NCBI GenBank assembly: GCA_041663425.1
Contig: JBAYMS010000004.1
Location: 2,213 to 66,212, forward strand
Origin: Candidatus Omnitrophota bacterium
GTDB lineage: Bacteria > Omnitrophota > Gorgyraeia > 2-01-FULL-45-10
DNA length: 64,000 nt
Direction: 5' to 3'
Shown: positions 1 to 64,000 of the stretch, piece by piece
How positions within the stretch are numbered: the first letter of the stretch is position 1
How the letters are laid out: the number at the start of each line of letters is the position of its first letter
Program-made: the position numbers and the translations under genes
Notes under the pieces: generated by a model
What the model was told of the DNA's origin: nothing
Database searches by the model: none
Seen by the model: the letters and a program-made list of their open reading frames with translations, nothing else

Positions 1-36
1 ATAAATAAGATGCTTGGCGGAGGATTGGCATAGATC

Positions 37-552
37 ATGAAGCACACTATATCGGTTTTAGTTGAGAATAAATTTGGTGTCCTGGCGCGTATTTCGGGGC
101 TTTTCAGCGCCCGCGGATTCAATATAAGTTCGCTCGCAGTTGGAGAAACGGAAGATCCTACCGTTTCAAGGATGACGATAGTTGTAAAAGGCGATGACAG
201 AACGCTTGATCAGGTAAAAAAGCAGCTTAATAAGCTTATCGACACGATAAAGGTTGTCGATTTTAAGGAAGGCGAATTTATCGACCGGGAACTTGTGCTG
301 GTTAAAGTTGCGGTTACTCCTAAGAATAGAAAAGAGGTTCTGGAGGCGATAGAATCGATCGGCGCTAAGATAGAGAACGCTGGCTCAAAGTCCATCAGTG
401 TTCAAGCGACCGGTGATCACACGAAGATAAAAGCGCTATTGGAGCTCTTGCGGCCGTTCGGAATACTGGAGGTGGTGAGGACCGGCAGGATCGCGATGAG
501 CGTTGAAGATAAAGGTTTAAAAGTTGAAGGAAAACCAGAAGTAAACGAATAG
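37..552 (+). CDS. ilvH: Acetolactate synthase small (regulatory) subunit
   Basis: 171 aa; ACT-domain N-terminus (VLVENKFGVLARISGLFSARGFNISSLAV) typical of IlvH/IlvN; followed by ilvC; RBS ggagg upstream. Confidence 0.9.
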   Translation: MKHTISVLVENKFGVLARISGLFSARGFNISSLAVGETEDPTVSRMTIVVKGDDRTLDQVKKQLNKLIDTIKVVDFKEGEFIDRELVLVKVAVTPKNRKEVLEAIESIGAKIENAGSKSISVQATGDHTKIKALLELLRPFGILEVVRTGRIAMSVEDKGLKVEGKPEVNE

Positions 553-571
553 GTAGCTAAAAAAATGAAAG

Positions 572-592
572 GCCGAGATCGGAGATCTCGGC
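572..592 (+). promoter_or_regulatory. Perfect 9-bp stem / 3-nt loop hairpin (GCCGAGATC gga GATCTCGGC) in ilvH-ilvC intergenic region, no U-tract
   Basis: Inverted repeat read directly; lacks poly-T tail so not a classic intrinsic terminator; possible attenuator or processing/stability hairpin. Confidence 0.3.
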
Positions 593-636
593 ACTTAGCC
601 AATAACATGGCTGAATAAACTTGGAGGAATAAGGCA

Positions 637-1629
637 ATGGCAAAGATCTATTATGACAAGGATGCAGATTTAAATTTATTAAAGGGTAAAAAAATAGCCG
701 TTATCGGATACGGCATACAGGGGCGCAGTCAGAGTTTGAATCTGCGTGATTCGGGGCTCGATGTTATCGTGAGCGAACTTGCGGGAACAGCAAATTACGA
801 ACAGGCAAAGAAGGACGGATTTAATCCGGTTACAGCAAAAGAGGCTTCCGCCCAGGCTGACATCATCCAGATATTGACCGAAGACCACGTCCAGGCGAAA
901 GTTTACAAGAGCGAAATAGCCGACAACATGAAGAAGGGAAAGACGCTTCTTTTCTCGCACGGTTTCAATATAAGGTTTAAACAGATAAAACCGAATAAGA
1001 AGATCAACGTCATCATGGTCGCTCCTAAAGGACCGGGCGCTTTGGTGCGCAAGATGTACGAAGAGGGTAAGGGAGTTCCTTGCCTGGTGGCGGTTTATCA
1101 GGATGCCACAGGCAATGCAAAGCAGATAGCGCTCGCTTACGCCAAAGGTATCGGCGGGACGAGAGCCGGTGTTATCGAGACGACCTTCGAAGAGGAGACT
1201 GAGACAGATCTTTTCGGCGAGCAGGCAGTTCTCTGCGGCGGAACGAGCGAATTGATCAAAGCAGGATTTGACACGCTGGTCAATGCCGGTTATCAGCCGG
1301 AGATCGCGTATTTTGAAGTTCTTCACGAGCTCAAACTTATCACCGACCTGATTCAGGAAAAAGGTATCAGCGGTATGAGGTCCAGAGTTTCGAATACCGC
1401 TTGCTATGGGGACATCACCCGCGGCAAGAGGATCATCACCGACAAGACCCGCAAAGTGATGGAAAAGATGCTCAAAGAGATAAAGACCGGTAAATTTGCC
1501 AGAGAGTGGATAAAAGAGAACGAAGAGGGCAGGCCCAACTATAATTCGATCATGAAGTCCGAAGCCGAACACAAGATCGAGAAAGTCGGAGCCGATCTGC
1601 GTAAAATGATGCCGTGGATGCAGAAATAA
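637..1629 (+). CDS. ilvC: Ketol-acid reductoisomerase
   Basis: 330 aa; N-terminal Rossmann motif [21 protein letters not shown] and conserved KARI C-terminal domain. Confidence 0.95.
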
Positions 1630-1639
1630 GATAAGGGAT

Positions 1640-3160
1640 ATGAACGAAAAGATAATAATATTCGATACAACGCTGCGTGACGGCGAGCAATCGCCGGGCG
1701 CAAGCCTCAACATAAAAGAGAAGCTCGAGATAGCCAGGCAACTGGCTATCTTGGGCGTCGATGTTATTGAGGCAGGATTTCCTATATCAAGTCCCGGAGA
1801 TTTTGAATCGGTCAGGACGGTGGCGAAGTCTGTCAAAGGGCCGGTCGTATGCGGCCTGGCGCGCGCTATTGAAAAAGATATTGATGCGGCGTCTGAGTCG
1901 CTGAAACAGGCGGTTCATCCGCGTATCCATGTATTTCTGGCCACCTCGAAGATCCACATGAAATATAAGCTCAAAAAGGCCGAAGACGAAATACTGAAAC
2001 TGGCCGTTGCGTCAGTGAAATACGCCAGGAATAAATGCGCCGACATAGAATTTTCACCCGAGGATGCTTCGAGGACGGAGAGAGGGTTTTTATACAAAGT
2101 CGTAGAAGCTGTCATAGCTGCCGGGGCGACCACGGTGAATATACCCGACACGGTAGGATATACTACGCCTTTTGAATTTGCCGATATCATTAAGGGTATT
2201 AAAGATAACGTGCCCAATATAGATAAATGCGTCATTAGTGTGCATTGCCATAATGACCTGGGGCTGGGTGTTGCAAATTCCTTAGCAGCAGTATTGAGCG
2301 GAGCAAGACAGGTTGAGTGCACAATAAACGGGCTGGGTGAGCGTGCAGGCAATTCTTCTTTAGAAGAAATTGTTATGGCCATCAAGACGAGAAATGACAT
2401 ATTTAAAGGAACCTATACAGATATAAATACGAAAGAGTTATATAAGACCAGCCGCCTGGTATCAAAATTGACCGGCATGGTAGTGCAGCCGAACAAGGCG
2501 ATAATAGGATCGAACGCTTTCAGCCACGAATCCGGAATACATCAGGACGGCGTTTTAAAGGAACGTATCACTTACGAGATCATGAAACCGGAAGATGTGG
2601 GTTTTGAAGAGACTCGTCTTGTTTTAGGTAAACATTCCGGCAGGCATGCCTTCGGAGAACGGCTGAAGAAGCTGGGTTTTGAGCTGAACAAAGAAGAGCT
2701 GGACGCCGCTTTTGACAGATTTAAAGCGCTGGCGGATAAGAAGAAGGAGATATTTGACGAAGATCTTGAGACCATAGTTAACGAAGAGATATCTAAGATA
2801 CCCGAGAAATTTCACCTGCTCCATTTCTATATTTCTTCGGGTGATGAGGTAAAGCCGACCGCTACGATAAAATTAAAATTTAATAACAAAGTTCTCGAAA
2901 CAACTTCGACAGGAGACGGCCCTGTTGATGCTTGCTATAAAGCTATAGACAAGGTCGCAGGCTCTGCCGGGAAATTGTTGGATTATCAGATAAGGTCTGT
3001 TACCAGCGGCAAAGATGCGCTGGGAGAAGTTTCGGTGAAGATATCGTCCAAGGGCGGCATAGTATCGGGCCGCGGCGCCAGCACAGATATTATCGAGGCT
3101 AGCGTTAAGGCGTATGTCAACGCCGTAAACAAACTTGTCTATAAGAGTCATAAGCCCTGA
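1640..3160 (+). CDS. leuA: 2-isopropylmalate synthase / citramalate synthase (LeuA family with C-terminal LeuA-dimer regulatory domain)
   Basis: 506 aa; HMGL-like TIM barrel ([30 protein letters not shown]) plus C-terminal regulatory domain; in ilv/leu context. Confidence 0.85.
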
Positions 3161-3166
3161 AATTAA

Positions 3167-4024
3167 ATGCTAAAACAAAAATACGGCCTTATAGGCCACC
3201 CCGTAAAGCATTCGCTTTCGCCGGCCATGCAGAACGCTGCCTTTGGCGCGCTGGGCATTAACGCCGAATATTTTTTGTATGATGTTGAACCGGAAAAACT
3301 GGAAGGGTTCTTAAAAGATGCCCGTTCCGGCAATATATCGGGTTTCAATGTTACCGTTCCCCATAAAATAAAAACAAAAGAATATCTGGAGCGCAAAGGT
3401 TTGCTTGATGAGAACGCCAGACGGCTGGGCGCTGTAAATACGATAAAGATATGTGAGGACGGCAAGCTTTGCGGGTACAATACCGACGGCCCCGGATTTT
3501 ACCGTTCGCTCGTCGAAGATCTGAAGTTTGAGCCTGAAGGCAAAGATATATTTGTCCTGGGGGCTGGCGGAGCGGCGCATGCGGTTATAATGTATCTGGG
3601 TAACGGGCCTAAGAATATATTTGTATTCGATATAGATAAGGCAAAAACCGACGATCTGCAAGAACATTACAAAAGGTATTTTGACGGCAACAGGCTTACG
3701 ATAGTTAACAGTAATAATTTTAAAGATAAACTTAAAATTTCCAGCCTTCTTATAAATACCACTCCTGTGGGAATGAAAGAATCCGACCCGTCGCCCGTGG
3801 ACACATCTTTGCTCCATTACGGGCTTTATGTTTACGATCTTGTATATAATCGTCCTGCAACAGAGCTTGTAAAAAAAGCGACTTCGCTGAAATTGCATGC
3901 CACAACAGGCCTCGGTATGTTGCTTTATCAGGGCGCTATAGCCTTTGAGATATGGACAGGAGCTAAGGCGCCGGTAGCTGTCATGAAGAAGGCCCTTAAA
4001 GAAGCTTTAAAAAATAAGAAATAG
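3167..4024 (+). CDS. aroE: Shikimate 5-dehydrogenase
   Basis: 285 aa; N-terminal YGLIGHPVKHSLSPAMQNAAF and NTDGPGF motifs of AroE. Confidence 0.9.
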   Translation: MLKQKYGLIGHPVKHSLSPAMQNAAFGALGINAEYFLYDVEPEKLEGFLKDARSGNISGFNVTVPHKIKTKEYLERKGLLDENARRLGAVNTIKICEDGKLCGYNTDGPGFYRSLVEDLKFEPEGKDIFVLGAGGAAHAVIMYLGNGPKNIFVFDIDKAKTDDLQEHYKRYFDGNRLTIVNSNNFKDKLKISSLLINTTPVGMKESDPSPVDTSLLHYGLYVYDLVYNRPATELVKKATSLKLHATTGLGMLLYQGAIAFEIWTGAKAPVAVMKKALKEALKNKK

Positions 4025-4040
4025 AGAATAGCGAGGTAAT

Positions 4041-4817
4041 GTGTCGGCGATCTTCGTTTTTGTTTTCGGGATGATCCTGGGAAGTTTTTTAAATGTCTGC
4101 ATTTACAGAATGCCGAAGAAAGAGTCGGTTGTATTTCCGGCTTCGCACTGTCCCAAATGCGGGAAAAATATTTTCTGGTTCGACAATGTCCCGCTCCTGA
4201 GCTATTTAGTACTCAGGGGGAAATGCAGGTTTTGTAAGGCGGGGATATCGGTTAAATATCCGATCGTCGAGCTTTTGACGGCGTTTTTGCTTACAGCGCT
4301 ATTCGTAACTTTTGGCATAACACCTAAATTCTTCGCGTATTCTTTTATGTCCTGCGGTCTTATAGCTGCGACTTTTATAGATTTTGAAATACAGGAGATA
4401 CCTGACGAAATATCCGTAGGCGGCACTATCGCGGGGCTTTTGCTGGCGGCATTGTTTCCGTCGATACTTGACACTGCTACAAGGATTGCGAGCATTACCA
4501 ATTCGCTCATGGGTGCGGTTACCGGAGGCGGGATCATATTTCTGCTGGGATTTTTCGGCAAACTTGCATTTAAAAAGGATGCGATGGGCGGCGGCGATGT
4601 TAAGCTGATGGCTATGATAGGTTCGATCGTCGGCGTAAAGATGGTCATCCTGACATTTTTCATAGCGCCTTTTTTAGGAGTAGTGCCGGGGATCGTTTCA
4701 AAGATAAAGGACGGCGCTGAAACTATTCCATACGGGCCGTTCCTGTCTGCGGCTGCATTGATATCTATATTTTTCGGTAATAAGATCTTGGGGTTTTTGT
4801 TCGGCGGATTAATTTAA
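4041..4817 (+). CDS. pilD: Prepilin peptidase (type IV leader peptidase / N-methyltransferase, A24 family)
   Basis: 258 aa polytopic membrane protein; N-terminal Cys pairs CPKCG...CRFC and conserved aspartates; GTG start at 4041. Confidence 0.85.
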   Translation: MSAIFVFVFGMILGSFLNVCIYRMPKKESVVFPASHCPKCGKNIFWFDNVPLLSYLVLRGKCRFCKAGISVKYPIVELLTAFLLTALFVTFGITPKFFAYSFMSCGLIAATFIDFEIQEIPDEISVGGTIAGLLLAALFPSILDTATRIASITNSLMGAVTGGGIIFLLGFFGKLAFKKDAMGGGDVKLMAMIGSIVGVKMVILTFFIAPFLGVVPGIVSKIKDGAETIPYGPFLSAAALISIFFGNKILGFLFGGLI

Positions 4818-4904
4818 AAATGTCCCTCGGCGCGGCCGACAGTCAGATCATGGCCTTGCTCGGGACGATTTACCAGATTTGGACAATAGTAAATCGGAGG
4901 GTTT

Positions 4905-6029
4905 ATGCTCAGATATATGACAAGCGGAGAATCTCACGGCAAATGTGTTCTTGCGATACTGGACGGAATGCCGGCAGGGCTTAAAATAGACGAGGCGTCT
5001 GTAAATAAAGAGCTTTTCAGACGCATGCAGGGTTATGGCCGCGGAGCGCGCATGAAGATCGAAGCTGATAAAGTGGAGATATTGTCCGGTGTGAGGAAAT
5101 CCGTAACTATAGGCAGCCCAATATCTGTAATGATAAAGAACGTGGATCAGTCGATAGATAAGCTTCCGGTCATTCTCGATCCCAGACCAGGGCATGCCGA
5201 CCTTACGGGTGCAATAAAATATAACCTGAATGATGTCAGGAGCGTTCTTGAGCGCGCCAGTGCCAGGGAGACAGTAGCCAGGGTAAGCGTCGGGGCTATC
5301 TGTAAAATATTGTTAGCTGAATTCGGTATCCGTATAACAAGCCATGTGACAGGCATAGGCGATATAACATCTAAGCCGAGTGGATTTAGTTTCGATAAGA
5401 TATTGTCAAGAGCTGAGGCGTCTTCGGTGCGATGTGTCGATCCGGCTGCGTCAGAATTGATGTGCAAAGAGATCGATAAGGCTATGGCTGACGGCGATAC
5501 GCTGGGCGGGACATTTGAGGTTGTGGCTAACGGCGTTCCTCCGGGGCTCGGCACTTATGTTCAGTGGGACAGAAGGCTCGATAGTATGCTTGCCGGTGCG
5601 ATAATGTCTATACAGGCGATAAAAGGAGTCAGCATCGGCGCCGGGTTTGAAGCTGCCGGTATGCGCGGCTCCGCAGTGCATGACGAAATATTTTATTCAA
5701 AAGCTAAAGGATTTTTCAGAAATACAAATCAGGCGGGCGGTATCGAAGGCGGTATGAGTAACGGTGAGGATATTGTAATAACCGCCGCTATGAAGCCTAT
5801 CGCTACGCTTAAAAAACCGCTTTCAAGCATAAATATCAAGACTAAGAAGGCTTTTAAGGCTACGGTAGAGCGTTCGGATGTATGCGCAGTGCCGGCGGCA
5901 GGTGTGGTGGCCGAGAGCGTGGCTGCTGTGGAGATCGCCAATGCGATGATCTTGAAGTTTGGCGGCGATTCGGTCGGTGAGATGCTGCGCAATTATAGTG
6001 AATACTTAAAACAGGTGGCGGAATTTTAA
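4905..6029 (+). CDS. aroC: Chorismate synthase
   Basis: 374 aa; MLRYMTSGESHGKCVLAILDGMPAGL and GRGARMKIE(A) motifs characteristic of AroC. Confidence 0.95.
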   Translation: MLRYMTSGESHGKCVLAILDGMPAGLKIDEASVNKELFRRMQGYGRGARMKIEADKVEILSGVRKSVTIGSPISVMIKNVDQSIDKLPVILDPRPGHADLTGAIKYNLNDVRSVLERASARETVARVSVGAICKILLAEFGIRITSHVTGIGDITSKPSGFSFDKILSRAEASSVRCVDPAASELMCKEIDKAMADGDTLGGTFEVVANGVPPGLGTYVQWDRRLDSMLAGAIMSIQAIKGVSIGAGFEAAGMRGSAVHDEIFYSKAKGFFRNTNQAGGIEGGMSNGEDIVITAAMKPIATLKKPLSSINIKTKKAFKATVERSDVCAVPAAGVVAESVAAVEIANAMILKFGGDSVGEMLRNYSEYLKQVAEF

Positions 6030-6530
6030 ATGAAGAACATAGTCCTTGTCGGATTTATGGGCACTGGAAAGACGACCATAGCTATTCAGCTTGCAAATAA
6101 GCTCGGCATGCGTTATGTTTCGACCGATGACATGATAGAGAAGCGGGAGAAGCGGACTATAAACGAGATCTTCACAAAGAGCGGGGAGGAATATTTCCGT
6201 GATGTGGAGAGCGACGTTGTCCGCGAGATCTCGCAGGCCGAAGGACTGGTAGTAGACGCCGGCGGCGGGGTGGTCATCAGGGAGGAAAACCTGGTCAATC
6301 TTAAATCGAGCGGCATAGTTATCTGTCTTACAGCCGATGAAGATACGATAATGGAGCGGACGAAAAAGTATAAACACAGGCCGCTTCTTAATGTCGAGGA
6401 TCCAAAGCAGAAAATCCGGGCGCTTCTTGCGAAGAGAGCGCCTTTTTATGCTAAGGCTGATCATTTTATAGATACCGGTGAGTTTACAGCCAGGCAGGTT
6501 ATAGAAAAAATTGAGGCTATTGTGAAATGA
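6030..6530 (+). CDS. aroK: Shikimate kinase
   Basis: 166 aa; Walker A GFMGTGKTT; start abuts aroC stop. Confidence 0.9.
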   Translation: MKNIVLVGFMGTGKTTIAIQLANKLGMRYVSTDDMIEKREKRTINEIFTKSGEEYFRDVESDVVREISQAEGLVVDAGGGVVIREENLVNLKSSGIVICLTADEDTIMERTKKYKHRPLLNVEDPKQKIRALLAKRAPFYAKADHFIDTGEFTARQVIEKIEAIVK

Positions 6531-6844
6531 GCAGAAAAGCGCGTTTGTGGACCGGGATGACGCTTATTGTAATATTAGCGTTCAACTATGGTATTTTCGG
6601 TTTTCCTTTGATAAGAAAAGCTCTTTCGCTCAACGATAAAGCGACGACGATACTGATGACGAAGATAAAGACGGGCAATGCCCTCAGAAGTTCGTCAGAA
6701 GAGGAATATATACTTGATATTTTCAGGCGCGAAAAGGAAGCTATCACACGTAAGTTGATAGTCCTTAACGCGGTCAGCCTGACGGTTGTGATCCTGATAG
6801 TAAGCTGGACGATGTTCGGGTTGGTTGTAAATAAGAAGAAATGA
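6527..6844 (+). CDS. Hypothetical small membrane protein (two predicted TM helices)
   Basis: 105 aa; ORF overlaps neighbours by 4 nt on both sides (translational coupling); no recognisable family. Confidence 0.5.
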   Translation: MSRKARLWTGMTLIVILAFNYGIFGFPLIRKALSLNDKATTILMTKIKTGNALRSSSEEEYILDIFRREKEAITRKLIVLNAVSLTVVILIVSWTMFGLVVNKKK

Positions 6845-7758
6845 GAATGGCTATACGGAAGATTACATTAAGTGATGCGGAATATCCGAAGAATTTACGG
6901 AATATGCATACGCCGCCGAAACAATTGTATGTCAATGGCGACTTGCTGGAGCGTGACGAGGTCGCGGTAGCGATCGTCGGCTCACGGCGCGCATCGGTCT
7001 ATGGGCTTGAAACTGCTGAGAAGTTCGGATTTGAGCTTGCCGCGCGGGGAGTGACGGTGGTCAGCGGTATGGCGATCGGTATCGACTCGGCCGCACACAA
7101 AGGTGCGCTCAAAGCCAAAGGCAGGACGATAGCGGTAATGGGCAGCGGGCATAACGTTATCTATCCGCCGCAGAATAAGAAATTGTACGAAGAGATCATA
7201 AGCAGCGGTGCGGTCGTAACGGAATACGACAATGACATGGAAGCGTTGCCGTACCATTTTCCGGCGCGCAATCGTATCATAAGCGGCCTTTCTCTGGGTA
7301 TAGTAGTTGTCGAGGCGGCCAGGAATTCAGGAGCGCTTATTACGGCGAACTTTGCGGCCGAGCAGGGCAGGACGGTGTTTGCGGTTCCGGGCAAAGTTTC
7401 GTCAAGCACTAGCTCAGGCACCAATGAACTTATTAAAGACGGCGCCTGTCTTATTCAGTCAGTCGATGACATATTACAGGAGTTGGCTATCGTGCAGGTC
7501 GGTCAGGTCGGCGGCGAGGTAAAAGAATCGCTGGATAAAAAGATATCGAAACAGACCAGGGCATATATTTATAATTCTCTGACCGATGACGAACGGAAAG
7601 TATATAAAAATTTATCAGATGAGCCGATGTATATAGACGACATTTTAGAAAAAGCAGGCATGGAGCATGCTGCGGTATCGAAAGTGTTGCTTAATTTAGA
7701 ATTGAAGAAGCTGATTTCGCAGCTTCCAGGCAAGCAATTTATACGAAAGGAAAATTAA
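6841..7758 (+). CDS. dprA: DNA processing protein DprA (Smf)
   Basis: 305 aa; Rossmann-like DprA core (VAIVGSRRASVYG, VVSGMAIGIDSAAH) and C-terminal winged-helix region. Confidence 0.9.
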   Translation: MRMAIRKITLSDAEYPKNLRNMHTPPKQLYVNGDLLERDEVAVAIVGSRRASVYGLETAEKFGFELAARGVTVVSGMAIGIDSAAHKGALKAKGRTIAVMGSGHNVIYPPQNKKLYEEIISSGAVVTEYDNDMEALPYHFPARNRIISGLSLGIVVVEAARNSGALITANFAAEQGRTVFAVPGKVSSSTSSGTNELIKDGACLIQSVDDILQELAIVQVGQVGGEVKESLDKKISKQTRAYIYNSLTDDERKVYKNLSDEPMYIDDILEKAGMEHAAVSKVLLNLELKKLISQLPGKQFIRKEN

Positions 7759-9785
7759 TGGCCAAAAACCTGGTAATAGTAGAGTCTCCCGCTAAAGCGA
7801 AGACGATAAATAAATTTCTCGGATCAAGCTACAAAGTTGTCGCCAGTATGGGGCATATTATAGACCTGCCCAAATCGAAGCTCGGGGTAGACGTTGAGAA
7901 TGACTTTGCGCCTAAGTACATAGTTATGACGGACAGGAAAAAAAATATGGCTGCGCTAAAAAAAGACGCCAAGTCCAAAACTACCATCTATCTCGCAGCC
8001 GACCCTGATCGTGAAGGCGAAGCTATAAGCTGGCATCTGAAGAATGTGCTGGGCAGCGAAGATAAGAAATGTTACAGGGTCGAGTTCGACGAAATAACCA
8101 AAGATGCCGTATTGAATGCGTTTAAGCACCCCCGCGATATAAACATGAACCTCGTTAATGCCCAGCAGGCAAGGCGGATACTCGACAGGCTTGTCGGATA
8201 TTCCATAAGCCCTATCCTTTGGAAAAAGGTAGCTAGGGGGCTTTCGGCCGGCCGCGTCCAATCTGTTGCGCTTCGCCTGATAGTTGAGCGTGAAAGCGAG
8301 ATAAAGAAATTTAACCCTCAGGAATATTGGAGTCTCGAGGCTGAGCTTAAGCGTAAAGCGGATCAGCCGAAGGATAAATTTATCGCCAAGCTTTATAAAT
8401 ATAAAGGCGTGGATGCAGATATAAAACACAAGCAGGATGCCGACAAAGCTCTGGAGCAGCTTAAGAAGGAGACTTTTATAGTCAGCGATCTGCGGGAGAC
8501 CAAGAAAAAAAGAAATCCATATCCGCCGTTTACCACATCAAAGCTTCAGCAGGAGTCGTTTAATAAACTGAAATTCTCGGGTGCGAGAACGATGCATATC
8601 GCCCAGACTTTATATGAAGGCGTCGAAATAGGGGACGAAGGGTCTGTCGGTCTTATAACTTACATGAGAACCGATTCAGTGAAAATTTCCAAAGATGCTC
8701 AGGCGGCGGCTAAAGAGTATGTCGTGAATACTTACGGTAACAAATATTATCCGGAGACGCCGAATGCTTATAAATCTAGAAAATCGGCTCAGGAAGCGCA
8801 CGAAGCCATAAGGCCGACACTTCCTTTGAGGAGTCCTGAATCTGTAAGAGATACGCTTACGCACGATCAGTTTAAACTTTATCAGCTCGTATGGAACAGG
8901 TTTATCGCCAGCCAGATGACACCGGCTGTCTTTTCGCAGGTCACTGTTGATATTAACGCCGGCGATTATCTTTTTAAGGCCAGCGATACAAAGGTGGTGT
9001 TTGACGGCTATACGGCTGTTTATGAGGTAGAGAAAGAGAAAGAGGATGATGAGGACGAAAAGACCAAACTGCCGGAGCTTTCCGTCGGGCTGCCGCTCGA
9101 TCTTCTGAACCTCATTCCCGATCAGCACTTTACTAAACCGCCGCCGAGATATTCAGATGCGAGCCTTGTAAAGATACTTGAAGAGCTCGGCATCGGCAGG
9201 CCGTCGACATATGCGCCTATTATACAGACCATTACGGCGAGGGATTATGTCAGGCGTGAGTCCGGGTATTTCCATCCGACTGAACTGGGCACAATAGTGG
9301 TTGAGCTCTTAATGAAGCATTTCACCAAGATCCTTGATGTTGAATTTACAGCTAGAATGGAAAATGAACTCGATGGCATAGAAGAGGGCGAAGCGGACTG
9401 GGTTACGGTTCTCAAAGCATTCTATTCGCCGTTCATACATTCTGTCGAGGCGGCAAAGCTTGAGATGAAGGATGTTAAAAAAGAAATAGGCGCAACGGAC
9501 CAGATATGCGAGCTTTGCGGAAAGCCTATGGTTATAAAGTGGGGCAGGCGCGGGAAGTTTTTGAGTTGTTCCGACTATCCGACCTGCAAGAACGCAAAAT
9601 CGATATCTTCAGGCGTAAAATGTCCTAATGGCTGCGGCGGAGAGCTGGTCCAGAGACGTTCTTTCCGCGGCACCTTTTACGGCTGTACGAAATACCCCGC
9701 ATGCACATTTACTTCCAAAAAACTTCCGGGGACTGAAGACAAAGAAGCCGATGATGCCAAGAAGGATGGGGAATCAGCCGCTTGA
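7758..9785 (+). CDS. topA: DNA topoisomerase I
   Basis: 675 aa; TOPRIM N-terminus (LVIVESPAKAKTI), catalytic domain, and C-terminal Cys4 zinc-ribbon repeats. Confidence 0.95.
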   Translation: MAKNLVIVESPAKAKTINKFLGSSYKVVASMGHIIDLPKSKLGVDVENDFAPKYIVMTDRKKNMAALKKDAKSKTTIYLAADPDREGEAISWHLKNVLGSEDKKCYRVEFDEITKDAVLNAFKHPRDINMNLVNAQQARRILDRLVGYSISPILWKKVARGLSAGRVQSVALRLIVERESEIKKFNPQEYWSLEAELKRKADQPKDKFIAKLYKYKGVDADIKHKQDADKALEQLKKETFIVSDLRETKKKRNPYPPFTTSKLQQESFNKLKFSGARTMHIAQTLYEGVEIGDEGSVGLITYMRTDSVKISKDAQAAAKEYVVNTYGNKYYPETPNAYKSRKSAQEAHEAIRPTLPLRSPESVRDTLTHDQFKLYQLVWNRFIASQMTPAVFSQVTVDINAGDYLFKASDTKVVFDGYTAVYEVEKEKEDDEDEKTKLPELSVGLPLDLLNLIPDQHFTKPPPRYSDASLVKILEELGIGRPSTYAPIIQTITARDYVRRESGYFHPTELGTIVVELLMKHFTKILDVEFTARMENELDGIEEGEADWVTVLKAFYSPFIHSVEAAKLEMKDVKKEIGATDQICELCGKPMVIKWGRRGKFLSCSDYPTCKNAKSISSGVKCPNGCGGELVQRRSFRGTFYGCTKYPACTFTSKKLPGTEDKEADDAKKDGESAA

Positions 9786-10663
9786 TGCAGAGGTTTGTAG
9801 AAAAATTTATAAATTACCTTAAGGTTGAAAAGAATTCTTCGGCGCATACAATAACAAATTATTCTGTGGACCTCAAAGCGTTTGAAGAATTTTTAGGCGA
9901 CAAGGACGTTTCCGCCATAGACCACCTGCTGCTCAGAAAGTTTCTTGCCGATATGCGCGCGAAGGACTATTCGAAAAGGACCGTTGCGCGCAAACTTGCA
10001 AGCTTGCGGAGTTTCTTTAAGTTTATGTATCGCGAAGGGCACATAAAGACCAACCCTATTTCCGCGATATCTACGCCCAAGCTTGATCATAAATTGCCGG
10101 TTGTCCTGGACGAAGGGCAGATAGCAAAGCTGCTCCAGTGCCCTCCCGAGGATGATGTATTCGGGCTAAGGGACAGGGCTATGCTTGAGACGATCTACTC
10201 CGCCGGGATCCGCGTAAGCGAGCTGGTGGGCTTGAATATCAGCAACGTTGACCTGATCGGTGAGGTCATTAAGGTATTCGGTAAAGGTTCTAAGGAGCGG
10301 ATGGTGCCGATAGGCCGTCCGGCAGCTACAGCGCTTCGGAGATATCTCGATAGGCGCGATGAGCTGGGTGTTAAGGATAAAGACAAGAATGCGGTGTTCC
10401 TTGGTAAAAATGGGACGCGTTTGTGGGACAGAAGTGTCCGCCGCATACTTGATAAGCATATAAAGTCATGCGCCGTTGTGGAGCATATTTCGCCGCATAG
10501 CCTGAGGCATTCGTTTGCGACACACATGCTTGATCATGGGGCGGATCTGCGCAGCGTCCAGGAACTTCTGGGCCATGCGAATCTGTCGACAACGCAGATA
10601 TACACGCATGTGACGATGGATCGCCTGAAAGCGGTGTATGACAAAGCGCATCCACGGGCATAA
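9782..10663 (+). CDS. xerC: Site-specific tyrosine recombinase XerC/XerD family
   Basis: 293 aa; phage-integrase catalytic signature (R...HSLRHSFATHMLD...LGHANLSTTQIYTHV); conserved dprA-topA-xerC synteny. Confidence 0.9.
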   Translation: MMQRFVEKFINYLKVEKNSSAHTITNYSVDLKAFEEFLGDKDVSAIDHLLLRKFLADMRAKDYSKRTVARKLASLRSFFKFMYREGHIKTNPISAISTPKLDHKLPVVLDEGQIAKLLQCPPEDDVFGLRDRAMLETIYSAGIRVSELVGLNISNVDLIGEVIKVFGKGSKERMVPIGRPAATALRRYLDRRDELGVKDKDKNAVFLGKNGTRLWDRSVRRILDKHIKSCAVVEHISPHSLRHSFATHMLDHGADLRSVQELLGHANLSTTQIYTHVTMDRLKAVYDKAHPRA

Positions 10664-10703
10664 AGTTTTTGACACGGTAGAATGTGCTGTGTCAAAGTGG
10701 TTC

Positions 10704-10789
10704 GCTTCGGACGCGTAATTTTCAACCATGTGAAAATTACGCTCGGGAAAAATTGCTCGGACGCTGCCTCGCAATTTTTACGCCGAAGC
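10704..10789. repeat. Copy A of a roughly 85-nt structured palindromic element (closing stem GCTTCGG/CCGAAGC + hairpin 10713-10742 + hairpin 10748-10779); inverted homolog of 11901-11983
   Basis: Hand alignment to the reverse complement of 11901-11983 shows about 80% identity over ~68 nt including a near-identical 14-nt loop TCGGACGCTGCCTC, with compensatory differences in all three stems. Confidence 0.6.
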
Positions 10790-10884
10790 TCACCACTTCG
10801 CCACATCACATTCATGGTGAGCGAAAAGGTTTACTGGAATTACGGTTGCCCTGGGACACGTTCAATATCAAAACCGGGGATAGC

Positions 10885-10914
10885 TTGAAGGTTGCAGATT
10901 GTACCAGGTACAAT
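10885..10914 (+). promoter_or_regulatory. Sigma70-like promoter (TTGAAG-N18-TACAAT) overlapping a 17-bp perfect palindrome ATTGTACC-A-GGTACAAT (10898-10914)
   Basis: Hexamers and palindrome read directly; located 30 nt upstream of orphan ORF start at 10946 (RBS aagg at 10935). Confidence 0.45.
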
Positions 10915-10945
10915 ATATAGTCTTAGATAATATAAGGTTTATATT

Positions 10946-11764
10946 ATGAATAATAAGAAACCATTTGCTAACTGGGTCGTGGATGAATGGGACGCCTTTA
11001 TCGAAGTATGGCGGAATAGACGTATGCTAGCAATTATTGTATTAGTAATAATTGTAGGGATAGTGGCATACTGGATTATAGATAAGGGGGCTATGGTTAG
11101 GATAATTAGTGATCTTAAAGCGCAGGTTGCTAAGATTCAGACAGAAAATAAAGAGCTTGCCGTAGAGAAGAATTTGCTTCGCATTGAAAATACTAGCTTA
11201 AAAGAAACTGTTGCACCCCTTCTTAAGCAAGCCGCCAAGGAATTTCCAGGAGAAGAAATTAATGAGTCGTTAAAAAAAATAGTTACTAGACTGAACGCAG
11301 TCGCACCGCTTAGTCAACCAATACGAGTGGCTACCGCAGCCATTGAAGTACGGATCAAGTCCGAAGAGAGTTTAAATAGTCATTTTATGGATCGGGGTGC
11401 TTATATTGCATTTGCTAAAGAAGGATCTGGTTTTGCTTTTGGAACACAAAAGGAAATATTCGTGATTATGAAATCTTTAGATTGTTTTGCTAATCAATTG
11501 GGAGAAGGGGAGGTTGCATATAAAGCACTCTGTAATATGGATGTTGGTAAGGGCATTACTGAAAAGCCCATCTCCCATCTTAATGACGCTAATTATATTG
11601 AAGTAGGATTTTCGCCGATGTTAAAAAAAAGTGATGTAGATGTAACGGGAGGGTCTATTGTTTGTACATTTAATAGTCTGGTTCGTGCAGAATTAAATAT
11701 TCCTCCACAGAAAATGTCTAATGGTGTAATTGTAATTCGCGATGCTAAAATATCTTTAAAGTAG
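10946..11764 (+). CDS. Hypothetical membrane-anchored coiled-coil protein (orphan, AT-rich, likely horizontally acquired)
   Basis: 272 aa; short cytoplasmic N-term, one TM helix (LAIIVLVIIVGIVAYWII), ~80-aa heptad/coiled-coil segment, ~150-aa C-terminal globular domain with no family I recognise; codon usage visibly more A/T-rich than neighbours. Confidence 0.6.
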   Translation: MNNKKPFANWVVDEWDAFIEVWRNRRMLAIIVLVIIVGIVAYWIIDKGAMVRIISDLKAQVAKIQTENKELAVEKNLLRIENTSLKETVAPLLKQAAKEFPGEEINESLKKIVTRLNAVAPLSQPIRVATAAIEVRIKSEESLNSHFMDRGAYIAFAKEGSGFAFGTQKEIFVIMKSLDCFANQLGEGEVAYKALCNMDVGKGITEKPISHLNDANYIEVGFSPMLKKSDVDVTGGSIVCTFNSLVRAELNIPPQKMSNGVIVIRDAKISLK

Positions 11765-11900
11765 TTGTTGGAAATTTAGCTCTGGAATTAGTGCATAGTT
11801 GAATGCTCGAGAGGGCTGTGTTTACGCGACGATGTGCGCCAGATTGAGCGAGGAAATTTTTCGACTCTGTAGTAGAAATTCCCGCAGGGATTTGTGACGA

Positions 11901-11983
11901 GCGGGGCGTTAAAATTTCGAGGCAGCGTACGAGAAATTTTACAGAGCAAATTTTTTACATGGCTGAAAAATTTGCGTCCCCGC
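11901..11983. repeat. Copy B (inverted) of the ~85-nt structured element; closing stem GCGGGG/CCCCGC, hairpin 11946-11975, second hairpin 11909-11940
   Basis: Reverse complement aligns with 10704-10789; flanked by short mutually inverted hairpins 11875-11896 and 11988-12009. Confidence 0.6.
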
Positions 11984-12035
11984 GAGGCACAATCCCGGAA
12001 GGGAATTCCTCGAGGGATGAAAATTTAGGAGTGAG

Positions 12036-13304
12036 ATGCTTTACGACATAGGATTTTTCATATTTTCACTGTTCTACTTGCCGACTTTGATATTCAAGGG
12101 CAAGCTGCATGGTGACTTTGGCGAAAGGTTCGGCTTTTACGGCAGGGAGAAGCGCGCGGCGCTTGCGCAGGCCAAGGGCGCGATATGGATACAGGCGGTG
12201 AGTGTCGGAGAAGTTGCGCTCTGCAGGAGCCTTGTTCCGATGATGCGCGAAAAGTTTCCGCAGCATCCGATAGTCTTTTCGACGATAACAAAGACAGGTA
12301 ATGAGCTTGCCAGGAAATTGTTTTCCAAAGATGCGGTGATCATATATTTCCCGCTCGACTTTTCGTTCGTTGTTAAAAAAGTGATCCGCATGATAAAACC
12401 GAAGATGTATGTTATGGTAGAGACGGAGATATGGCCCAACTTTCTTAAGACGATAGAACGCAATACGATCCCTGCCATTCTTATAAACGGAAGGATCTCG
12501 GATAAGTCCTTCGGGAAATATGAGATGGCGAGGCCGTTCCTTCAGAAGATAATAAAGAATATGAACTCTCTGTGCATGCAGTCGAAGACCGATGCGGACA
12601 GGATAATAAAGATGGGCGCTGCCGCTGAAAAAGTAAAAGTCACCGGCAACATGAAGTTCGACGTTCCGGCCAAGCCCATCCAGTCCTCAGGCGATGAGCT
12701 CAAGAAACAGCTTGGGCTCGAGGAGGGCGATGAGCTTCTTGTGGCGGGATCGACGCATCCGGGCGAGGAAGAGGCGGTTATTGATGCGTATCAGGATATT
12801 GTTAAAAAGATCCCCGGCCTTAAACTTCTGATAGCTCCGCGCCACATCGATCGCGCGGATGAGGTTGCGGAAGTCGCCAGGGGCTGCGGATTTAATCCTG
12901 TTAAATTGTCTGTCCTGCAGTCGGATGCCTCTAATTCCCAGATTTTCATATTGGATACAATAGGCCGCCTGAACGATTTCTATTCGATCGCATCGGCCGT
13001 ATTTGTTGGCGGCAGCCTTATACCGCACGGCGGACAGAACCCGATAGAGCCCGCTATTTATGGTAAGCCCGTGATATTCGGGCCGTATATGTTCAATTTT
13101 AAAGGTATCGCCGAAGCGTTTCTCAGCAAAGATGCGGCAATACGGGTTGATGCTGCAGGTGACCTGACTGCCGTCCTTTATAATATGCTGGCGAATAAAA
13201 ATAGACAGGCGGAGGTCGGCTTGCGCGCCAAAGAGGTTATTGCCGCAAATAGGGGTGCCACAGAAAACGTATTGAATGAAATGGGCAGGTTCCTGAATGC
13301 GTAA
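12036..13304 (+). CDS. waaA: 3-deoxy-D-manno-octulosonic acid (Kdo) transferase
   Basis: 422 aa; N-terminal membrane anchor, GT30 N-domain (IWIQAVSVGEV) and C-terminal GT-B domain; followed by lpxK. Confidence 0.9.
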   Translation: MLYDIGFFIFSLFYLPTLIFKGKLHGDFGERFGFYGREKRAALAQAKGAIWIQAVSVGEVALCRSLVPMMREKFPQHPIVFSTITKTGNELARKLFSKDAVIIYFPLDFSFVVKKVIRMIKPKMYVMVETEIWPNFLKTIERNTIPAILINGRISDKSFGKYEMARPFLQKIIKNMNSLCMQSKTDADRIIKMGAAAEKVKVTGNMKFDVPAKPIQSSGDELKKQLGLEEGDELLVAGSTHPGEEEAVIDAYQDIVKKIPGLKLLIAPRHIDRADEVAEVARGCGFNPVKLSVLQSDASNSQIFILDTIGRLNDFYSIASAVFVGGSLIPHGGQNPIEPAIYGKPVIFGPYMFNFKGIAEAFLSKDAAIRVDAAGDLTAVLYNMLANKNRQAEVGLRAKEVIAANRGATENVLNEMGRFLNA

Positions 13305-14334
13305 TTTTATTTATTCGCTCATGACCGATAAACGCAAAGGCGCGTTTTATTCTATTTTGAAATTTATACTTTATGCCGTTTCTCTCGCTTATGGAGCGGC
13401 TATCCTGGTCAGGCGGCTTTTTTATACTGTCGGGATATTTAAGTCCGAAAAGGTCCCTCTGAAAATTATATCAGTAGGAAATCTCACCCTGGGGGGTACG
13501 GGGAAGACGCCTTTCGTCATATGGCTTGTCGATATGCTGGATGAAGAGTTTGATAAAAAGGCGAGCGTTCTTATCCGCGGTTATGGCTGGGACGAGCAGA
13601 CGATGCTTAAACGAAAACTTCCTGACACACCTATCATGGTCGGCGAGGATAGGGCAAGGTCAGCTCACAAAGCGATAAAATTATATGGAAGCGACACAGC
13701 GGTGCTGGACGACGGTTTTCAGCACTGGGAGCTATCGCGCAATATCGATATAGTGCTGATAGATTCCCGCAACCCTTTTGGTAATGGATTTCTGTTTCCG
13801 CGCGGCGTTCTTAGGGAGACCAAGGAGGCGCTCAAGCGGGCATCGGTTGTTGTGTTTACGAAGACGGATAAAAAAAATGCAGAACTTGACAATGTAAAGA
13901 GAGAGATTAAAAATATAAACGATAATATTGTATTCCTGGAAGCGGTCCACAGGCCTTTTTATGTAAATGACCTAAAAGGCCGTAAAGACCGCCCTCTGGA
14001 ATTTTTGAAAGGGAAAAGGGTCGTCCTTCTTTCGAGCATAGGAGATCCGGGTTATTTTGCCGATACGGTCCGCTCTCTGGGGGCGGATATAGCAGAGCAT
14101 ATAATATTTGCAGATCATCATAATTACAAAGAGTCGGACGCGGAACTCATAGTGAAGCGCTGCAATGAGCGGAAGTTTGATTTTATTTTAACTACGGAAA
14201 AGGATGAAGTTAAATTGCGCAGGATGTCGCTGTCGTTTGCGGGTTATCCCGTAATGACGCTTGCTATAAAGATGGACATTCTTTCAGGGAAGGAGCTTTT
14301 AGTTGATAGATTACGCAGCTTATATACTCGTTAA
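13297..14334 (+). CDS. lpxK: Tetraacyldisaccharide 4'-kinase
   Basis: 345 aa; P-loop VGNLTLGGTGKTP characteristic of LpxK; overlaps waaA stop by 8 nt. Confidence 0.9.
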   Translation: MRNFIYSLMTDKRKGAFYSILKFILYAVSLAYGAAILVRRLFYTVGIFKSEKVPLKIISVGNLTLGGTGKTPFVIWLVDMLDEEFDKKASVLIRGYGWDEQTMLKRKLPDTPIMVGEDRARSAHKAIKLYGSDTAVLDDGFQHWELSRNIDIVLIDSRNPFGNGFLFPRGVLRETKEALKRASVVVFTKTDKKNAELDNVKREIKNINDNIVFLEAVHRPFYVNDLKGRKDRPLEFLKGKRVVLLSSIGDPGYFADTVRSLGADIAEHIIFADHHNYKESDAELIVKRCNERKFDFILTTEKDEVKLRRMSLSFAGYPVMTLAIKMDILSGKELLVDRLRSLYTR

Positions 14335-16249
14335 GGCGCTGAATAAAATATTCAGCATTGTGCCTATAAGCGTATCTTTGTGGCTGGGCAGGCGCATAGG
14401 CGACTTTGCTTTTTTTGTCAATAAAAAGCGGAGGCTCGTGGCGTATGCCAATCTGAAATCCGCGTTCGCATCTGAAAAGACACCTGCGGAATTACGGCAG
14501 ATCACCAAGAGAATTTACCGGAATATGGTCCAGACTTTTGTCGAGCTGCTCAACCTGACAAAGATAAACCGGAAGTATGTAGATAAATACGTCGAAGTCG
14601 TGAATATGGAACGCATACGGAATGCCGCGAAATCCGGCAGGGGGACGGTGCTTCTGACTGCCCATTTCGGCGACTGGGAACTGTCGAGCCTGGTGAGTTC
14701 AGTGGAAGGGTTTCCGATACTGGTCCTTGCCAGGGAGCAGAAGATGAAGCGGCTGAATGAGCTGCTGAACCAGCTTCGTGAATCCAACGGCTGCAAAGTT
14801 ATCAGGAAAGGGATGGACGTCCGGAATATACTTAAGGCGCTGCGCGGTAAAAATATTGTAGGCGTGCTGTCGGATCAGGATGCTGGTAAAAAAGGCATGT
14901 TCGTTGATTTTTTCGGCAGGCCGACATCCTGTCATTCCGGACCTTTCGAAATAGCAAAACATACAGATTCGCTGATATTGCCTAATTTTATAGTCCGCAC
15001 AGGCGGGCCATATCATAAGCTTTATCTTGAAGAATATATTGATTTCCGTAATACGAATAGTCCCGATGATATAAAAGAGAACCTGCAGAAGTTTGCGAAG
15101 CTTCTCGAAAGCTATGTCCGGAAGTATCCCGATCAGTGGCTATGGCTTCACAAGAGATGGAAATCTACTCCTGTCAGGACGACGCTCGTCCTGAATGACG
15201 GAAAGGCCGGTCATCTGAACCAGTCTCTGGCTGTCGCAAAAGAGCTTCGCAGGGCGCGCATGACGCAGGGCTTTAAAGCGGAAGATACAAATATAGTAGT
15301 AGTTGATGTAAAGTATAAGAGCAAATTTTCCAGGGCGATACTTACGGCCGCCTCGCTTTTTGCAGGCTGGCGCTGTCACGGCCGGATGGGTATTATGAAA
15401 TTCTGTCTCGAAGAAAACACGTATGAAACTTTAATGAAGACGTATTCGGAGTTCGTAATATCGTGCGGATCCGCAACTACGCCTGTAAATATTTTCATGT
15501 CAAAAGAGAACAACGCGAAAAATATAACTATAATGACGCCTATGCTTGCGCCATTTACCATGCGTAAATTTAAACTTGCTATAATTCCGCGCCATGATCA
15601 TCCCGCCCGGACAAAGAATGTGGTCGTGACCGAGATCGCCCCTAACCTGGTGGATGCGGACAGGATGAAACGTGATGCAGCCAGTCTTAAAGAACAGATA
15701 GGCGGCGGCGTCGGAGATTCTGTAGCGTTATTTATCGGCGGTGACAATCCGGAATTCTCGATGGCCAGAGATATTGTCAATTCAGCCATAGAGGGGGTAA
15801 CAGAATTTTGTGATCGCTCCGGAGCGTCTATTTTTGCAACGACATCAAGAAGGACATCGCCTGAGATCGAAGGTATTCTGAAGAACAGGCTGCAGAATTA
15901 TCCGAAATGTAAGTTCCTCGTGATAGCTAACGAAAAGAACTTTGATTTTACGGTAAGCGGTATGCTTGCGTCATGTAAGGTTGCAGTGGTCTCGGAGGAA
16001 TCGATATCTATGGTCTCGGAGGCCATCTCTGCAGGCAGGAAAGTTATTGTATTCCGCCTGTCGAAAAAGAATGACGCTGTGACTAAACATGAACGTGCGC
16101 TTAAGACGCTTGCCGATCAGGGGTATATTGCTATTGTTGAAGCGTCAGGGCTGGTCGCAGCGCTTGAGAAAGCCTGGAATGATAAAACGGCCGTAAAGCC
16201 GCCTGAAGATATGGACCGTATCTTCGAGGCGCTTAAAAGGTTGATTTAA
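14303..16249 (+). CDS. lpxL: Fusion protein: lipid A biosynthesis (Kdo2-lipid IVA) acyltransferase LpxL/HtrB family (N-term ~290 aa) + ELM1/DUF1022-like putative GT-B domain (C-term ~350 aa)
   Basis: 648 aa; N-domain has the Lip_A_acyltrans hallmarks (LTAHFGDWEL, ...YPDQWLWLHKRWK); C-domain begins VLNDGKAGHLNQSLAVAKEL resembling bacterial Mito_fiss_Elm1 (PF06258) proteins; TTG start, overlaps lpxK 3' end by 32 nt. Confidence 0.7.
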   Translation: MIDYAAYILVKALNKIFSIVPISVSLWLGRRIGDFAFFVNKKRRLVAYANLKSAFASEKTPAELRQITKRIYRNMVQTFVELLNLTKINRKYVDKYVEVVNMERIRNAAKSGRGTVLLTAHFGDWELSSLVSSVEGFPILVLAREQKMKRLNELLNQLRESNGCKVIRKGMDVRNILKALRGKNIVGVLSDQDAGKKGMFVDFFGRPTSCHSGPFEIAKHTDSLILPNFIVRTGGPYHKLYLEEYIDFRNTNSPDDIKENLQKFAKLLESYVRKYPDQWLWLHKRWKSTPVRTTLVLNDGKAGHLNQSLAVAKELRRARMTQGFKAEDTNIVVVDVKYKSKFSRAILTAASLFAGWRCHGRMGIMKFCLEENTYETLMKTYSEFVISCGSATTPVNIFMSKENNAKNITIMTPMLAPFTMRKFKLAIIPRHDHPARTKNVVVTEIAPNLVDADRMKRDAASLKEQIGGGVGDSVALFIGGDNPEFSMARDIVNSAIEGVTEFCDRSGASIFATTSRRTSPEIEGILKNRLQNYPKCKFLVIANEKNFDFTVSGMLASCKVAVVSEESISMVSEAISAGRKVIVFRLSKKNDAVTKHERALKTLADQGYIAIVEASGLVAALEKAWNDKTAVKPPEDMDRIFEALKRLI

Positions 16250-16254
16250 ACTAA

Positions 16255-18387
16255 ATGAATATACTGCAGATATTACCATCGCTGGATGTGGGAGGGGTTG
16301 AGACCGGGACGGTTGACCTGGCGAAATATCTTGTCGCCCATGGACACAAGGCCATAACGGTTTCAAGCGGCGGCCGTCTTGTAAGGGAACTCGACTCGAT
16401 AGGCGCGCGTCATTATAATCTGCCCGTAGGTAAAAAGTCTCTCATATCGATCATACAAATGATAAAAGAGCTGCGCGAGATAATCCGCAAAGAGGATATC
16501 GATGTAGTTCATGCGCGTTCCCGCGTGCCTGCGCTTATAGCCTATTTTGCCTGCAAATCATCCGGCAGGGCATTTATCACTACCGCTCACGGGTATTATA
16601 AGAAACACATGATGAGCGAGGCTATGGGCTGGGGTAAATACGTTATAGTTGCTTCTAATGTGATGGCCAAGCACATGATGAATAATTTTAAAGTCCCGTA
16701 TGACAGGATACGGCTTATCCCCCGCGGCGTGGACCTTGAAAGATTTACATTCAGAGATCCATCTTCCCGCCGGTCAGAATGGTTTGTTGTGGGGATGGTA
16801 TCGAGGATAACGCCTCTTAAAGGTCATGCCGATTTTGTCAGGGCCATATCCATATTAAGCCGCCAGATCCCAAACCTGAAAGCCGTCATAGTCGGCAGTG
16901 CACCGAAGGCAAAATATAAAGAGGATATCGAGCTTTTGATAAGAAGGCTGGGCCTTTCCAATATGATCGAGTTTCTTCCGGCTACGCATGATGTGCCGAA
17001 TATAATGCGCGGACTGGACGTGCTCGTATCTGCCACTACCACACCGGAAGCTTTCGGCAGGGTCATCATAGAGGCTCAGGCATCGGGCGTTCCGGTAGTT
17101 GCTACGCAGGTAGGCGGGGTAGTAGACATTATAGACGACAGGAAGACGGGGCTTCTGTGCCATCCTCAGAACCCGAAAGAGATGGCCGAAAAGATCCTGG
17201 AATTGCATAAAGATAAGGGGTTGTGGACGAGCCTTGCGGTTGAATCCAAAAAAAACGTGGAGACTTATTTCAATTTAAATAAGATGATGAATAGGACGAT
17301 CGCTGTCTACGAAGAAGCGATTGAAACTTTGAATATACTTGTAATAAAGATAAGTGCGATCGGTGATGTGATATTGAGCGTTCCCTCTCTTAAAGCGATA
17401 CGTGAAAAATATCCTAAGGCAAACATAAAGGTCCTGGTCGGTGTCCAGGCTCGGGAAGTGCTCGACAGGTGCCCGTATATCAATGACAGGATAGTCTGTG
17501 ATTTTAAGGGAAAGCATCACGGGCTGTTAGGCCTGTGGCGGCTTGGAGAAGAATTGCGCGCGTCGTGTTTTGACATAGTGATAGACCTCCAGAATTCCAA
17601 GAAGAGCCATATCCTTGCAGCGCTGAGTTTTGCACCCCTTAGATACGGATACGACAATAGGAAATTATCATTCCTGCTTAACAAGAGATTGAGAGACGAC
17701 GCTCCGCATCTTGACCCTGTAGAGCATCAGTTCAGGACGCTCAGAATGGCGGGCATAAAGCCTCAGGATAAATGTCTGGCACTTTGGCCGTCAGGTGCCG
17801 AGGAAAAACAGGTTGAGAAACTTTTAACCGACGGTTGGATGAAACCTACCACGGAGCTTGTCGGTATAAACGTCAGGGCGTCTGCCAGGTGGGTTACAAA
17901 GAACTGGCCGATAGCGAATATCGCCGAGCTGTGTGACAGGCTTGCCAGGGAATTTAATGTCAGGGTTGTTCTGACCGGCGCTGAAGAGGATGCGGGATTT
18001 GCCCAGGCGATAGCAAAGATGAGCAAATCTAAACCTCTGAACGCTGCAGGGAAGACCAGCGTCCTCGAGCTTGCCGCCCTGATCAGCCGTTTCAAAGTTT
18101 ATTTAACACCCGATTCCGCGCCCATGCATATAGCTACGGCGGTCGGGACTCCATGCATCGCATTATTTGGGCCTACGGATCCGGCGCGCCATGCGGTTCC
18201 GGTTAAGACGTGCATAGTGATCAGCAAAAAAGATGAATTGAAATGCAGTCCGTGCTACAGCCCCACTTGTGTAAAAAATTTCATGTGTATGAAAAAGATA
18301 TCGGTGGAAGAAGTCCTTGAGGCCATGCGGCCATATCTTAAAGAAGAGGCGAGAGTTGAAAGTACTGCAGATAACAACGCACATTAA
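16255..18387 (+). CDS. Fusion glycosyltransferase: GT4 (N-term ~350 aa) + GT9 ADP-heptose:LPS heptosyltransferase-like domain (C-term from ~17335)
   Basis: 710 aa; N-domain GT4 features (E...G.PVVAT..GG motif VIIEAQASGVPVVATQVGG); C-domain ILVIKISAIGDVILSVPSL...DSAPMHIATAVGTPCIALFGPTDP typical of WaaC/WaaF family; C-terminal Cys4 motif. Confidence 0.8.
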   Translation: MNILQILPSLDVGGVETGTVDLAKYLVAHGHKAITVSSGGRLVRELDSIGARHYNLPVGKKSLISIIQMIKELREIIRKEDIDVVHARSRVPALIAYFACKSSGRAFITTAHGYYKKHMMSEAMGWGKYVIVASNVMAKHMMNNFKVPYDRIRLIPRGVDLERFTFRDPSSRRSEWFVVGMVSRITPLKGHADFVRAISILSRQIPNLKAVIVGSAPKAKYKEDIELLIRRLGLSNMIEFLPATHDVPNIMRGLDVLVSATTTPEAFGRVIIEAQASGVPVVATQVGGVVDIIDDRKTGLLCHPQNPKEMAEKILELHKDKGLWTSLAVESKKNVETYFNLNKMMNRTIAVYEEAIETLNILVIKISAIGDVILSVPSLKAIREKYPKANIKVLVGVQAREVLDRCPYINDRIVCDFKGKHHGLLGLWRLGEELRASCFDIVIDLQNSKKSHILAALSFAPLRYGYDNRKLSFLLNKRLRDDAPHLDPVEHQFRTLRMAGIKPQDKCLALWPSGAEEKQVEKLLTDGWMKPTTELVGINVRASARWVTKNWPIANIAELCDRLAREFNVRVVLTGAEEDAGFAQAIAKMSKSKPLNAAGKTSVLELAALISRFKVYLTPDSAPMHIATAVGTPCIALFGPTDPARHAVPVKTCIVISKKDELKCSPCYSPTCVKNFMCMKKISVEEVLEAMRPYLKEEARVESTADNNAH

Positions 18388-19459
18388 TATTGGCGGCATA
18401 GCCAATTATATATTAAATCTTTCAGAGGCTCTTATAGTCAAAGACGTAAATGTTGTAGTGGCGTCAAGCGGCGGGAATCTCGAAGGAGAGCTGTGCGCGC
18501 GCAATATACCTCACATGCGCATTGACATAAAAACAAAGTTTGAGTTTGGGCCGAAGGTTATTTCCTCCGCTTTCCGGCTGGCAAATATCATAAAGCGTGA
18601 AAAGGTTGATATAATACATGCGCACACAAGGGTGTCCCAGGTTGCCGCGTTTTTAGCATCGCTTATTACAGGCGTGCCGTATGTTACTACCTGTCATGGT
18701 TATTTCAAGGTGCGGTCGAGGAAGATATTTGATACATGGGGATGTAAGGTCATAGCTATCAGTGATGCAGTGAAACGCCATTTAATAGATGATCTTGGAG
18801 TATCCGGCAGCCGGATAGATCTTATATATAGCGGTGTGGATGTGGACAAATTCCGTCGCAAGTATTCAGAAGATGAAAAAACCGCGATAAGGAACGATCT
18901 TGGTCTGAAAGACGCACCGGTAATAGGGACGATAGGCAGATTGTCTCAGGTTAAAGGACAGAGGTATCTGGTACAGGCTATGGCTGAAATAGTCAGCCGT
19001 AAAAAAGGCGCTCAGTGCCTGATTGTCGGCGACGGCGAAGAGAAGCTCGCTCTGGAAAATCTGGCCAGGTCTATGAATATAAGGGACGCTATTTACTTTG
19101 TCCCATCCTATATAGATACCCCCAGACTTCTGGCAGTCATGGATGTTTTTGTATTTCCTTCGGTTAAAGAGGGGCTGGGCATAGCGCTTTTGGAGGCCAT
19201 GGCTGCAGGCAGAGCTTGTGTAGCTTCCGATATAGGCGGCATAAGCGATATCATAAAAGATCCGTCCTTAGGCATTCTTGTGCCGGTGGGAGGAAGTAAG
19301 GAAATCTCAGATTCTGTAATCAAGTTTCTCGATGATGGAGTCTTAAGGCAGGCAACGGGTGATAACGCCAGAAAGCTTGTTGCTGAACAGTTTTCACTTG
19401 ATGCTATGAGCGATAATGTCATAAAGTTTTACAAAGGAGTTGTTGATGAAAAGAAGTAG
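18317..19459 (+). CDS. Glycosyltransferase family 4
   Basis: 380 aa; GT4 C-terminal EGLGIALLEAMAAGRACVASDIGG motif; true start probably TTG at 18356 (LKVLQITTHINIGG) to limit overlap with upstream gene. Confidence 0.8.
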   Translation: MRPCGHILKKRRELKVLQITTHINIGGIANYILNLSEALIVKDVNVVVASSGGNLEGELCARNIPHMRIDIKTKFEFGPKVISSAFRLANIIKREKVDIIHAHTRVSQVAAFLASLITGVPYVTTCHGYFKVRSRKIFDTWGCKVIAISDAVKRHLIDDLGVSGSRIDLIYSGVDVDKFRRKYSEDEKTAIRNDLGLKDAPVIGTIGRLSQVKGQRYLVQAMAEIVSRKKGAQCLIVGDGEEKLALENLARSMNIRDAIYFVPSYIDTPRLLAVMDVFVFPSVKEGLGIALLEAMAAGRACVASDIGGISDIIKDPSLGILVPVGGSKEISDSVIKFLDDGVLRQATGDNARKLVAEQFSLDAMSDNVIKFYKGVVDEKK

Positions 19460-20243
19460 CCCTGGGAATATGGCCTCAGGTAGAAAGCGGACGATTATAG
19501 CGGGCACTGTCGTTTTTTTTGTATTAGCGATAACGGCAGCGTTGCTCATCGAGACCTCCTATGTCGTCCCTGTTCTGATGTATCATTCGATAGACAATAA
19601 TGATAAAGCGAGCAAGCTCTCTGTCTCTCCGGAAAGTTTTGAACGGCAGATGGAATTTTTACATAAAAATAAGTATAATGTGATTCCTCTGGAGAGAGCC
19701 GTTTCGTACATAAATAAAAAAGAGAGACCGCCTTTTAAGACCATAGCCATAACTTTGGATGATGGGTTTGAAAATAACTATACAGCGGCCTATCCGATAC
19801 TTAAAAAATATAATATACCGGCAGCTATATTTGTCATAGTGGATAAAGTGGGCAGCCCCGGTTTTTTAACCTGGCCGCAGATCAAAGAGATGTCCGATTC
19901 CGGGCTTATTACTATAGGGAGCCATACGCGTACTCATTTCTGGCTTTCAGGATCAGATGATAAATTTCTTAAAAATGAACTGGTTGATTCCAAAAAGATT
20001 CTCGAAGAGAAATTGGGTAAGAAAGTAAATATTTTCTGCTATCCAATGGGTTTTTTCGACACAAATTCAAAAAAAGCTGTGGAGGCTGCCGGCTATGCCT
20101 GCGCTGTGTCAACAAATCCCAGCAACGTTTCCCCTGAAGACATTTTTGCTATAAAGCGTATTAAGATATCGCGCTCTTCGGATAATATGATTGTTTTCTG
20201 GGGAGAGATCAGCCGGCTGTATACATGGTTCAAAAGGAACTGA
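19446..20243 (+). CDS. Polysaccharide deacetylase (carbohydrate esterase family 4), membrane-anchored
   Basis: ~265 aa; N-terminal TM helix then NodB-like motifs (TLDDGFENNY, HTRTH); ATG 19446 preceded by RBS aaaggag. Confidence 0.8.
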   Translation: MKRSSPGNMASGRKRTIIAGTVVFFVLAITAALLIETSYVVPVLMYHSIDNNDKASKLSVSPESFERQMEFLHKNKYNVIPLERAVSYINKKERPPFKTIAITLDDGFENNYTAAYPILKKYNIPAAIFVIVDKVGSPGFLTWPQIKEMSDSGLITIGSHTRTHFWLSGSDDKFLKNELVDSKKILEEKLGKKVNIFCYPMGFFDTNSKKAVEAAGYACAVSTNPSNVSPEDIFAIKRIKISRSSDNMIVFWGEISRLYTWFKRN

Positions 20244-20250
20244 TATTAAA

Positions 20251-21273
20251 ATGAAACGAATCCTTATAGTAAATGTGAACTGGATAGGCGACACATTATT
20301 CGCTACACCTTTTATACGCGCGGTGCGCGAAGCGTATCCTGACAGTTATATTGCATGCTTAAGCCATCCAAGATGCACAGAGATGCTGGAGCTGAATCCC
20401 TGTCTGGATGAGCTCGTGATTTATGATGAGGAAGGTGCCCATAAGAGTTTGTTGGGAAAACTGAGACTTGTGTTTTCTCTGAGGAAGCGGAAATTTGATA
20501 CGGCGTTTCTTCTGCATAGGTCATTTACTAAAGCCCTTATCGTATTTTTAGCGGGCGTAAAAGAGCGCATAGGCTATCCTACGAAGAGGCGGGGTATGCT
20601 GCTTACAAAAATGGTGGATTCGCCGGCTGAAGAACTTCATAAAGTGGAATATTTTTTAAATATCGCGGCATCCTGCGGATTGAAGCCGTCGAGCCGGTCG
20701 TATGAATTTTTTATAAATGAGGCGCATAAAAAATTCGTAGGCGACCTTTTGCGCTCAGAGGGCATTTCTGAAAATGATACGGTAGTTGTCCTGTGTCCGG
20801 GCGGTAACTGGGACCCAAAACGATGGCCTAAGGAGAGCTTTGCCAAACTGGCAGATGCGTTATCCGAAAAATGTGCAGCGAAGATCATCATCTCCGGAGC
20901 GAAGAAGGATGTGGTGCTTGCCGGAGAGATAAAAAATATGATGAAAGCGAAGCCGGTCATCACCGCAGGCAAGACAACGCTTAAACAGCTCGGGGCGTTA
21001 TTCCAGAGGGCGGACCTTGTTGTGGCAAATGATACCGGGCCTATGCATCTTTCTGTTGCGATGAAGGCGAATACGATAGCTCTTTTTGGACCTACTTCAC
21101 CGCAGCTTACAGGTCCATATGGAGAAGGCCGCTACAAAGTCATCTTTAAGAACGACACCTGCGATGTCCCGTGCTACGATTTTACATGCACCGATAACCG
21201 GTGCATGGCAGCGATAAAGGTCGCAGATGTGCTGAATGAAGCTGTCTCGACGTTGGAGGCAAAGTGCAGATAG
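20251..21273 (+). CDS. Glycosyltransferase family 9 (ADP-heptose:LPS heptosyltransferase-like)
   Basis: ~340 aa from ATG 20251 (MKRILIVNVNWIGDTLFATP); DTGPMHLSVAM...FGPTSP; C-terminal Cys4 motif CDVPCYDFTCTDNRC. Confidence 0.85.
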   Translation: MKRILIVNVNWIGDTLFATPFIRAVREAYPDSYIACLSHPRCTEMLELNPCLDELVIYDEEGAHKSLLGKLRLVFSLRKRKFDTAFLLHRSFTKALIVFLAGVKERIGYPTKRRGMLLTKMVDSPAEELHKVEYFLNIAASCGLKPSSRSYEFFINEAHKKFVGDLLRSEGISENDTVVVLCPGGNWDPKRWPKESFAKLADALSEKCAAKIIISGAKKDVVLAGEIKNMMKAKPVITAGKTTLKQLGALFQRADLVVANDTGPMHLSVAMKANTIALFGPTSPQLTGPYGEGRYKVIFKNDTCDVPCYDFTCTDNRCMAAIKVADVLNEAVSTLEAKCR

Positions 21274-22241
21274 ATAAGTCTCAGATAAACCGTATACTTG
21301 TTATAACATTGAGCAATGTCGGCGATATCATTCTGACGACGCCGGTCATAAATGCTCTTTCTAAAGAATTTCCCGGAGTAAGGATTGACGTTATGGTAGG
21401 GCCTCAGGGACGTGAGATATTTGAAAAAGATCCGCATATCTTCAAGGTTATTATTTACGATAAACATCTGCCCATAGGCGAGAAGCGCAGGCTGCAATTG
21501 AAATTAAAAAAGCTGCACTATGATCTCGTGGTTGACATACGAAATACCGTGTTTCCAATGCTCATAGCTCCTAAATACAGAACAGCGACGATACAGAGGT
21601 TTCCGCGCGCTGCCATGCATAGCAGATCCCGCCATCTGCACAGGCTTAAATCCTTGGGTATCAATAATAGCGAAGACCTGTCATATATACACATTACAAA
21701 AGAAGACGAAGACTACACTGATAAGCTGATCAAAGAGAACGGTATTATGGATCCTGTGGTTGTTATTAATGCCGGTGCTAAGAGCCATCTGAAACGATGG
21801 TTTGCCGAAGGGTTTGCCGAAGTTGCCGACAGGCTTATATCAGAGTGCAAAGCGAGCGTCGTATTTGTGGGATTAAAAGAAGACGAGGCTATCGTGAACG
21901 ATATAGTTTCAAAGATGAGACACAAACCGTTTGTTCTAGTTAATAAGACAAATATACGGCAGCTTGCAGCGCTTTTAAAACGTTCCAAGCTTCTTATAAC
22001 CAATGACAGCGCTCCTCTCCATTTGGGTTGCGCAGTAGGCGTTAAAGTCGCGGCGTTGTTCGGCCCTACGGATCCGCAAAAATACGGCCCGACCGGAGAA
22101 TTCGATGTAGTTATAAAAGAAAAATTGTCATGCGCTCCGTGCGAGAAGGCGGAGTGCGTCCGGAATTATGAGTGCATGAAATTGATTACACCCGATTCAG
22201 TGTTTGACGCCGCGAAGATGCTTCTGGAGGGGTATGAGTAA
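21264..22241 (+). CDS. Glycosyltransferase family 9 (heptosyltransferase-like)
   Basis: 325 aa; GTG start overlapping upstream stop; ILVITLSNVGDIILTTPV...NDSAPLHLGCAVG...FGPTDP; C-terminal CAPCEKAECVRNYEC. Confidence 0.85.
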   Translation: MQIDKSQINRILVITLSNVGDIILTTPVINALSKEFPGVRIDVMVGPQGREIFEKDPHIFKVIIYDKHLPIGEKRRLQLKLKKLHYDLVVDIRNTVFPMLIAPKYRTATIQRFPRAAMHSRSRHLHRLKSLGINNSEDLSYIHITKEDEDYTDKLIKENGIMDPVVVINAGAKSHLKRWFAEGFAEVADRLISECKASVVFVGLKEDEAIVNDIVSKMRHKPFVLVNKTNIRQLAALLKRSKLLITNDSAPLHLGCAVGVKVAALFGPTDPQKYGPTGEFDVVIKEKLSCAPCEKAECVRNYECMKLITPDSVFDAAKMLLEGYE

Positions 22242-23295
22242 GACTGAAAAGGTGCGTAAGGGTAAGAGGGTCCTGATAGTAAGGCTCGACCGGCTAGGGG
22301 ACGTGGTCCTGTCTACGCCTGTTATAAAAGCTGTGCGCGAAGCATGCCCGGATGGCTACATTGCATTTATGGCGGCCCGGCACGCACGCGATATACTGGA
22401 AGGCAATCCTTATCTGGACGAAGTGATAATATATGAGAAGGCCGGCAGGGAGAAAGGGATTGCGAGTAACCTCAAATTTATCCGGTCCCTTCGCCGTAAA
22501 AAATTTGATATAGCGCTCATTCTCCATCCTACTAACAGGGCTCATCTTCTTGTTTCGCTGGCCGGTATACCTGAGACGATCGGATATAATAAAAAATGGG
22601 GATTTTTGCTTACAAAACGCATTCCTCATAGTAAGCATCATGGCCTGAAGCATGAGATTGATTATGTCCTGGATGTGTTAAGATACACGGGCCTTGAGCC
22701 TAAAGACAAATCTCTTTATATGCCGGTCAATGCCTGTTCTGAGCGAAACGTTGAAAGTATTTTTCAGGAACATGGTATTTCCAAGAACGATATCTGTGTT
22801 GCTGTTAATCCCGGAGCCAGCTGTGTATCCAAAAGGTGGGGGACGGAAAAATTTGCCCAGGTTGCGCACATCCTTGCGGAAAAATATAAGGCAAAGATCA
22901 TAATAATATCCGGAGCCTCAGATAAAAAGCTCGGCGATGAAGTCGCATCATTACTGCAGGGCAAGTGTGTAAATCTTGCCGGCCGGACTAGCGTTGCCGA
23001 TGTGGCGGGTGTTTTAAGGCGGGCAAAACTTTTTGTCTCAAACGATTCCGGACCGGTCCATATAGCATGCGCTGTAGGAACTCCGGTCATTGCTATATTC
23101 GGTCGCAGCGATAGGGGACTTTCTCCAGAGAGGTGGGGGCCGACAGGTAAGAGCGATATCGTGCTGCACGAAGATGTCGGCTGCGTTGAGTGTTTGGCGC
23201 ATAAGTGTAAAAAGGGTTTTATGTGTCTTGAGGCGGTCACTGTAGATGATGTAATCGCGGCAGCTGACAAGATTTTAACTAAGGAGACTAGATAG
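22234..23295 (+). CDS. Glycosyltransferase family 9 (heptosyltransferase-like)
   Basis: ~353 aa from ATG 22234 (ATGAGTAA overlap with upstream stop); VLIVRLDRLGDVVLSTPV...NDSGPVHIACAVG...FGRSD; C-terminal CVECLAHKCKKGFMC. Confidence 0.85.
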   Translation: MSKTEKVRKGKRVLIVRLDRLGDVVLSTPVIKAVREACPDGYIAFMAARHARDILEGNPYLDEVIIYEKAGREKGIASNLKFIRSLRRKKFDIALILHPTNRAHLLVSLAGIPETIGYNKKWGFLLTKRIPHSKHHGLKHEIDYVLDVLRYTGLEPKDKSLYMPVNACSERNVESIFQEHGISKNDICVAVNPGASCVSKRWGTEKFAQVAHILAEKYKAKIIIISGASDKKLGDEVASLLQGKCVNLAGRTSVADVAGVLRRAKLFVSNDSGPVHIACAVGTPVIAIFGRSDRGLSPERWGPTGKSDIVLHEDVGCVECLAHKCKKGFMCLEAVTVDDVIAAADKILTKETR

Positions 23296-23303
23296 ACAAC
23301 AAA

Positions 23304-23332
23304 AAAGACCCGCAGTTTCGCTGGTCTTTTCC
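23304..23332 (+). terminator. Probable rho-independent terminator ending the waaA..GT9 operon
   Basis: AAAGACC-12 nt loop-GGTCTTT followed by T-run, 9 nt after the stop codon at 23295. Confidence 0.45.
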
Positions 23333-23571
23333 GGAGGTGATAGGCCTCAATGGCTCTCGCTATCATTTCCCTCTCGTATATCTAAATAAAGTATGCCACA
23401 TAATATTGAAAAAGGCAATAGCGGAAGGGTATTTTTATTTATCAAACGTTTAACAAAGATTTTTTTGTGGGGATTATTGCTATTCATTGTTGTTTCGACC
23501 GTAAGGGAAATGCGTAACGATAAAGTGGTTTCTAAAAATTTATCAAAACAGGCCTCATTTAAGGAGCTAAA

Positions 23572-24645
23572 ATGAAGATAGGTATCATAGGTTTGCCGCA
23601 GGTAGGAAAGAAGACACTGTTCGAACTGCTTACTAATCACAAGCCTTCCGAAAAAGAACTGGTTTCAGGTAAGCCCATTAAAGGGGTTTCCGAAATAAGA
23701 GATCCTCGCTTTGACAGACTTGTTACGATCTATAAGCCCAAGAAAGAGGTGCGGGCCAGAATAGATATTGAGACATTACCGAAAGTAGAAAAGGATACCA
23801 TCGCCAAGGGCGAGATATTCGCGGATATAAATGAGCTCGACGCTGTATGCCATGTTGTCAGGGCGTTTAAGGACGATTCCGTTTATCATGTTGACGGTTC
23901 GGTTGATGCCAGGCGGGACATCGATTTTGTAAATTCCGAACTCATACTTCACGATATGATATTTATAGAGAAACGTATGGAGCGCCTTGAGCAGAAGATA
24001 AAAGTAACCAAAGAAGAAGCGTCGATAAAGGAGCGGGATGTCCTCCTCAAACTTAAAGCGCATCTCGATAAGACTCTGCCGCTCAGGCTTCTCGATCTGA
24101 CCAACGATGACAAAAAATTCATAACGAGCTACCCGTTCGTTACTCTTAAAGATATGATCGTAGTGCTGAACGTATCCGAGGACAGTCTTAAAGATACCAA
24201 AGAACTGAACCAGCTTAAGTCCGAGCTGGCGCCTATCAGGATAGATGTTATGCAGGTATCGGCAAAGGTTGAGGCGGAGATAGCGGGCCTCGGATCGGAC
24301 GAAGAGAAGAAGGAATTCTTGGGTGCGCTTGGCATAGAGGAGCCCGCAATAAATTTACTTACCAGGGTTTGCATAAAAGCGCTGAACCTTATATCTTTCT
24401 TTACTGTCGGAGAAGACGAGGTCCGTCAGTGGCTTATAAGGAAAGGGTCGAGCGCCCCCGAAGCAGCCGGAGCCATACATTCTGATCTTCAGAAAGGTTT
24501 TATCAGGGCTGAGACGATGAAGTATGCCGACCTTATAGCGCTGGGCGGAGAAGATAAGCTGAAAGAAGCGGGTAAATTTTATCTGAAAGGTAAAGATTAT
24601 ATAGTGGAAGACGGAGATATAATGAACATCCGTTTTAATGTATAG
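23572..24645 (+). CDS. ychF: Ribosome-binding ATPase YchF (Obg-like, with C-terminal TGS domain); G1/G3 motifs atypical
   Basis: 357 aa; strong C-terminal similarity to YchF (GFIRAE..., GKDYIVEDGDIMNIRFNV); P-loop reads GLPQVGKKT instead of GLPNVGKST. Confidence 0.85.
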   Translation: MKIGIIGLPQVGKKTLFELLTNHKPSEKELVSGKPIKGVSEIRDPRFDRLVTIYKPKKEVRARIDIETLPKVEKDTIAKGEIFADINELDAVCHVVRAFKDDSVYHVDGSVDARRDIDFVNSELILHDMIFIEKRMERLEQKIKVTKEEASIKERDVLLKLKAHLDKTLPLRLLDLTNDDKKFITSYPFVTLKDMIVVLNVSEDSLKDTKELNQLKSELAPIRIDVMQVSAKVEAEIAGLGSDEEKKEFLGALGIEEPAINLLTRVCIKALNLISFFTVGEDEVRQWLIRKGSSAPEAAGAIHSDLQKGFIRAETMKYADLIALGGEDKLKEAGKFYLKGKDYIVEDGDIMNIRFNV

Positions 24646-24673
24646 CGTGTAAAGCCGGACTCGGGAGGGTTCA

Positions 24674-25141
24674 ATGCTGCCTAAAGAACTGTCGGACCTG
24701 CTTGATAAAAGAGAGTTTATAAGCGTTGCCACGTGTGATTTTAACGGACGGCCTAATGCCGCTCCGAAATTTGTTCTAAAGGTGGAAAACAATCACGTCT
24801 ATCTTGTAGATTATACGATAGGAAAGACATGGAAGAACCTTAAAGTCAATCCGAAGATATCGATGTCGCTTACAGATACAAGGACGCTTAAAGGTTATCA
24901 GCTGAACGGAACGGTTAAGATAATATCGCGCGGTAAGCTTTATGACAAGATGCGGCAGGAGATGACGGACAGAGAGGTGCGCCTTACAACGCAGCATATA
25001 ATAGATGAGGTCCGGGGTAATCCTACTCATGAAACATTTGAGATACTCATAAGCGAGAAATTTGTAATATTTGATGTTAAGTTGGAAGAAGTAGTTGAAA
25101 TGGACATCCATGGTGAGCTTAAGAGGAGCAAAAAAGAGTAG
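24674..25141 (+). CDS. Pyridoxamine 5'-phosphate oxidase-like FMN-binding split-barrel protein (general stress protein 26 family)
   Basis: 155 aa; pattern FISVATCDFNGRPNAAPKFV...HVYLVDY typical of PNPOx-like small proteins. Confidence 0.55.
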   Translation: MLPKELSDLLDKREFISVATCDFNGRPNAAPKFVLKVENNHVYLVDYTIGKTWKNLKVNPKISMSLTDTRTLKGYQLNGTVKIISRGKLYDKMRQEMTDREVRLTTQHIIDEVRGNPTHETFEILISEKFVIFDVKLEEVVEMDIHGELKRSKKE

Positions 25142-25189
25142 CATATCTTGCTGACTTCATGCTAAAATATGCGCTTCAAAGGAAATGAT

Positions 25190-26128
25190 ATGAAAAGACA
25201 GAGAGTTGATCTTACAAAAATAAAGACCATACCGCTTAATGCCAGGAAGTGCAAAGTATCTATACAGAATTTTGCCAAACCCGGCAAAAAAGGCGCTTCG
25301 TTCAAGGAATTTTATAATTCGCTCCCGGATGTTCTGGCGAGCCAGAATCTGCGGTTTCTCGTCGATAAAATTGTAAATGCTTATAACGGCGACAAGATGG
25401 TCATACTGATGATGGGTGCGCATGTCATAAAGTGCGGGCTCTCTCCGCTGGTTATCGACCTTATGAAGCGGGGTGTGATAAAAGCGGTTGCGCTTAACGG
25501 CGCTGGCATAATCCATGATACCGAAATAGCCATGATAGGCAGGACAAGTGAAGATGTCGGAGAGGGTATCCTTGACGGTTCATTTGGTATGGCAAAAGAA
25601 ACGGCCTCTTTCATAAACGGGGCTATAAACAAAGGCTTCCAGAAGGGTATCGGTATAGGCGAGGCGCTCGGAGGTGAAATAGTAAAGACGAAGAAACCTC
25701 ACAGAGACTTAAGCATACTTGCCAACGGATATGAGCTCGGCGTTCCTGTAACTGTGCATGTGGCTATAGGGACTGACATAATACATCAGCATCCGTCTGC
25801 CAACGGTGAGGCGATAGGCGAAGGGTCGCTTCTCGACTTCAGGAATTTTATTTATAGCGTCGGCTCTCTCGATAACGGCGTGGCCGTAAATTTCGGATCG
25901 GCTGTAATATTGCCGGAAGTTTTCCTGAAAGCCTTAACCGTTGCGAGAAATCTCGGATACAAAGCGAACATATTTACAACCGCAAATTTTGACATGATAA
26001 GTCAGTACAGGCCTTATCAGAATATATTGTCGCGGCCGACCTCTTCCGGCGGGAAGGGTTATAATATTATCGGCCATCACGAAATAATGTTCCCGCTGCT
26101 TTATCGTTCAATAATAGAGAAGATATAA
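25190..26128 (+). CDS. Deoxyhypusine synthase-like protein (DHS-like NAD-binding fold)
   Basis: ~313 aa from ATG 25190 (RBS aaagga); by-eye match to DHS family landmarks: GAHVIKCGLSPLVIDLMKRGVIKAVALNGAGIIHDTE (cf. SSGIRETIRYLV...VTTAGGVEED), LGVPVTVHVAIGTD, C-terminal FPLL. Confidence 0.45.
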   Translation: MKRQRVDLTKIKTIPLNARKCKVSIQNFAKPGKKGASFKEFYNSLPDVLASQNLRFLVDKIVNAYNGDKMVILMMGAHVIKCGLSPLVIDLMKRGVIKAVALNGAGIIHDTEIAMIGRTSEDVGEGILDGSFGMAKETASFINGAINKGFQKGIGIGEALGGEIVKTKKPHRDLSILANGYELGVPVTVHVAIGTDIIHQHPSANGEAIGEGSLLDFRNFIYSVGSLDNGVAVNFGSAVILPEVFLKALTVARNLGYKANIFTTANFDMISQYRPYQNILSRPTSSGGKGYNIIGHHEIMFPLLYRSIIEKI

Positions 26129-26131
26129 AAT

Positions 26132-27136
26132 ATGCATAACGTAAATTTTAACAAAATAAAAGAGAAAGTCTCAAATTTTAAAAATGCCAGAGTGCTGGTG
26201 ATAGGCGACCTTATACTTGATGAATTTTTATGGGGTGATGTTTCCAGGATATCTCCTGAGGCCCCGGTACCTGTAGTCTGGGTTAAAAAAGAAAGTTTTA
26301 TGCCGGGCGGCGCTTCAAATGTCGCGAACAATCTGCGCTCTCTTGGCGCAAGCGTTCATCTCGTCGGTGTAGTGGGCGATGATGAGAGAGGGGCTATCCT
26401 TAAAGGCGAACTTGAGCAGAAGGGTATAAATACCGCAGGGATAGTGACCGACGATTCGAGGCCGACGATCCTTAAGACACGCGTTGTTGCGCAGCACCAG
26501 CAGGTGGTGAGGATCGATAAGGAGAGAATCGATCCGCTGAGTGCCAACATAGTGGCGAAGATGGTTATGCAGGTTGAGCAGATAATAAAAGATGTCGACG
26601 CTGTAATAATAGAGGACTATGGCAAAGGTGTTATAACGTCAGCCTTGCTCAGTAAAGTTGTCCCAATAGCCAAGAAACATAATAAGATAATATCGGTCGA
26701 CCCGAAAGAAGAGCATTTTAAATATTATAGAGGAATAAGCGTAATCACTCCGAATAACCACGAAGCCTCAAAGGCTGTAGGTTTCCAGATAAAAGACGAA
26801 GCTACCCTGATCAAAGCGGGGCAGGAGCTTCTGAGGAAATTGAATTGTAAAATAGCCCTGATAACTCTCGGCGAGAACGGTATGGCAGTTTTCCAGAAGG
26901 CTAAACCTATGAAGCATATCCCTACAGTGGCGCAGGAAGTATTTGATGTCTCCGGCGCAGGCGATACAGTTATTGCCAGCTATACTCTTTCTCTTGCCGC
27001 AGGTGCAGATCCTATAATGTCTGCGTATATTGCGAACTGCGCAGGCGGAATAGTGGTAGGTAAGGTTGGTATAGCAGTTGTAGGTCCCGACGAGCTTCTT
27101 AACAGGATCCGTAAAGAACTGGACAAAAAGCAATAA
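26132..27136 (+). CDS. hldE: D-glycero-beta-D-manno-heptose-7-phosphate kinase (HldE/RfaE domain I only; PfkB family)
   Basis: 334 aa; VLVIGDLILDEFLWGDVSRISPEAPVPVV and DVSGAGDTVIA motifs of RfaE kinase domain; no fused adenylyltransferase domain. Confidence 0.85.
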   Translation: MHNVNFNKIKEKVSNFKNARVLVIGDLILDEFLWGDVSRISPEAPVPVVWVKKESFMPGGASNVANNLRSLGASVHLVGVVGDDERGAILKGELEQKGINTAGIVTDDSRPTILKTRVVAQHQQVVRIDKERIDPLSANIVAKMVMQVEQIIKDVDAVIIEDYGKGVITSALLSKVVPIAKKHNKIISVDPKEEHFKYYRGISVITPNNHEASKAVGFQIKDEATLIKAGQELLRKLNCKIALITLGENGMAVFQKAKPMKHIPTVAQEVFDVSGAGDTVIASYTLSLAAGADPIMSAYIANCAGGIVVGKVGIAVVGPDELLNRIRKELDKKQ

Positions 27137-27155
27137 CTTAAAAGGAGCAAAAACA

Positions 27156-27905
27156 GTGAAAGTGATAGGAGTCATACCGGCGCGATGGGGTGCGACAAGG
27201 TTCGAAGGTAAGGTTTTGGCTAACCTTTTAGGAAAACCTGTAATACAGCATGTCTGGGAAAATGCGAAAAAGGCAAAGACGCTCGACGAGCTTATAGTTG
27301 CGTGCGATGATGAGCGTATAATGAAAGTGGTGGAAGGTTTCGGCGGTAAGGCTGTTTACACATCTCCCGACCAGCCGTCGGGTACGGACAGGCTCGCCGA
27401 AGTTGTTAACCCGCTCGATGTTGATATTGCTGTTAATATTCAGGGTGACGAGCCTCTCATTAAACCTATCATAATAGATTCGCTTGTTATCGCACTTCAA
27501 AGCGATAAAGAAGCCCAGATGGCAACGGTTATCAAAAAAATAGAAGATGACGCGGAGCTTACGAATTCCAACGTTGTCAAAGCCATCGTCGATAAGAACG
27601 GTTACGCTATATACTTTTCCCGCTATGCTATACCTTACAACAGGACAAGTGAGGTCGATGAATCGAAACGCCCCACATATTATAAGCACATAGGCCTTTA
27701 TGCTTTTACGAAAGATTTTCTTTTCACTTTCAGGAATCTCCCGAAGTCAGCGCTTGAGAATGCTGAAAAACTTGAACAGTTAAGGGTTATTGAGAACGGA
27801 TACAAGATAAAAATAGTTGAGACAAAGCTCGATACGATAGGTATCGACAGGCCTGAAGATCTTAAGAGGGCAGAGATAGCCTTACTAAAGGAAAGAGAGA
27901 AATAG
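27156..27905 (+). CDS. kdsB: 3-deoxy-manno-octulosonate cytidylyltransferase (CMP-Kdo synthetase)
   Basis: 249 aa; VIGVIPARWGATRFEGK N-terminus; GTG start with RBS aaaggag. Confidence 0.9.
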   Translation: MKVIGVIPARWGATRFEGKVLANLLGKPVIQHVWENAKKAKTLDELIVACDDERIMKVVEGFGGKAVYTSPDQPSGTDRLAEVVNPLDVDIAVNIQGDEPLIKPIIIDSLVIALQSDKEAQMATVIKKIEDDAELTNSNVVKAIVDKNGYAIYFSRYAIPYNRTSEVDESKRPTYYKHIGLYAFTKDFLFTFRNLPKSALENAEKLEQLRVIENGYKIKIVETKLDTIGIDRPEDLKRAEIALLKEREK

Positions 27906-27907
27906 TA

Positions 27908-28723
27908 GTGAAAGAGATCAAGGTTGGCAGGATAAAGATAGGCGGGAACAACCCGTTTGTTCTGATCGCAGGGCCCTGCGTTATAGAATCCGAAGCGAGC
28001 GTTATGCGCCATGCCAAAGCTCTTAAGACGATCGCAGGCAGGCTTGGCATTCCGTTTATCTATAAGTCGAGCTACGACAAGGCTAACAGGACTTCTGTAG
28101 ATTCTTTCCGCGGCCCGGGGCTTAAGAAGGGCCTGGCCATACTTAACAGAGTTAAGGAAGAGCTTAATCTGCCGATATTATCCGATGTCCACTGCAAGGC
28201 AGATATAAAGGAAGCTGCAAAAGTTCTCGATGTTATTCAGATACCGGCTTTTCTTTCGCGCCAGACAGATCTTATCCTGGCCGCTGCCCAGACGGGCAAG
28301 GCGGTGAATATAAAGAAGGGGCAGTTTCTCGCCCCATGGGATATGAACAATGTAATAAAGAAAATAGAATCTATAGGGAACAAAAATATCATACTGACCG
28401 AGCGGGGTGTGAGTTTTGGATATAATAATTTAGTGAGCGATTTCAGGGCCATACTTATAATGAAAGAATCCGGTTACCCTGTCATATATGATGCGACGCA
28501 TTCCGTCCAGATGCCGGGCGGCATGGGCAATAAGTCGGGCGGGGAGAGCCGGTTTGTCCCTTATCTTTCCTCTGCGGCGATCGCATGCGGAGCTAATGGT
28601 ATATTTGTTGAAGTTCATGAAGATCCTGCCAGAGCGCTTAGCGATGGCCCGAACATGATCAAACTGAAAGACCTTGAAAGTATTCTCATAAAATTGAAAA
28701 AGATAGAGAAAGCCGCAAAGTAA
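27908..28723 (+). CDS. kdsA: 2-dehydro-3-deoxyphosphooctonate aldolase (Kdo-8-phosphate synthase)
   Basis: 271 aa; PFVLIAGPCVIES and KSSYDKANR(T)S motifs; GTG start. Confidence 0.9.
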   Translation: MKEIKVGRIKIGGNNPFVLIAGPCVIESEASVMRHAKALKTIAGRLGIPFIYKSSYDKANRTSVDSFRGPGLKKGLAILNRVKEELNLPILSDVHCKADIKEAAKVLDVIQIPAFLSRQTDLILAAAQTGKAVNIKKGQFLAPWDMNNVIKKIESIGNKNIILTERGVSFGYNNLVSDFRAILIMKESGYPVIYDATHSVQMPGGMGNKSGGESRFVPYLSSAAIACGANGIFVEVHEDPARALSDGPNMIKLKDLESILIKLKKIEKAAK

Positions 28724-28733
28724 TCTAAAACAT

Positions 28734-29693
28734 ATGTCGAAAAATATAGCAAAAGAAGTTTTGAAAATAGAGCGCGATGCGCTTACGAGCCTTATTGGCA
28801 GGGTTGGTGCCGATTTTGACGATATAATAAATGTCATCTGCCGGACTAAGGGGCGGGTCATCATTACCGGCATGGGTAAACCCGGTTTTATAGCTCAGAA
28901 GATCTCTGCCACGATGTCGTCTACCGGTACGCCGTCTCTTTATCTGCATCCGGCAGAGGCTCTCCACGGCGATCTTGGCCGTGTCACAAAAGACGATCTC
29001 ATAATAGCACTTTCAAATAGCGGCGAAACAGAAGAGGTTGTTAAGCTTCTGCCGATAATAAAGAAGATCGGCGCTAAGCTTGTAGCGATGACAGGCAACG
29101 TCAAGTCAACTCTCGGAAAATTCGCAGATCATGCTATCGACGTTTCGGTAAAGAGGGAGGCGTGTTCGCTTGGTCTGGCTCCGACTACTTCTACTACGGT
29201 GATGCTTGCGATGGGAGACGCTATCGCGGTTGCTCTTCTGGAAAAGAAAGGTTTTAAGGAAAAAGATTTTGCGTTATTTCACCCTGGTGGTATTTTAGGC
29301 AAGCGCCTTATACTTAAAGTGGCTGACATCATGAGAAAAGGTTCCGACAATCCGGTGGTGGATGAGAATACTCCAGTAAAAAAAGTGCTCGTTATGATAA
29401 CTAAAGCCCGTGCGGGGTCAGCAAGCGTTGTTGATTCTAAGAAGAGGCTGGTCGGGATATTTACAGATGGTGACCTGAGGCGGCATGTCGAAAGCGACCC
29501 GCGCTTAATCGAGAAAAAAGTCAAAGACGTCATGACAAAAAATCCGACTTATATAAAGAAAGAAAAATTGGCTGCAGAAGCGTTTGATATCCTGCGCTCA
29601 AAAAGGATAGACGAGCTTCCGGTGGTCGATGATAAAAAGCGGCCCATAGGTTTACTGGATGTCCAGGATCTATTAAAAGCAGGTCTCGTATGA
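28734..29693 (+). CDS. kdsD: Arabinose-5-phosphate isomerase (SIS domain + tandem CBS)
   Basis: 319 aa; SIS motif ITGMGKPGFIAQKISATMSSTGTPS and C-terminal CBS pair. Confidence 0.9.
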   Translation: MSKNIAKEVLKIERDALTSLIGRVGADFDDIINVICRTKGRVIITGMGKPGFIAQKISATMSSTGTPSLYLHPAEALHGDLGRVTKDDLIIALSNSGETEEVVKLLPIIKKIGAKLVAMTGNVKSTLGKFADHAIDVSVKREACSLGLAPTTSTTVMLAMGDAIAVALLEKKGFKEKDFALFHPGGILGKRLILKVADIMRKGSDNPVVDENTPVKKVLVMITKARAGSASVVDSKKRLVGIFTDGDLRRHVESDPRLIEKKVKDVMTKNPTYIKKEKLAAEAFDILRSKRIDELPVVDDKKRPIGLLDVQDLLKAGLV

Positions 29694-30220
29694 TTCAGCC
29701 GGAAATTATTGAAAAACTGAAAAATGTAAAAATACTCATCGTCGATATAGACGGCGTTATGACCGACGGGCGTATAGTATATAGCGGCTATGGCGAAGAG
29801 CTGAAATTTTTTGACGTGCAGGACGGTTTCGGCATAACTCTCCTGCGCAGGGCCGATATTAAAACCATAATCATAACCGCAAAAAAATCAAAGATAGTAA
29901 AACATAGGGCGCGTGATCTTAAAGTAGTCAAAGCTTACCAGGGTTTTATGGACAAACTAACCCCTTTTAACGATGTCTTGAAGCGTTTCGGTGTCCGGCC
30001 GGAGGAGATCTGTTTTATAGGTGATGACCTTATAGATATTCCGGTATTAAAACGTGTCGGATTGGCAGTGGCTGTTCCAAACGCGGTCGAAGAAGTTAAA
30101 AAATCAGCCCATTTTACCACTGTGAATAAAGGCGGCCGCGGCGCTGTCCGCGAGATCTGCGATCTCATCCTCAAATCCCAGGACAAGTGGGATCTCGTTA
30201 CATCCAAATATTTTAAGTAA
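29690..30220 (+). CDS. kdsC: Kdo-8-phosphate phosphatase (HAD family)
   Basis: 176 aa; HAD motif I ILIVDIDGVMTDG and GDDLIDIPV motif; overlaps kdsD stop. Confidence 0.85.
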   Translation: MIQPEIIEKLKNVKILIVDIDGVMTDGRIVYSGYGEELKFFDVQDGFGITLLRRADIKTIIITAKKSKIVKHRARDLKVVKAYQGFMDKLTPFNDVLKRFGVRPEEICFIGDDLIDIPVLKRVGLAVAVPNAVEEVKKSAHFTTVNKGGRGAVREICDLILKSQDKWDLVTSKYFK

Positions 30221-30290
30221 GCGAATTAAGCAAGTTAGCCTGCGATTTCCCGAGGATTATTGACGAGGAAAAATTTTACCCCAAGACTTA

Positions 30291-30319
30291 TTGACAAAGC
30301 CCCACCGCTATTATATATT
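30291..30319 (+). promoter_or_regulatory. Near-consensus sigma70 promoter TTGACA-N17-TATATT, ending 8 nt before the ATG of the second lpxL (leaderless-like arrangement)
   Basis: Hexamers and 17-nt spacer read directly at 30291-30296 and 30314-30319. Confidence 0.45.
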
Positions 30320-30327
30320 GTATCTCT

Positions 30328-31218
30328 ATGAAATTTAAATTAAGGCGTTATTTCATTTATTATATAGGCCGGGCGGTTGCGTTTGTCTTTACCATAATTC
30401 CGCTTAAAGTAGGTCTTGCCATAGCATCCGGTGTGGGATCTTTCGTATTTTACATCCTTCCGCGTTACAGGAACCTTACCATAGAAAACCTTAAGACAGC
30501 GTTCGGCAATGAAAAATCTGATAAGGAGCTTGAAGATATCGCGAAACGTGTGTTCCAGAACCTGGGCAAGAATGCTGTCGAGCTGGTAAACCTGCCTAAG
30601 TTCAATAAAGCAAGGATGGATAAATTTGTCAGGTTCAGGAACCGTGAAAGGCTGGACAAGGCATACGAGAAGGGCAAAGGTATAATAGTCCTTACAGCTC
30701 ACTTCGGAAGCTGGGAGCTTATGGCGGCGGCTTTGCGCGAAAATAACTGTCCCGGCGTTACGATCGGCAGGAGGATATATTTTAAGAAGTACGACGATTT
30801 TCTCAATAAGCTGCGCAGATCGCGCGATGTTGAAGTCATATACCGCGATGAATCTCCCAGAAAAATGCTCAGGACGCTTAAGCAGAATTGGATAGTCGGG
30901 ATAGTTGCAGACCAGGATGTCGATTCGGTTGACGGCGTGTTTGTTAACTTCTTCGGTCATCAGGCATATACGCCCAGCGGACCTGTGGTGCTTGCCAGAG
31001 CGAGCGGCGCTGTCCTTCTACCGGTATTTATTATCAGGGAAGGCGATTGGCACACAATAGCTATAGAAGAGCCGGTTGAATTGGCCGATACAGGCAACAA
31101 AGAAGCGGATCTAATTTCCAATACCCAGAAATGGTCGAATGTGGTAGAATCTTATGTGAGAAAATATCCTGATCAATGGGTGTGGATGCATCGGAGATGG
31201 AAGACAAAAAAACAATGA
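30328..31218 (+). CDS. lpxL: Lipid A biosynthesis acyltransferase (LpxL/LpxM/HtrB family), second paralog
   Basis: 296 aa; N-terminal membrane anchor, LTAHFGSWEL and YPDQWVWMHRRWK motifs. Confidence 0.85.
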   Translation: MKFKLRRYFIYYIGRAVAFVFTIIPLKVGLAIASGVGSFVFYILPRYRNLTIENLKTAFGNEKSDKELEDIAKRVFQNLGKNAVELVNLPKFNKARMDKFVRFRNRERLDKAYEKGKGIIVLTAHFGSWELMAAALRENNCPGVTIGRRIYFKKYDDFLNKLRRSRDVEVIYRDESPRKMLRTLKQNWIVGIVADQDVDSVDGVFVNFFGHQAYTPSGPVVLARASGAVLLPVFIIREGDWHTIAIEEPVELADTGNKEADLISNTQKWSNVVESYVRKYPDQWVWMHRRWKTKKQ

Positions 31219-32051
31219 AAAATTTCATATTAATTCTGGCAGCAGTATTGATGCTGGGGGTTATGGGCTGTTCTAAGGGCGGATCGGTCGCGCAGGCTGC
31301 AGAGCCGAATAATTCAACGGCCAATTCTACCGTTAACGCTCAAGCTTCGTCTGCCGGCATTTCCAATAATATCGACCCTGTAAAACATCAGGTTATGGCT
31401 TTTGATCTCGAAGGACTTGCCGACGATGGGTCGAAGAAATGGGATGTCAAGGGGCAGTCTGCCGAGTCCCTCACTGAAGACAAGGTAAGGCTGAACAATG
31501 TAACGGCCGGCACTTACGGCAAAGACGCTAAAGCGACCATAACTGCCGATGCAGGAATGTATGATAAGTCAAAAAACAATGTGCGTCTTGAACAGAACGT
31601 AAAGGCTGTCATCGAGAATACTAAGGGCAGTGCGGCAGATTTTATGTCATTGCCGGTTTCGTCGAAAGATGCCGCAAAGTCTAAAGAGATCCCGTTTGGC
31701 GCCGCAGATAAGTCCAAGAAGAGCAGGACGATCATTACTTGTGACGCCGAAGTAGAGTTTAATTACGAGAAGAATGAAGGATACTTCAATAAGAACGTCC
31801 ATGTCATCAACGACGAAGGCACTATCGATGCCGACAGGCTTACCATATACCTTGATTCCTCATCGAAAACCGTGAAGACGATAGTTGCGGAAGGCAATGT
31901 TAAGATAAAGCGCGGAGAAAATATCACATACAGTGATAAGGCCACATATATCGAAGCAGAAAAAAAGATCGTTTTAACCGGACAGCCTAAACTGGTTATA
32001 TATCAGGAGGGCGGGTCCGAAATGGATGTGTTCGGCAGTTCCAAAAAGTGA
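31215..32051 (+). CDS. lptA: LPS-export periplasmic bridge protein, lipoprotein-anchored LptC/LptA-like (OstA-N fold)
   Basis: ~279 aa from ATG 31215; lipoprotein signal (LMLGVMGC), Ala/Ser/Asn-rich linker, then two OstA-like beta-jellyroll segments (…LTGQPKLVIYQ); immediately upstream of lptB. Confidence 0.65.
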   Translation: MKNFILILAAVLMLGVMGCSKGGSVAQAAEPNNSTANSTVNAQASSAGISNNIDPVKHQVMAFDLEGLADDGSKKWDVKGQSAESLTEDKVRLNNVTAGTYGKDAKATITADAGMYDKSKNNVRLEQNVKAVIENTKGSAADFMSLPVSSKDAAKSKEIPFGAADKSKKSRTIITCDAEVEFNYEKNEGYFNKNVHVINDEGTIDADRLTIYLDSSSKTVKTIVAEGNVKIKRGENITYSDKATYIEAEKKIVLTGQPKLVIYQEGGSEMDVFGSSKK

Positions 32052-32781
32052 GGCATGCGTGCACCTACTAGAGACAACAGGCCTTATAAAAAAATACGGC
32101 CACAGAACTGTAGTTAATTCCGTAGATATAAATGTAAAGCGCGGTGAGATCGTCGGGCTTCTCGGTCCGAATGGTGCTGGCAAGACTACCACTTTTTACA
32201 TGATCACCGGTATTGTGAAGCCTGATATGGGCAAGATAGTTTTTGATAAGCGTGATATTACCGGAATGCCGCTTCATGCCAGGGCTCGCTGCGGGATAGG
32301 CTATCTTTCACAGGAGCCGTCTATATTCAGAAAACTTACCGTAGAAGAGAATATAATGGCTGTTCTTGAGACTTTAGGCTTCTGTCCTCGCGAGAGGAAG
32401 AGACGGTGTGACGAGCTTCTCAATGAGCTTAAAATAGCGCATCTGAGAAAACATAAAGCTTATACGCTATCGGGCGGAGAGAAGAGACGTGTAGAGATAA
32501 CCCGTGCACTTGTTACGAACCCTTTATTCATACTTCTTGATGAGCCATTTAGTGGCATAGACCCTATAGCCGTTGCGGAGTGCCAGGAAATAATAAAAGA
32601 CTTAAGAGATAAAGGTCTGGGGATATTGCTGACTGATCATAACGTGAGAGAGACCCTTACTATAACGGATCGTTCCTACCTTATGGCCGGCGGCAAGATA
32701 CTGATAGCCGGTTCCAAAGAGGATCTTATATCAAGTCCCAAAGCGCGCGAATTATATCTGGGTGAAAAATTTACGATGTAA
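32026..32781 (+). CDS. lptB: LPS export ABC transporter ATP-binding protein
   Basis: Walker A GPNGAGKTT, signature LSGGEKRRVEI, Walker B ILLDEP; start may be GTG at 32059 rather than ATG 32026. Confidence 0.9.
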   Translation: MCSAVPKSEACVHLLETTGLIKKYGHRTVVNSVDINVKRGEIVGLLGPNGAGKTTTFYMITGIVKPDMGKIVFDKRDITGMPLHARARCGIGYLSQEPSIFRKLTVEENIMAVLETLGFCPRERKRRCDELLNELKIAHLRKHKAYTLSGGEKRRVEITRALVTNPLFILLDEPFSGIDPIAVAECQEIIKDLRDKGLGILLTDHNVRETLTITDRSYLMAGGKILIAGSKEDLISSPKARELYLGEKFTM

Positions 32782-32796
32782 ATTCTCCCGTATTTA

Positions 32797-32805
32797 TGAT
32801 ATAAT
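32797..32805 (+). promoter_or_regulatory. Extended -10 promoter element TGaTATAAT upstream of tig
   Basis: Perfect TATAAT with TGn extension read directly; RBS aaggag and GTG start follow at 32831-32845. Confidence 0.4.
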
Positions 32806-32842
32806 CTTTTTCTCAAAAACCATTTAATAACAAGGAGACGTT

Positions 32843-34120
32843 GTGAAATCGAAGATAAAAACCGTTGAAGACTGCACTTCGCTTTTAGAAATAAATGTTC
32901 CGAAGGAAGAGATCGGAAAAGCTTTTGACGAAGTGTATGCTGAGTTAACCAAGTATGCCAATATCCCGGGTTTCAGGACGGGAAAAGCCCCGAAGGAACT
33001 GGTAAAAAAACATTACGAAAAGAATGCGAAGGAAGAGGTTTTAAAACGCCTTGTCCCTGAAGCCTACAGAAGCGCGATCCTCGAACATAAAATATCGCCT
33101 GTAGGTATGCCGGATATAAGCGATGTAAATTTCGAGAGCGAAGATAAGCTTTCTTTTAAGGCAAAAGTAAATACCAGGCCGGAATTTAAATTGAAGAGCT
33201 ATAAAGGCATAAAGGTCAGCAAAAAGCGCCCCAAGGTTTCTGATGATGATGTGAAAAAGATGCTCGATAACCTGCGCGAAATGAATGCCAAGTATGTTTC
33301 TGTCGAAGACAGGCCGGTCCAGATGGGTGAGTATGTTGTCAGCGATATGGACTGTTCTATAGGCGGAAAGCCAGTTCATAAGACCAGGGAGAATTTATGG
33401 ATGTTCCTGGACAAAGATTCGCTCGTTCCCGGGCTTACCGAAAAGATGGTCGGTATGACAAAGGGCGAGGAGCGTGATATAGAGGCAAATTTCCCGGAAA
33501 AGCACCCCGATAAAACCCTCGCAGGGAAGCTTGCAAAATATCATATAAAGGCTAAGGAAATAAAGAGACGGGAGCTGCCGGAGCTGAACGATGAATTTGC
33601 AAAGATATTTGGTAAAGAGAATTTAGCTGCGCTGAAAGAAGAAATATCTAAAGAACTCGAGGAGCGGGAAAAGGCTAATGCTGAAATTGACGCCGAGAAC
33701 CAGGTCCTTAATAAGATTATAGACGATAACGTTTTTTCTGTTCCGCCGAGCTTTGTGGCAAGACAGCTTGATTATATGGTTGAAGATGCAAAGAGGCATC
33801 TGGTTGAGAAAGGATTCAAAAAAGAAGATCTTGATAAGAAAGACAATGAGTTGAAGGAGAAATTTAAGAATGAAGCTGCCCGGAAGGTTAGGCTGTTATT
33901 CATTCTGGAAGATATAGCTAGGCAGGAGAAGATTGAGGCGACGGATGCAGACCTTAATGATGCGTATAAGGTCATATCTGCCCAGGCAGGTAAGGGCGAG
34001 GATGAAGTCCGCGCTTATTACGAAAAAGAAGACATGACTGACGACCTGAAAGATAAGATCAGGGAAGGAAAAGTTATTCAGTTTCTTCTGAAGAACGCAG
34101 AGATAACCGAGAAAGATTAG
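32843..34120 (+). CDS. tig: Trigger factor
   Basis: 425 aa; N-terminal ribosome-binding signature GFRTGKAPK, PPIase and C-terminal arm; followed by clpP. Confidence 0.95.
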   Translation: MKSKIKTVEDCTSLLEINVPKEEIGKAFDEVYAELTKYANIPGFRTGKAPKELVKKHYEKNAKEEVLKRLVPEAYRSAILEHKISPVGMPDISDVNFESEDKLSFKAKVNTRPEFKLKSYKGIKVSKKRPKVSDDDVKKMLDNLREMNAKYVSVEDRPVQMGEYVVSDMDCSIGGKPVHKTRENLWMFLDKDSLVPGLTEKMVGMTKGEERDIEANFPEKHPDKTLAGKLAKYHIKAKEIKRRELPELNDEFAKIFGKENLAALKEEISKELEEREKANAEIDAENQVLNKIIDDNVFSVPPSFVARQLDYMVEDAKRHLVEKGFKKEDLDKKDNELKEKFKNEAARKVRLLFILEDIARQEKIEATDADLNDAYKVISAQAGKGEDEVRAYYEKEDMTDDLKDKIREGKVIQFLLKNAEITEKD

Positions 34121-34132
34121 AAAGGAGCTATT

Positions 34133-34729
34133 ATGAGTATGCTGGTTCCTATGGTAATAGAGAGCACAGGAAGATCTGAGCGGGCGTATGACATATACTC
34201 ACGCCTTCTTAAGGACAGGATAATTTTTATAGGCACCCCCATAGATGACGTAGTTTCAAATCTCATTATAGCTCAGTTATTATTTTTACAGATGGAAGAT
34301 CCGGCAAAGGATATAAATATTTATATAAACACGCCGGGCGGATCTGTGACGAGTGGTTTAGCTATTTACGACACGATCCAGTTTGTGAAACCGGATGTTA
34401 ATACGTATTGCGTAGGGCAGGCGTCCAGTATGGGCGCGGTTCTTCTTGCAGCTGGTACGGAAGGAAAGCGCTACGCTCTTCCGCACGCTCGTATAATGAT
34501 ACATCAGCCGTGGGGCGGATTTGAGGGACAGGCTACCGATATAAGTATTCATGCTAAAGAGATACTGCGTATGCGCGAAAAGCTGGAAGAGATCTTGTCG
34601 AAGCATACCAAGCAGTCATTGGATAAGATAAAGAAAGATACCGACAGAGACCATTTCATGTCTGCCGAAGAAGCTAAGGCGTATGGGATAGTTGACGAGG
34701 TAATTACTAATATAGCAAAGAAAAAATAG
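34133..34729 (+). CDS. clpP: ATP-dependent Clp protease proteolytic subunit
   Basis: 198 aa; Ser-His-Asp triad context ([17 protein letters not shown]). Confidence 0.95.
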
Positions 34730-34751
34730 CTTCAGACGAAGGAGACGCAAG

Positions 34752-35882
34752 ATGAAGAAACACTATTTGATGACGCCAGGGCCCACACCAGTTCCGGAAG
34801 AGATAAGAAATGAAATGGCGAAACCGATGATACATCATCGGACTAAGGAATATCAGGCCATATTCAAGGACGCTACCGAAGGATTAAGAAAGATATTCAA
34901 AACCTCCGGCGATCTCTTTACTTTTACTTCCAGCGGAACGGGAGCTATGGAGGCATCGATAGTGAACGTTCTTTCTCCTGCGGATAAAATCATAGTGGTT
35001 CGCGGCGGTAAATTCGGAGAAAGGTTTGGCGACATTGCTAAGGCATATGGCATAGAAGTTATACCTCTAGATGTCGAATGGGGAAATGCGCCGGAGCCGG
35101 CAGCCATTAAAGAGCTTCTTAAAAAGAATCCCGGGGTTAAAGGTGTTTATACGACTCTTTGCGAAACATCGACTGCCACAGCTTATGATATCAAAGCTAT
35201 AGGTGAAGTTGTCAGGTCTACAAACGCTTTATTTGTAGTTGACGTTATAAGCGGGCTGGGCGCTGACAAGTTTGAAAATGATGCCTGGGGAGTAGATATA
35301 GCTATCTGCGGTTCTCAGAAGGGTTTGATGATACCGCCCGGATTGGCATTCTGTTCCGTCAGCCAGAAGGCGTGGAAGGCTGTGGAGGAATCAAAGCTTC
35401 CAAAATTCTATTTTAGTTTTAAGAAATACAAAAAGGCTTATGATAATACCGATACGCCGTTTACATCTGCTCTGACACTTGTCATAGGATTAAGAAAAGC
35501 TGTAGAGACGATTAATAAAAAAGGCGTGGACAACGTTATAGCTGAGCATGAAAAAATGGCCGAAGCTTTCCGTCAGGCCTGCAAGGCTATAGGACTTAGC
35601 ATATTTTCCCGCCGTCCGTCATCTGCGGTTACGGGCGTGAATGCTCCGGCAGGTATTGATGCTGATGATATAATAAAGCTGCTCAAAACTGAATACGGCG
35701 TTACGTTTGCCGGAGGTCAGGATGCTCTGAAGGGCAAGATATTCAGAGGCGCTCATATGGGCGGTATAGATATTGAACATACTATAGAATCTCTAAAGGC
35801 TCTCGAAGAGGCACTCGAAAAGCTCGGATATAAATTTAAAAAAGGCAGCGGAGTCGAAACTGCGAAAAAAATATTGGCGTAA
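34752..35882 (+). CDS. serC: Class V aminotransferase, probable phosphoserine aminotransferase (SerC, archaeal-type)
   Basis: 376 aa; PLP-dependent class V fold (LMTPGPTPVP...SGTGAMEA...CGSQKGL); immediately upstream of serA. Confidence 0.6.
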   Translation: MKKHYLMTPGPTPVPEEIRNEMAKPMIHHRTKEYQAIFKDATEGLRKIFKTSGDLFTFTSSGTGAMEASIVNVLSPADKIIVVRGGKFGERFGDIAKAYGIEVIPLDVEWGNAPEPAAIKELLKKNPGVKGVYTTLCETSTATAYDIKAIGEVVRSTNALFVVDVISGLGADKFENDAWGVDIAICGSQKGLMIPPGLAFCSVSQKAWKAVEESKLPKFYFSFKKYKKAYDNTDTPFTSALTLVIGLRKAVETINKKGVDNVIAEHEKMAEAFRQACKAIGLSIFSRRPSSAVTGVNAPAGIDADDIIKLLKTEYGVTFAGGQDALKGKIFRGAHMGGIDIEHTIESLKALEEALEKLGYKFKKGSGVETAKKILA

Positions 35883-35910
35883 CTAATAAACTTCAGAGGA
35901 GAGGTAAGCG

Positions 35911-37497
35911 ATGTCATTCAAAGTACTTATAAGCGATTCGCTGTCGAAAGAGGCAGTCGAGATCCTGGAAAAAGAAAAAGAGTTTAAGGTAGAAGTCAAT
36001 ACAAAGCTGACGCCGGACGAGCTCAAGAAAGTTATAAAGGATTACGATGCTCTCCTTGTCCGCAGCGCAACTAAAGTTACAAAAGATGTCATAGCAGTGG
36101 CCGACAAGCTTAAAATAATAGGCAGGGCAGGTGTTGGTCTGGATAACGTTGATGTTGAGGCGGCCTCAAAGAAGGGCATTATAGTAGTAAACACGCCCGC
36201 CGGTAATACCATATCGACAGCGGAGCATACATTCTCAATGCTGCTTGCGCTTTCACGCAGCATTCCTCAGGCGGACTTTTCTGTGAAGAAAGGCGAGTGG
36301 GAGAGGAAGAAATTCATGGGTGTTGAGGTTTATGGAAAGACGCTCGGGATAGTGGGGCTTGGCAGGATAGGGACGGAAGTGGCCAAGAGGGCTTTAAGTT
36401 TTGGGATGAAGGTTCTGGCGTACGATCCTTTTCTGTCTGCAGATAGAGCCAAAGAGCTGGGTATCGAGCTCGTAGATCTGAAGACTATATATAAGAACGC
36501 CGACTATATTACGGTCCATACGCCCCTTACAGACGAAACCAGGCATATGATATCCGACAAAGAATTTGCCATCATGAAGAAGAATGTCAGGCTTGTCAAC
36601 TGCGCTAGGGGCGGCATTATAGACGAAGAGGCGCTTGTCAAAGCTATAGAAGCAGGTAAAGTTGCGGGCGCTGCTTTTGACGTCTTTGAACAGGAGCCGC
36701 CTAAAAGTTCCAAGCTTTGTAAGCTTGATAAGGTGGTCCTTACTCCGCATCTGGGTGCTTCTACAGAAGAAGCTCAGATGAATGTGGCCATAGATGTTGC
36801 GAATACTGTCCGCGATATGTTATTAGGCCGTGGTGTAAAGAATGCGGTTAACGTTCCTTGCGTGGATCCGGAAATGTATAAGGTTTTAGAGCCTTATCTT
36901 AAGCTTGCCGAGAATATCGGATCTATACAGGCGCAGCTCGTTGACGGACATATAAAAAAGGTTAAAATCAAATATGTAGGGGATCTTCTTAAGTATGACT
37001 TATCTCCGTTTACAGCTACAATAGTAAAAGGCATGCTGACGCCTATACTTCAGGATACTGTCAACTTTGTGAATGCGCTTGTTATAGCGAAAGAGCGCGG
37101 CATAACAGTTGTTGAGTCAAAAACGGCAGAGATACGTGATTTCGCCAGCCTCATTCTGGTCGAAGTCGAGACCGACAAGACCACGAGTTCAATACTGGGA
37201 ACTTTATTTACAAAAGTAGATCCCAGAATAGTTAAGATCAATGATTTCTACGTAGATGTTGTCCCTGAAGGCAACTTACTGATGGTGTTCAATAAAGACG
37301 TGCCCGGAATCATCGGGCACATAGGTACGATCTTAGGTAAAAATAAAATAAATATCGCAAGTGTGTCATTCGGAAGGGATGAAAAAGGCGGTAAAGCTGT
37401 CAGCGTATGGAATGTAGACAGCGATGTCCCGAAGAAGATCCTGGACGAGATAAAGAGCTCAAAGAACGTCTATGAGCTAAAATTAGTCAAACTATAA
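35911..37497 (+). CDS. serA: D-3-phosphoglycerate dehydrogenase (long form with ASB and ACT domains)
   Basis: 528 aa; NAD-binding GLGRIGTEVAKRA, catalytic His/Glu region, C-terminal ACT. Confidence 0.9.
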   Translation: MSFKVLISDSLSKEAVEILEKEKEFKVEVNTKLTPDELKKVIKDYDALLVRSATKVTKDVIAVADKLKIIGRAGVGLDNVDVEAASKKGIIVVNTPAGNTISTAEHTFSMLLALSRSIPQADFSVKKGEWERKKFMGVEVYGKTLGIVGLGRIGTEVAKRALSFGMKVLAYDPFLSADRAKELGIELVDLKTIYKNADYITVHTPLTDETRHMISDKEFAIMKKNVRLVNCARGGIIDEEALVKAIEAGKVAGAAFDVFEQEPPKSSKLCKLDKVVLTPHLGASTEEAQMNVAIDVANTVRDMLLGRGVKNAVNVPCVDPEMYKVLEPYLKLAENIGSIQAQLVDGHIKKVKIKYVGDLLKYDLSPFTATIVKGMLTPILQDTVNFVNALVIAKERGITVVESKTAEIRDFASLILVEVETDKTTSSILGTLFTKVDPRIVKINDFYVDVVPEGNLLMVFNKDVPGIIGHIGTILGKNKINIASVSFGRDEKGGKAVSVWNVDSDVPKKILDEIKSSKNVYELKLVKL

Positions 37498-37512
37498 ACC
37501 AAGGAAAACAGC

Positions 37513-38751
37513 ATGGCAAGACAAAACAAGATCTATATAGTTGATGTTACAAACCGGGATGGCGTCCAGACTTCAAGGCTCGGGCTTGCGAAGCTTCAGA
37601 AGACAATGATAAATATATATCTTAACGATATGGGTATTTCGCAATCAGAATTTGGTTTTCCCGTGACGCGGCATGAGACAAATTATCTGAATGCCAACCT
37701 TGAGCTTGTTAAGATGGGTGCTTTGAAGCCGATCATGCTTAGCGGATGGATCAGGGCTATTAAGGAAGATGTTGAAAAGGCCTGTAAGATGACGAAGGTC
37801 GAGAATCTTAATTTATCCATATCAACATCCGACCAGATGATACAGGGTAAATTTCAGGGTAAATACACAAAAGAAGATGTTATAAGAGAGATGGTTGAGG
37901 CTGTCCAGACCGCCCGCAAGCTGGGAGTTAAGTATGTGGGAGTTAACGCCGAGGATGCGTCAAGGACCCGCATAGATTATCTGATAAAATTTGCGCGGGC
38001 TGCCAAGAAGGCCGGAGCTGAACGCATAAGATACTGCGATACTCTCGGTTACGACGACCCATTCACTATTTACGATCGGGTGAAGATGCTCGCCGAAGAG
38101 GTTAAGCTGCCGGTAGAATTACACTGCCATAACGATCTCGGTATGGTGGTGGCGTGTTCCGTGGCAGGCGCTAAGGCTGCTATTGACGCCGGCGTAGACG
38201 CTTATATCAATACTACGGTAAATGGGATGGGCGAGAGAGCTGGAAACGCGGATCTCGTCAGCGTAATTTTAGCGATTAAATACTCGAGCGGGTTTAGCGG
38301 TAAATATATTCTTGATGAGCGGGTTAAGCTTTCGCACGCATGGAAGATAGCGAAATATGGTTCATACGCTTTCGGGGTGCCCATACCGATCAATCAACCT
38401 GCCGTGGGAGCCAATGCTTTTGCGCATGAATCCGGTATACATGCTGATGGTGCGTTAAAAGCCAGGCGCAATTATGAGTTGTATGATTTTGAGGAATTAG
38501 GCCGCGGAGAGCCGGAGATAATAGATACCGGCAGGCAGATCACCGCAGGTGAGTATAGCGGCATAAAGGGCTTCAGGAATGTTTACGATAAGCTTGAAGT
38601 GAAATTTAAGGATGAGAAGGAAGCGACTAAGATATTAGAGCTTGTCAGGTATGCCAACGTTCACACACAGCAGCCGCTTACCGAAGACGAACTGCTTTTT
38701 ATCGCGAAATACCCAGAACAGGCGCGTAAAATATTTACGATGACGCCGTAG
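37513..38751 (+). CDS. HMGL-like alpha-keto acid:acetyl-CoA condensing enzyme (short LeuA/NifV/CimA family; homocitrate- or citramalate-synthase-like)
   Basis: 412 aa; VDVTNRDGVQ and HCHNDLGMVVA metal-binding motifs; lacks the C-terminal LeuA-dimer domain present in 1640-3160. Confidence 0.7.
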   Translation: MARQNKIYIVDVTNRDGVQTSRLGLAKLQKTMINIYLNDMGISQSEFGFPVTRHETNYLNANLELVKMGALKPIMLSGWIRAIKEDVEKACKMTKVENLNLSISTSDQMIQGKFQGKYTKEDVIREMVEAVQTARKLGVKYVGVNAEDASRTRIDYLIKFARAAKKAGAERIRYCDTLGYDDPFTIYDRVKMLAEEVKLPVELHCHNDLGMVVACSVAGAKAAIDAGVDAYINTTVNGMGERAGNADLVSVILAIKYSSGFSGKYILDERVKLSHAWKIAKYGSYAFGVPIPINQPAVGANAFAHESGIHADGALKARRNYELYDFEELGRGEPEIIDTGRQITAGEYSGIKGFRNVYDKLEVKFKDEKEATKILELVRYANVHTQQPLTEDELLFIAKYPEQARKIFTMTP

Positions 38752-38759
38752 GAAATTTA

Positions 38760-39257
38760 ATGCCGAATATTAGAGTGGTAGTGATTGCGCTGCTTTTGGC
38801 TGTAAGTTTTGCGTCGATGGCGGTTTGCGCCGAAAAGGTTCCTTCTAAGGAGGGGGCTGTCAAAGTAAAAAAAACCAGAAAAGACTTTACCAAGGAAGAT
38901 TTTATTTCACGCATAAAAAATAACCTGGACCGCTTTCCGGAAATAGTAGATCTAGTCCAGGGTCTGAGCAGAAGTAAGGATGCGGCCGGAAATATTTTTT
39001 ATGTATATCAGGGTAAGAAAATAGAAGACCTTGACAAAGAGTTATTGTCCAAACTTTATGCGAGGGTCAGCAATGACGCAGTCCGCCTAAGAACCGAAAG
39101 AATCAATAAACAACTTGAAGCGATGAGCCGTGCTGAACGGCTTTCCCGTCAGACAAGCCAAGTTTCTCCGGTACCGAAGATTCCGAAAGCACCTGCTACT
39201 CCGCCTACAGTAACTCAGCTGCCAAAGACGCCGCCTTCAACGACTACGAGGAGATAG
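38760..39257 (+). CDS. Hypothetical secreted protein with Pro/Thr-rich C-terminus
   Basis: 165 aa; N-terminal signal peptide (VVIALLLAVSFASMAVCA); no recognisable domain. Confidence 0.5.
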   Translation: MPNIRVVVIALLLAVSFASMAVCAEKVPSKEGAVKVKKTRKDFTKEDFISRIKNNLDRFPEIVDLVQGLSRSKDAAGNIFYVYQGKKIEDLDKELLSKLYARVSNDAVRLRTERINKQLEAMSRAERLSRQTSQVSPVPKIPKAPATPPTVTQLPKTPPSTTTRR

Positions 39258-40538
<1,281 letters not shown>

Positions 40539-40602
40539 CAGTTTCGCTTGACTTTAAATGGGTCGGGTGATAGGATTAAAAAACAAACAGGAGGGGCTTC
40601 AA

Positions 40603-41283
40603 ATGAAAAGGGTATTGGCATTAGTTTTGGCTGTGATTTTTACAACGTCTATGACTGGCTGTGCGTTAAATTTCTACAAAGGAAAACCCGAACAGGAACG
40701 TAAAATAAAACAGCTGACGAGCCAGCTTGAAGAGCTTGAAATGGCTAAAAAGACTCTCGAGGACAGGCTTGCAAAAGAGATAGCCGACAAACAGATCCTT
40801 CTCGAGCAGACCAGCCGAGGCCTTGTCATAACAATGGCAAACGACATACTTTTCGATTCCGGCAAAGCTAAGCTGAAGAAGAATGCCTACCCTGTCCTGG
40901 ATAAGATAGCGAGCGTTTTGAATGAAGAGGCGTCCGGTAGAGATGTAGGAGTGGAAGGGCATACCGATACAGTGCCTATAAAGCATTCGGGCTGGAAGTC
41001 TAACTGGGAACTTTCTTCAGCGCGCGCAACCAATGTTCTCCATTACCTCATAGGAAAAGGCATTACTCCGCAGAGGCTTTCTGCTATAGGATACGGCGAG
41101 TATAAGCCGATCGATACCAACGATACTAAGGCAGGCAGATCGAGAAACCGCCGTGTTGAGATCATTATTCTCCCCAAAGAGATAACGAAAAAATCTTACG
41201 AAGAAGCACAGACAAAAGTATCTGAAGAAGCTAAGGCCGCGGAAGAGTCAAAAGCTCCGCAGGGCGAGGAGTCGGTCAAATAA
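40603..41283 (+). CDS. OmpA-family peptidoglycan-associated lipoprotein (Pal-like) with coiled-coil linker
   Basis: ~226 aa from ATG 40603 (RBS aggagg); lipobox MTGC; C-terminal OmpA_C motifs (GHTD..., NRRVEI). Confidence 0.8.
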   Translation: MKRVLALVLAVIFTTSMTGCALNFYKGKPEQERKIKQLTSQLEELEMAKKTLEDRLAKEIADKQILLEQTSRGLVITMANDILFDSGKAKLKKNAYPVLDKIASVLNEEASGRDVGVEGHTDTVPIKHSGWKSNWELSSARATNVLHYLIGKGITPQRLSAIGYGEYKPIDTNDTKAGRSRNRRVEIIILPKEITKKSYEEAQTKVSEEAKAAEESKAPQGEESVK

Positions 41284-41320
41284 GGCTGCTTCTCTAGTGC
41301 TGGTAAATATGTGATTTCAG

Positions 41321-41356
41321 ACGATGGGGGATATAATAAATCCCCCATCGTTATTT
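41321..41356 (+). terminator. Rho-independent terminator
   Basis: 11-bp stem ACGATGGGGGA / TCCCCCATCGT with 9-nt loop followed by TATTT. Confidence 0.6.
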
Positions 41357-41383
41357 AGCAATGGTGGCGGATAGAAAATCAAA

Positions 41384-42091
41384 ATGACAAAAGAACAAAA
41401 CATTCCTCAGCACATTGCGATAATAATGGATGGCAATGGCCGGTGGGCAAAAGCGCGTCATCTGCCGAAGATAGCAGGCCATAAAGCCGGAGCGACCAGT
41501 GTCCAGCATGCGATAGAGGCTGCCAGGGAATTTGGTGTCCGGGTGCTTACTTTGTATACCTTCTCCACGGAGAATTGGAAAAGGCCGAAAGACGAGGTGC
41601 ATGCTCTCTTTGCTCTGCTCGAGGATTATCTGGATAGGGAAGAAGAAAAGCTTAATAAGAATAATATAAAATTTTTTGTGACAGGCGATATTGAAGGACT
41701 CCCCGAGACTACGCGCAACATGATAGAAAAGGTCATGGCATCTACTGCGGCCAATTCCGGGCTGATATTGAATCTTGCACTTAATTACGGAAGCAGGCCT
41801 GAGATAGTGCGTGCAGTAAAAAGAATTGCTGAGGATGTCGTAGCTGGGAAAATTGATCCGCAAAAGATCGATGAGAAATTATTCTCGGGATATCTTTATA
41901 CGAAAGACCTACCGGATCCCGATATGGTTATACGTACTTCCGGTGAATGCCGGGTTTCGAATTTTCTGCTCTGGCAGATAGCTTACTCCGAACTTTATAT
42001 AGTGAAAAAGATGTGGCCCGACTTCAGAAAGGGAGATTTCAAAAAAGCTGTTCTGGAATATCAAAGAAGGGAGAGGCGGTTTGGCGGATAA
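41384..42091 (+). CDS. uppS: Undecaprenyl pyrophosphate synthase
   Basis: 235 aa; HIAIIMDGNGRWA and cis-prenyltransferase core. Confidence 0.95.
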   Translation: MTKEQNIPQHIAIIMDGNGRWAKARHLPKIAGHKAGATSVQHAIEAAREFGVRVLTLYTFSTENWKRPKDEVHALFALLEDYLDREEEKLNKNNIKFFVTGDIEGLPETTRNMIEKVMASTAANSGLILNLALNYGSRPEIVRAVKRIAEDVVAGKIDPQKIDEKLFSGYLYTKDLPDPDMVIRTSGECRVSNFLLWQIAYSELYIVKKMWPDFRKGDFKKAVLEYQRRERRFGG

Positions 42092-42908
42092 TATGAGCCT
42101 TGCAAAAAGAATATCGACCAGCGGTCTTGTCCTGGCGCTGGTGGGAACTGTTGTATTCCTGTCCCCTAACTGGGTTTTTTCGCTCCTGGCTTCTGTGATG
42201 ATAGGCATAGCGCTTGTTGAGTTTTTCAGCCTAGTGGAAAAGAAGGGCATATTTGTTTACAAGTATATCGGAGTCGCCATTGGGATGTGCGTTCCTCTTA
42301 TAATAAATTTTCAGATGGGCGGAGAAGGATATTTTACTCTCGAACCTTTCTTTATAGTCATAGCATGTATGTTCATTTTTGTCCTTCAATTCACACGACG
42401 TGACAGCTCTCAGGCCTTGGCGAGTATTGCCATAACGCTCTTCGGACTTCTTTACATCGGATGGTTTTTCTCGTTTTTTATAAAACTTAAATTTTTACCC
42501 AACGGTGCATTGCTGGTGGCCTTCCTGGTCCTTGTGACCAAAATGGGCGATGTGGGCGCCTATCTTGTAGGGAATGCGCTAGGCAAACATAGCCTTATCC
42601 CCAGGATAAGTCCGCACAAGACAATAGAGGGCACCGTAGGCGGGCTGGCATTCAGCATAATGAGCGCGGTAGCTTCTAAGAGTTTTCTTCCGCATTTTCC
42701 ATATGGACATCTGGTAGTGTTGGGTGCTCTTCTGGGGATACTTGCTCAGGTCGGCGATCTGGCGGAGTCGCTTCTGAAAAGGGATTGCGGAGTAAAAGAC
42801 TCGGGCGGTATATTACCGGGTTTCGGCGGCATGCTGGATCTTATCGATAGCCTGCTCTTCACAACCCCTATTTTCTATTTTTATATTGTGGTGCTGATAA
42901 AACAATGA
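42081..42908 (+). CDS. cdsA: Phosphatidate cytidylyltransferase
   Basis: 275 aa polytopic; C-terminal CTP-transferase signature (SLLKRDCGVKDSG..LPGFGGMLD). Confidence 0.9.
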   Translation: MADNMSLAKRISTSGLVLALVGTVVFLSPNWVFSLLASVMIGIALVEFFSLVEKKGIFVYKYIGVAIGMCVPLIINFQMGGEGYFTLEPFFIVIACMFIFVLQFTRRDSSQALASIAITLFGLLYIGWFFSFFIKLKFLPNGALLVAFLVLVTKMGDVGAYLVGNALGKHSLIPRISPHKTIEGTVGGLAFSIMSAVASKSFLPHFPYGHLVVLGALLGILAQVGDLAESLLKRDCGVKDSGGILPGFGGMLDLIDSLLFTTPIFYFYIVVLIKQ

Positions 42909-44059
42909 AAAAGAGAGTCGTTATACTTGGGTCGACCGGATCGATAGGGACAAACGCGCTTAAAGTTATATCCGCTCTTAAAGGTGAATTTGAAGTGGCG
43001 GGACTCTCGGCGGACTCTAATGCTGAGCTTCTTGCGGCGCAGGCGCGATGTTTCAAACCCAGGATGGTCTGTATAGGCAGGGAAGGTCTCTCAAGTAAAG
43101 TTAAGGCCCTGCTGCCGCGCAATGTAAAATTGGTTTCAGGGACGGGTGGTTTAAAAATAATAGCTTCCGAGCTTGAAGCAGATATTGTTGTAATGGCGAT
43201 AGCAGGCACTGCAGCTATCATCCCTCTGATTGAGGCTGTAAAGAATAAAGTGCGCATTGCCCTGGCAAATAAAGAAGCCATCATAAGTGCCGGACCTATC
43301 GTGACCGCGGTGGCAAAAAAGAGCGGGGCCGAGATAGTACCTGTTGATAGTGAACACAGTGCAATATTCCAATGTCTCGAAGGCAGGCATAAGGACTTGT
43401 CTAAAATATATCTGACTGGAAGCGGCGGGCCGCTTTTGGATGTTAAGGCTGAGAAATTCGACTCCATTGCTAAAAAAGATATGCTGAAGCATCCGAAGTG
43501 GAGCATGGGTGCGAAGATAACAATAGATTCTGCTACTATGATGAATAAGGGTCTGGAGATAATAGAAGCTCATCATCTGTTTGATGTGGGCGAAGATAAG
43601 ATAGAGGTTCTGATACATCCCGAAGCTATAATTCACTCTATGGTGGAATTTGCCGACGGTGCTGTTCTGGCGCAGCTTGCGGTTCCGGATATGCGTATCC
43701 CGATCCAGTATGCGCTTACATATCCGGCCAGACGCAAAAATTGCTCAGGGAACGTTAAATTCACCGATATAAAATCTCTCTCGTTTCGTTCGCCGGACAC
43801 TAAAAAATTTCCATGTCTTGAGCTGGCGCGCGAGGCGGTGCGTTGCGGTGGAGCTCATCCCGCTGTTTTGTGTGCGGCCGACGAGGAAGTGGTGCAGGGG
43901 TATCTTGCCGGTAAAATAAAGTTTTCAGATATACCCAAAGTTATTGAAAAGGTTGTTTCGGGATATAAAAATACAAAAAAAACAGGTCTTTCTCTGGATG
44001 AAATATTGAATGCTGGAGAATGGGCTAAAGAGGAAGTGAGGAAAATTTGTTATCATTAG
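42905..44059 (+). CDS. dxr: 1-deoxy-D-xylulose 5-phosphate reductoisomerase
   Basis: 384 aa; N-terminal VVILGSTGSIGTNAL and conserved DXR core. Confidence 0.95.
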   Translation: MKKRVVILGSTGSIGTNALKVISALKGEFEVAGLSADSNAELLAAQARCFKPRMVCIGREGLSSKVKALLPRNVKLVSGTGGLKIIASELEADIVVMAIAGTAAIIPLIEAVKNKVRIALANKEAIISAGPIVTAVAKKSGAEIVPVDSEHSAIFQCLEGRHKDLSKIYLTGSGGPLLDVKAEKFDSIAKKDMLKHPKWSMGAKITIDSATMMNKGLEIIEAHHLFDVGEDKIEVLIHPEAIIHSMVEFADGAVLAQLAVPDMRIPIQYALTYPARRKNCSGNVKFTDIKSLSFRSPDTKKFPCLELAREAVRCGGAHPAVLCAADEEVVQGYLAGKIKFSDIPKVIEKVVSGYKNTKKTGLSLDEILNAGEWAKEEVRKICYH

Positions 44060-45132
44060 CATGTTTTGTGATAGTCCTGGGTGTTCTTGTTCTGGTTCAT
44101 GAATTCGGGCATTTCATCGTAGCGAAAAAGCTCGGCGTCCGTGTTGAAAAGTTTTCTATAGGATTCGGACCTAAGCTCTGTTCGGTAAAAAAAGGGGACA
44201 CAGAATATCTTCTATCCGCGATACCGCTCGGCGGATATATTAAAATGGCGGGTGAAGATCCCACAGAGGTCAGAGTGGGCGACAAAAGCGAGTTCCTTTC
44301 CAGGAGCGTATACGATCGTTTCAAAATAATATTTGCCGGGCCGCTCCTTAATTATCTTCTGGCCTTTCTTATATTTTCTGTCATATTCATGTTCGGTTCT
44401 CCTACTATGACTACGGAAGTCGGCAGCCTTCTTAAGGATTATCCTGCCCAGGCGCAAGGCATTATGGTGGGCGACAAAATACTGACAGTCGACGGTAAAA
44501 ATGTTAAATACTGGGAGGATATGACGGAGATAATCCATAAGCATATCGAAGGCCCGATGGACATTTCTATCAAAAGAGGCAGTGCTGTTATAGATATGAA
44601 AATAGCGCCGATTATACGTAAGACGAAAGATATATTTGGGAAAGAGACTACGATCGCGTTAATAGGCGTGGGGCCTTCCCAGAACATTGAAAAGGTGCGC
44701 TATGGCTTTTTTGCTTCCGTGAAAATGGGATTTAATAAATTGATCCAGCTGACAGCGGTTACTTACAAGGCTCTCTGGTCGATCATTACCGGCAAGCTTT
44801 CGTTTAAAGAATCCATGACAGGTCCTATAGGGATTTTTGTTGTGACGGGTCAGGCGGCGAAATTGGGCTTTATATATATTCTGCACCTTATGGGAATACT
44901 GAGCGCGTCTTTGGCTATATTTAATGTCCTGCCTTTCCCGGTCCTTGATGGAGGGCATATACTGTTCTTGGCTATCGAGAAACTGCGCGGAAAACCTCTT
45001 TCCCTGAAGACTCAGGAAGCTATAATGAATGTAGGTGTAAGCCTGCTGATACTTTTTACGGTTTTTGTTTTCTATAATGACATTGTAAAATTTGGCATTG
45101 CCGACAAAACTATGAAATTGTTTAAACACTAA
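44047..45132 (+). CDS. rseP: Regulator of sigma-E protease RseP (site-2 zinc metalloprotease) with PDZ domain
   Basis: 361 aa; HEFGHF zinc motif in first TM, PDZ, C-terminal LDGG motif; TTG start. Confidence 0.9.
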   Translation: MLSLACFVIVLGVLVLVHEFGHFIVAKKLGVRVEKFSIGFGPKLCSVKKGDTEYLLSAIPLGGYIKMAGEDPTEVRVGDKSEFLSRSVYDRFKIIFAGPLLNYLLAFLIFSVIFMFGSPTMTTEVGSLLKDYPAQAQGIMVGDKILTVDGKNVKYWEDMTEIIHKHIEGPMDISIKRGSAVIDMKIAPIIRKTKDIFGKETTIALIGVGPSQNIEKVRYGFFASVKMGFNKLIQLTAVTYKALWSIITGKLSFKESMTGPIGIFVVTGQAAKLGFIYILHLMGILSASLAIFNVLPFPVLDGGHILFLAIEKLRGKPLSLKTQEAIMNVGVSLLILFTVFVFYNDIVKFGIADKTMKLFKH

Positions 45133-45133
45133 T

Positions 45134-46195
45134 ATGGTAGAGCGCAGAAGGACCAGACAGGTAAAGGTGGGCGGTGTAAGGGTCGGCGGCGATGCGCCGA
45201 TTTCGATCCAGTCGATGACGAAGGTCGACACGTCCGACGTAAAAGCCGTCGTTGCTCAGGTTAAGCGGCTTGAAGCGGCAGGGTGTGAGATAATCCGCGT
45301 CGCAATAAAAGATCTCGATGATGCCGCAGCCGTTAAAGATATAAAAAAGAATATACATATTCCGATAGTCTGCGATATTCATTTTAATTACAAGCTTGCG
45401 CTTAAATGTATAAAGAGCGGTGCTGATAAAATCCGTCTTAATCCCGGCAATATGAGGAATAAGGATGAGATAACGCAGGTCGTGAAAGCCGCTAAAAAAG
45501 CGGGCATACCAATACGGATAGGGCTCAATTCCGGGTCTGTATTTGCCAGGCTGCAGCCCGCTGCGATTAATCAGAAGGTAAGTTTGCCCTCCGCTCTTAT
45601 AGGATCTGCACTTGCCTACATCAAAATATTTGAGGATTTAGACTTTCGTGATATAATCGTATCTCTTAAAGCTTCCGACGTCGATACTACTGTTGAGGCT
45701 TACAGGAAGATGGCCAGGCTCTGCGACTATCCGATGCATCTCGGCGTTACGGCATCCGGTTCCTATGATCAGGGAGTGATAAAGTCTTCCATAGGCCTGG
45801 GAGCGCTTCTTCTCGACGGTATAGGTGATACTGTAAGGGTTTCGCTTACTGCTGATCCGGCGGAAGAAGTGATAGCCGCTAAGCGCATACTAAGTTCGGT
45901 GGGATTGCGCAGTTTCGGTCCGGATGTGATATCGTGTCCTACCTGCGGCCGCTGTCAGGTGGACCTGAGTTCTATAGTGAAACAAGTTGAAGACGGAGTT
46001 AAAGACCTGGGGCAGAAGTTTAAAGGGATCAGGATCGCGGTTATGGGCTGCGAGGTTAACGGTCCCGGCGAAGCGAAAGATGCCGATATCGGGATAGCCT
46101 TCGGCAGGGCAAGCGGAGTGATATTTAAAAAAGGTAAGATAGTTAAAAAAGTGGATGTAAATAACGCTGTAAAGGAGTTGTTGAAACTATTATGA
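45134..46195 (+). CDS. ispG: 4-hydroxy-3-methylbut-2-en-1-yl diphosphate synthase
   Basis: 353 aa; GcpE family with C-terminal Cys triad (CPTCGRC ... MGCEVNGPGE). Confidence 0.95.
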   Translation: MVERRRTRQVKVGGVRVGGDAPISIQSMTKVDTSDVKAVVAQVKRLEAAGCEIIRVAIKDLDDAAAVKDIKKNIHIPIVCDIHFNYKLALKCIKSGADKIRLNPGNMRNKDEITQVVKAAKKAGIPIRIGLNSGSVFARLQPAAINQKVSLPSALIGSALAYIKIFEDLDFRDIIVSLKASDVDTTVEAYRKMARLCDYPMHLGVTASGSYDQGVIKSSIGLGALLLDGIGDTVRVSLTADPAEEVIAAKRILSSVGLRSFGPDVISCPTCGRCQVDLSSIVKQVEDGVKDLGQKFKGIRIAVMGCEVNGPGEAKDADIGIAFGRASGVIFKKGKIVKKVDVNNAVKELLKLL

Positions 46196-47889
46196 AATGG
46201 ACAGAAGCGCTGATACCTACATTAAAAGAAGACCCGCAGGACGCAGAGGTTATAAGTCATAAACTTATGGTGCGCGGCGGTTTTGTAAGGAAACTTGTCT
46301 CAGGGGCATATTCGTATCTTCCCCTCGGTGTCCGAGTTCTGCATAAAGTCGAAAATATTATCAGGGAGGAATTGGATTCTGTAGGAGCCCAGGAAGTGCT
46401 TTTACCGGCTATCCATCCGCCGGAAATATGGAAGAAGACGGGCCGCTACGATGTCCTTGGGCCGGTTTTGATAAAATTTAAGGACCGGCATGGCAAAGAA
46501 TGCGTTCTCGGTCCGACACATGAAGAAATAATAACTGATCTCGTTGCAAATAATGTTAAATCCTACAAAGAGCTGCCGGCGATATTATACCAGATACAGA
46601 CTAAATTCCGCGATGAGCCGAGGCCGCGATTCGGCATTATGAGGACGAGTGAATTCATAATGAAGGATGCTTATAGTTTCGATTGCGATGTCGAGGGGCT
46701 GGAAAAGAGCTATAAGAAGATGTTCGATGCTTATTGCAGGATATTTGAACGATGCGGCCTGCCATACGTCGCGGTAGAGGCGGATCCCGGCATGATGGGC
46801 GGTAATATGTCTCACGAGTTCATGGTTCCCACACCTGCCGGTGAAGACAGGATAGTTATCTGCGATAAATGTAAATACTCTGCGAGCACGGAAGTGGCAA
46901 AATGCAAAGAGCCAGGTGCACCGTCGAAAGAGAAGAGGATGCCGATAGCGGAAGTCGAAACACCCGGCATAACGACTATAGAAAAAGTCTCCGAGCTTTT
47001 GCAGGTAGGAGCGGAAAAGCTTGTCAAGACGTTGATATATAAATACGACGGCAAGCCCGTAGCTATACTTTTGCGCGGTGATCATGAGGCCAACGAGGCC
47101 AAGATAAAAAACTACCTGAAATGCGTATCTCTGGAACTGGCAGACGCAAAGACCGTGGAAGAAGCTACCGGAGCCAGCGTTGGATTCGCGGGGCCGGTAA
47201 AATTAAGAAATACACGCATAATCGCGGACAACAGCGTAAAGGGCATGGTGAATTTTATAACAGGAGCCAATAAGAACGACGCTCATCTTATAAATGTAAA
47301 TATCGATAGAGATTTTGAGACGAAGGAATTCGGCGACCTCAGGATGATCACGGAAGCCGATGGCTGTCCGGCGTGCGGAAAAACTATACAGATAAAACAG
47401 GCTATAGAGATCGGGCATACTTTTAAGCTTGGCACAAAATATTCTGAAGTGCTCTCGGCCAAGTTTCTGGACAAGGACGGCACTGAGAAGCCGGCTATCA
47501 TGGGTTGCTATGGCATAGGCGTCAACAGAATCATGGCCAGCCTTATAGAAACATCCAATGACAAAGACGGCATTATATGGCCGTCGTCAATTGCGCCGTA
47601 TCGTATAATAATTCTGGCGTTAAACATGGAAGATAAGAAGGTTAAGTCGCTTTCCGAAGAAATTTACAATATGCTTACTAAGGCAGGCTGCGATGTCCTT
47701 TTCGATGACCGTAATGAGTCTGCAGGTGTTAAATTTAAAGACGCCGACCTTATAGGCATCCCTACCAAGATAATTGTAGGGTCAAAGAACGCCAAAAAGG
47801 GAATAGCTGAAGTTAAGGACCGAAAAACCGGCAAGGTGGAGGAAATGAAGCCGGAAGACGAAGTTTTCTGCGTTCGCGCCATGCAATGA
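46192..47889 (+). CDS. proS: Proline--tRNA ligase (bacterial type with editing insertion)
   Basis: 565 aa; class II motifs and anticodon-binding domain. Confidence 0.95.
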   Translation: MKWTEALIPTLKEDPQDAEVISHKLMVRGGFVRKLVSGAYSYLPLGVRVLHKVENIIREELDSVGAQEVLLPAIHPPEIWKKTGRYDVLGPVLIKFKDRHGKECVLGPTHEEIITDLVANNVKSYKELPAILYQIQTKFRDEPRPRFGIMRTSEFIMKDAYSFDCDVEGLEKSYKKMFDAYCRIFERCGLPYVAVEADPGMMGGNMSHEFMVPTPAGEDRIVICDKCKYSASTEVAKCKEPGAPSKEKRMPIAEVETPGITTIEKVSELLQVGAEKLVKTLIYKYDGKPVAILLRGDHEANEAKIKNYLKCVSLELADAKTVEEATGASVGFAGPVKLRNTRIIADNSVKGMVNFITGANKNDAHLINVNIDRDFETKEFGDLRMITEADGCPACGKTIQIKQAIEIGHTFKLGTKYSEVLSAKFLDKDGTEKPAIMGCYGIGVNRIMASLIETSNDKDGIIWPSSIAPYRIIILALNMEDKKVKSLSEEIYNMLTKAGCDVLFDDRNESAGVKFKDADLIGIPTKIIVGSKNAKKGIAEVKDRKTGKVEEMKPEDEVFCVRAMQ

Positions 47890-47897
47890 GATTTCCC

Positions 47898-47926
47898 TTG
47901 ACAATAATATGATATTATAGTATAAA
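47898..47926 (+). promoter_or_regulatory. Sigma70-like promoter TTGACA-N17-TATAAA upstream of rimP-nusA-infB
   Basis: Hexamers with 17-nt spacer read directly. Confidence 0.45.
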
Positions 47927-47951
47927 TGTTTATACTTTCTTGAAAGGGGGA

Positions 47952-47986
47952 AAGTGGGTTTATTAAAATAGACCCACTTTTTTATT
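47952..47986 (+). terminator. Intrinsic-terminator-like hairpin (8-bp stem AAGTGGGT/ACCCACTT, loop ~12 nt, then TTTTTTATT); either proS terminator or leader attenuator of the nusA operon
   Basis: Stem-loop and U-tract read directly; lies between the promoter-like element and the rimP start. Confidence 0.5.
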
Positions 47987-48004
47987 GGTTTTAAAGGTAA
48001 AAAC

Positions 48005-48457
48005 ATGGAAATCACAGAACAGGTTAACTCTTTAATCGAAAGCTATTTACAAGAAAATGGTATAGAGCTTGTCGAGATAATCTATAGGCGTGAACAAGGC
48101 GGCATGGTATTAAGGCTTCTTGTTGACACTCCTAATGGCATAACTGTCGATGAATGCGAAAAGCTGAACAATTTTTTGAGTGAAGCCCTTGATAAAGAAG
48201 AGGTTGTGGCGGACCATTTTCTGCTTGAAGTTGCTTCGCCCGGCCTTGATAGGGCGTTGGTTACTGATAAGGATTTTGCAAGGGTCATGGGTAAGGAATT
48301 AGACGTAAGTATGTATGAGCCTATAGATGGAAAAAGAGAGCATCAGGGGAAGCTTTTAGGTATGGACCGGGAAAACATTGTAATAGAATCAAACGGTGTC
48401 AGCATAGTTATCCCGAGGACTAAAATAGCGAAAGCAAAACTTAAGATAGAATTTTAG
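48005..48457 (+). CDS. rimP: Ribosome maturation factor RimP
   Basis: 150 aa; conserved RimP N-domain (ELVEIIYRREQGGMVLRLLVD) ; precedes nusA. Confidence 0.9.
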   Translation: MEITEQVNSLIESYLQENGIELVEIIYRREQGGMVLRLLVDTPNGITVDECEKLNNFLSEALDKEEVVADHFLLEVASPGLDRALVTDKDFARVMGKELDVSMYEPIDGKREHQGKLLGMDRENIVIESNGVSIVIPRTKIAKAKLKIEF

Positions 48458-48477
48458 GTAATGGAGAGGCGGACAAA

Positions 48478-49707
48478 ATGAACGAAGAACTATTGACGGT
48501 GCTGGAACATATAGAGCGTGAAAAAGGTATAGATAAAGAGTTTTTATTTAAAGCTATAGAATCTGCCCTTACGAGCGCGGCAAAGAAGATCGTGGGAAAT
48601 AAAGAAGCAGATGTTGTGGCTACTATAGACAGATCCACTGGTTCGATAAAGATCCTGAGCGAAGGTAAAGAGGTTAAATCGGAAGAATTTGGCAGAATTG
48701 CCGCCCAGACCGCCAAGCAGGTTATAATCCAGAAGATACGTGAGGCGGAACGCGATATAGTTTTTGACGACTACCAGAAGAGGCTTGGCACGATAACGAG
48801 CGGTTCTGTTCATAGGTTTGAAAAGGGCGATATTGTAATCGACCTCGGTAAGACCGAAGGCATACTGCCGAAGTCGCAGCAGTGCCCCAAGGATCGCTAT
48901 AAACAGGGTGACAGGGTAAGGGTTCTCATACAAGAAGTGACCAAGACTTCGCATGGGCCGCAGATAATACTTTCGAGAGCTGACCCGATGTTCGTTAAGA
49001 AATTATTTGAGATCGAAGTCCCTGAGATAACGGAAAGCATCGTCGAGGTGCGGTCTATATCCAGAGAGGCCGGTGAGAGGACGAAGATTGCCGTATGGTC
49101 AAAGGACGAGAAGGTTGATGCGGTAGGGGCCTGTGTGGGCATGAGGGGCTCTCGCGTAAAAGATATCGTCCGCGAACTTCAGGGGGAGCGTGTTGATATA
49201 GTCAGATGGAGCGACGATCTGCGTGAATATGTAAAGGCTGCGCTTTCTCCGACGGAAATTTCTGAGATAAAGATAGATAAAACAACGAAGAAGATTGAAG
49301 TTGTAGTGCCTGATGACCAGCTTTCCATAGGGATAGGCAAGCACGGACAGAATATAAGACTTGCTTCCCGTCTCATAGGGTGGGAAATGGATATCCGCGG
49401 TAAGGAAGAGAAGAAAAAGGAAACCGAGGCTGCGGCAAAGGCTAAAGCTGAAGAGGTTAAGGTCGAAGCAGTTGAGGCTCAACCGGAAGTGAAAACTGCG
49501 GAGGAAGTTGTTGTATCCGGAGCTGACATTACAACGCTCGACGGGATAGGTCCGAAAGTGGCGAAAATATTAAAAGCGGCTGGATATGATACGGTCGATA
49601 AAATAAAAAGCCTTACCGCAGAAGAGCTTATTAAGCTCGAGGGTATCGGCGAAAAGACGGCAGAAAAAATATTGAACTCCGCAAAAGAAGGCTTAACAAA
49701 GGAATAA
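48478..49707 (+). CDS. nusA: Transcription termination/antitermination factor NusA
   Basis: 409 aa; N-domain, S1, two KH domains and C-terminal HhH extension. Confidence 0.95.
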   Translation: MNEELLTVLEHIEREKGIDKEFLFKAIESALTSAAKKIVGNKEADVVATIDRSTGSIKILSEGKEVKSEEFGRIAAQTAKQVIIQKIREAERDIVFDDYQKRLGTITSGSVHRFEKGDIVIDLGKTEGILPKSQQCPKDRYKQGDRVRVLIQEVTKTSHGPQIILSRADPMFVKKLFEIEVPEITESIVEVRSISREAGERTKIAVWSKDEKVDAVGACVGMRGSRVKDIVRELQGERVDIVRWSDDLREYVKAALSPTEISEIKIDKTTKKIEVVVPDDQLSIGIGKHGQNIRLASRLIGWEMDIRGKEEKKKETEAAAKAKAEEVKVEAVEAQPEVKTAEEVVVSGADITTLDGIGPKVAKILKAAGYDTVDKIKSLTAEELIKLEGIGEKTAEKILNSAKEGLTKE

Positions 49708-51963
49708 ATGGTAAAAAAGGCGAAAGAGAAAGAAGTCAAAGAAGTTAAGGCTAAAAAGCGCGTTGTGAAACCTGTGGTTTCTGATAAGGTGCCTGAAAAA
49801 ATTAAAGTCAAAAAGGCCGCCGAAAAGGTTATTGAGAAAACTCCGCTGGCTAAGAGCAAGGCTGCCGCACCCAAAAAAGAGACTGTCAAAAAAGAGAAGC
49901 CGGTAATTTCGAACGTTGAAATGGCTGTCCCGGATGTTAAGAAGATAGAAGTGCCGGCAAAAAAGGTTGAGGTTCCGGTAAAAAAGACGGAAGCTCCTAT
50001 TCAGCCTAAGAAAGCAGAACCGGTAATCGCAAAGCCCGTAGTCAGTCCTATCGCCAAAGAAGTGAAGCCGCCGGTTGTGAATAAGCCCGAAGAGAAACCG
50101 ACCCTGCAGGCATCACCCGTTCCGCCATCGCCTGTAATAGAAAAACCTGTAGAGACACCCAAACCGTCAGCGGAAGAATCCAATAAGAAAATTCTAGAAA
50201 TTGAAACTCCTATTTCACTAAAAGACCTCGCCATAAAAATAGGCGTTAAGCCTAATGAAATAATAGTAAATTTAATGGCAAAGAATATTTTTGCCACCAT
50301 AAACCAGTCTCTGGGCGAGGATATACTAAAAGATATTCTTGGCCAATATGGTATCGAGTATCGTAAACCGCCAAAGCTTGAAGATCAGGTTGTGAAAGAG
50401 CATCGAGAGCTTGAAGAAAAGCAGGACATAAAACATCTTGTGTTGAGACCTCCTGTAGTTACTTTCATGGGACATGTTGACCATGGCAAGACAAGTCTTC
50501 TCGATTTTATACGGAAGACACGTGTTGCTGATAAAGAAAAAGGCGGTATAACTCAGCATATTGGTGCTTATGAAGTAAAGCTTAAAAACGGTTCTGTTAC
50601 ATTTTTGGATACGCCGGGTCATGAAGCATTCACGGCTATGCGCGCGCGTGGTGCTAACGCAACCGATATCGTAGTCCTTGTAGTTGCTGCGGACGACGGT
50701 ATAATGCCGCAGACCAAAGAAGCGCTCGATCATGCAAGAGCTGCCGGTGTGCAGATAGTGGTAGCTATGAATAAATGTGATCTTCCAGGTGCTAATGTAG
50801 AAAAGGTTAAAGGTCAGCTGTCTCAGATAGGTTTAACGCCCGAAGATTGGGGCGGTAAGACGATTGCGCTGCCAGTGTCGGCCAAAACAGGTGAAGGTGT
50901 TGAGGCGCTTCTTGAGATGCTGCTCCTCGAATCGGAGCTTCTGGAGCTGAGGGCAAATCCTCATCTTAGAGCGCGCGGCGTAGTTATCGAGGGTAAATTG
51001 TCCAGCGGACAAGGCTCGGTAGCGACAATGTTGGTGAAGAACGGAACTCTTCGTTTGGGCGATATGGTGTTGACGGGTATGCATTATGGCAGGATCAAAG
51101 CTATGATGGATCATACCGGAAAACGCATAAATGAAGCGCCGCCATCAAAGCCGGTAACTATTTTAGGTTTATCGGGCGTTCCGATGGCAGGAGATGAATT
51201 TTTTGTAGTTAAAGACGAGAAGAAGGCAAGGATCCTATCTACATTGAAACAGGACGAGGCCAGGTCTAAAAAACTTAAGATGAGCCAGAGGGTTACGCTG
51301 GAAGATTTCTATAAGCAGATGAAAGAAGGTATTGCTAAAGAGCTTACCATTATCATGAAGGGTGACGTTCAGGGATCTATTGAAGCGCTTAAACAGTCGC
51401 TCAACGAACTTAGCACGAAGGATGTTAAAATAAATATAGTTCACGCAGACGTGGGTAATATAAATGAATCAGATGTTATGCTTGCGGTTGTGTCGAACGC
51501 CGTCGTCCTTGGGTTTAACGTAAAGGTGGACGAGGGTGCGTCTGATCTTGCGGCAAAAGAAGGTATTGAGATAAAGATATATGGAATAATTTACGAGGCG
51601 ATCCAGGATGTTGTGGCAGCTATGGAAGGATTGCTGGAGCCGTTCTCTAAAGAGATATTTGTGGCCAGGGCTCAGGTAAAGCAGGTCTTCAAAGTTACCA
51701 AAGCGGGGACTATTGCCGGATGTGTGGTCGTAAAAGGGAAGATGGTCAGGACCGGCATTGCAAAATTGATACGTGATAAGAACATAGTCTATGAGGGCAA
51801 GATATCATCGCTTAAGAGATTTAAAGATGACGTGCGCGAAGTGAATGAAGGTGTCGAATGCGGTATAGGTCTCGATAGGCATGATGATATCCGTTCCGGA
51901 GATCTCATAGAAATTTATTCTATAGAAAAAGTTGCCCGAAGGCTCGACTCAAAAAAGCCATAA
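49708..51963 (+). CDS. infB: Translation initiation factor IF-2
   Basis: 751 aa; Lys/Pro/Val-rich N-terminus then G domain ([21 protein letters not shown]). Confidence 0.95.
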
Positions 51964-51971
51964 GGATATAG

Positions 51972-52955
51972 ATGAAGAAGCGAATACTTAGCGGTATGAG
52001 GCCGACAGGCAAATTGCATCTAGGGCATCTGTTGGGAGCTCTCAGTAATTGGGTCAGGCTTCAGGATGAATATCTCTGTTTTTACATGATCGCCGACTGG
52101 CATGCGCTCATGAGCGAATACGAAGATCCTAAATCTCTCAAAGAATCATGTTATGAGATGGTCAGGGATTTCGTGGCTTCCGGAATAGATCCGGATAAGA
52201 GTGTTATATTTGTGCAGTCCCACGTGCCGGAGCACCTTGAGCTTGCTATGGCATTTTCAGACATCACGCCGCTGGCGTGGGTTGAGAGGGTGCCTACTTA
52301 CAAAGAGCAGCTGCGCGAGATCAAGGGGCGCGATCTGACGACTTATGGTTTTCTCGGATACCCGATCCTGCAGGCGGCGGATATAGCCGTCTACAGAGCG
52401 AATGCCGTTCCTGTAGGCGTAGATCAGATTCCGCACCTGGAATTGACGCGCGAGATCGTTCGTAGATTTAACGGACTTTACAAGACTAGCCTTTTCCCGG
52501 AACCGGAAGCCATACTTACGAAGACTTCGAAGCTTCTGGGTCTGGATAACAGGAAGATGTCGAAGAGCTATAATAATTTTATCTCCTTATCTGACACTCC
52601 GGATGTGATCAGGAAAAAGGTTAGTGTTATGATTACCGATCCCGGAAGAATAAAGCTCAGTGATAAAGGTCATCCGGATATATGCAACGTGTTCAGTTAT
52701 TATTCGACATTTGCAAAGCCGGGAGATACAAACAAGGTGAAAGAGTGGTGCGAGGGTGCATTAAAAGGCTGCACGGAATGCAAAAAAGGCTTAGCCGAGA
52801 TAATCATTGAGTCTTTAGAGCCGATCCGTACCAGGCGCGCCAAATTATCTGACGCTGAGGTTGAGGACATAATAGTTAAAGGTGCTAAGAAGGCGCGGGA
52901 TGCTGCGTCTGAAACGATGCGTGAAGTTAAAAAGCTGATAAATTTTTTACAGTAA
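51972..52955 (+). CDS. trpS: Tryptophan--tRNA ligase
   Basis: 327 aa; class I HIGH-like (GKLHLGH) and KMSKS motifs. Confidence 0.95.
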   Translation: MKKRILSGMRPTGKLHLGHLLGALSNWVRLQDEYLCFYMIADWHALMSEYEDPKSLKESCYEMVRDFVASGIDPDKSVIFVQSHVPEHLELAMAFSDITPLAWVERVPTYKEQLREIKGRDLTTYGFLGYPILQAADIAVYRANAVPVGVDQIPHLELTREIVRRFNGLYKTSLFPEPEAILTKTSKLLGLDNRKMSKSYNNFISLSDTPDVIRKKVSVMITDPGRIKLSDKGHPDICNVFSYYSTFAKPGDTNKVKEWCEGALKGCTECKKGLAEIIIESLEPIRTRRAKLSDAEVEDIIVKGAKKARDAASETMREVKKLINFLQ

Positions 52956-52964
52956 AGTTCAGTA

Positions 52965-53729
52965 ATGACATATAAAGTAAAGCTTGATGTATTTGAAGGG
53001 CCGCTCGATCTTCTTCTTTATCTTATTCAGAAAGAGGAAGTAGACATATATGATATCCCGATAGCTAAGATCACCGATCAGTATCTGGAATACCTGGAAC
53101 TGATGAAGCTTTTGGACCTTGGTATTGCGGGTGAATTTTTAGTAATGGCTGCAACGCTGATGCATATAAAGTCAAAGATGCTGTTGCCTCCGGAGCCGGT
53201 TGAGGGCGAGGAAAAGGTAGAGGAAGACCCGCGGGCAGAACTGGTAAAGAGGCTTCTCGAATATAAAAAATTTAAAGAGGCTGCGTCGGAACTTTCACAT
53301 ATGGAGTCGCAGCATAAGCATTTCTTTGCGCGAGTCGGACCAGGCATAGATGTAGAAGATCTGCCCAAGGAAGAGGCATTTTTTGAGGCAAGCTTATTCG
53401 ATCTGATAACAGCATTTACTAAGGTTTTAAAAGATATCCCCAAGGAAGTATTCTATAAAGTAGTAAAAGACGAATTTACGGTATCGGAAAAGATACATGA
53501 CGTTCTGCACATGGTTGTTGATCAGAAAAAAGTTTTGTTTACTGACCTGTTCAGAGCTGCCAGGACAAAGTTTGAGATCATAACTATATTTTTAGCTCTA
53601 CTGGAGCTTATTAAGATAAAAGAGTTGATAGTAATTCAGGCAGAGCCCTTCGGCGAGATAGAGATAACGAAAAACGTCGAAGCGGTAAAGCCGTCTAGCG
53701 AGGTTAAAGATGGAGAGGGAACAAAGTAA
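52965..53729 (+). CDS. scpA: Segregation and condensation protein A
   Basis: 254 aa; FEGPLDLLLYLIQKEEVDIYDIPIA N-terminus characteristic of ScpA. Confidence 0.9.
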   Translation: MTYKVKLDVFEGPLDLLLYLIQKEEVDIYDIPIAKITDQYLEYLELMKLLDLGIAGEFLVMAATLMHIKSKMLLPPEPVEGEEKVEEDPRAELVKRLLEYKKFKEAASELSHMESQHKHFFARVGPGIDVEDLPKEEAFFEASLFDLITAFTKVLKDIPKEVFYKVVKDEFTVSEKIHDVLHMVVDQKKVLFTDLFRAARTKFEIITIFLALLELIKIKELIVIQAEPFGEIEITKNVEAVKPSSEVKDGEGTK

Positions 53730-54444
53730 GAAAATAATAGAGGCGCTTCTTTTTGTGAGCGACAAACCTGTTTCTATAGACGCTCTGAAGGATGTGTTGA
53801 AAGAGGTTGAGTCGACGGAGATCAGGTCTATTATAGAAGACCTCAACGGTGAATATGTATCGTCAGGCAGAAGTTTTGCTATAAAAGAAATAGCCGGCGG
53901 ATTTCAAATGTTGACGGATCCTGTATACAGCCGATGGGTATCAGCCCTGTATAAGAGGCCCTCAGACAGGATATCGGGACCTGGGCTAGAGACGCTTGCA
54001 ATAATAGCTTATAAGCAGCCGCTTACCAGAAGCCAGATAGAACTCATAAGGGGTGTCAATGTCGACGGTGTACTGCATACACTCGAGGAGCGTAATCTTA
54101 TACGCCCAAGGGGCAAGCTCGATGCTCCCGGACGGCCGATACTTTATGGCACTACTATGGAATTTTTACAGCACTTCGGATTGAAGTCATTGGATGAGCT
54201 GCCCAAGCTGAAAGAATTTCAGGAGAGCGATCTCGATTTCTCAAAAGACAGGCGCGAAGTTATAAATACGGAAACGGGTAAGCTGCATAATGAAAAAAAT
54301 ACCAGCCCCTCCTCGTCGCCGGAAATAGCGGCGGCTTCCATCGTATCGGAAAATGCCAATGATGCTCAGGGTGATTTGCCGGAGGCGGATAATAACAAAT
54401 CGGAGAACTTAAATGCAGATCAACAAATTGCGCAAAACAGTTGA
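53710..54444 (+). CDS. scpB: Segregation and condensation protein B
   Basis: 244 aa; tandem winged-helix (IIEALLFVSDKPVS...; LETLAIIAYKQPLTRSQIE); acidic C-terminal tail. Confidence 0.9.
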   Translation: MEREQSKKIIEALLFVSDKPVSIDALKDVLKEVESTEIRSIIEDLNGEYVSSGRSFAIKEIAGGFQMLTDPVYSRWVSALYKRPSDRISGPGLETLAIIAYKQPLTRSQIELIRGVNVDGVLHTLEERNLIRPRGKLDAPGRPILYGTTMEFLQHFGLKSLDELPKLKEFQESDLDFSKDRREVINTETGKLHNEKNTSPSSSPEIAAASIVSENANDAQGDLPEADNNKSENLNADQQIAQNS

Positions 54445-55555
54445 TGCTTCGACAGGCTCAGCATCAACGCTGAGCAAGCATTTGTCTTTAACTAGAGCGC
54501 GTCGAAGCGTTGATGCGATAGATTCTCAAGTTCTGAAACTTCTTAATGAAAGAGCTAAGGTTATACTTGGTATAGGTAAGCTGAAGGCGAAGACGAACGG
54601 TGCTATTTATGTTCCGGAGCGCGAGAAAGAAGTTTATAAAAAACTAATAGCCAAGAATGCCGGTCCGCTATCTGTAGAATCATTAAAAGCGATATTTAGA
54701 GAAGTGATGTCCAGTTCTTTTGCGCTGGAACGTCCGCTTGTCATTGCTTATCTCGGGCCTGAATGCACATTTACGCACCTGGCAGGGATAAAGAAATTCG
54801 GATCAAGCGTTACGTATAAAGCTTGCAGTACGATAACGGATATATTCAGCGAGGTTGAAAAGGGTGCGGCCGATTACGGCGTTGTGCCCATAGAGAATTC
54901 TATTGAAGGTGCGGTTAATCATACTCTTGATATGTTTATAGATTCCGACCTTAAAATATGTTCTGAAATATATCTTGAGGTTACGCACAATCTTCTTTCC
55001 AGAAAATGCGATAAGAACAGGATACGAAAGGTGTATTCCAAGTCCGAGGTTTTTGGACAGTGCAGGATCTGGCTGGAGTCTAATCTTCCGCGGGCTGAGC
55101 TCATAGAGGTTTCGAGTACCGCGAAAGCTGCCGAGATCGCCTCGAAGGAAAGTGCTACAAGCGCCTGTATTGCCAGCGACCTGGCTGCAAAGAAATACGG
55201 GCTGAAAGTATTGTGTAAAGCCATACAGGATAATGCGCATAACGTTACGCGCTTTTTGGTTATAGGCAAATATAATGCTATGCCGACAAAAGAAGATAAA
55301 ACATCGATAATGTTTTCGGTCAAGGACAGGGCGGGTGCACTGCATGATATGCTCGTTCCTTTCAAAAAGCACAAGATAAGTATGACCAAGATAGAGTCAA
55401 GGCCGTCGAAGGTAAGGGCGTGGGAGTATTACTTCTTCGTTGACCTTGAAGGTCATTATAAGACTGTCAAAGTAAAAAAAGCGCTGGACGAGCTGGATTC
55501 TCAGGCTTCTTTCGTTAAGATCCTTGGCTCGTATCCCGTAGAAGAAGGAGTGTAG
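54413..55555 (+). CDS. pheA: Bifunctional chorismate mutase / prephenate dehydratase (P-protein) with C-terminal ACT
   Basis: 380 aa; CM_2 helix (IDSQVLKLLNERAKV), PDT domain (TRF...), ACT (ESRPS). Confidence 0.9.
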   Translation: MQINKLRKTVDASTGSASTLSKHLSLTRARRSVDAIDSQVLKLLNERAKVILGIGKLKAKTNGAIYVPEREKEVYKKLIAKNAGPLSVESLKAIFREVMSSSFALERPLVIAYLGPECTFTHLAGIKKFGSSVTYKACSTITDIFSEVEKGAADYGVVPIENSIEGAVNHTLDMFIDSDLKICSEIYLEVTHNLLSRKCDKNRIRKVYSKSEVFGQCRIWLESNLPRAELIEVSSTAKAAEIASKESATSACIASDLAAKKYGLKVLCKAIQDNAHNVTRFLVIGKYNAMPTKEDKTSIMFSVKDRAGALHDMLVPFKKHKISMTKIESRPSKVRAWEYYFFVDLEGHYKTVKVKKALDELDSQASFVKILGSYPVEEGV

Positions 55556-56650
55556 GTGAAGAGTTTAGTTAAACAGAATATATTGAACGTAAAAAATTAC
55601 GTTCCTGGTAAACCCATAGAAGAAGTTGAAAGGGAGCTTGGTATAAAAAATGTTGTGAAGCTCGCTTCCAATGAAAATTGCTTCGGGCCGTCTCCTGTGG
55701 CGATCGCAGCTATACGGGATGCCTTAAGGAAGATAAATAGGTATCCTGACAGCGCCTCTTTCTATCTTAAGAAAAAACTTGCCGCCTCCCTTGGTGTTGG
55801 TGAAAGCAATCTGATATTCGGGAACGGTTCAGACGAAGTTATATGTATGGCAATCAAGGCGTTTGTCTCTGATGGAGATGAAGTTATTATTGCCACGCCC
55901 ACGTTTCTTATATATGAGATAGCATCGACGCTTCAGAATGCCAAAATTAAGATCGTTCCGATGACACAGGATCTGAAATACGATCTTCGCGAAATGAAGA
56001 AGGCGATCACGCCCAAGACTAAGCTCGTATTTATCGCAAACCCGGACAACCCTACCGGTACTTACGTTACAAAGAAAGAGCTGGATGAATTTCTACAGGG
56101 ATTACCGGAAAAGCTGATCGTATTTTTAGACGAGGCCTATTTCGAATTTGCAAATTACAGCTTTAAAGATTATCCTAACGGTATGGACTATATCTCAAGA
56201 CCTGGCATGATAGTGGCCAGGACTTTTTCTAAGGTCTACGGCCTGGCGGGATTGAGGATAGGCTACGCCATAGCTAACCCTGAGATAATAAGTTATATGG
56301 AGCGCGTTCGCGAACCTTTTAATATAAATATTCTCGCCCAGATAGGTGCCGAAGCGGCCCTTGATGATAAGACATTTCTTAAAAAGACGCTATCCCATGT
56401 AGAGATAGAAAGAGAGTATCTTTACGCTGCCTTCAGGAAGATGGGGCTGGAATACGTCAGAAGCGCCACGAACTTTATAATAGTTAACGTCGGGAAGGAT
56501 TGCAAGGAAGTATTTAATGCCTTGCTTAAAGAAGGTGTTATAGTCAGAGACATGAAGGCGTGGGGTTTTGATACGTTTATAAGAGTTACCGTAGGAACTA
56601 AACCTGAGAATAGGAAATTCATAACGGCGCTTAAGAAGGTTATAAAATAG
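55556..56650 (+). CDS. hisC: Histidinol-phosphate / aromatic-amino-acid aminotransferase (class II)
   Basis: 364 aa; [12 protein letters not shown] and PLP-lysine region [15 protein letters not shown]; GTG start; embedded in aromatic operon so may act on aromatic substrates. Confidence 0.8.
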
Positions 56651-56660
56651 GAGCAAATCC

Positions 56661-57677
56661 ATGATTATAGTAATGCGTCCGGATGCGACAAAGAAACAGC
56701 TCAATCATTTAGTAAAAAAAGTTACTGCTCTGGGTCTTAAGCCATGGGTTTCAGAAGGTGTGGAAAGGACCATCGTCGGAGTGATAGGTGAGGAGGATAT
56801 TATAAGGGTCCAGCCTCTTGAGGTTTTCCCCGGCGTAGAAAAAGTCCTACAGATATTAAAACCCTATAAGCTTGCATCCAGGGATTTTAAAAAAGAAGAC
56901 AGCATTATCGATATAGGCGATGGCGTAAAAGTTGGCGGTAGAAAGCTTGTTATTATGGCCGGGCCATGTTCTGTTGAAAACGAGAAATTGCTGATAGATA
57001 TAGCGAAGAAAGTGAAGAAATCGGGCGCAACCGTTTTGAGGGGCGGAGCTTTTAAGCCGCGAACTTCCCCTTATGCGTTCCAGGGATTAGGTTTGAAGGG
57101 ATTGAAATTCCTTGCGGAGGCAAAGAAAGAGACGGGTCTTAAAATAGTCACAGAACTTATGGATATCAGAGATCTTGAGATGGTCCATAAATATACTGAT
57201 ATAATTCAGATCGGCGCCAGGAATATGCAGAATTTCAATCTTCTAAAAGAGGTTGGTAAGACCAAAAAGCCCGTACTGCTTAAACGTGGTATGGCAAACA
57301 CGATAAAAGAATTACTCATGTCGGCCGAATACATACTTTCTGAAGGGAATTTTAACGTAATATTATGCGAGCGTGGGATAAGGACCTTTGAGGATGCCAC
57401 CAGATTTACTTTTGACACGGCGGCTATACCGTTACTTAAGAGCCTGAGTCACCTGCCTGTAATAGCGGATCCTTCGCATGCTACGGGTAAGTGGGGCCTT
57501 GTAACGCCATGTGCCAGAGCGGGCATAGCTGCAGGCGCTGATGGCCTGATAGTAGAGGTCCATCCGAATCCCGAAGAGGCTATGTCTGATGGTGAGCAGT
57601 CTTTGTTGCCGGAAAATTTCGATAAGATGATGAAAGAAGTAAAGAAAGTAGCCATAGCGGTTAATAGGGGGTTATGA
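56661..57677 (+). CDS. aroF: 3-deoxy-7-phosphoheptulonate (DAHP) synthase, type I-beta with N-terminal regulatory ferredoxin-like domain
   Basis: 338 aa; KDO8PS-like core (IMAGPCSVE, ...ADPSHATGK) preceded by ~80-aa regulatory domain. Confidence 0.85.
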
Positions 57678-58534
57678 AGCGCTTAAATAAAATTGCTATT
57701 ATAGGCGTGGGATTGATAGGCGGTTCGATAGGACTTGCGGTAAAGAGGCAGGGCCTGGCGAAAGAAGTTGCCGGAGTTTTCAGACGTAAGTCTACCCTTA
57801 AGAAAGCTATGAGGCGCAAAGCTATAGATAAAGGTTTCATGAGTATTAAGGATGGGGTGAAAGGTGCAGATCTTATTATATTGGCAACGCCTGTTTCGTC
57901 CATCGTTACCGTTGCGCGGGAGGCTGTAAAATATGCTGAGCCGGGCGCTGTGCTGACCGATGTTGGAAGTACGAAAGAATGGATAGTGGGGCATCTGGAA
58001 AAGATAACCAGAGGTTCTACTGTGAGTTTTATAGGTTCGCATCCTATGGCAGGATCCGAGCATAATAGTGTAGAGTTTTCGCGTGACAATTTGTTAGAAG
58101 CGGCACCATGTATCGTTACCAGGACGGTGCGGACAAATGCGCAGGCTTTATCAAAGGTTGTAAATTTCTGGAAGGAGCTGGGAGCAAAAGTGAAGACTAT
58201 GACGCCGTCGCAGCATGATCATAGCGTTGCGCTTATAAGCCATCTTCCTCACATAGTCGCATTCAGCCTTGCAGGGGCGGTGCCGGAAAAAGAGCTTGTG
58301 TATGCGGCTGAAGGGTTTAAAGATACAACAAGGGTTGCGTCAAGCGATCCTAATTTATGGGCAGACATATTCATAACGAACAAGAAGGAGGCTGTAAAGG
58401 CCTGTCGTTTGTTCGAGATATCATATAAAAATATTCTGAAGGCGTTGGCTAGAAATGATTACAGAGGAGTTGTTGCGGCCCTCAGAAGAGCTAAAACCAA
58501 ACGTGATAAATTTATTTATGGGCCGAAAGTATAG
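57674..58534 (+). CDS. tyrA: Prephenate dehydrogenase
   Basis: 286 aa; Rossmann [14 protein letters not shown] and conserved HPMAG(S/P)E catalytic motif. Confidence 0.9.
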
Positions 58535-59189
58535 CGAGCTTGTAATAGCGATAGACGGGCCTGCCGGAAGCGGCAAGAGTACTGTATCTAAACTGGTGGC
58601 TAAATCTCTGGGTGGCGTTTATATAGATACCGGTGCGATGTATAGGGCGTTGACTCTAAAAGCTATGAGGGGAGCTGTTGATCTTAAGAATGAAGCTGAC
58701 CTAACTAAGCTTGCAAGATCTACAGAGATAGACCTGAAGGAAGAATCTGGTTCTTTAAAAGTTTATCTGGATGGTGAGAATGTTGCCGGCCTGATAAGAA
58801 CGCCGGAACTTACCAACAATGTCAGGTATATCGCACGCGTGCCCGGAGTCAGGGAAGAGATGGTCAGGCTTCAGAGGTCTATAGGGCAGAGGCATGGTGC
58901 GGTGCTTGAAGGCAGGGATATAGGTACGGTAGTTTTCCCGGATGCTGATTACAAATTTTACCTGGATGCTGATCCTGATGAGCGGGCAAGGCGGAGACAT
59001 AAAGAGCTGATCGAAGCAGGGCAGCCGGTAAATTTTGACGATATAAAAAAAGATGTTATAAGCCGTGATGAGTCGGACATGACGAGGTCGGTCGGTGCTT
59101 TGAAGAAGGCAGATGATGCGATATCGGTCGATACGACGAGGCTTTCGATTGACGAGGTTGTAAAAAAGATTTTGTCTTATATAAAATGA
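58518..59189 (+). CDS. cmk: Cytidylate kinase
   Basis: ~223 aa from ATG 58518; P-loop IAIDGPAGSGKST; overlaps tyrA 3' end. Confidence 0.9.
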   Translation: MGRKYSELVIAIDGPAGSGKSTVSKLVAKSLGGVYIDTGAMYRALTLKAMRGAVDLKNEADLTKLARSTEIDLKEESGSLKVYLDGENVAGLIRTPELTNNVRYIARVPGVREEMVRLQRSIGQRHGAVLEGRDIGTVVFPDADYKFYLDADPDERARRRHKELIEAGQPVNFDDIKKDVISRDESDMTRSVGALKKADDAISVDTTRLSIDEVVKKILSYIK

Positions 59190-59193
59190 TCTT

Positions 59194-59817
59194 ATGGTCT
59201 ACTTCGTAGGATGGTCATTATTTTTCGTTTTCTTTAAAGCGTATCTTGGTTTCAAAGTGGTGGGGCGGGAAAATGTTCCCAAGAAGGGGGCTTTTATATT
59301 TGTCTCCAATCATGCCAGCTACTTTGACCCGATACTTTTGGGCACATCTATTCACAGAAGCCTTTATTATATGGCCCGGGAAAATCTTTTTGCGAAGGGA
59401 ATTTCTGACTGGATAATGAGAGGCGTTCACGCCTTTCCCGTAAAGCGTGGAACGGGTGATCTGGGTGCGTTGAGGCAGGCGCTTGCGATACTTGATGAAG
59501 GTAAACCTCTGGCGATGTTCCCAGAAGGGACGCGCGCTACAGATAAGGAATTGCGGTCCGCGAAGCCCGGAGTAGGTTTCATCGTGGCTAAGGCAGGAGT
59601 TCCGGTTGTGCCTGCTTACATTGCTGGTTCTCTCGAGGCGCTGCCGCGAAGCATAAAAACTCTTAAGAGGCACCCTGTTACTATATATATAGGTGAGCCG
59701 ATAGTTTTTGATGAAGCTATGAAACGTAAAAATAAAGAGGCGTATCGGGCTATGAGCGATGAAATAATGAGAAGGATCGCCATTTTAAGAGATGAGCATG
59801 TCGGTAAAGCTGGCTAA
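59194..59817 (+). CDS. plsC: 1-acyl-sn-glycerol-3-phosphate acyltransferase
   Basis: 207 aa; HXXXXD motif (NHASYFD) and FPEGTR motif. Confidence 0.9.
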   Translation: MVYFVGWSLFFVFFKAYLGFKVVGRENVPKKGAFIFVSNHASYFDPILLGTSIHRSLYYMARENLFAKGISDWIMRGVHAFPVKRGTGDLGALRQALAILDEGKPLAMFPEGTRATDKELRSAKPGVGFIVAKAGVPVVPAYIAGSLEALPRSIKTLKRHPVTIYIGEPIVFDEAMKRKNKEAYRAMSDEIMRRIAILRDEHVGKAG

Positions 59818-60664
59818 GAAGACGGGTTTTTGTTTCGGCGTCAAGCGTGCCGTTAGGATGGCAGAAGAGGCATTATCGGAAAAGAAGCCCATATATTCGC
59901 TTGGTTCGATAATTCATAATAAGCAAGTCGTTGGCAGGCTTTCCAAAAAAGGCCTTAAGGTAGTAGAGAATATAAATAATATCAAGAAGGGGGTGCTTGT
60001 AATATCCTCTCACGGGCTTAGCCCGAAAAAACAATCGTCTATAGCAAAGAGGGGTATAGACATCATCGATACAACGTGTCCGTTTGTGCTGAATGCGCAA
60101 AGGATAGCAAGGCGTCTGGCGAGTGAAGGCTATGTGGTTGTGATCGTAGGTGACGCACGCCATCCGGAAGTTAAAGCGCTGGTAGATTTTGCTGCGAAGA
60201 ACGTCCGCGTTGTAAAAGATAAGGCTCAGGCAAAGAAACTGAAGTTACGCAGAGCTGATAAAGTAAGTGTGATATCGCAGACGACCCAGTCTAAGGGCAA
60301 CTTTTCGGATGTTGTGAAGGTGATAGCTGCGAAGAAGCCGAAGGAGCTGGCGGTATTTAATACGATCTGCGAAGATGCTGAAACTAGGCAGGAGGACGCC
60401 AGAAGATTATCTGCTAAGGTAGATCTCATGATAGTTGTCGGCGGCCGGAACAGTGCAAATACGAAAAGGCTTCTTGACGTGAGTGCGGCAAATTCACCTG
60501 CTGCATATCTTATTGAAACGGAATCTGAGATCAAAGATGATTGGCTCGGATCGGTTAAATCGATAGGCATAACAAGCGGTGCTTCAACACCTGATTGGAT
60601 CGTTGAAAAAGTAATGAAAAAAATAAACACAAAGCTTCACAGAGCAAAATCAAAAAAATCCTAA
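59792..60664 (+). CDS. ispH: 4-hydroxy-3-methylbut-2-enyl diphosphate reductase
   Basis: 290 aa; three conserved Cys (GFCFGV, TTCPFV, NTIC) of LytB. Confidence 0.9.
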   Translation: MSMSVKLAKKTGFCFGVKRAVRMAEEALSEKKPIYSLGSIIHNKQVVGRLSKKGLKVVENINNIKKGVLVISSHGLSPKKQSSIAKRGIDIIDTTCPFVLNAQRIARRLASEGYVVVIVGDARHPEVKALVDFAAKNVRVVKDKAQAKKLKLRRADKVSVISQTTQSKGNFSDVVKVIAAKKPKELAVFNTICEDAETRQEDARRLSAKVDLMIVVGGRNSANTKRLLDVSAANSPAAYLIETESEIKDDWLGSVKSIGITSGASTPDWIVEKVMKKINTKLHRAKSKKS

Positions 60665-60674
60665 GAAAGGGGTT

Positions 60675-62297
60675 GTGTACGTAATGTCAGAAGAAAAAAC
60701 TAACAACATAGAAGAGCTGGAAAAAGAAGAATCGAAGGAGGGCAAGAAGATGAGTTTTGCCGACCTTTATCAGCAGAGCATCGTTGATATAAAGGAGGGG
60801 CAGATCGTCAAAGGTAAGATTATAGCTATAAACTCTAAGGATGTGGTTGTTGATATAGGGTACAAATCCGAAGGAGCTATCAATATTTCGGAATTTTCGG
60901 ATCCGGAAGCTATAAAGATCGGTGACGAAGTAGACGTGTATCTTGAATCTAAAGAAGATGAGAACGGTATGGTCGTTCTTTCGAAGCAGAAAGCCGAGCG
61001 TGCCGTGGGCTGGGAGATGGTAATATCCAGATATGGCGAAGGCGACATGGTCGATGGCAAAGTTTCCAAGAAGGTTAAAGGCGGTTTTATGGTCAATATC
61101 GGAGTTGAAGCCTTCCTTCCTGCGAGCCTTGCAGCGATGAAAGGCTTTGGCAATCTGAACCAGCTTATCGGTCAGACCTTTCCCTTCAAGATCGTAAAGA
61201 TAAATAAGGCGAGAAAGAATATAGTGGTGTCCCGTAAAGATGTGCTTCAGGCGCAGAAGGACGAGGACAAGAAGAAGATATTTGATGCGCTTCAGAAAGG
61301 TGCTATAGTGAGCGGCATCGTCAGGAATATAACCGATTTCGGTGCATTCGTGGATCTCGGAGCGGGAATGACGGGCCTTTTGCACATAACCGACATGAGC
61401 TGGGGCAGAGTTTCTCACCCAAGTGAAGTGCTGGCTATCGGCGATAAGATAGACGTTGTCGTTCTCGATTTTGATAAAGATTCAGGCCGTGTATCTCTGG
61501 GTCTTAAGCAGAAGACGCAGAACCCATGGGAACTCGTAGACAATAAGTATCCCGTTGGCAGCCGCATAAAGGGCAATGTTGTAAATCTCGTACCTTACGG
61601 TGCGTTTGTTGAGCTTGAAAAGGGAGTGGAAGGATTGCTCCATATTTCAGAGCTCTCCTGGACGAAGAAATACGCCAATCCTAATGAGCTCCTCGCTATA
61701 GGCGACAAGATCGAGGTTCAGGTGCTAGAAGTAGACAGGAATAACAAAAAGATATCCCTGGGTTTAAAGCAGCTTGAAGCAAATCCATGGGTAGGTGTTG
61801 AAGAGAAATATCCTGTTGGCACTAAAGTAAAAGGAAAGATAAGGAACCTCACCGACTACGGAGCTTTTGTAGAGCTAGAAGACGGTATTGATGGGCTAAT
61901 ACACGTCTCGGATATTTCATGGACAAAACGCATCGGCCACCCTAAAGATGTTTTCAAAAAAGGTGAGAAGGTCGAAGCTGTTGTTCTGGCCGCAGACGCC
62001 AATAACAGGCGTATATCTCTTGGAGTAAAGCAGCTTACGCCCGATCCGTGGGATGATATTGCCGTTAAGTATGTGGCAGACAGCATTATGGATGGGAAAA
62101 TTACCAAGGTTGCTAATTTCGGGCTCTTTGTGGAAATAGATAAAGACCTGGAAGGCCTCGTTCATATCTCTGAGATACCGCTTGCCGAAGGTGAGAAGCT
62201 CGAGGAGAAATTTAAAGCGGGGGACGACCTTAAGGTGAAGATAATGAAGGTTGACTCCATTCAGCACAAGATCGCGCTTAGTATTAAGGGCGCATAG
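60675..62297 (+). CDS. rpsA: 30S ribosomal protein S1 (six S1 repeats)
   Basis: 540 aa; repeated S1 modules (GxV.....GAFV.L..G..GL.H.S); classic cmk-...-rpsA synteny. Confidence 0.95.
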   Translation: MYVMSEEKTNNIEELEKEESKEGKKMSFADLYQQSIVDIKEGQIVKGKIIAINSKDVVVDIGYKSEGAINISEFSDPEAIKIGDEVDVYLESKEDENGMVVLSKQKAERAVGWEMVISRYGEGDMVDGKVSKKVKGGFMVNIGVEAFLPASLAAMKGFGNLNQLIGQTFPFKIVKINKARKNIVVSRKDVLQAQKDEDKKKIFDALQKGAIVSGIVRNITDFGAFVDLGAGMTGLLHITDMSWGRVSHPSEVLAIGDKIDVVVLDFDKDSGRVSLGLKQKTQNPWELVDNKYPVGSRIKGNVVNLVPYGAFVELEKGVEGLLHISELSWTKKYANPNELLAIGDKIEVQVLEVDRNNKKISLGLKQLEANPWVGVEEKYPVGTKVKGKIRNLTDYGAFVELEDGIDGLIHVSDISWTKRIGHPKDVFKKGEKVEAVVLAADANNRRISLGVKQLTPDPWDDIAVKYVADSIMDGKITKVANFGLFVEIDKDLEGLVHISEIPLAEGEKLEEKFKAGDDLKVKIMKVDSIQHKIALSIKGA

Positions 62298-62320
62298 CAT
62301 AGGAAAGCAGTTAAAGAAAG

Positions 62321-62352
62321 AGGCCGGGCTTATCAAAGTCCGGCCTTTTTTA
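62321..62352. terminator. Bidirectional rho-independent terminator between convergent rpsA and minus-strand gene
   Basis: GGCCGGG-9 nt loop-CCGGCC flanked by A-run upstream and TTTTTTATTTTT downstream. Confidence 0.65.
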
Positions 62353-62355
62353 TTT

Positions 62356-62883
62356 TTACTTCCTGTCGAAGTATGGATTTTTTCCTGTTACGCTCAGAGG
62401 TATTCCCAGGGCTTGATTTACACCTATGCCGAAAAGTTTAAGATCGAGGCAGGCTCTTCCGATGGAATACATTATCCTGTTATCTATGCGAAATTGGTTT
62501 GCGATAGCGGCTGCCGAGCTTACCGCTATGCCTAAGTCTATAGAGTTGTAGGCACAGGCGCCTTTTGATTTTTTGAGTGCTTCGCAGGTCGGATAGCCGC
62601 AATATCCGCAATTTAATCCGCTGGGATTCGACGCCACTCCGATAACCAAGATGACAGGAGAGAGCGCTATTGAGTTTGAGTCACGTTCGAAACTCGGCCT
62701 GGTCTCTTTTCGAGCTATCTCAGCCATCTTTACGACGAGGAGTTTCTTTGTGTTTTCATCGTCTATCGTGAGTATCTCAATATTATCAATGCCTCTGGTT
62801 TTCGGTGCTGTCCTTGCCGCGGCGGTCATATGACTTGCCGTAGCAATTATCGCTTCTTTTTCGAGCTCTGCGGATCTCTTCAT
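62356..62883 (-). CDS. DUF2148/COG4739-like ferredoxin-domain protein (function unknown)
   Basis: 175 aa; only convincing minus-strand gene in window; Cys cluster CGYCGYPTC...C; assignment to DUF2148 is from memory of the family and tentative. Confidence 0.5.
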   Translation of the reverse strand: MKRSAELEKEAIIATASHMTAAARTAPKTRGIDNIEILTIDDENTKKLLVVKMAEIARKETRPSFERDSNSIALSPVILVIGVASNPSGLNCGYCGYPTCEALKKSKGACAYNSIDLGIAVSSAAAIANQFRIDNRIMYSIGRACLDLKLFGIGVNQALGIPLSVTGKNPYFDRK

Positions 62884-62909
62884 AATTACCCCCCCATTAG
62901 AATTTTCAA

Positions 62910-62938
62910 TTGCGTATAACTAAATTAGCTAGTATAAT
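62910..62938 (+). promoter_or_regulatory. Sigma70-like promoter TTGCGT-N17-TATAAT ending 8 nt before ATG 62947 (leaderless-like); divergent from the minus-strand gene
   Basis: Hexamers and 17-nt spacer read directly. Confidence 0.4.
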
Positions 62939-62946
62939 AAATTTAT

Positions 62947-63315
62947 ATGAGAAATTATGTTTTGTCCATACTTATATTGGCTTTTTTGATGGTTTCAAAT
63001 AACTGCGAAGCTGGCTTAAGGGAGCTCAGGCAGATAGCATCCGCTCAGGATGACGCTCAAAGCACATATAAGGAAGAGACTAGAGCCTTTGAGCGTGTCA
63101 AGGCAGCTATTGACAGAGGAGATATCAAGAAGGGGCAGGCGAAGAAGGATATACGCAGCCTGTATGGTGAGCCCGTCGTCAATACAAGAGATATCGATAC
63201 ACGCAGAGATAAATGGATATATAAACCAGCCAAATCATCATTCTTTTCAGGCACCAAGGCATACCTGTATTTCGACAGGGATGATAAACTGGATGAAATT
63301 AAAATAGTGGAGTAA
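62947..63315 (+). CDS. Hypothetical small secreted protein
   Basis: 122 aa; signal peptide ([17 protein letters not shown]); no recognisable domain. Confidence 0.5.
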
Positions 63316-63317
63316 TT

Positions 63318-64000
63318 GTGGAAAAGAGTATTGATAAACAGTTAGAGCTGATAAGCCGCGGCACGGTTGAGATAATACAGGCGGAAGGGCTTAAAAAGAA
63401 GCTCGAACATGCCATAAAAGAAAACAAGCCCCTTGTCGTTAAGGCGGGATTTGACCCCACAGCCCCCGATATTCACTTAGGCCACACCGTATTATTAAGG
63501 AAGATGAGGCATTTTCAGGATCTTGGGCATAAGGTTGTGTTCCTGATAGGTGATCACACGGCTATGATAGGCGATCCTTCGGGCGCATCCAAGACGCGTC
63601 CTCAGCTTACACGTCAGCAGGTTGAGGAGAATGCCAGGACATACGAAAAGCAGATATCCAGAGTGCTTGACCACAAAAAACTTGAGATACGGTTCAATAG
63701 CGAATGGCTTGGCAAACTGGACATAGTCCAGATAGGTGAGCTTATGGGCAGGTATTCAGTCCAGAGGATGCTTGAGAGGGATGATTTTTCCGAACGTTAT
63801 AAACAGCAGAAGAATATAACTATGCTTGAGTTTTTATATCCGCTTCTGCAGGGATATGACTCTGTAGCTCTCAAGGCAGATGTCGAAATCGGCGGTAATG
63901 ACCAGAAATTCAATCTGCTCGTCGGACGTAATATCCAGGGTGCATATGGGCAGGATGCTCAGGTAGTAATAACCATGCCGCTTCTCGAAGGTCTCGACGG
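63318..64000 (+). CDS. tyrS: Tyrosine--tRNA ligase (5' partial, runs off window end)
   Basis: GTG start with RBS ggag; HIGH motif ([12 protein letters not shown]) and TyrRS-type core; no stop before position 64000. Confidence 0.85.

Follow-up and report, generated by a model that had tools for sequence, protein, structure and literature searches.

Short non-coding repeats of 100–180 nt, present in many copies and restricted to one lineage, include CREE/NEMIS of Neisseria and the comparable MITE-like palindromes ERIC, RUP, and BOX of intergenic regions. The CREE-type repeats have a directional core framed by terminal inverted repeats, can form long hairpins, lie beside gene starts or ends, and show insertion polymorphism between relatives. 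A TA duplication is typical of CREE. CREE have also been discussed as recombination hotspots. The same account describes the minimal mobile elements (MMEs) of Neisseria as an aid to the horizontal exchange of gene cassettes (PMC2649163 for both statements). In MMEs, conserved flanking genes enclose varying whole-gene cassettes or none, and mobility genes are absent. The extragenic palindromes of the REP/BIME type and the RAYT-mobilized REPINs occur just downstream of genes, often form inverted doublets, and show compensatory pairing; one account gives REPs as 20–40 nt long with a GTAG or CGTC head (PMC3733652). The pdif modules of Acinetobacter plasmids and the IMEX elements carry one to a few genes and have inverted recombinase-type sites; in the locus described here, a Xer gene is close by. 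Integron cassettes are single promoter-poor genes beside imperfect palindromic DNA (attC, 60–140 nt), with a tyrosine-recombinase gene alongside.

The locus described here lies in a 64-kb window (the whole stretch of Candidatus Omnitrophota DNA that was analyzed) and resembles each of these systems in the features named above. We consider positions 10664–12035 to be, more likely than not, a filled horizontal-transfer hotspot and not a self-contained mobile cassette. The left border is formed by xerC (9782–10663, + strand) and the right border by waaA (12036–13304, + strand; Kdo transferase, PF04413, 9.7e-61), and both borders were conserved. The xerC product was a housekeeping tyrosine recombinase, the XerC equivalog TIGR02224 (360.6 bits; cut-off, 335), and the gene order dprA-topA-xerC was kept in the relatives. 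On the other side, the order waaA, lpxK, and an lpxL-ELM1 fusion was constant across all relatives. A single gene of 272 codons (10946–11764, + strand) was located between them, hereafter the cargo gene, so that the ends of xerC and the cargo gene and the starts of the cargo gene and waaA leave spacers of 282 and 271 nt, as the original prediction had correctly placed them. These were the third and fifth longest gaps in the window's list of open reading frames (ORFs), in which two other long gaps were artifacts of the crude ORF caller. An integron was considered and rejected: the integrase models reached 136 and 87 bits, far short of the 265 and 435 required, and the recombinase belonged to the XerC equivalog.

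The cargo gene had the lowest G+C content (0.376, z −3.4) and the lowest GC3 (0.290, z −3.9) of the 61 window ORFs, and its synonymous-codon log-likelihood was the second lowest, which bore out the AT-rich composition and deviant codon usage described at first reading. The gene was foreign, and none of the relatives sampled had it, not even the closest, whose WaaA and XerC were 86 and 92% identical to those of the window. Its homologues (18 at 30–45% identity) were scattered over the taxa, and none above 45% identity was found anywhere, although the closest relative had been sampled in several runs. A profile search with the protein gave 453 cluster representatives, and IMG/VR, INPHARED phages, and PLSDB plasmids contained no homologue. 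The unique part of the left spacer (10838–10945, + strand) contained an A+T-rich leader and a sigma-70-like site, TTGAAG-18-TACAAT at 10885–10914, 5′ of the cargo ORF, which is a consensus match only. This spacer resembled none of the other fetched loci. The unique part of the right spacer (11765–11851, + strand) had no similarity elsewhere except for a flank motif of the repeat described below.

The AlphaFold2 model (AF2) matched the architecture proposed from the letters alone, a transmembrane helix followed by a coiled coil and a C-terminal domain. An N-terminal helix and transmembrane segment (helix at about residues 27–45) was followed by a coiled-coil helix to about residue 118, with the near-invariant motif EN..L.ETVAPLL..AAKEFPGEEIN.SLKK, and by a C-terminal beta-sandwich at about residues 125–265 (pLDDT 81.8). 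Fold comparison gave weak PLAT-like hits, the reference being the eight-stranded PLAT beta-sandwich of lipoxygenases and lipases. The protein is interpreted as anchored in the inner membrane with its N-terminus inside; its coiled coil would form a stalk outside the cytoplasm, followed by the beta-sandwich with its weak likeness to PLAT. As in the original prediction, no family could be named for it: Pfam, NCBIfam, and PADLOC (E ≤ 1) gave none, a PDB sequence profile search found only generic coiled coils, and PHROGs returned weak matches of the coiled-coil type, the best to an Rz-like spanin (E 0.019). For ten larger proteins with the same C-terminal domain, Pfam was likewise uninformative, bar one DUF6236 match. 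The earlier idea of a defense effector was supported by context, as neighboring slots held AbiGi, NYN, HNH, and Fic genes, but not by the protein models of PADLOC, Pfam, and NCBIfam. From this context, one might guess at a function at the envelope, be it accessory, in exclusion, or in defense.

The remainder of each spacer was occupied by a copy of a repeat, here called E. Copy A (10661–10837, + strand, core 10674–10811) was in the canonical orientation with a type-1 outer stem (covariance-model match of 146.6 bits, E-value 3e-50); its head TAAAGTTTTTGAC overlapped the xerC stop codon and its tail was AGCGAAAAGGTTTACTGG. Copy B (11852–12026, − strand, core 11879–12013) was inverted with a type-2 outer stem (128.9 bits, E-value 8e-44); its tail (GGAAATTTTTCG on the + strand) was directed toward the cargo gene and its head (TGAAAATTT) abutted the waaA ribosome-binding site. 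Positions 10709–10784 and 11905–11979 formed an inverted match of 76 nt with 80% identity (E 2e-13 in a blastn comparison of the window with itself), and the inverted copies of one structured element that had been noticed at first reading are thus real. There was no third copy in the 64-kb window. Each copy lay inside a larger Y-shaped fold with an outer stem and two hairpins, with ΔG of −60/−66 kcal/mol and z of −7.5/−8.5 for copy A and of −50/−40 and −4.2/−2.5 for copy B. Short ORFs of 66–80 aa across the E copies (e.g., 10682–10888) were rejected as genes and regarded as by-products of conservation. The Logan contig L002 (window 10609–11927) was also rejected as an assembly break at the repeats, its right end alone lying inside copy B. 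Many other contigs ended inside E.

The search for additional copies of the element, an 85-nt unit as first delimited, found more than 100, all in Candidatus Omnitrophota metagenome-assembled genomes (MAGs) or in metagenome contigs. The exact core pattern had 42 matches in 40 loci, all from six Omnitrophota MAGs with at least 8–13 exact-core copies each, and a further 62 metagenome loci carried E; the covariance model gave ~50 plus ~60 matches. The core pattern had no match in a viral contig collection. The core was ~135 nt long, or ~175 nt with the termini AAAATTTTTCG...CGAAAAATTTT, and copies were 80–90% identical across genomes. The architecture was three-way: a modular outer stem of two interchangeable, nestable types, and two inner hairpins whose loops, CCATG and ACGCTGCC, were conserved. 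Hairpin 1 held a 12-6-12 palindrome, GCGTAATTTTCA-ACCATG-TGAAAATTACGC, and nearly all copies had the terminal inverted motifs and outer stems of 20–30 nt. Sequence comparison identified E as a previously undescribed, lineage-wide palindromic repeat family, of which copies A and B were shown by their outer stems to be separate members of different subtypes. No paper in the literature connects the Omnitrophica to MITEs. The sequence of E is unrelated to that of CREE, and the three-way architecture is its own; it differs from REPs in its longer core with internal branches, and GTAG at its 5′ edge was inconsistent.

In the alignment of E, 96.9% of the stem cells were paired, compared with 84.4% in shuffles, and double changes occurred in 25/38 stem pairs (slid controls, 27–48%). 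Among the 1212 pairing cells, 1170 were Watson-Crick, 13 A-C, and 4 G-U, so that G-U was no commoner than other mismatches. E is thus a nested palindrome, and its strong compensatory variation together with the near lack of G-U points to a MITE/REP-like DNA repeat. The covariation and the very stable folds could also be read as a structured RNA, in which E would be a 3′-UTR stabilizer, processing site, or terminator, and foreign genes would merely share the few long intergenic regions with it. The position of E is consistent with this: the upstream gene was co-directional in 33/42 and 36/41 cases (69/83), and E began at a fixed distance, usually 10–25 nt, after the stop codon. The scarcity of G-U argues against an RNA, and an Rfam 15 scan of 9500–13000 on either strand found nothing at E ≤ 1. 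Since E occurred within operons and lay 22 nt 5′ of the waaA start codon, it cannot be an efficient terminator. At the orthologous priA-fmt junction, E had opposite orientations in loci L031 and L024, and an RNA role does not predict the one-sided placement of foreign genes described next. We regard a mainly RNA function as unlikely.

E was found 3′ of dnaK, ilvC, priA, lpxL, and xerD as well as xerC, with the head at the native gene and the tail toward the intergenic space. Low-GC genes were counted ~17 times at the tail side of E and never at the head side. The E-bearing loci, which had been ascertained through E, contained nine low-GC islands of some size, and all nine adjoined an E. To our knowledge, so strict an arrangement, in which the head meets the native gene and the tail the cargo, has not been described for CREE. 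Other hotspots had the same layout: L014 and L047 showed dnaK-E-cargo-dnaJ, and in L023 an AbiGi gene came after E. Tail-to-tail pairs, E(+)..E(−), enclosed exactly one low-GC gene in three independent cases, the window, L012 (downstream of xerD), and L108, and two gene-free pairs had 42 nt (L110) and 186 nt (L067) between the arms; no close head-to-head pair was seen among the E loci. Apparent gene-free gaps of 1 kb beside some copies were artifacts of the crude ORF caller, one of them being fmt (L024).

Eight xerC-waaA junctions were compared, of which two were broken by contig ends and six were read through; one of the six was empty, and each of the other five had a cargo set of its own. 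Unless empty, the junction carried unrelated, mostly low-GC accessory genes. It was empty in L061 (a spacer of 57 nt) and contained a serpin in L060, and E was missing after xerC in both. In the others, E was followed by LOR, DUF3800, and TPR genes (L059), HNH (L057), NYN and a 234-aa gene (L056), or a 231-aa gene, HTH, and Fic (L055). The original prediction had allowed that the gene might be ancestral; what the relatives displayed was polymorphism in both presence and content. The same flanking genes with different cassettes in each genome are the layout of an MME, although the definition of MMEs includes neither a dispersed repeat at a fixed edge of the slot nor recurrent repeat pairs, and both were present here.

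These junctions also bear on the proposal of a non-autonomous, MITE-flanked cassette, of which the foreign insertion and the MITE-like flanks were confirmed, and the cassette-specific ends and movement as a unit were not. E was short, non-coding, and multi-copy, had terminal inverted repeats, and showed presence and absence at orthologous sites: the lpxL-ELM1/GT junction contained E, 3′ of lpxL-ELM1, in L056 and L057 and none in the window and L055. A composite, trans-mobilized transposon would move E(+)-cargo-E(−) as a whole, with a transposase encoded elsewhere acting on the outward heads. The terminal inverted motifs, the insertion polymorphism, and the three cargo-bearing and two gene-free pairs, always with heads outward, would fit this. 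However, E in the orientation of copy A followed xerC in five relatives (L055–L059); four of them had other cargo and no E(−), and the contig of the fifth ended inside E(+). The site of copy B lacked E in L055–L057 and L059–L061, and only a degenerate remnant existed in the closest relative. In each of the pairs, the two arms were of different subtypes. Because the two repeats of the window belong to different subtypes of a genome-wide family and the xerC-side copy stays with other cargo, they are not the ends of a cassette. Across the fetched loci (914 kb), none of the cargo was met again beside another E, and thus nothing shows movement as a unit. The cargo homologues in other phyla lacked E, and no inverted repeats were found around them. 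Furthermore, no transposase or target-site duplication was identified for E in the loci compared; the ends of E are palindromic (AAATTT), which makes such a duplication indistinguishable from the inverted repeat, and the empty and filled sites were too diverged. A composite transposon is therefore quite improbable. The cargo homologue in L003 was flanked by direct repeats rather than inverted ones.

The adjacent recombinase gene had also suggested an IMEX-like element, a reading that failed. Here, XerC and XerD would recombine within E and insert or invert the cargo, as in pdif modules, which are likewise bounded by inverted sites. The cassette followed xerC in the window, an identical E(+)-cargo-E(−) layout followed xerD in L012, and the arm-spacer-arm geometry of hairpin 1 is of the type of a tyrosine-recombinase core site. 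On the other side, both XerC and XerD were housekeeping equivalogs, the dprA-topA-xerC synteny persisted at the empty junction without E, and E followed many genes unrelated to Xer. The hairpin arms varied by compensatory change, which favors base-pairing over a fixed protein-binding sequence. By eye, E had no likeness to dif consensus sequences; it is chromosomal, in contrast to the plasmid modules, and the direct dif repeats that mark IMEX were missing, with no direct repeats of at least 18 nt in 10300–12400. It would be hazardous for a chromosome to carry at least 10 recombination-competent sites. We consider a Xer-dependent element extremely unlikely. E also differed from attC in its highly conserved sequence, in copies that are inverted rather than direct, and in the lack of a cassette array.

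For the preferred reading of a filled hotspot, the following history is proposed. E would be a non-autonomous MITE/REP-like DNA element that enters A/T-rich sites of the AAATTT type by stop and start codons. Copy A may be a long-standing resident after xerC, and copy B may have inserted into the AAAATTT leader ahead of waaA within the lineage of the window. We infer that the slot contents were exchanged en bloc through homologous recombination within the conserved flanks (xerC with E to the left, waaA to the right), which would resemble the Neisseria MMEs, exchanged by transformation and homologous recombination. The first capture may have been favored at E tails, either because a compact genome offers few permissive intergenic sites, E tails being some of them, or because long palindromes are recombinogenic.

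The regular cargo-enclosing pairs exceed what plain permissive sites would predict, which hints at a role of E in cargo capture. We speculated that E could be a working site of hairpin-DNA-directed gene capture, with tail-to-tail pairs as an empty (L110 and L067) or filled (window, L012, and L108) platform. Single-gene cassettes would then integrate specifically at the E tail by an integron-like or pdif-like system, and the agent might be the housekeeping XerCD, a structure-specific nuclease with repair, or another enzyme. This is a long shot.

Little is known of the way in which accessory and defense genes reach the Omnitrophota, uncultivated bacteria with densely packed genomes. In this lineage, foreign genes enter repeatedly at the housekeeping junction xerC-waaA, and the lineage-specific palindromic repeat E marks such entry points with strict polarity. 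Since E breaks assemblies, it could serve as a guide to variable islands in Omnitrophota MAGs. If E takes no part in capture, it would be one more MITE/REP-like family beside an ordinary hotspot; if it does take part, it would represent a new mechanism for the acquisition of small cassettes.

The ORF encoding 272 aa (10946–11764), the foreign cargo in the window, was located on a 69.6-kb contig of a Candidatus Omnitrophota MAG (ENA ERZ27247350 k141_2000989), in the order dprA, topA (7758–9785), xerC (9782–10663), a 282-nt spacer, the 272-aa ORF, a 271-nt spacer, waaA (12036–13304), lpxK and an lpxL-ELM1 fusion. Among the 61 window ORFs of at least 100 aa, it had the lowest G+C content (0.376 vs. 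a mean of 0.455, z = −3.4) and the lowest GC3 (0.290 vs. 0.480, z = −3.9) and the second-lowest synonymous-codon likelihood. The two spacers shared an inverted match of 76 nt (10709–10784 and 11905–11979; 80% identity; blastn within the window, E = 2e-13), with no third copy in the 64 kb, and each arm sat in a larger fold, in which an outer stem enclosed two hairpins. The stability of these folds greatly exceeded that of shuffled sequence (z as low as −8.5 for copy A, after xerC, and −4.2 for copy B, before waaA). Therefore, the original prediction of an AT-rich ORF with deviant codon usage, flanked by long non-coding regions carrying inverted copies of one structured element, was right in every particular. 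Both spacers were unique, without recurrence in the fetched DNA. The fusion (14303–16249, 648 aa) joined a lipid A acyltransferase (PF03279) and an ELM1/mitochondrial-fission-like domain (PF06258), and it was kept in all relatives examined.

Orthologous junctions were fetched via WaaA and XerC relatives (comparison loci with L numbers). The window carried the flanking element, E, in canonical orientation, E(+), then the 272-aa gene and an inverted copy, E(−), between xerC and waaA. L061 (XerC 78%) had 57 nt only, with no E and no cargo, and L060 (XerC 83%) had a serpin gene (G+C 0.43) and no E. E(+) was followed by LOR, DUF3800 and TPR genes in L059 (XerC 84%), by an HNH nuclease gene in L057 (XerC 81%), and by genes for an NYN nuclease and a 234-aa membrane protein in L056 (XerC 80%). 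The contig of L055 (WaaA 78%) started inside E(+), and then came a 231-aa gene, HTH and Fic. In L058 and L051–L054 (XerC 92%, WaaA 86%), the contigs ended inside E(+) or started inside a degenerate E(−), and the cargo stretch lay outside them. In a collection of 5.8 billion proteins, nothing exceeded 45% identity to the 272-aa product, so this gene is probably missing even from the closest relative sampled. Because the relatives differed in content, rather than all sharing the same gene and flanks, the 272-aa gene was an insertion, as predicted; the junction is hypervariable and the gene foreign. The long spacers between cargo and waaA in L056 (4527–5000) and L057 (4694–5000) contained other G+C-rich palindromes, e.g., GGTGCGCA(C)AAGGCC..., which were not E. 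The waaA leader AAAATTT was intact as GTAAAAATTTAGGAG in both loci.

An IMEX-like element had been proposed from the adjacent recombinase. One observation spoke for Xer-mediated movement of E and cargo: in SO_2017_LW4_139 (L012:1626–3871), an XerD equivalog was followed by E(+) (2579–2715), a cargo gene and E(−) (3685–3818), as after xerC in the window; this gene encoded a 248-aa orphan without family (G+C 0.31). However, in fen_1322 (L034) xerD and E were followed directly by ispE, without cargo. The window recombinase was an XerC equivalog (360.6 bits, cut-off 335), the dprA-topA-xerC synteny was conserved even at the empty junction, no direct repeats flanked the cassette, and E also followed dnaK, ilvC, priA, lpxL-ELM1 and dozens of other genes unrelated to Xer. 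The proximity to xerC is coincidental, the IMEX-like reading was not upheld, and a Xer-mediated process is very unlikely.

The MITE-like character of the flanking repeats was borne out, but they were not exclusive to this cassette: both belonged to a dispersed family with many further copies in Omnitrophota MAGs and metagenome contigs. The conserved core TCGKACGCTGCCTCGMAATTTT, searched in the species-representative genome collection, gave 42 exact matches at 40 loci, all within six Candidatus Omnitrophota MAGs, three of which held 8–13 each; by our own estimate, chance would account for only a handful. A further 62 loci came from the JGI metagenome collection, and none from the viral collection. 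A covariance model (A3, R1) was built from 32 copies, and R1 detected ~50 copies in the genome-collection loci and ~60 in the JGI set. In the window it found only copy A (core 10674–10811, + strand, 146.6 bits) and copy B (core 11879–12013, − strand, 128.9 bits). E had no match in Rfam, and no description was found in a literature search.

The element starts with a head, (T)AAAATTTTTCG, followed by a modular outer stem of type 1 (GAATGTGCTGTGTCGAGTGG...CCACATCGCCACATCACATTC) or type 2 (GGAATTCCC..GGGATTGTGCC...GGCACGAATCCC..GGGAATTCC), which can be nested; the core hairpins are GCGAAATTTTCA-ACCATG-TGAAAATTTCGC and AAAATTTCTCG-TACGCTGC-CTCGAAATTTT, and the tail is CGAAAAATTTT(AC). Copy A was of type 1 and copy B of type 2; therefore they were not duplicates of each other. 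Many copies detected by the model sat at contig ends, in line with what a repeat that breaks assemblies should show. Contigs starting or ending inside E (L051–L054 and L055, starts; L058, end; L066, L077, L079, L083, L085, L112, L116, L121) stemmed from several assemblers and samples, and E systematically fragmented Omnitrophota assemblies exactly at variable junctions. ORFs of 66–80 aa with similar translations (e.g., ...REIFSHVKISL...) spanned many copies (window 10682–10888; L012:2551–2793; L057:3838–4038); these are most likely by-products of repeat conservation and could be mis-annotated as genes.

The base pairing of E was clearly under selection: 96.9% of cells paired, compared with 84.4% in shuffled and 27–48% in slid partners, and two-sided changes occurred in 25 of 38 pairs (13.3 expected). 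This would suit a role of E solely as RNA, with its association with cargo coincidental. Functional RNA usually tolerates many G-U pairs. However, only 4 of the 1212 pair cells were G-U, the others being 1170 Watson-Crick, 13 A-C (G-U on the opposite strand) and 25 other mismatches. E also lay inside operons (ilvC-E-leuA in L044), and copy B lay 22 nt ahead of the start codon of waaA, which rules out efficient termination by E. Two genomes carried it in opposite orientations at the priA-fmt junction (a single reverse type-2 copy in L024:1838–2003; two canonical copies in L031:6042–6796), which indicated that orientation was not fixed at orthologous sites. An RNA-only role is improbable. At the junction of lpxL-ELM1 with the glycosyltransferase gene that follows it, E was present in L056 (9220–9693) and L057 (9220–9508) and absent from L055 and the window (16249–16255), a clean insertion polymorphism; the filled sites held another 120–300 nt of unrelated sequence after E. 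Together, the few G-U pairs, operon placement, variable orientation and presence/absence fit a non-autonomous, MITE/REP-like DNA repeat. Its ends are palindromic, and a target-site duplication would be indistinguishable from them. The closest analogue is the Correia element of Neisseria, which shares a similar size, inverted ends around a directional core, and insertion polymorphism. The Correia element has been discussed as a recombination hotspot (PMC2649163).

E showed a polarity towards its neighbors. The head-side gene was co-directional with E in 33/42 and 36/41 cases of two independent locus sets, usually stopped 10–25 nt ahead of the core, and often had its TAA stop fused with the head motif. 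About 17 genes with G+C <0.40 were on the tail side and none on the head side. In the genome loci carrying E, each of the nine sizeable low-GC islands abutted an E, and 60% of low-GC windows lay within 600 nt of E, vs. a 22% baseline, in loci ascertained through E. Tail-side cargo included AbiGi (PADLOC, 2e-52), NYN, HNH, HTH with Fic, a RelE-like pair, an FkbM methyltransferase, as well as several small proteins that were membrane-bound or secreted. The order dnaK-E-cargo-dnaJ occurred in two genomes with different cargo. This junction was a second hotspot, with dnaK, E(+) and then low-GC cargo: a 458-aa orphan in L014 (1584–3283), and a 330-aa membrane protein, FkbM methyltransferase and RelE-like pair in L047 (4112–7705). 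A dedicated capture system acting at E is quite improbable.

Close E pairs were almost always tail-to-tail; L031 held the one tandem pair, and head-to-head pairs were absent from the E loci found. Three tail-to-tail pairs enclosed one low-GC gene (window, L012 and L108, the last encoding a TPR protein, G+C 0.39), and two were gene-free (L110, 42 nt between arms; L067, 186 nt). The gene-free pairs (L110:4074–4387; L067:1–418) looked like the empty state of this arrangement. A gene enclosed by inverted copies recalls a composite transposon; none of the cargo genes turned up at another E site within the 914 kb fetched, and we consider that reading improbable. Copies A and B, which flank the gene, are independent members of a dispersed family of palindromic repeats whose heads face native genes and whose tails face cargo. 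The predicted cassette held up as a foreign insertion with MITE-like flanks, but a self-mobile cassette was not supported.

The 272-aa protein had a positive-inside N-terminus (WRNRR) ahead of a TM helix (~27–45), a continuous helix to about residue 118 with a near-invariant motif in its family (EN..L.ETVAPLL..AAKEFPGEEIN.SLKK), and a C-terminal beta-sandwich, in agreement with the predicted architecture. The family comprised 453 representatives at E ≤ 1e-3 in scattered taxa and neighborhoods, and the C-terminal domain occurred behind many different N-termini. No Pfam, NCBIfam or PADLOC model matched the protein, and it had no phage or plasmid homologues. The membrane-anchored extracytoplasmic stalk and possible lipid-binding sandwich would suit an accessory, exclusion or defence role at the cell envelope, a low-confidence suggestion from context only. 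In a soil contig (L003), ~70-nt direct repeats (5814–5882 and 7009–7079; 81–90% identical) flanked a homologue with 40% identity; they looked as if a gene 3′ end and terminator had been duplicated, and may be an independent insertion signature of this gene family.

A hotspot combined with a repeat family is, in our judgment, the probable explanation of the region. E would be a MITE/REP-like element targeting AAATTT-type sites beside stop or start codons; copy A may be a long-standing resident downstream of xerC, and, in this lineage, copy B may have inserted into the waaA leader AAAATTT. The slot contents would be swapped as blocks through homologous recombination within waaA at one end and xerC plus E at the other, similar to the minimal mobile elements of Neisseria. 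We speculated that E tails, or the center of two copies joined tail-to-tail (a >300-nt palindrome), might be fragile or recombinogenic and would favor the first illegitimate capture. The locus is a core-gene-flanked HGT hotspot together with a MITE/REP-like repeat family, both of known kinds; E and its polarity relative to cargo seem not to have been described before, and they are what merits follow-up.

Follow-up and report, generated by a model that had tools for sequence, protein, structure and literature searches.

The described systems that come closest to the element reported here are the ERIC and REP sequences and the bacterial MITEs. ERIC (or IRU) sequences are 127-bp enterobacterial elements, related to YPAL/RU-2, which lie in transcribed intergenic regions near stop codons; longer variants arise through insertions at fixed internal points, different species retain orthologous copies, and the RNA has been proposed to act in mRNA stability. 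To our knowledge, ERIC has no dedicated transposase. Among the MITEs, the Correia (NEMIS) elements of Neisseria have 26-bp terminal repeats (TATAGTGGATTAA...) and an IHF site, and both Correia and RUP elements use a TA target. The IS200/IS605 elements lack terminal inverted repeats, they carry distinct sub-terminal hairpins at their ends and insert 3' of a fixed tetra- or pentanucleotide. Structured or palindromic sites are also used by tyrosine recombinases: integron attC sites have R''/L''-L'/R' boxes (RYYYAAC...GTTRRRY) and form a tandem array of uniform orientation adjacent to intI, dif and pdif are 28-bp sites in which conserved arms for XerC and XerD enclose a 6-bp centre, and pdif modules have inverted flanking sites. 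REP units, as described in PMC3733652, are 20-40 nt long and consist of an unpaired GTAG or CGTC tag and 8-9-bp stems with 4-5-nt loops; they are palindromic, extragenic, located mainly downstream of ORFs between genes of the same or converging direction, often arranged as inverted (head-to-head) dimers, their stems covary, and they are plausibly transcribed.

The locus studied here lies in a 64-kb stretch of Candidatus Omnitrophota DNA, called the window throughout. In the collection of papers searched we found none linking Omnitrophota to palindromic repeats, and this work gives a first description of an interspersed repeat family in a phylum that is known almost only from metagenomes. Our preferred reading, held with moderate confidence, is that the 85-nt junction seen in the window forms the conserved apex of a non-coding, non-autonomous, MITE-like interspersed repeat, which is selected to fold as a single strand, probably in transcripts.

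Two inverted copies of a branched palindrome

The first-pass annotation had described a three-way-junction element of about 85 nt, present in two inverted copies (A and B), with compensatory changes in the stems. The sequence is as described, and RNAfold recovered the same topology, a closing stem and two hairpins, in copy A (-33.9 kcal/mol, z -5.0) and copy B (-22.8 kcal/mol, z -2.9). In the 86-column alignment of the two cores we counted manually seven pairs that were changed on both sides: two in the closing stem, three in hairpin 1 and two in hairpin 2. One pair was broken, and the 14-nt loop differed at a single base (G/T). Hairpin 2 of copy B, previously given as 10 bp, has 9 bp (TAAAATTTC/GAAATTTTA); the extra G-C pair does not exist because the base following TTTTA is an A.

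A covariance model built from the two copies matched only A and B in the window (110 and 100 bits), their opposite strands scoring just 22 bits. Searches of the window with two covariance models with the filters switched off revealed no further copy, and there was no other occurrence of the outer-stem and terminus motifs either. The statement that the element is present twice is thus true within the 64-kb window, but not beyond it: as shown below, over 100 distinct members of the family exist elsewhere. The proposed extent of about 85 nt also needed revision. The cores are real, but each is the apex of a larger palindrome of 173-176 nt (Table 1).

Table 1. Parts of elements A and B and of the segment between them (positions in the window)
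Feature	Position	Strand	Basis or remark
Full element A, 173-nt nested palindrome	10661-10833	+	flanks aligned to family consensus
A left terminus, TAAAGTTTTTGA	10661-10672	+	degenerate form of family terminus TAAAATTTTTCG
A outer stem type 1, 5' arm, GAATGTGCTGTGTCAAAGTGGTTC	10680-10703	+	inverted repeat, 31 nt, 84% complementary
Core A, three-way junction	10704-10789	+	sequence, RNAfold, covariance model
Core A closing stem	10704-10710/10783-10789	+	
Core A hairpin 1, loop ACCATG	10713-10742	+	
Core A hairpin 2, loop TCGGACGCTGCCTC	10748-10779	+	
A outer stem type 1, 3' arm, TCACCACTTCGCCACATCACATTC	10790-10813	+	
A right terminus, CGAAAAGGTTTA	10822-10833	+	degenerate form of CGAAAAATTTTA
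Low-GC (38.5%) segment between A and B	10834-11851	+	context, not part of the element
9-nt direct repeat CTGGAATTA bracketing the segment	10834-10842 and 11782-11790		
ORF272, 272 aa	10946-11764		no Pfam or PADLOC match
Full element B, 176 nt, inverted relative to A	11852-12027	-	
B A/T-rich inverted termini	11852-11863/12018-12027	-	
B outer stem type 2, 3' arm (element's own orientation)	11875-11900	-	
Core B, three-way junction	11901-11983	-	sequence, RNAfold, covariance model
B outer stem type 2, 5' arm (element's own orientation)	11984-12009	-	

Beneath each core there is a further imperfect stem of about 25 bp, and the whole units fold end to end, element A forming one hairpin capped by the three-way junction. 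When folded as RNA, versions of about 140 nt had z scores of -8.7 (A) and -5.0 (B); the full units folded as DNA had z scores of -6.4 and -4.0, respectively. The outer stem of B (type 2) is not homologous to that of A (type 1). Type 1, in which both conserved mismatches and compensatory changes are seen, is present in most of the family. The type 2 module is also present at four other loci (L014, L032, L025 and L026), and in five cases it is nested inside a type 1 outer stem (L005, L006, L013, L016 and L002:3707). A fuzzy search for the widely spaced outer-stem arms of a possible autonomous element was uninformative, since each arm matches its own reverse complement.

From the ends inwards, a family member consists of inverted termini, a short spacer of low conservation, imperfect outer stems (one or two, interchangeable) and the junction. 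The termini, (T)AAAATTTTTCG ... CGAAAAATTTT(A), are A/T-rich and conserved to approximately 90-99% per column among 45 full-length copies. The junction reads GG-AC-(hairpin 1, loop RCCATG)-TCGG-(hairpin 2, loop TCGKACGCTGCCTC)-ACG-CC, where hairpin 1 has 12 bp and a 6-nt loop, and hairpin 2 has 9 bp and a 14-nt loop. The unit is 165-264 nt long and ORF-free; truncated, nested and dimeric forms exist. It can be read from the alignments that an ACGC motif is repeated in the 5' junction, the hairpin-2 loop and the 3' junction.

Covariation, host range and genomic position of the family

An exact-pattern scan of 185,579 species genomes found 40 loci, all of them in Omnitrophota MAGs (6 genomes), and an independent hairpin-1 pattern found 62 metagenome loci. 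Covariance-model searches yielded 47 and 74 copies, which after deduplication gave 105 distinct ones, so that the suggested search for more members was successful. The family is specific to one clade of Candidatus Omnitrophota: it occurs, with tens of copies per genome, in six MAGs and in related metagenome contigs. The hairpin-1 pattern had zero matches in a viral contig collection, and we rejected a phage origin on this ground. No known Rfam family accounts for the similarity between the copies, a check that had been proposed earlier: the whole window had no match in Rfam 15 at the gathering score, and at E <= 10 the region 10600-12100 gave just two chance matches, both within ORF272. With Rfam blank, and with junction strands (AC/TCGG/ACG) that by eye are unlike the cores of the hammerhead or other small ribozymes, a known RNA family was dismissed. 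Judged from the match coordinates, many contigs terminate within the element, i.e. it breaks assemblies.

The alignment of about 100 further copies strongly supports the earlier view that covarying stems and a conserved loop indicate a selected secondary structure. In two alignments 97.6% and 97.2% of the stem cells were paired, and 17 and 19 of the 27 pairs, respectively, had double-sided changes; these values were reached by none of 500 shuffles, and in shifted-register controls only 30-58% of the cells paired. Pair 13/36 of hairpin 1, for example, is A-T in 22 copies, C-G in 14, T-A in 4 and G-C in 1. The outer stems covary too. Loops and junction bases are nearly invariant across the copies, whereas the stems are more variable; the hairpin-2 loop is nearly invariant even among copies that were retrieved through hairpin 1, and divergent members have kept the termini and the junction bases with unrelated hairpin arms. 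Between species whose XerC proteins are 89% identical, cores at non-orthologous loci reach identities of up to 100%. Mean core identity is 0.83 within and 0.82 between genomes, and the element is more similar across species than the coding flanks. Mispairs of the two kinds are equally rare in the core stems (8 G·T and 10 A·C among 1121 pair cells), while the full-length set has a weak excess of G·T over A·C (34 vs. 12), which in part reflects ambiguity of the alignment. A purely RNA-level constraint normally leaves a G·U excess, thus the equal rarity of G·T and A·C in the core makes an RNA-only constraint doubtful.

The element is strictly intergenic: it occupies the space between one gene's stop codon and the ribosome-binding site of the next. 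In the window, element A begins on the TAA stop codon (10661-10663) of a xerC-like ORF (9782-10663), and waaA follows the end of B directly on the + strand, with AGGAG as its ribosome-binding site and an ATG at 12036. An adjacent ORF of 80 codons or more ends in frame on the terminal TAA in 49 of the 105 copies (44 at the left and 5 at the right terminus), i.e. the element supplies the stop codon for about half of the neighbouring genes, and it creates long hairpins at operon junctions. Relative to the flanking genes, 80 copies are co-oriented and 17 opposed. The opposed copies have covariance-model scores as good as those of the co-oriented ones, which disfavours a strictly strand-specific RNA function. 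Because the genes of these genomes are strongly co-oriented, the orientation of the element with respect to genes cannot be separated from its orientation with respect to replication; in the window nearly all long ORFs lie on the + strand, with a positive GC skew over the 7-16 kb profiled. In a Pfam scan the upstream neighbours proved to be diverse housekeeping genes, too diverse for the functional coherence expected around a riboswitch. Copies have been kept at orthologous sites across species after DapB, IlvC, DnaK, RecO, PriA and Xer genes. An intrinsic terminator was considered as well and rejected: a terminator scan gave no site matching the element, and every base of its terminal T-run pairs with the A-run opposite.

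Possible mobility, possible mechanism and rival explanations

Orthologous sites can be filled or empty with the gene order otherwise intact. Window position 16250 is empty and the orthologous site in L038 is filled; position ~1630 is empty and the corresponding sites in L034 and L048 are filled; position ~6840 is empty and L048 carries a truncated copy there. Several more such pairs were found among the other loci. Since the flanks at these sites are only 70-83% identical, loss is indistinguishable from gain. The base flanking the 45 full-length copies is T on the left in 31 and A on the right in 32, which is compatible with a TA target duplication and indistinguishable from a 12-bp terminal inverted repeat; none of the 45 copies is flanked by 3-4-nt direct repeats or a longer target-site duplication. 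As for a partner enzyme, an all-against-all BLAST of 250 ORFs from the first 40 loci detected no multi-copy protein beside the elements, no transposase was among the 25 commonest families of upstream neighbours, and no Y1/HUH gene was seen in approximately 770 kb of flanking DNA, a weak negative that comes from the paralogue search of the first 40 loci and the Pfam scan of upstream neighbours.

The pair in the window, inverted relative to each other, brackets a single gene between xerC and waaA, which is low in GC, foreign and horizontally acquired. In close relatives the same slot holds unrelated low-GC genes (ORF272, an HNH nuclease, or a NYN nuclease with another ORF), so at least one slot that the element marks is variable, with defence-like genes gained and lost. 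The arrangement element(+), single low-GC gene, element(-) was found in three independent cases (the window, L002 and L088). An 8-9-nt direct repeat around the flanked gene is present in the window and absent in L002 and L088; the 9-nt repeat in the window suggests that the ORF272 segment was inserted between two pre-existing copies. That ORF272 might be a gene of the element itself was rejected: neither Pfam nor PADLOC recognises a domain in it, and its 19 homologues, at most 45% identical and sporadic in Planctomycetes, Thermoplasmata and others, have neither the element nor inverted repeats around them. The recombinase next to the element in the window is a 293-aa XerC/D-type protein. A Xer gene is directly followed by a co-oriented element at 10 loci (8 without the SO_2017 duplicates), and both Xer paralogue groups are represented in the fetched loci: xer1 in the window, L019 and L038/L048, xer2 in L002/L092, L024, L029, L090 and L100. 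Xer is the upstream gene in 5 of 70 cases (two orthologous sites), DapB being comparable with 3 of 70; these loci were chosen for carrying the element, and Xer genes without it are outside the sample.

In the reading that we prefer, the repeat would have spread in the manner of a MITE, mobilised in trans by a putative enzyme, its termini being compatible with the duplication of a TA target on insertion, and it would persist because folding of the single strand is required. Its position from stop codon to ribosome-binding site and its orientation bias make a polycistronic transcript the most plausible place of the folded form; we infer transcription and an RNA role only from this position and orientation. 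A large intercistronic or 3' hairpin might protect the 3' end of the mRNA, take part in its processing or act as an insulator, roles that have also been suggested for REP and ERIC, and the invariant loops may be the contact surface for a host factor.

Of the identities offered in the first-pass annotation, a palindromic, Correia-like MITE core comes closest: multiple copies, intergenic location, inverted termini and filled and empty sites all agree with it, but the Correia termini are not matched. The Correia/NEMIS family itself was rejected, the termini of the element being AAAATTTTTCG and not TATAGTGGATTAA. A structured ncRNA, the other main suggestion, agrees with the orientation bias and the invariant loops, whereas a classical stand-alone ncRNA gene is made less likely by the missing G·U excess in the core, by inverted termini and by the existence of truncated and nested copies. 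The covarying hairpin arms contradict the suggested binding site of a dimeric double-stranded-DNA-binding protein, and an IS200/IS605-like origin found no positive support, as terminal inverted repeats are present and no Y1 transposase was seen.

Several other explanations were weighed against the MITE-like repeat. The occurrence of just two copies in the window might be taken for a local inverted duplication or a chance palindrome, but the more than 100 distinct copies elsewhere and a covariation far beyond the shuffle and shifted-register controls refute this, and its probability is practically nil. It is also conceivable, if unlikely, that the element is a single-stranded-DNA substrate of an HUH/Y1 enzyme in the style of REP/REPIN-RAYT or IS200/IS605, with hairpins formed on the lagging-strand template, invariant loops and junction bases acting as determinants of recognition or cleavage, and an orientation bias that stems from replication. 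The strict Watson-Crick pairing of the core without G·T excess, the conservation of loops and junction over stems, the 80:17 bias where genes are co-oriented with positive GC skew, and REP-like inverted dimers (L047 and the window pair) are all consistent with such a substrate, and the ACGC repeats could be cleavage or guide sites. Against it stand the weak negative for a Y1/HUH gene in the flanks, the clear terminal inverted repeats, which IS200/IS605 elements do not have, the size (about 175 nt, with 12/9-bp stems and 6/14-nt loops, vs. 20-40-nt REPs) and a copy number of tens, not hundreds, per genome. Less likely still is a non-mobile, cis-acting structured RNA, located in intercistronic regions or 3'-UTRs, functioning in protein binding, processing or termination and inherited by descent at operon junctions. 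The strong covariation with invariant loops, the co-orientation with flanking genes, the exact fit between stop codon and ribosome-binding site, the orthologous retention after genes such as DapB and DnaK, and a cross-species identity exceeding that of the coding flanks would all follow from it. Terminal inverted repeats, presence or absence at orthologous sites with gene order intact, truncated and nested copies, equally intact opposed copies (17%), functionally incoherent neighbours, a core without G·U enrichment and the lack of an Rfam match would not.

Two further proposals involve the Xer recombinases. Folded as ssDNA or RNA, the junction core could be recognised, by sequence and shape, by a host factor not previously linked to such elements, and inverted pairs could mark or create slots for the capture of foreign single-gene cassettes; XerC/XerD would be the most interesting candidate factor since a copy follows both their genes. 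We consider this very unlikely; if true, it would represent a new structure-guided cassette system in Omnitrophota, with nucleases and unknown membrane proteins as cassettes. Even less probable is that the element is a module of a tyrosine recombinase (XerC/XerD or a relative), which delimits or captures cassettes like pdif, attC or CTX attP, with hairpin 1 as the crossover site. The co-oriented copies right after the stop codons of both Xer paralogue groups, the unrelated low-GC genes in the xerC-waaA slot, the three element-gene-element cases and the 12-6-12 geometry of hairpin 1, which is that of a recombinase core, fit a module of this kind. However, arms that covary freely are not sequence-specific double-stranded binding sites (hairpin 1 has, by eye, no ATAA-N6-TTAT core of dif), most copies are solitary and follow unrelated housekeeping genes, selection of the loci for the element makes Xer genes without it invisible, the cassette-flanking copies are inverted and integron sites direct, homologues of ORF272 lack such flanks elsewhere, and the 9-nt direct repeat suggests an insertion between pre-existing copies.

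Comparison with known systems

The family provides a clean natural dataset on the upkeep of branched palindromes, as it combines over 100 copies with stems that covary, loops that are invariant and outer stems of modular build; RNA function, single-stranded-DNA recognition, or both are the candidate maintaining forces. If the loops bind a specific protein, the element could give access to the gene regulation or the genome plasticity of an uncultured lineage.

The T-shaped ITR of AAV is a structural analogy only: two small palindromes within a larger one form a T- or Y-shaped hairpin, and the window pair brackets a gene. AAV is, however, a eukaryotic virus with linear single-stranded DNA, whereas the Omnitrophota copies are mostly solitary and chromosomal, with no sign of a linear replicon. 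With attC, pdif and CTX attP the element shares imperfect palindromes recognised through their structure, tyrosine recombinase genes nearby and the flanking of single accessory genes, but most Omnitrophota copies stand alone, with no recombinase gene anywhere near. Integron attC was rejected, as there are no R/L boxes at the ends (by eye), no array and no intI, the copies are dispersed, and the gene-flanking pairs are inverted. The element also appears, by eye, to lack a dif-like 11-6-11 sequence with conserved XerC and XerD arms. The conservation of hairpin structure rather than sequence and a possible strand bias are reminiscent of IS200/IS605; a palindrome-associated element of that type was rejected, the Omnitrophota unit being a single nested palindrome with inverted termini.

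Like REPs, the element is palindromic, extragenic, located mainly 3' of ORFs and plausibly transcribed, it has covarying stems and it occurs as inverted dimers. It differs from them by its length of about 175 nt, its A/T-rich terminal inverted repeats, its branched apex and its tens of copies per genome; the unpaired tag of the GTAG/CGTC type is absent, and no RAYT gene was seen among the neighbours in the flanking DNA. The GACGC of the junction prompted us to consider a CGTC-tagged REP, which was rejected, since stem, loop and tail do not correspond to those given in PMC3733652.

ERIC and the Omnitrophota element are both whole-length imperfect palindromes of 100-200 nt, which occur in tens to hundreds of copies in intergenic regions near stop codons. 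Both also come in longer variants and keep orthologous copies across species, and neither is known to have a transposase of its own. ERIC has a simple hairpin tip as its apex, whereas in the Omnitrophota element a three-way junction takes this place, from which two hairpins with invariant loops branch off; moreover, the latter has outer stems that are interchangeable modules, and it belongs to another phylum. The two are not known to resemble each other in sequence.

Several of the features by which MITEs are generally recognised are present: a short (under about 300-400 bp), non-coding, multi-copy sequence with terminal inverted repeats and insertion polymorphism. The resemblance to the bacterial MITEs (Correia/NEMIS of Neisseria, RUP of Streptococcus pneumoniae, bcr1 of the Bacillus cereus group and Nezha of cyanobacteria) extends to the size of 100-300 nt, the intergenic location, presence/absence polymorphism of insertions and folding into a long RNA hairpin, and the termini, like those of Correia and RUP, are compatible with a TA target. 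In contrast to these MITEs, no cognate insertion sequence with matching ends was found in the flanks, target duplication is only putative, the conservation is highest at the central apex and not only at the termini, and identical cores occur across species. The Omnitrophota element thus adds a new family to a well-known kind of bacterial repeat, that of the MITE, REP and ERIC-like sequences.

Fold and extent of the two copies

The sequences of core A and of the reverse complement of core B were as given in the first-pass annotation, save for hairpin 2 of copy B, in which 9 base pairs form and not 10. RNA folding of each copy alone recovered the proposed common topology of a closing stem with two hairpins; the complementary strands folded just as well, as palindromes should. 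The compensatory changes were also found: by our count, 7 base pairs of the pairwise alignment are altered on both sides and 1 is broken, with only about 4 differences at unpaired positions. With a covariance model of both copies, two sites only were detected in the window, namely the copies themselves (110 and 100 bits). The opposite strands scored merely 22 bits, thus the strands are told apart by the loops and the junction. A known Rfam family does not account for the similarity: there were 0 matches at gathering score over the whole window, and none for the element over 10600-12100 at E <= 10.

The core was described correctly, the whole feature is larger. Both cores stand on an additional imperfect outer stem of ~25 bp, not homologous between A and B, outside which lie A/T-rich inverted termini. 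Each complete unit folds from end to end as a single long hairpin with the three-way junction at its tip, and ~140-nt versions of A and B folded as RNA gave z-scores of -8.7 and -5.0.

Window coordinates of the element copies, their surroundings and the empty sites
Feature	Position	Strand	Remarks
Copy A core	10704-10789	+	RNA folding energy -33.9 kcal/mol, z-score -5.0
Copy B core	11901-11983	-	RNA folding energy -22.8 kcal/mol, z-score -2.9
Outer stem of A	10680-10703 with 10790-10813	+	inverted repeat I2
Outer stem of B	11875-11900 with 11984-12009	-	
Full element A	10661-10833	+	end-to-end hairpin, full unit z -6.4 as DNA
Full element B	11852-12027	-	end-to-end hairpin, full unit z -4.0 as DNA
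AnTn tracts of copy A (examples)	10716-10723, 10733-10740, 10749-10754, 10773-10779		
Hairpin 1 loop of copy A	10725-10733		CCATGTGAA
xerC-waaA slot	9782-12036		
xerC-like gene	9782-10663		TAA stop at 10661-10663
ORF272	10946-11764		
Direct repeat CTGGAATTA	10834-10842 and 11782-11790		9 nt
TTGAAG-18-TACAAT	10885-10914		promoter-like
waaA ATG	12036		
Empty site, 5-nt gap	16250-16254		lpxL-ELM1 fusion to next glycosyltransferase; complete element in L038
Empty site, 10-nt gap	near 1630		filled in L034 and L048
Empty site, junction	near 6840		truncated copy in L048
Acyltransferase fusion ORF	14303-16249		
Hairpin ACGATGGGGGATATA/TAAATCCCCCATCGT	41321-41351		short intergenic gap
Hairpin AAAGTGGGTTTATT/AATAGACCCACTTT	47951-47980		short intergenic gap

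Range, conservation and anatomy of the family

The element is present twice in the window, as first noted; in genomes and metagenomes together there are 105 distinct copies after deduplication. An exact pattern on the hairpin-2 loop, scanned over 185,579 species-representative genomes, matched 40 loci, all in Candidatus Omnitrophota MAGs (six genomes), and the covariance model found 47 copies in these loci and the window. A second, separate pattern placed on hairpin 1 only gave no match in viral contigs and 62 loci with 74 copies in metagenomes, several of them on contigs 0.46-0.83 Mb long. At least 20 copies belong, by our tally, to SO_2017_LW4_139 (equivalent to Ga0265297), which is the genome sampled best; the density is therefore tens per genome, roughly 1 per 50-100 kb. 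By our reading of the coordinates many contigs end inside the element, as is typical of assembly-breaking repeats.

The claim that covarying stems around a conserved loop reflect a selected structure was borne out in a genome-derived alignment (43 distinct rows) and a metagenome-derived one (65 distinct rows). Stem cells pair in 97.6% and 97.2% of cases, respectively, 17/27 and 19/27 pairs are altered on both sides (113 and 151 cells), and 0/500 shuffles reached these values in either. Fitting to the model biases the two alignments towards structure; the stems are ungapped, however, and the pattern is plain in the raw rows. In shifted registers 30-58% and 27-57% of the cells pair. The loops are better conserved than the stems: CCATG of loop 1 is invariant save in one row of the set retrieved via hairpin 2, and TCGKACGCTGCCTC of loop 2 is unaltered in almost all of the 65 rows retrieved via hairpin 1. 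One-sided stem changes are rare, with 8 G·T and 10 A·C among 1121 pair cells of the core. Full-length copies (n=45) have 34 G·T, 12 A·C and 1990 Watson-Crick cells, the G·T excess coming partly from an ambiguous closing-stem column. Pairing is therefore essentially strict Watson-Crick on both strands. A constraint on DNA, or on both orientations, would explain this better than a classical RNA gene, though an RNA role may still exist.

From 45 simple full-length copies we derived the consensus AAAATTTTTCG - 8-12 nt of low conservation - GAATGTGCTGTGTCGAGTGGTTCG - closing stem - GG AC (GCGAAATTTTCA RCCATG TGAAAATTTCGC) TCGG (TAAAATTTC TCGKACGCTGCCTC GAAATTTTA) ACG CC - closing stem - CTCACCACATCGCCACATCACATT - spacer - CGAAAAATTTT. 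Outer stems of type 1, as in copy A, have conserved mismatches and one bulge, and show compensatory changes, e.g. AATGTG/CACATT to AACACA/TGTGTT in L035 (L-numbers denote element-bearing loci of other Omnitrophota MAGs or metagenome contigs). Type 2, as in copy B (GGAATTCCCT.CGGGATTGTGCCTC...), substitutes for type 1 or nests within it (L005, L006, L013, L016, L002:3707). Some copies have an extra third small hairpin 3' of the core (L009, L033, L036) and others are truncated (e.g. L048:6215-6295). In divergent members (L097:3806, L099:2840, L047:311 and 3071, L041) the termini persist, as do the junction bases GGACGC...GCTC(G)G...ACGCC, and neither the arms nor the loops of the hairpins resemble the consensus.

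AnTn tracts, of the AAAATTTT type and in no case TnAn, underlie every stem, that is, the termini and both arms of hairpins 1 and 2. Each unit hence contains CGAAA(A)TTTT or its complement six times, a candidate motif for protein binding or DNA bending. In the hairpin 1 loop of most copies CCATG followed by TGA or TAA makes a minimal start-stop ORF (ATG-TGA or ATG-TAA). No Shine-Dalgarno sequence precedes this ORF, which is thus probably a by-product of the CATG palindrome. The second, inverted copy beside the TPR gene of L088 (1960-2170) carries a ~50-nt insertion inside hairpin 1, after ...CATGG, another case of the apex tolerating or attracting insertions.

Genomic position and context

The copies fill intergenic gaps, and none lies inside a convincing gene. 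In 49/105 copies the terminal TAA, made up of the T preceding the terminal A-run and the first two A's of the run, stops, in frame, a neighbouring ORF of 80 codons or more (left terminus 44, right terminus 5); copy A ends the xerC-like gene in this way. The opposite end typically adjoins the ribosome-binding site of the next gene, as where copy B is followed by AGGAG and the waaA ATG. The element has the same orientation as the flanking genes in 80 cases and the opposed one in 17 (binomial p = 6e-11, overstated since orthologous copies are not independent). Upstream of the copies lie housekeeping genes of diverse kinds (Xer, DapB, IlvC, DnaK, FtsW, RecO, PriA, RibH, CoaX and others), with families recurring because copies sit at orthologous positions in different species. 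Window positions 1-62300 are a very compact, strongly strand-biased segment: nearly all long ORFs lie head-to-tail on the + strand, intergenic gaps are very short or the genes overlap, and GC skew is positive across the whole profiled 7-16 kb. With this layout, transcription-linked and replication-linked orientation are inseparable in the window. Two near-perfect compact hairpins in other gaps of the window (see table) are probably ordinary terminators unrelated to the element.

Orthologous sites are occupied in some genomes and empty in others. Besides the three empty window sites (see table) there are at least 7 further pairs among other loci; in one of these, L096 versus L072, a TGA ends the empty allele and the element's TAA the filled one. 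The flanks of such pairs are only 70-83% identical, too diverged to read the exact target or duplication. A T precedes the element in 31/45 copies and an A follows it in 32/45, which would agree with either a TA duplication or a terminal inverted repeat of 12 bp; none of the 45 copies has flanking direct repeats of 3-4 nt. Core identity is no higher within genomes (0.83) than between them (0.82). Two species with XerC proteins 89% identical share 84-nt cores without a single difference at non-orthologous loci, thus there is either strong constraint or inter-species exchange.

In the window the order is topA, the xerC-like gene, element A (+), a 1-kb segment of 38.5% GC, element B (-), waaA, lpxK and lpxL. 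The segment carries ORF272 (272 aa), which had no match in Pfam or PADLOC and has only 19 homologues, of at most 45% identity and from scattered phyla; no element flanks any of those examined. In close relatives, with XerC 80-89% identical, unrelated low-GC genes (33-39% GC) occupy the slot: an HNH nuclease in L038, and in L019 an NYN nuclease together with a membrane ORF. The slot resembles a small hotspot for defence or accessory genes. The repeat CTGGAATTA brackets the ORF272 segment and the promoter-like sequence within it (~0.04 such matches expected by chance). It may be a target duplication, and it suggests that two inverted elements were already in place when the gene came in between them; L002 and L088 have no such bracketing repeat. 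The arrangement of element (+), single low-GC gene and element (-) recurs in L002/L092, behind a different Xer paralogue (40% identical), and in L088, around a TPR protein gene. L029, a relative of L002/L092, has a solitary element without cassette, the second Xer paralogue of L024 likewise lacks the L002-type arrangement, and L047 has an inverted element dimer enclosing no gene. A co-oriented element lies directly behind every Xer gene in the fetched loci. These were chosen for containing the element and Xer represents only two of about 45 orthologous sites, which makes the association no more than suggestive.

Large nested palindromes unrelated to the element lie upstream of waaA behind the slot genes of L038 (reverse strand, ORF223 to waaA) and L019 (3180-3700, oriented sub-locus), for example GCAAATTTATGGGT...ACCCATAAATTTGC, spanning ~250 nt. 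They have their end motif, ...CGTAAAAATTT-AGGAG, in common with the element, and several families of palindromic repeats with common A4-5T3-5 termini seem to reside in these genomes. The window ORF fusing Lip_A_acyltrans (lipid A acyltransferase) and Mito_fiss_Elm1 domains is also kept in L038.

Nature of the element and relation to known repeats

The element is a lineage-specific, multi-copy, non-coding nested palindrome with inverted termini and modular outer stems, present or absent at orthologous sites, with stems that covary around invariant loops and junction, an orientation bias and a frequent role as supplier of stop codons. We are confident that it constitutes an interspersed palindromic repeat family; that it also has a role at the transcript level is a reading we favour with some reserve. 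The element would have spread as a MITE-like unit, moved in trans by a putative enzyme, and would be retained because folding of the single strand is required. Given its position and orientation, the most likely place of folding would be the polycistronic transcript, where it could protect 3' ends, take part in processing or serve as an insulator in the manner of REP or ERIC hairpins. In the main rival reading, which the strict Watson-Crick pairing and the intactness of the opposed copies keep in play, a mechanism acting on single-stranded DNA would maintain the element; the transcript-level role draws on where the copies lie and how they are oriented.

The first-pass annotation was partly right. 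Its selected structure was borne out, and of the identities that it put forward a palindromic, Correia-like MITE core comes closest, the termini of Correia itself being different; the architecture of IS200/IS605, which lacks terminal inverted repeats, does not fit. The definitions of attC and dif do not describe the element, nor is it a REP by the criteria of PMC3733652 (20-40 nt, a GTAG or CGTC tag, 8-9-bp stems, 4-5-nt loops). Our literature search found no paper tying Omnitrophota to palindromic repeats of this kind. The element most resembles ERIC/IRU, REP/BIME, and MITEs such as Correia, RUP and bcr1, and is a member of none. Among bacterial repeats it forms a new family of a well-known kind, well defined and structurally unusual, in an uncultured phylum; its general nature is familiar, and what sets it apart is a branched apex whose loops are invariant, together with outer stems that can replace one another.

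Follow-up and report, generated by a model that had tools for sequence, protein, structure and literature searches.

What does a compositionally foreign gene encode, and how did it come to lie between two housekeeping genes of an Omnitrophota bacterium? The window analysed here, a stretch of 64,000 nucleotides from Candidatus Omnitrophota, carries such a gene between xerC and waaA. The original prediction saw in its product a novel effector, for example a membrane-tethered sensor or an abortive-infection protein. The answer can be approached in steps: the architecture of the protein; the extent of its family; the history of the locus; and the roles that these features would permit.

The gene, its membrane anchor and its stalk

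The gene order in the window is topA, xerC, the ORF, waaA, lpxK and an lpxL-like fusion gene. (The names lpxK and lpxL-like rest on sequence resemblance; of this neighbourhood, the Pfam check covered the recombinase.) The features of the locus are these:

7758-9785: topA, named by sequence resemblance
9782-10663: xerC, encoding a XerC/D-type recombinase, checked against Pfam
10664-12035, no strand: variable xerC-waaA spacer of 1372 bp (insertion hotspot), from comparison of relatives
10885-10914, plus strand: promoter-like (sigma-70-like) site TTGAAG-18-TACAAT, 32 nt before the ORF ATG
10934-10937, plus strand: Shine-Dalgarno-like AAGG, 8 nt 5' of the ORF ATG
10946-11764, plus strand: the ORF, from ATG at 10946 to TAG at 11764, 272 amino acids
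12036-13304: waaA, named by sequence resemblance

The ORF is a genuine gene of an unannotated family. Its product is 100% identical to the NCBI entry 'hypothetical protein WCY36_00990' from a Candidatus Omnitrophota MAG, and full-length homologs are conserved at 30-45% identity. (Sigma-70-like sites are no more numerous in the ORF region than chance predicts.) Comparison with Pfam, NCBIfam, PADLOC and PHROGs returned only sub-threshold coiled-coil noise, including DivIC, FtsL, EzrA, YabA and ZapB, in agreement with the earlier statement that no housekeeping family could be recognized. The protein comprises the following segments:

10946-11023, plus strand: residues 1-26, N-terminal tail, an amphipathic helix with WRNRR at its end
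11024-11080, plus strand: residues 27-45, single transmembrane helix MLAIIVLVIIVGIVAYWII (KD19 = 3.09)
11093-11233, plus strand: residues 50-96, leucine-zipper stalk of seven heptads, from the heptad pattern and the AF2 helix
11186-11275, plus strand: residues 81-110, near-invariant hinge EN..L.ETVAPL..AAKEFPGEEIN.SLKK (helix, break, helix)
11306-11749, plus strand: residues ~121-268, C-terminal beta-sandwich of an unannotated family with PLAT/LH2-like topology, from AF2 and Foldseek
11423-11449, plus strand: residues 160-168, the nine-residue loop insertion GSGFAFGTQ, a gap in 17 of 17 aligned homologs

The single N-terminal transmembrane helix and the long heptad region of the original prediction both are borne out. 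Residues 27-45 form the sole strongly hydrophobic segment, and zipper d positions are filled by M50, L57, I64, L71, L78, L85 and L92. An AF2 model of the full-length protein, built from an 18-sequence alignment (mean pLDDT 81.8), has a helix at residues 7-24 within the N-terminal tail; a single unbroken helix spanning residues 26-99; a break at residues 100-102, coinciding with a conserved PGE; a second helix at residues 103-118; and an all-beta domain thereafter. Three positive charges directly precede the transmembrane helix. The tail is probably cytoplasmic, and we infer an N-in/C-out topology. The positive-inside signal of the protein is just modest.

Asparagine at an a position of a coiled-coil favours an in-register parallel dimer. 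Asn82 occupies an a position of the zipper and is invariant in the homolog alignment, so the zipper most likely is a parallel dimer. The adjoining hinge holds 15 of the 20 invariant columns of that alignment, which points to either a conserved contact or a switch in conformation. Together, sequence and models support a bitopic protein whose large conserved part would lie beyond the membrane. The helix that follows the membrane segment is 54 residues long; with the second helix, it would place the C-terminal domain, or head, some 8-10 nm from the inner membrane.

The head domain and its family

The C-terminus was claimed to be a globular domain of about 150 residues, and residues ~121-268 match that description. 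Modelled alone from 108 sequences, the domain reaches a pLDDT of 92.4 and a pTM of 0.86, and has a globular all-beta form. The GSGFAFG sequence highlighted earlier is present but is not a family motif: the 17 aligned homologs have a gap here, and residues 161-166 (pLDDT <50) form the sole low-confidence loop of the model. By these comparisons it is an insertion unique to the window protein. The positions that are conserved in the head (MDRGG, G, N, and IP.Q) do not look catalytic. Because no catalytic signature is apparent, binding is the most likely activity of the head.

Among the best 50 Foldseek matches in the PDB, nearly all are PLAT/LH2 domains, and the outcome is the same with the full-length and the isolated-domain models. 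They derive from soybean, grape, maize and coral lipoxygenases, from human 5-LOX, and from lipoprotein and pancreatic lipases; the matches represent three unrelated enzyme families. Scores range from E 6e-5 to 1e-3 with probability ~1.0, but superposition is poor (TM 0.33-0.44, rmsd 6-7 A), with TM 0.36-0.44 for the best matches. This amounts to a consistent, weak likeness at the level of predicted topology, not to proof of homology. PF01477 (PLAT) does not match the window protein even at E <= 10, nor any of 108 relatives at E <= 1e-3, and a PDB sequence-profile search came back empty.

PLAT/LH2 domains (PF01477) occur as a barrel at the N-terminus of lipoxygenases and at the C-terminus of lipoprotein and pancreatic lipases. 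These eight-stranded beta-sandwiches are non-catalytic modules that bind proteins, membranes and lipids, in the last two cases often in a Ca2+-dependent way. The head resembles them as a predicted beta-sandwich of comparable size (~120-150 residues), and a non-catalytic binding module fits a domain that lacks conserved catalytic residues. Unlike them, it has no sequence similarity to the PLAT family, superposes poorly, and carries an extra strand and a short helix. Moreover, PLAT domains are parts of soluble enzymes, whereas the head appears to be exported, at the C-terminal end of a stalk anchored in a bacterial membrane.

The protein is no orphan, as had been supposed. A word-index search found 19 homologs at 30-45% identity, and an exhaustive profile search retrieved 453 clusters (50% identity) at E <= 1e-3, of which 122 reach E <= 1e-30. 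All 453 clusters are metagenome-only and unannotated. Profile and structural searches of the C-terminus, as the original prediction had recommended, yielded a large family and a weak fold resemblance to PLAT, but no sequence homology to a known family. About 35 among the matches listed cover most of the ORF profile; the others share only the C-terminal domain of ~145 residues.

The head always occupies the very C-terminus (a median of 6 residues follow it), whereas the N-termini vary. Some members have a bare transmembrane helix (~185 amino acids in all) and others have three such helices; P0038 has a lipoprotein signal with lipobox LTGC; P0051 and P0111 have Sec-type signal peptides; and P0081, P0085 and P0099 have a region of 350-450 residues without transmembrane segments, followed by one transmembrane helix. 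A hydrophobic segment lies upstream of the head in 120 of 134 full-length representatives. Because such a segment or a signal peptide nearly always precedes it, the head domain probably is extracytoplasmic as a rule. A few members have no hydrophobic segment at all, for example P0102, which carries DUF6236, so the head may not be exported in every member.

Further searches for informative relatives added little. Pfam scans revealed only DUF6236, in one of ten long relatives, and only DivIC and coiled-coil matches among 108 relatives. The N-terminal module (membrane helix, zipper and hinge) used as a query recovered the same family or fragments of it, and no different head. A cluster look-up for taxonomy and names gave only singletons. 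No relatives were present in IMG/VR viral contigs searched with two profiles, or in phage and plasmid collections searched by tblastn. Literature searches on DUF6236, on PLAT domains in anti-phage functions, and on defence in Omnitrophota turned up nothing relevant.

The xerC-waaA spacer and its repeats

The A/T-rich codons noted originally are a strong signal. Among 58 large ORFs in the window, this one is the most atypical in composition: its GC content is 0.376, versus 0.455 +/- 0.023 for window genes (z = -3.4); its GC3 is 0.29, versus 0.48 +/- 0.05 (z = -4.0); and its codon-usage log-likelihood is -0.046, versus 0.066 +/- 0.027 (z = -4.1).

To place the locus in its lineage, 185,579 species genomes were scanned for WaaA, yielding 80 loci against which six window proteins were run by tblastn. 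Ten Omnitrophota-type relatives share the order topA-xerC-waaA (L010-L013, L015-L018 and L021, with L019 sharing it in part), and in most of them lpxK and the lpxL-like gene are retained as well. Between xerC and waaA these genomes have gaps of 68-589 bp, with no ORF homolog there in any of the ten. What the comparison reveals at this locus is an absent gene, not a housekeeping family conserved across the lineage.

The two closest relatives differ from these ten in that the gap is expanded, with different low-GC cargo in each. In L014 (XerC 80% and WaaA 71% identical) it is 2.4 kb long with a GC content of 0.38, and encodes an NYN-domain protein together with an unrelated single-TM protein of 234 amino acids. 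In L009 (WaaA 78% identical) it is at least 1.7 kb long with a GC content of 0.35, and encodes an unrelated single-TM protein (231 amino acids), an HTH_17 protein, and a Fic/Doc protein. By hhalign and BLASTP, the single-TM proteins of the window, L014 and L009 have no detectable similarity to one another. Within this sub-clade, the xerC-waaA site therefore acts as a small hotspot for insertions, and by its composition and distribution the ORF is an accessory gene acquired by horizontal transfer.

As in other accessory-gene hotspots and defence islands, a fixed core pair, here xerC and waaA, brackets differing low-GC cargo in close relatives. The site differs from them in being very small (one to three genes); in lacking an integrase other than the conserved xerC, which is of housekeeping type; and in that its marker is a structured repeat of the host, not a tRNA gene or att site. 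(The window contains no tRNA genes.)

That repeat is what gave the flanks their mobile look. The sequences on either side of the ORF constitute the best inverted repeat in the 64-kb window (36 nt at 89% complementarity), which extends to ~76 nt at 80% complementarity. Copies were found in the window and in four relatives:

10698-10796, plus strand: left copy; covariance model 106 bits; 35 nt past the xerC stop
11894-11994, minus strand: right copy, inverted; covariance model 118 bits; between the ORF stop and waaA
L014, 3630-3731, plus strand: copy at the same post-xerC position; 124 bits
L014, 10262-10362, plus strand: copy after the lpxL-like gene; 115 bits
L009, 1-76, plus strand: copy cut by the contig end; 53 bits
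L013, 10206-10304, plus strand: copy after the lpxL-like gene; E 6e-5
L010, 857-997, plus strand: copy; E 1e-3

Each copy folds into two hairpins inside an outer stem; folding of the left copy yields -35 kcal/mol (z = -4.6). Hairpin A has compensatory double changes in 6 of 12 pairs among the four full copies. Its loop, RCCATG, is conserved, as is the hairpin B core ACGCTGCC. Rfam has no family for the repeat or for any other part of the window. No copy was found near ORF homologs in 41 other loci, the repeat core is absent from viral contigs, and neither a target duplication nor a transposase was found at the ORF. The inverted repeats are real, but since they occur in relatives without the ORF and are absent beside its homologs, they belong to the host lineage and are not the termini of an element that delivered the ORF. 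They are structured, REP-like intergenic sequences with a tendency to follow genes. High-scoring copies and expanded xerC-waaA gaps coincide in the window, L014 and L009, and the repeats may favour recombination at this spot.

Two more specific identities were considered for the repeat. Hairpin A, with 12-bp arms and a 6-nt spacer, might be a dif-like Xer site. This was rejected on three grounds: there is no switch in GC skew at this place; co-variation of the arms is symmetrical from copy to copy, where a site bound by protein should keep its arm sequence fixed; and further copies follow the lpxL-like gene. An integron cassette was rejected likewise, given that the two copies are in inverted, not direct, orientation and that the XerC recombinase is syntenic and of housekeeping type.

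Neighbourhoods of homologs and possible roles

Homolog loci were collected through exact-protein look-ups and one metagenome scan with the domain alignment (35 loci), and neighbours were compared by all-against-all BLASTP over 20 non-redundant loci. No neighbour family recurs across these 20 loci; therefore the gene is a stand-alone unit with no conserved partner. Pfam and PADLOC scans then covered the 87 genes within three positions on either side of the homologs in these loci. Ordinary metabolic neighbours include radical SAM enzymes, a polyprenyl synthase, CinA and dehydrogenases. Others are conflict genes: GajA (E 1e-280; L105); a CBASS cyclase with a patatin effector (L101); a TIR protein (L106); a candidate PDC-S45 (L121); AbiEi/AbiEii; and an Mrr nuclease. 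Two integrases (one directly upstream of the homolog in L092), DUF433/DUF5615 and MazE antitoxins, and a WYL regulator (L089) also were identified.

The original prediction recommended looking for defence islands around homologs, and the result is mixed: several loci have such genes but most do not. Recognized defence genes occur in about 5 of the 20 neighbourhoods, a raw count with no background rate. The neighbourhoods look richer in conflict genes than would be expected for random genes, with the same reservation about background and in a minority of loci.

By sequence models and gene context, the protein falls outside each of the known groups with which it was compared: DivIC, PLAT, spanins, PADLOC systems, and transposable cassettes bounded by inverted repeats. 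It is best described as a member of an uncharacterized new domain family, with a familiar class of architecture, encoded in an accessory-gene hotspot. We hold this structural and evolutionary description with high confidence.

Architecture offers a lead to function. TolA, the Rz i-spanin and eukaryotic SUN proteins are each anchored in a membrane and carry, on a helical stalk, a globular head that reaches across an inter-membrane space; in SUN proteins the stalk is a coiled coil and the head a beta-sandwich. The ORF protein would share this plan, in the case of SUN by analogy only. It differs in having no significant match to these proteins (Rz-like spanin phrog_739, E 0.019), and no o-spanin, holin, endolysin or Tol/Pal gene lies beside it; the neighbours are xerC and waaA.

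These considerations lead to a general model in which the ORF is a stand-alone gene, horizontally acquired and lodged between housekeeping xerC and waaA, that would encode a bitopic inner-membrane protein: a cytoplasmic tail of 26 residues; a transmembrane helix; a seven-heptad zipper; a hinge; and a beta-sandwich head. The zipper dimer would hold the PLAT-like head ~8-10 nm out in the periplasm, where its target would be a lipid surface, a component of the wall, or another protein. Acting as a blocker or a tether, the ORF protein could interfere with phage entry or exclude other invaders, or could tether or modify the envelope. It would act as an accessory factor at the level of the envelope, rather than as a cytoplasmic sensor or effector. 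The idea of envelope-level exclusion fits because acquisition, hotspot cargo and some of the neighbourhoods agree with it.

As an overall explanation, an acquired accessory bitopic envelope protein of the conflict or exclusion type has somewhat less than an even chance of being correct. A defence or exclusion role is plausible from the genomic context; the envelope-conflict role in particular is a tentative, rather doubtful proposal. That the ORF founds a new single-gene family for envelope phage exclusion or conflict, and that the repeat by xerC marks a new small integration hotspot, is quite unlikely.

Several other explanations merit consideration. If the protein were, as first proposed, a sensor tethered to the membrane or an effector of abortive infection in a novel defence system, this would account for the foreign composition, for a hotspot that carries toxin-antitoxin and NYN cargo in relatives, and for the Gabija, CBASS and TIR genes that adjoin some homologs. 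This reading nonetheless is unlikely. PADLOC-DB 2.0 returned no families for the ORF protein at E <= 10, and a conserved partner gene is absent. Moreover, the putative cytoplasmic part is just those 26 residues, with no output domain; the one transmembrane helix comes with no pore-forming or enzymatic signature; and the conserved domain apparently is exported. The GSGFAFG motif, on which the idea partly leaned, is not conserved. The sensor and effector roles of the original prediction accordingly find nothing in the protein to sustain them.

Alternatively, the protein might be a paralogue of FtsB, DivIC or FtsL (PF04977) that pairs with host FtsL or FtsB, and acts in division or modulates it. 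The architecture is that of FtsB and DivIC: a short N-terminal tail and one N-terminal transmembrane helix, followed by a leucine zipper beyond the membrane. The weak matches point the same way (DivIC, FtsL, EzrA and ZapB). Six of 108 relatives reach E < 1e-3 against DivIC (best E 7.5e-7), one homolog (P0009) has a precomputed DivIC match, and JGI labels one fragment 'cell division protein FtsB'. The ORF protein itself, however, scores 13.8 bits (E 0.052), under the DivIC cut-off of 28.9 bits. It adds to the shared module a conserved hinge and a beta-sandwich of 150 residues; FtsB/DivIC proteins are not known to have such a beta domain. The gene is accessory, compositionally foreign and not syntenic: ten relatives lack it at the locus. 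Family members occur as rare singletons in unrelated contexts. A divisome role is improbable.

The site directly upstream of waaA, lpxK and the lpxL-like gene raises the thought of an accessory factor for LPS or outer-membrane biogenesis, and one homolog does lie near Wzy_C and GT9 heptosyltransferase genes, and another near an AsmA/DUF748 gene. The chance of this is slim: ten relatives retain LPS genes without the ORF between xerC and waaA; no envelope-biogenesis family recurs among the 87 neighbours; and the position is explained by the hotspot, because relatives carry unrelated cargo there.

Finally, the ORF could be cargo of a MITE- or transposon-like cassette with flanking terminal repeats (the 36-76 nt inverted repeat, best in 64 kb, does bracket a low-GC ORF), or a prophage remnant of the Rz-type spanin kind (hence the weak PHROG match), but both are very improbable, given that the left repeat occupies the same post-xerC place beside different cargo in L014, that in L014 and L013 more copies lie past the lpxL-like gene, that none lies beside ORF homologs elsewhere, and that no transposase, target duplication, tRNA, phage genes, or phage or viral homologs were found.

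Should the proposed envelope role prove false, the ORF remains a well-described protein, from which the misleading cues of GSGFAFG and 'mobile' repeats have been removed. If it is true, the head would represent a new unannotated extracytoplasmic domain family of ~450 clusters, none of them in Pfam. The xerC-waaA spacer would offer a concrete case, open to experiment, of an insertion hotspot in Omnitrophota that is tiny and flanked by core genes. Moreover, a simple single-gene envelope factor would join the accessory or defence repertoire of uncultured diderm phyla.

Cargo of the xerC-waaA spacer

The spacer between xerC and waaA, in which the family gene lies, is a small insertion hotspot. Its limits in the window and in the loci of the two closest relatives, L014 and L009, are:

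Window 10664-12035, xerC-waaA spacer
L014 3594-6000, xerC-waaA spacer
L009 1-1687, xerC-waaA spacer

The cargo is low in GC and different in each of these three close relatives. All three cargoes contain a single-TM protein of 230-270 aa, these proteins being mutually unrelated; an NYN-domain protein is present in addition in L014, and an HTH_17 and Fic/Doc pair in L009. The spacer is empty (68-589 bp) in ten more distant relatives.

AAAATTT/AAATTTT motifs cluster at window 11850-12025, 5' of waaA. This cluster holds 6 of the window's 39 motifs (15.6 expected window-wide by mononucleotide shuffle), and overlaps the right copy of the intergenic repeat described below only in part. Two related loci, L011 and L013, have similar motifs in their empty spacers. 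The cluster might serve as an array of protein-binding sites or as part of the promoter of the waaA operon.

A structured intergenic repeat

An intergenic repeat of about 100 nt forms two A/T-rich hairpins within an outer stem. Its loops, RCCATG and ACGCTGCC, are conserved, and six compensatory pair changes occur among just four copies; Rfam contains no family for this element. In related Omnitrophota the repeat is located 3' of xerC and also 3' of the lpxL-like gene. The copies are:

Window 10698-10796, + strand, repeat copy
Window 11894-11994, - strand, repeat copy
L014 3630-3731, repeat copy
L014 10262-10362, repeat copy
L009 1-76, repeat copy
L013 10206-10304, repeat copy

The start of the L009 contig falls within a repeat copy, which is consistent with, rather than a demonstration of, a multi-copy element.

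Gene layout of the window

The lpxL-like gene was so labelled by position alone:

Window 14303-16249, lpxL-like ORF of 648 aa, 3' of lpxK

Its start overlaps the lpxK end by 32 nt, and it is conserved over its full length in relatives (61-81% identity, L009-L015). Across window positions 1-64000, the + strand carries 57 of the 58 ORFs that are 150 aa or longer, and GC skew is positive in all sliding windows of the profiled stretch (6-18 kb). The window is an unusually co-linear stretch; it lacks tRNA genes, and nothing in it matches Rfam.

Family members in metagenomes

In four soil-metagenome contigs (L122, L124, L125, and L126) the match to the C-terminal domain is confined to its first ~80 residues; small ORFs of 103, 95, and 159 aa around the partial match are common to all. 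Each may carry a truncated or degenerate version of the family gene, set in conserved surroundings. One such match, and two family members beside defence genes at other loci, are:

L126 4376-4597, partial match to the C-terminal domain
L105 7707-10990, locus of a 244-aa family member adjoining a GajA gene (E 1e-280)
L101 5530-8435, locus of a 200-aa family member adjoining a two-gene CBASS (cyclase and patatin effector)

The L105 and L101 loci provide good entry points for examining the association of this family with defence.

Follow-up and report, generated by a model that had tools for sequence, protein, structure and literature searches.

Palindromic repeats scattered through a genome influence how its operons are expressed, how it rearranges and how well it assembles. 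The DNA analyzed here (64,000 nucleotides of a Candidatus Omnitrophota bacterium; GenBank assembly GCA_041663425.1, metagenome contig JBAYMS010000004.1, positions 2,213 to 66,212 of the forward strand; hereafter the window) holds two nested palindromes between xerC and waaA, one on either side of an orphan gene. What are these palindromes, and how did they come to fill an operon junction? Here, we report that the two (copies A and B) are copies of one Y-shaped repeat of ~174 bp, family E, lying in mutually inverted orientation. They probably represent a previously undescribed, nonautonomous, MITE/REP-like family of structured repeats in a Candidatus Omnitrophota clade. E is seemingly the first such repeat described for Omnitrophota, a widespread phylum without known cultured members; a full-text search of the literature on Omnitrophota repeats or MITEs found nothing relevant.

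Two inverted copies of one repeat

The cores of A and B are ~80% identical, with compensatory differences in the two AT-rich hairpins, and a covariance model of the core detects each copy at an E value of ~1e-35. On either strand, both copies fold into a long stem that opens into a three-way junction with two AT-rich hairpins (−49 to −66 kcal/mol; z scores, −4.6 to −8.4; 0/200 shuffles as good); copy A has a z score of −6.0 on the forward strand and −8.4 on the reverse strand. The 31-nt arms of A (Table 1) form an inverted repeat that is 84% complementary, helices 2 to 4 of this A-type stem carry compensatory changes across copies, and hairpin H1 of A is a perfect inverted repeat, 7 of whose 12 pairs covary across copies. 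The xerC stop codon TAA forms the first bases of A, and the left end of B adjoins the waaA Shine-Dalgarno sequence AGGAG (12027-12031).

Table 1. Parts of copies A and B in the window, and locations of sister repeat families in other loci
Feature	Location	Strand	Remarks
Copy A, full E unit	10661..10833	+	173 bp, type-1 outer stem; ends from the 27-copy type-1 alignment
Left terminal inverted repeat of A	10661..10672	+	Degenerate TAAAGTTTTTGA; family consensus TAAAATTTTTCG
5' arm, outer and junction stem of A	10680..10710	+	GAATGTGCTGTGTCAAAGTGGTTCGCTTCGG; partner 10783-10813
Hairpin H1 of A	10713..10742	+	12-bp arms GCGTAATTTTCA/TGAAAATTACGC, conserved 6-nt loop ACCATG
Hairpin H2 of A	10748..10779	+	AAAAATTGC / GCAATTTTT, conserved 14-nt loop TCGGACGCTGCCTC
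3' arm, junction and outer stem of A	10783..10813	+	Complementary to 5' arm
Right terminal inverted repeat of A	10822..10833	+	Degenerate CGAAAAGGTTTA; consensus CGAAAAATTTTA
Cargo ORF	10946..11764	+	272 aa, 35-39% GC, hydrophobic N-terminal segment, coiled-coil-like region
Copy B, full E unit	11854..12027	-	174 bp, type-2 outer stem, inverted relative to A
Right terminal inverted repeat of B	11854..11863	-	Forward strand reads AAATTTTTCG
Arm of type-2 outer stem of B	11875..11896	.	GAAATTCCCGCAGGGATTTGTG; partner 11988-12009; first hairpin of the earlier note
Core of B	11901..11983	-	Junction stem 11901-11907/11977-11983, H2 11910-11941, H1 11946-11975
Other arm of type-2 outer stem of B	11988..12009	.	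CACAATCCCGGAAGGGAATTCC; second hairpin of the earlier note
Left terminal inverted repeat of B	12018..12027	-	Degenerate; element strand TAAATTTTCA
Whole inserted block A-cargo-B	10663..12027	.	~1.37 kb, between xerC (9782-10663) and waaA (12036-13304)
F2	L026 3683-3990; L023 2225-2445; L029 ~7253-7710; L049 ~5230-5560; L039 4291 onward
F3/F4	L033 4683-4900, 6502-6745; L016 6465-6630; L037 4129-4350; L049 909
F3/F4, partial copies	L004 2740-2810; L056 11290-11350

An earlier note on this DNA had described each unit as a core flanked by a pair of short, mutually inverted hairpins, 135 to 150 bp in all, with TIR-like ends. The strings it quoted lie where it placed them (11875-11896, 11988-12009, and TTGACAC/GTGTCAA at 10669-10695), with the exception of CTCACCA/TGGTGAG of copy A, which is present at 10789-10821, one base off the 10790-10820 given. 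As described, the flanks of B sit just outside the 11901-11983 core, and copy A has an analogous flanking layout, its flanks being mutually complementary; those of B, said to be reverse complements of each other, are nearly so, with one mismatch, loops of 3 and 4 nt and one 1-nt indel. In place of two independent short hairpins, the flanks of each unit most likely pair with each other and form one long outer stem interrupted by an internal loop, because both the minimum-free-energy fold and covariation across seven type-2 copies support this pairing. In the type-2 copy at L036 (loci elsewhere are given by L numbers), every change has its compensating change on the opposite arm, and only 2 bp of the within-arm hairpin are left. 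Type-2 stems also have a conserved bulged base.

The units proved larger than first described. In an alignment of 27 full copies, conservation runs 20 to 25 bp past the earlier limits on each side and stops at the inverted repeat (T)AAAATTTTTCG...CGAAAAATTTT(A), giving a real size of ~173 to 174 bp; the supposed TIR-like ends are internal stem modules of two types, and the true AT-rich termini lie further out. The consensus ends form an 11- to 12-bp AT-rich inverted repeat (TAAAATTTTTCG...CGAAAAATTTTA). Both termini were detected in 38 of the 46 copies examined, with variations that are inverse-complementary, and at L019, L045, L039 and L004b the run lengths and flanking bases vary inversely, not directly. 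An 8-bp direct repeat, AAAATTTT, was considered as a target duplication and rejected on the unequal A/T runs of L019, L045 and L039. The exact terminal motif AAATTTTTCG occurs once in the 64-kb window, at the end of B, which rules it out as a general intergenic signal.

Across the family, units are 165 to 264 bp long and comprise, from the ends inward, the 11- to 12-bp terminal repeat, an internal loop of ~10 nt, the outer stem, the junction stem, and hairpins H1 and H2. The outer stem is of type 1 (as in A), type 2 (as in B) or both nested, the types being interchangeable, while the hairpin loops are conserved (H1, ACCATG on 12-bp arms; H2, CTCGNACGCTGCCTCG). E is noncoding; no open reading frame is conserved across copies, and indels break every frame. 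Two structural variants were seen. A 28-nt mini-hairpin, CGCCTCGCTTCGCTCGGCGAAGCGGGCT, lies inside the 3' junction arm of three copies of differing stem architecture (L013, L044, L047; MAG STD1_81), at the same position and flanked by repeated GCT(C). A unit at L046 (2067-2260), missed by the core model, has E termini and a type-1 outer stem around a shorter, different interior, which points to modular exchange of the tip.

The structure covaries. Among 28 type-1 copies, 96.2% of cells are paired and double changes occur in 26 of 48 base pairs; shuffles give 10.8 ± 1.7 such pairs, and sliding the partners gives no more than 7. Stem changes are almost all from one Watson-Crick pair to another, and wobble counts are symmetric (G.U, 16; A.C, 15), so nothing marks either strand as an RNA under selection. 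In 36 of 38 copies, the more stable fold belongs to the strand antisense to the genes, by a mean of 8.5 kcal/mol. On these two results, RNA-level strand selection was rejected.

They also bear on the idea that E is an independently expressed family of structured small RNA genes, which we regard as highly improbable. Strongly conserved, covarying structure and invariant loops would suit such genes; against them, compensation is symmetric, Watson-Crick only and without strand bias, neither A nor B shows a promoter or terminator signature, no Rfam family matches, and the units may run into stop codons, lie within one another, join into mosaics or be absent from close relatives. Searched at the gathering score, Rfam gave no match in the window and only one tRNA in 16 element-bearing loci.

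Distribution of the family

The earlier note had allowed that the units might be unique to this locus, with boundaries shared by no other copy, and had proposed a search for more. A 22-nt core motif from the H2 loop region occurs twice in the window (0.03 expected). In GTDB contigs (one genome per species), the core pattern was found at 51 loci, ~43 of them in six Omnitrophota MAGs; the remaining loci, in unrelated phyla, look like chance matches. With the covariance model, 47 copies were identified in the loci of six other Candidatus Omnitrophota MAGs, in addition to the 2 in the window, and further copies were found in metagenome contigs, so neither supposition held. The copies sit at mostly unrelated loci and have boundaries in common. 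Viral contigs scanned with the core motif gave 0 matches.

Many copies are at contig ends, and L002, from an independent assembly, starts within B, at approximately window position 11981. As contigs break inside E, the repeat is a ready marker for MAG fragmentation.

Copies are 86% identical within genomes and 83% between genomes, which leaves weak concerted evolution within genomes at most. Four junctions are common to several MAGs whose flanking proteins there are only 68 to 80% identical; the copies at these shared junctions are of differing subtypes and 70 to 94% alike, no closer than random between-genome pairs (83%). Because similarity between species is about that within a genome, old, selected elements fit better than a recent burst.

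The earlier note had placed the units among MITE-like families. That assignment stands as far as dispersed, noncoding palindromic repeats go: E is small and noncoding, and its copies are dispersed, share terminal inverted repeats and are polymorphic for presence or absence. A search of ~1 Mb of loci for paired termini 0.7 to 3 kb apart yielded no convincing autonomous partner or transposase with the same ends, and no pair of termini there encloses a transposase-sized ORF.

At least two or three other structured families (F2, F3/F4) have the termini of E and cluster with it (Table 1). F2 (~220 to 450 bp) begins and ends like E (AAATTTTTCGGGTG[A/C]CGCGGC...GCCGCGG..AGGACCCGAAAAATTT), has no Rfam match, and often closes the far side of a cargo or sits 12 nt from an E copy. 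F3 and F4 (~250 bp) are apparently one family in two orientations, with the same AT-rich termini and with the hairpins AAATTTCGAT...ATCGAAATTT and GCAAATTGCATGCC.AATGCAATTTGC. F3/F4 frequently adjoins E, so the units form BIME-like mosaics.

Insertion between xerC and waaA

How the palindromes came to this junction can be read from relatives. At L056 and L057, whose XerC proteins are 77 to 78% identical to that of the window, only 6 nt separate the two genes (xerC TAG-agagcc-ATG waaA); the 1.37-kb block of A, orphan gene and B is thus an insertion. An element with cargo occupies the same junction at L049 and L029, as in the window, and a single element without cargo occupies it at L040. At L055, with an XerC in the same identity range, 57 nt separate the two genes. 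This spacer (6880-6936), which contains the perfect 16-bp hairpin GACCGACCCGGTCGAC-atcc-GTCGACCGGGTCGGTC, is a further small palindromic insertion in the same place.

The block is edged by TA at 10661-10662 and TA at 12026-12027. Its left junction reads GCA-TA|AAGTTTTTG and its right junction AAAATT|TA-GGAGTGAG-ATG, the latter matching the empty site GCA-TA-GAGAGCC-ATG. From this alignment, the block would fit a single insertion into the xerC stop codon, at its TA, with TAA regenerated. Of 38 copies, 25 have T before the left end, 23 have A after the right end, and 17 have both. Because TA is palindromic, a T...A flank could equally be a duplicated TA target or the inverted repeat lengthened by a twelfth base pair. 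The empty-site comparison proposed in the earlier note thus finds the same junctions filled and empty among relatives, with a flanking TA that may be a target-site duplication or part of the element.

A second junction behaves similarly. The junction between the lpxL-fusion gene and a glycosyltransferase gene is empty in the window (+5 nt) and at L055 (−4 nt), and at L056 it holds an element and part of a second unit. The fusion gene itself (window 14303-16249, in the LPS cluster) encodes a 648-aa protein joining Lip_A_acyltrans to an ELM1-like domain (Mito_fiss_Elm1) and is conserved at L055 and L056. Within the block, a 9-nt direct repeat, CTGGAATTA, occurs at 10840-10848, just past the right end of A, and at 11783-11791, ~70 nt before the right end of B; the pair roughly brackets the cargo (chance, ~0.04).

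The earlier note had suggested that copy B may supply or modulate the waaA promoter. The attraction of letting B drive or regulate the waaA LPS operon is plain, given that B ends 9 nt before the waaA ATG, that the Shine-Dalgarno sequence adjoins its terminal repeat, and that 1.37 kb of inserted DNA parts waaA from xerC, its former operon partner. We nevertheless consider it very unlikely. A scan of 10500-12200 for sigma-70 promoters and intrinsic terminators found nothing in A or B beyond chance, and the only nearby forward promoter-like site (10885-10914) lies upstream of the cargo ORF. Other copies stand in no fixed relation to gene starts, most of them adjoining gene ends, and B is in the minority orientation. 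In relatives lacking the insertion, waaA starts 6 nt after xerC, which makes it operonic. Because the hairpin ends so close to the ATG, with the Shine-Dalgarno sequence adjoining the repeat, it is possible that B acts on the waaA leader as a hairpin.

Position and orientation of copies

All E copies are intergenic, and most are tied to gene ends. The stop codon of an upstream, codirectional gene overlaps the left end of E in 17 to 19 of 47 copies and lies within 9 nt of it in 31; for 15 of 38, the next start codon is at most 25 nt downstream. Upstream of the copies lie ordinary housekeeping genes with no relation to one another, among them pfk, dxs, dnaK, ilvC, dapB, ribH and alr. Twenty-seven copies are codirectional with both neighbors and 5 are reversed (~21 versus 5 when shared junctions are discounted). 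No reversed copy sits on a stop codon, against the 17 to 19 forward ones, although both ends of the element read alike.

Such placement would suit a cis element maintained by the host, in the manner of REP/BIME or ERIC: a large hairpin, transcribed between the cistrons of an operon, through which the mRNA would be processed or stabilized or its translation coupled. This account overlaps with that of a MITE/REP-like nonautonomous family, and the difference lies in what keeps the copies, selection or ongoing transposition. The orientation bias (27 versus 5), the position of copies exactly between a stop codon and the next Shine-Dalgarno sequence or start, the filling of the same junctions where flanking proteins are only 68 to 80% identical, the conserved loops and covarying stems, and the mosaic clusters with other palindromic units, as in BIMEs, all speak for it. 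We consider it somewhat unlikely, as the stems lack strand asymmetry (G.U, 16; A.C, 15), the antisense strand folds more stably in 36 of 38 copies, and close relatives do without the element and without visible replacement, which makes it dispensable at those junctions.

Cargo genes

Low-GC DNA adjoins 9 to 11 copies, always on the H2 (right) side and in 0 cases on the left. The cargo genes beside E encode AbiGi, an HNH nuclease, an NYN nuclease and orphan proteins. At xerC-waaA, the cargo differs among three species (an orphan; an HNH gene; an NYN gene plus an ORF), with E on its left and a unit with the same termini on its right (a reversed E in the window, F2 at L049 and L029). L004 has the layout of the window, with an unrelated ORF between inverted copies after xerD. 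Cargo is also found beside E away from xer genes (L023, L006, L017).

The cargo ORF of the window matched no Pfam or PADLOC family significantly (weak YabA-like match, E = 0.02). No homologue is more than 45% identical to it, and the homologues come from Planctomycetes, a Thermoplasmata archaeon and unbinned contigs, a scatter that suggests horizontal transfer. Two further roles for the cargo were rejected: a gene travelling with E, as the homologues in other phyla are not flanked by E, and a transposase common to the window and L004, as the two ORFs are mutually unrelated and belong to no Pfam family.

Six copies in five genomes (including L058) lie immediately 3' of xerC or xerD. Elsewhere, an E copy at L023 (6857-7067) stands between ruvC and ruvA, inside the ruvCAB cluster, and copies also follow recO (L005/L047) and rarA/mgsA (L044); an excess of recombination genes (xerC, xerD, ruvC, recO, rarA) upstream of E is possible. 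The xerC gene of the window encodes a 293-aa Xer-type protein and belongs to a conserved dprA-topA-xerC operon.

These neighbors raise the question whether E and its same-termini sister units are boundary sites of cassette exchange, across which accessory or defense genes are swapped, possibly by XerC/XerD. Consistent with this are the six copies directly 3' of xerC/xerD in five genomes, the cargo of xerC-waaA that changes among three species and is closed on both sides by same-termini units, the cargo held between inverted copies in the window and at L004, and its constant position on the H2 side. H1 itself, with 12-bp arms and a conserved 6-bp spacer, has the layout of a tyrosine-recombinase core site, and the conserved bulged base of type-2 stems would also suit such a site. 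We nonetheless find exchange of this kind quite unlikely. Some 40 of the 47 copies follow unrelated housekeeping genes and carry no cargo, cargo also occurs beside E away from xer genes (L023, L006, L017), and the copies are dispersed rather than in co-oriented arrays. E has no resemblance to dif (ATAA-N6-TTAT) or to the R'/R'' boxes of attC, and the adjacent recombinase is the Xer-type protein of a conserved operon. The copies at xer junctions may count as only two events, and one-sided cargo also follows if the left end is sealed against the host gene.

Proposed origin of the repeats

The reading that we prefer remains that of a MITE/REP-like nonautonomous family. Dispersal, shared ends and empty sites suggest that E is mobile. 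An enzyme acting in trans would move the units by recognizing the shared termini and possibly the hairpins, and any two inverted units could carry the DNA between them. At xerC-waaA, a block of A, a horizontally acquired orphan gene and inverted B would have filled the former 6-nt junction, entering at the TA of the xerC stop codon. Since the element begins with A, the TAA stop would be regenerated, and the original spacer after the duplicated TA would still hold the waaA ribosome-binding site. In compact genomes, stop codons and tight operon junctions would be the main places where copies persist, in the orientation that the host tolerates, and the surviving copies would be cotranscribed as a large intercistronic hairpin.

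A simple MITE does not account for everything. A transposase that recognizes only the ends would need neither conserved loops nor compensated stems, strict orientation with one-sided cargo (9 to 11 versus 0) is not predicted by simple cut-and-paste insertion, and the enrichment beside xerC, xerD, ruvC, recO and rarA is left without an explanation. Conserved loops, covarying stems, the ambiguous TA, strict orientation and a similarity between species as high as that within a genome speak against a purely selfish element of recent activity and favor a constraint at the level of the host or of the structure, as in the REP/ERIC-like account.

E offers a natural test case of a mobile hairpin placed between a stop codon and the next start with the operon unbroken, and it marks entry points of small defense-like genes (AbiGi, HNH, NYN) into streamlined genomes. 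Should mechanism, and not survival bias, underlie both the proximity to xer genes and the one-sidedness of the cargo, E would point to a new route of gene capture; were cassette exchange to be the true explanation, an integron- or pdif-like mechanism would operate with housekeeping Xer proteins on Y-shaped sites of 170 bp.

Comparison with known systems

REP/BIME and REPIN-RAYT elements resemble E in the placement of their extragenic palindromic units, within operons or at the 3' ends of genes, in forming mosaic clusters and in compensatory upkeep of hairpins, which suggests recognition of a folded strand. REP units, however, measure 20 to 40 nt, carry a conserved 5' tetranucleotide and flank a RAYT gene, and REPINs are simple doublet hairpins, whereas E is four to eight times longer and has terminal inverted repeats; no RAYT-like (Y1 transposase) gene was noticed next to any E copy. 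PATEs, derived from IS200/IS605, have subterminal hairpins, lack terminal inverted repeats and insert 3' of a fixed tetra- or pentanucleotide without duplication; E, in contrast, has clear terminal inverted repeats and central hairpins.

With MITE-flanked composites (integron mobilization units, MITE-bracketed resistance genes), E has in common an inverted pair of repeats that brackets a foreign gene, the whole being bounded by the outer ends of the repeats. It differs in that the cargo homologues elsewhere are not flanked by the repeat, and the suggested movement of A-cargo-B as one piece rests on one empty-site comparison.

Like the pdif modules of Acinetobacter and the attC cassettes of integrons, E can bound single accessory genes with structured or inverted sites, at a locus where the cargo varies and xer genes are close. 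The 28-bp inverted XerC-6 nt-XerD sites of pdif have no counterpart in E, which lacks a dif-like 11-6-11 arrangement; H1 is 12-6-12, with unrelated arms. attC sites carry R'' (RYYYAAC) and R' (GTTRRRY) and stand in co-oriented arrays next to intI/attI, whereas E ends in AAATTTTTCG, has no GTT/AAC boxes and is dispersed. In attC cassettes, the site follows a promoterless ORF, while most E copies carry no cargo, and neither intI nor attI is present. The folded attP of CTX phage is a further likeness, as a structured Xer site, should E serve cassette exchange.

ERIC/IRU and BOX/RUP are likewise imperfect palindromes (~120 to 200 bp) in transcribed intergenic regions, with size variants that arise through internal insertions or modules, occurrence across species and no known mobilizing enzyme. 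Their sequences and hosts are unrelated to those of E, which has 11- to 12-bp AT-rich termini common to several families, folds around a three-way junction and can bracket cargo genes.

The Correia elements of Neisseria (CREE/NEMIS) are noncoding units of 100 to 160 bp with terminal inverted repeats and TA flanks, present in tens to hundreds of intergenic copies, often cotranscribed as long hairpins and polymorphic for presence or absence, and in these respects E is like them. No counterpart of the Correia promoter and IHF site is established in E. Correia is Neisseria specific (100 to 155 bp, 26-bp inverted repeats, TA duplication), whereas E is of unrelated sequence, with copies all in Omnitrophota, and is set apart by its Y shape with two conserved internal hairpins, its strong orientation bias and its overlap with stop codons.
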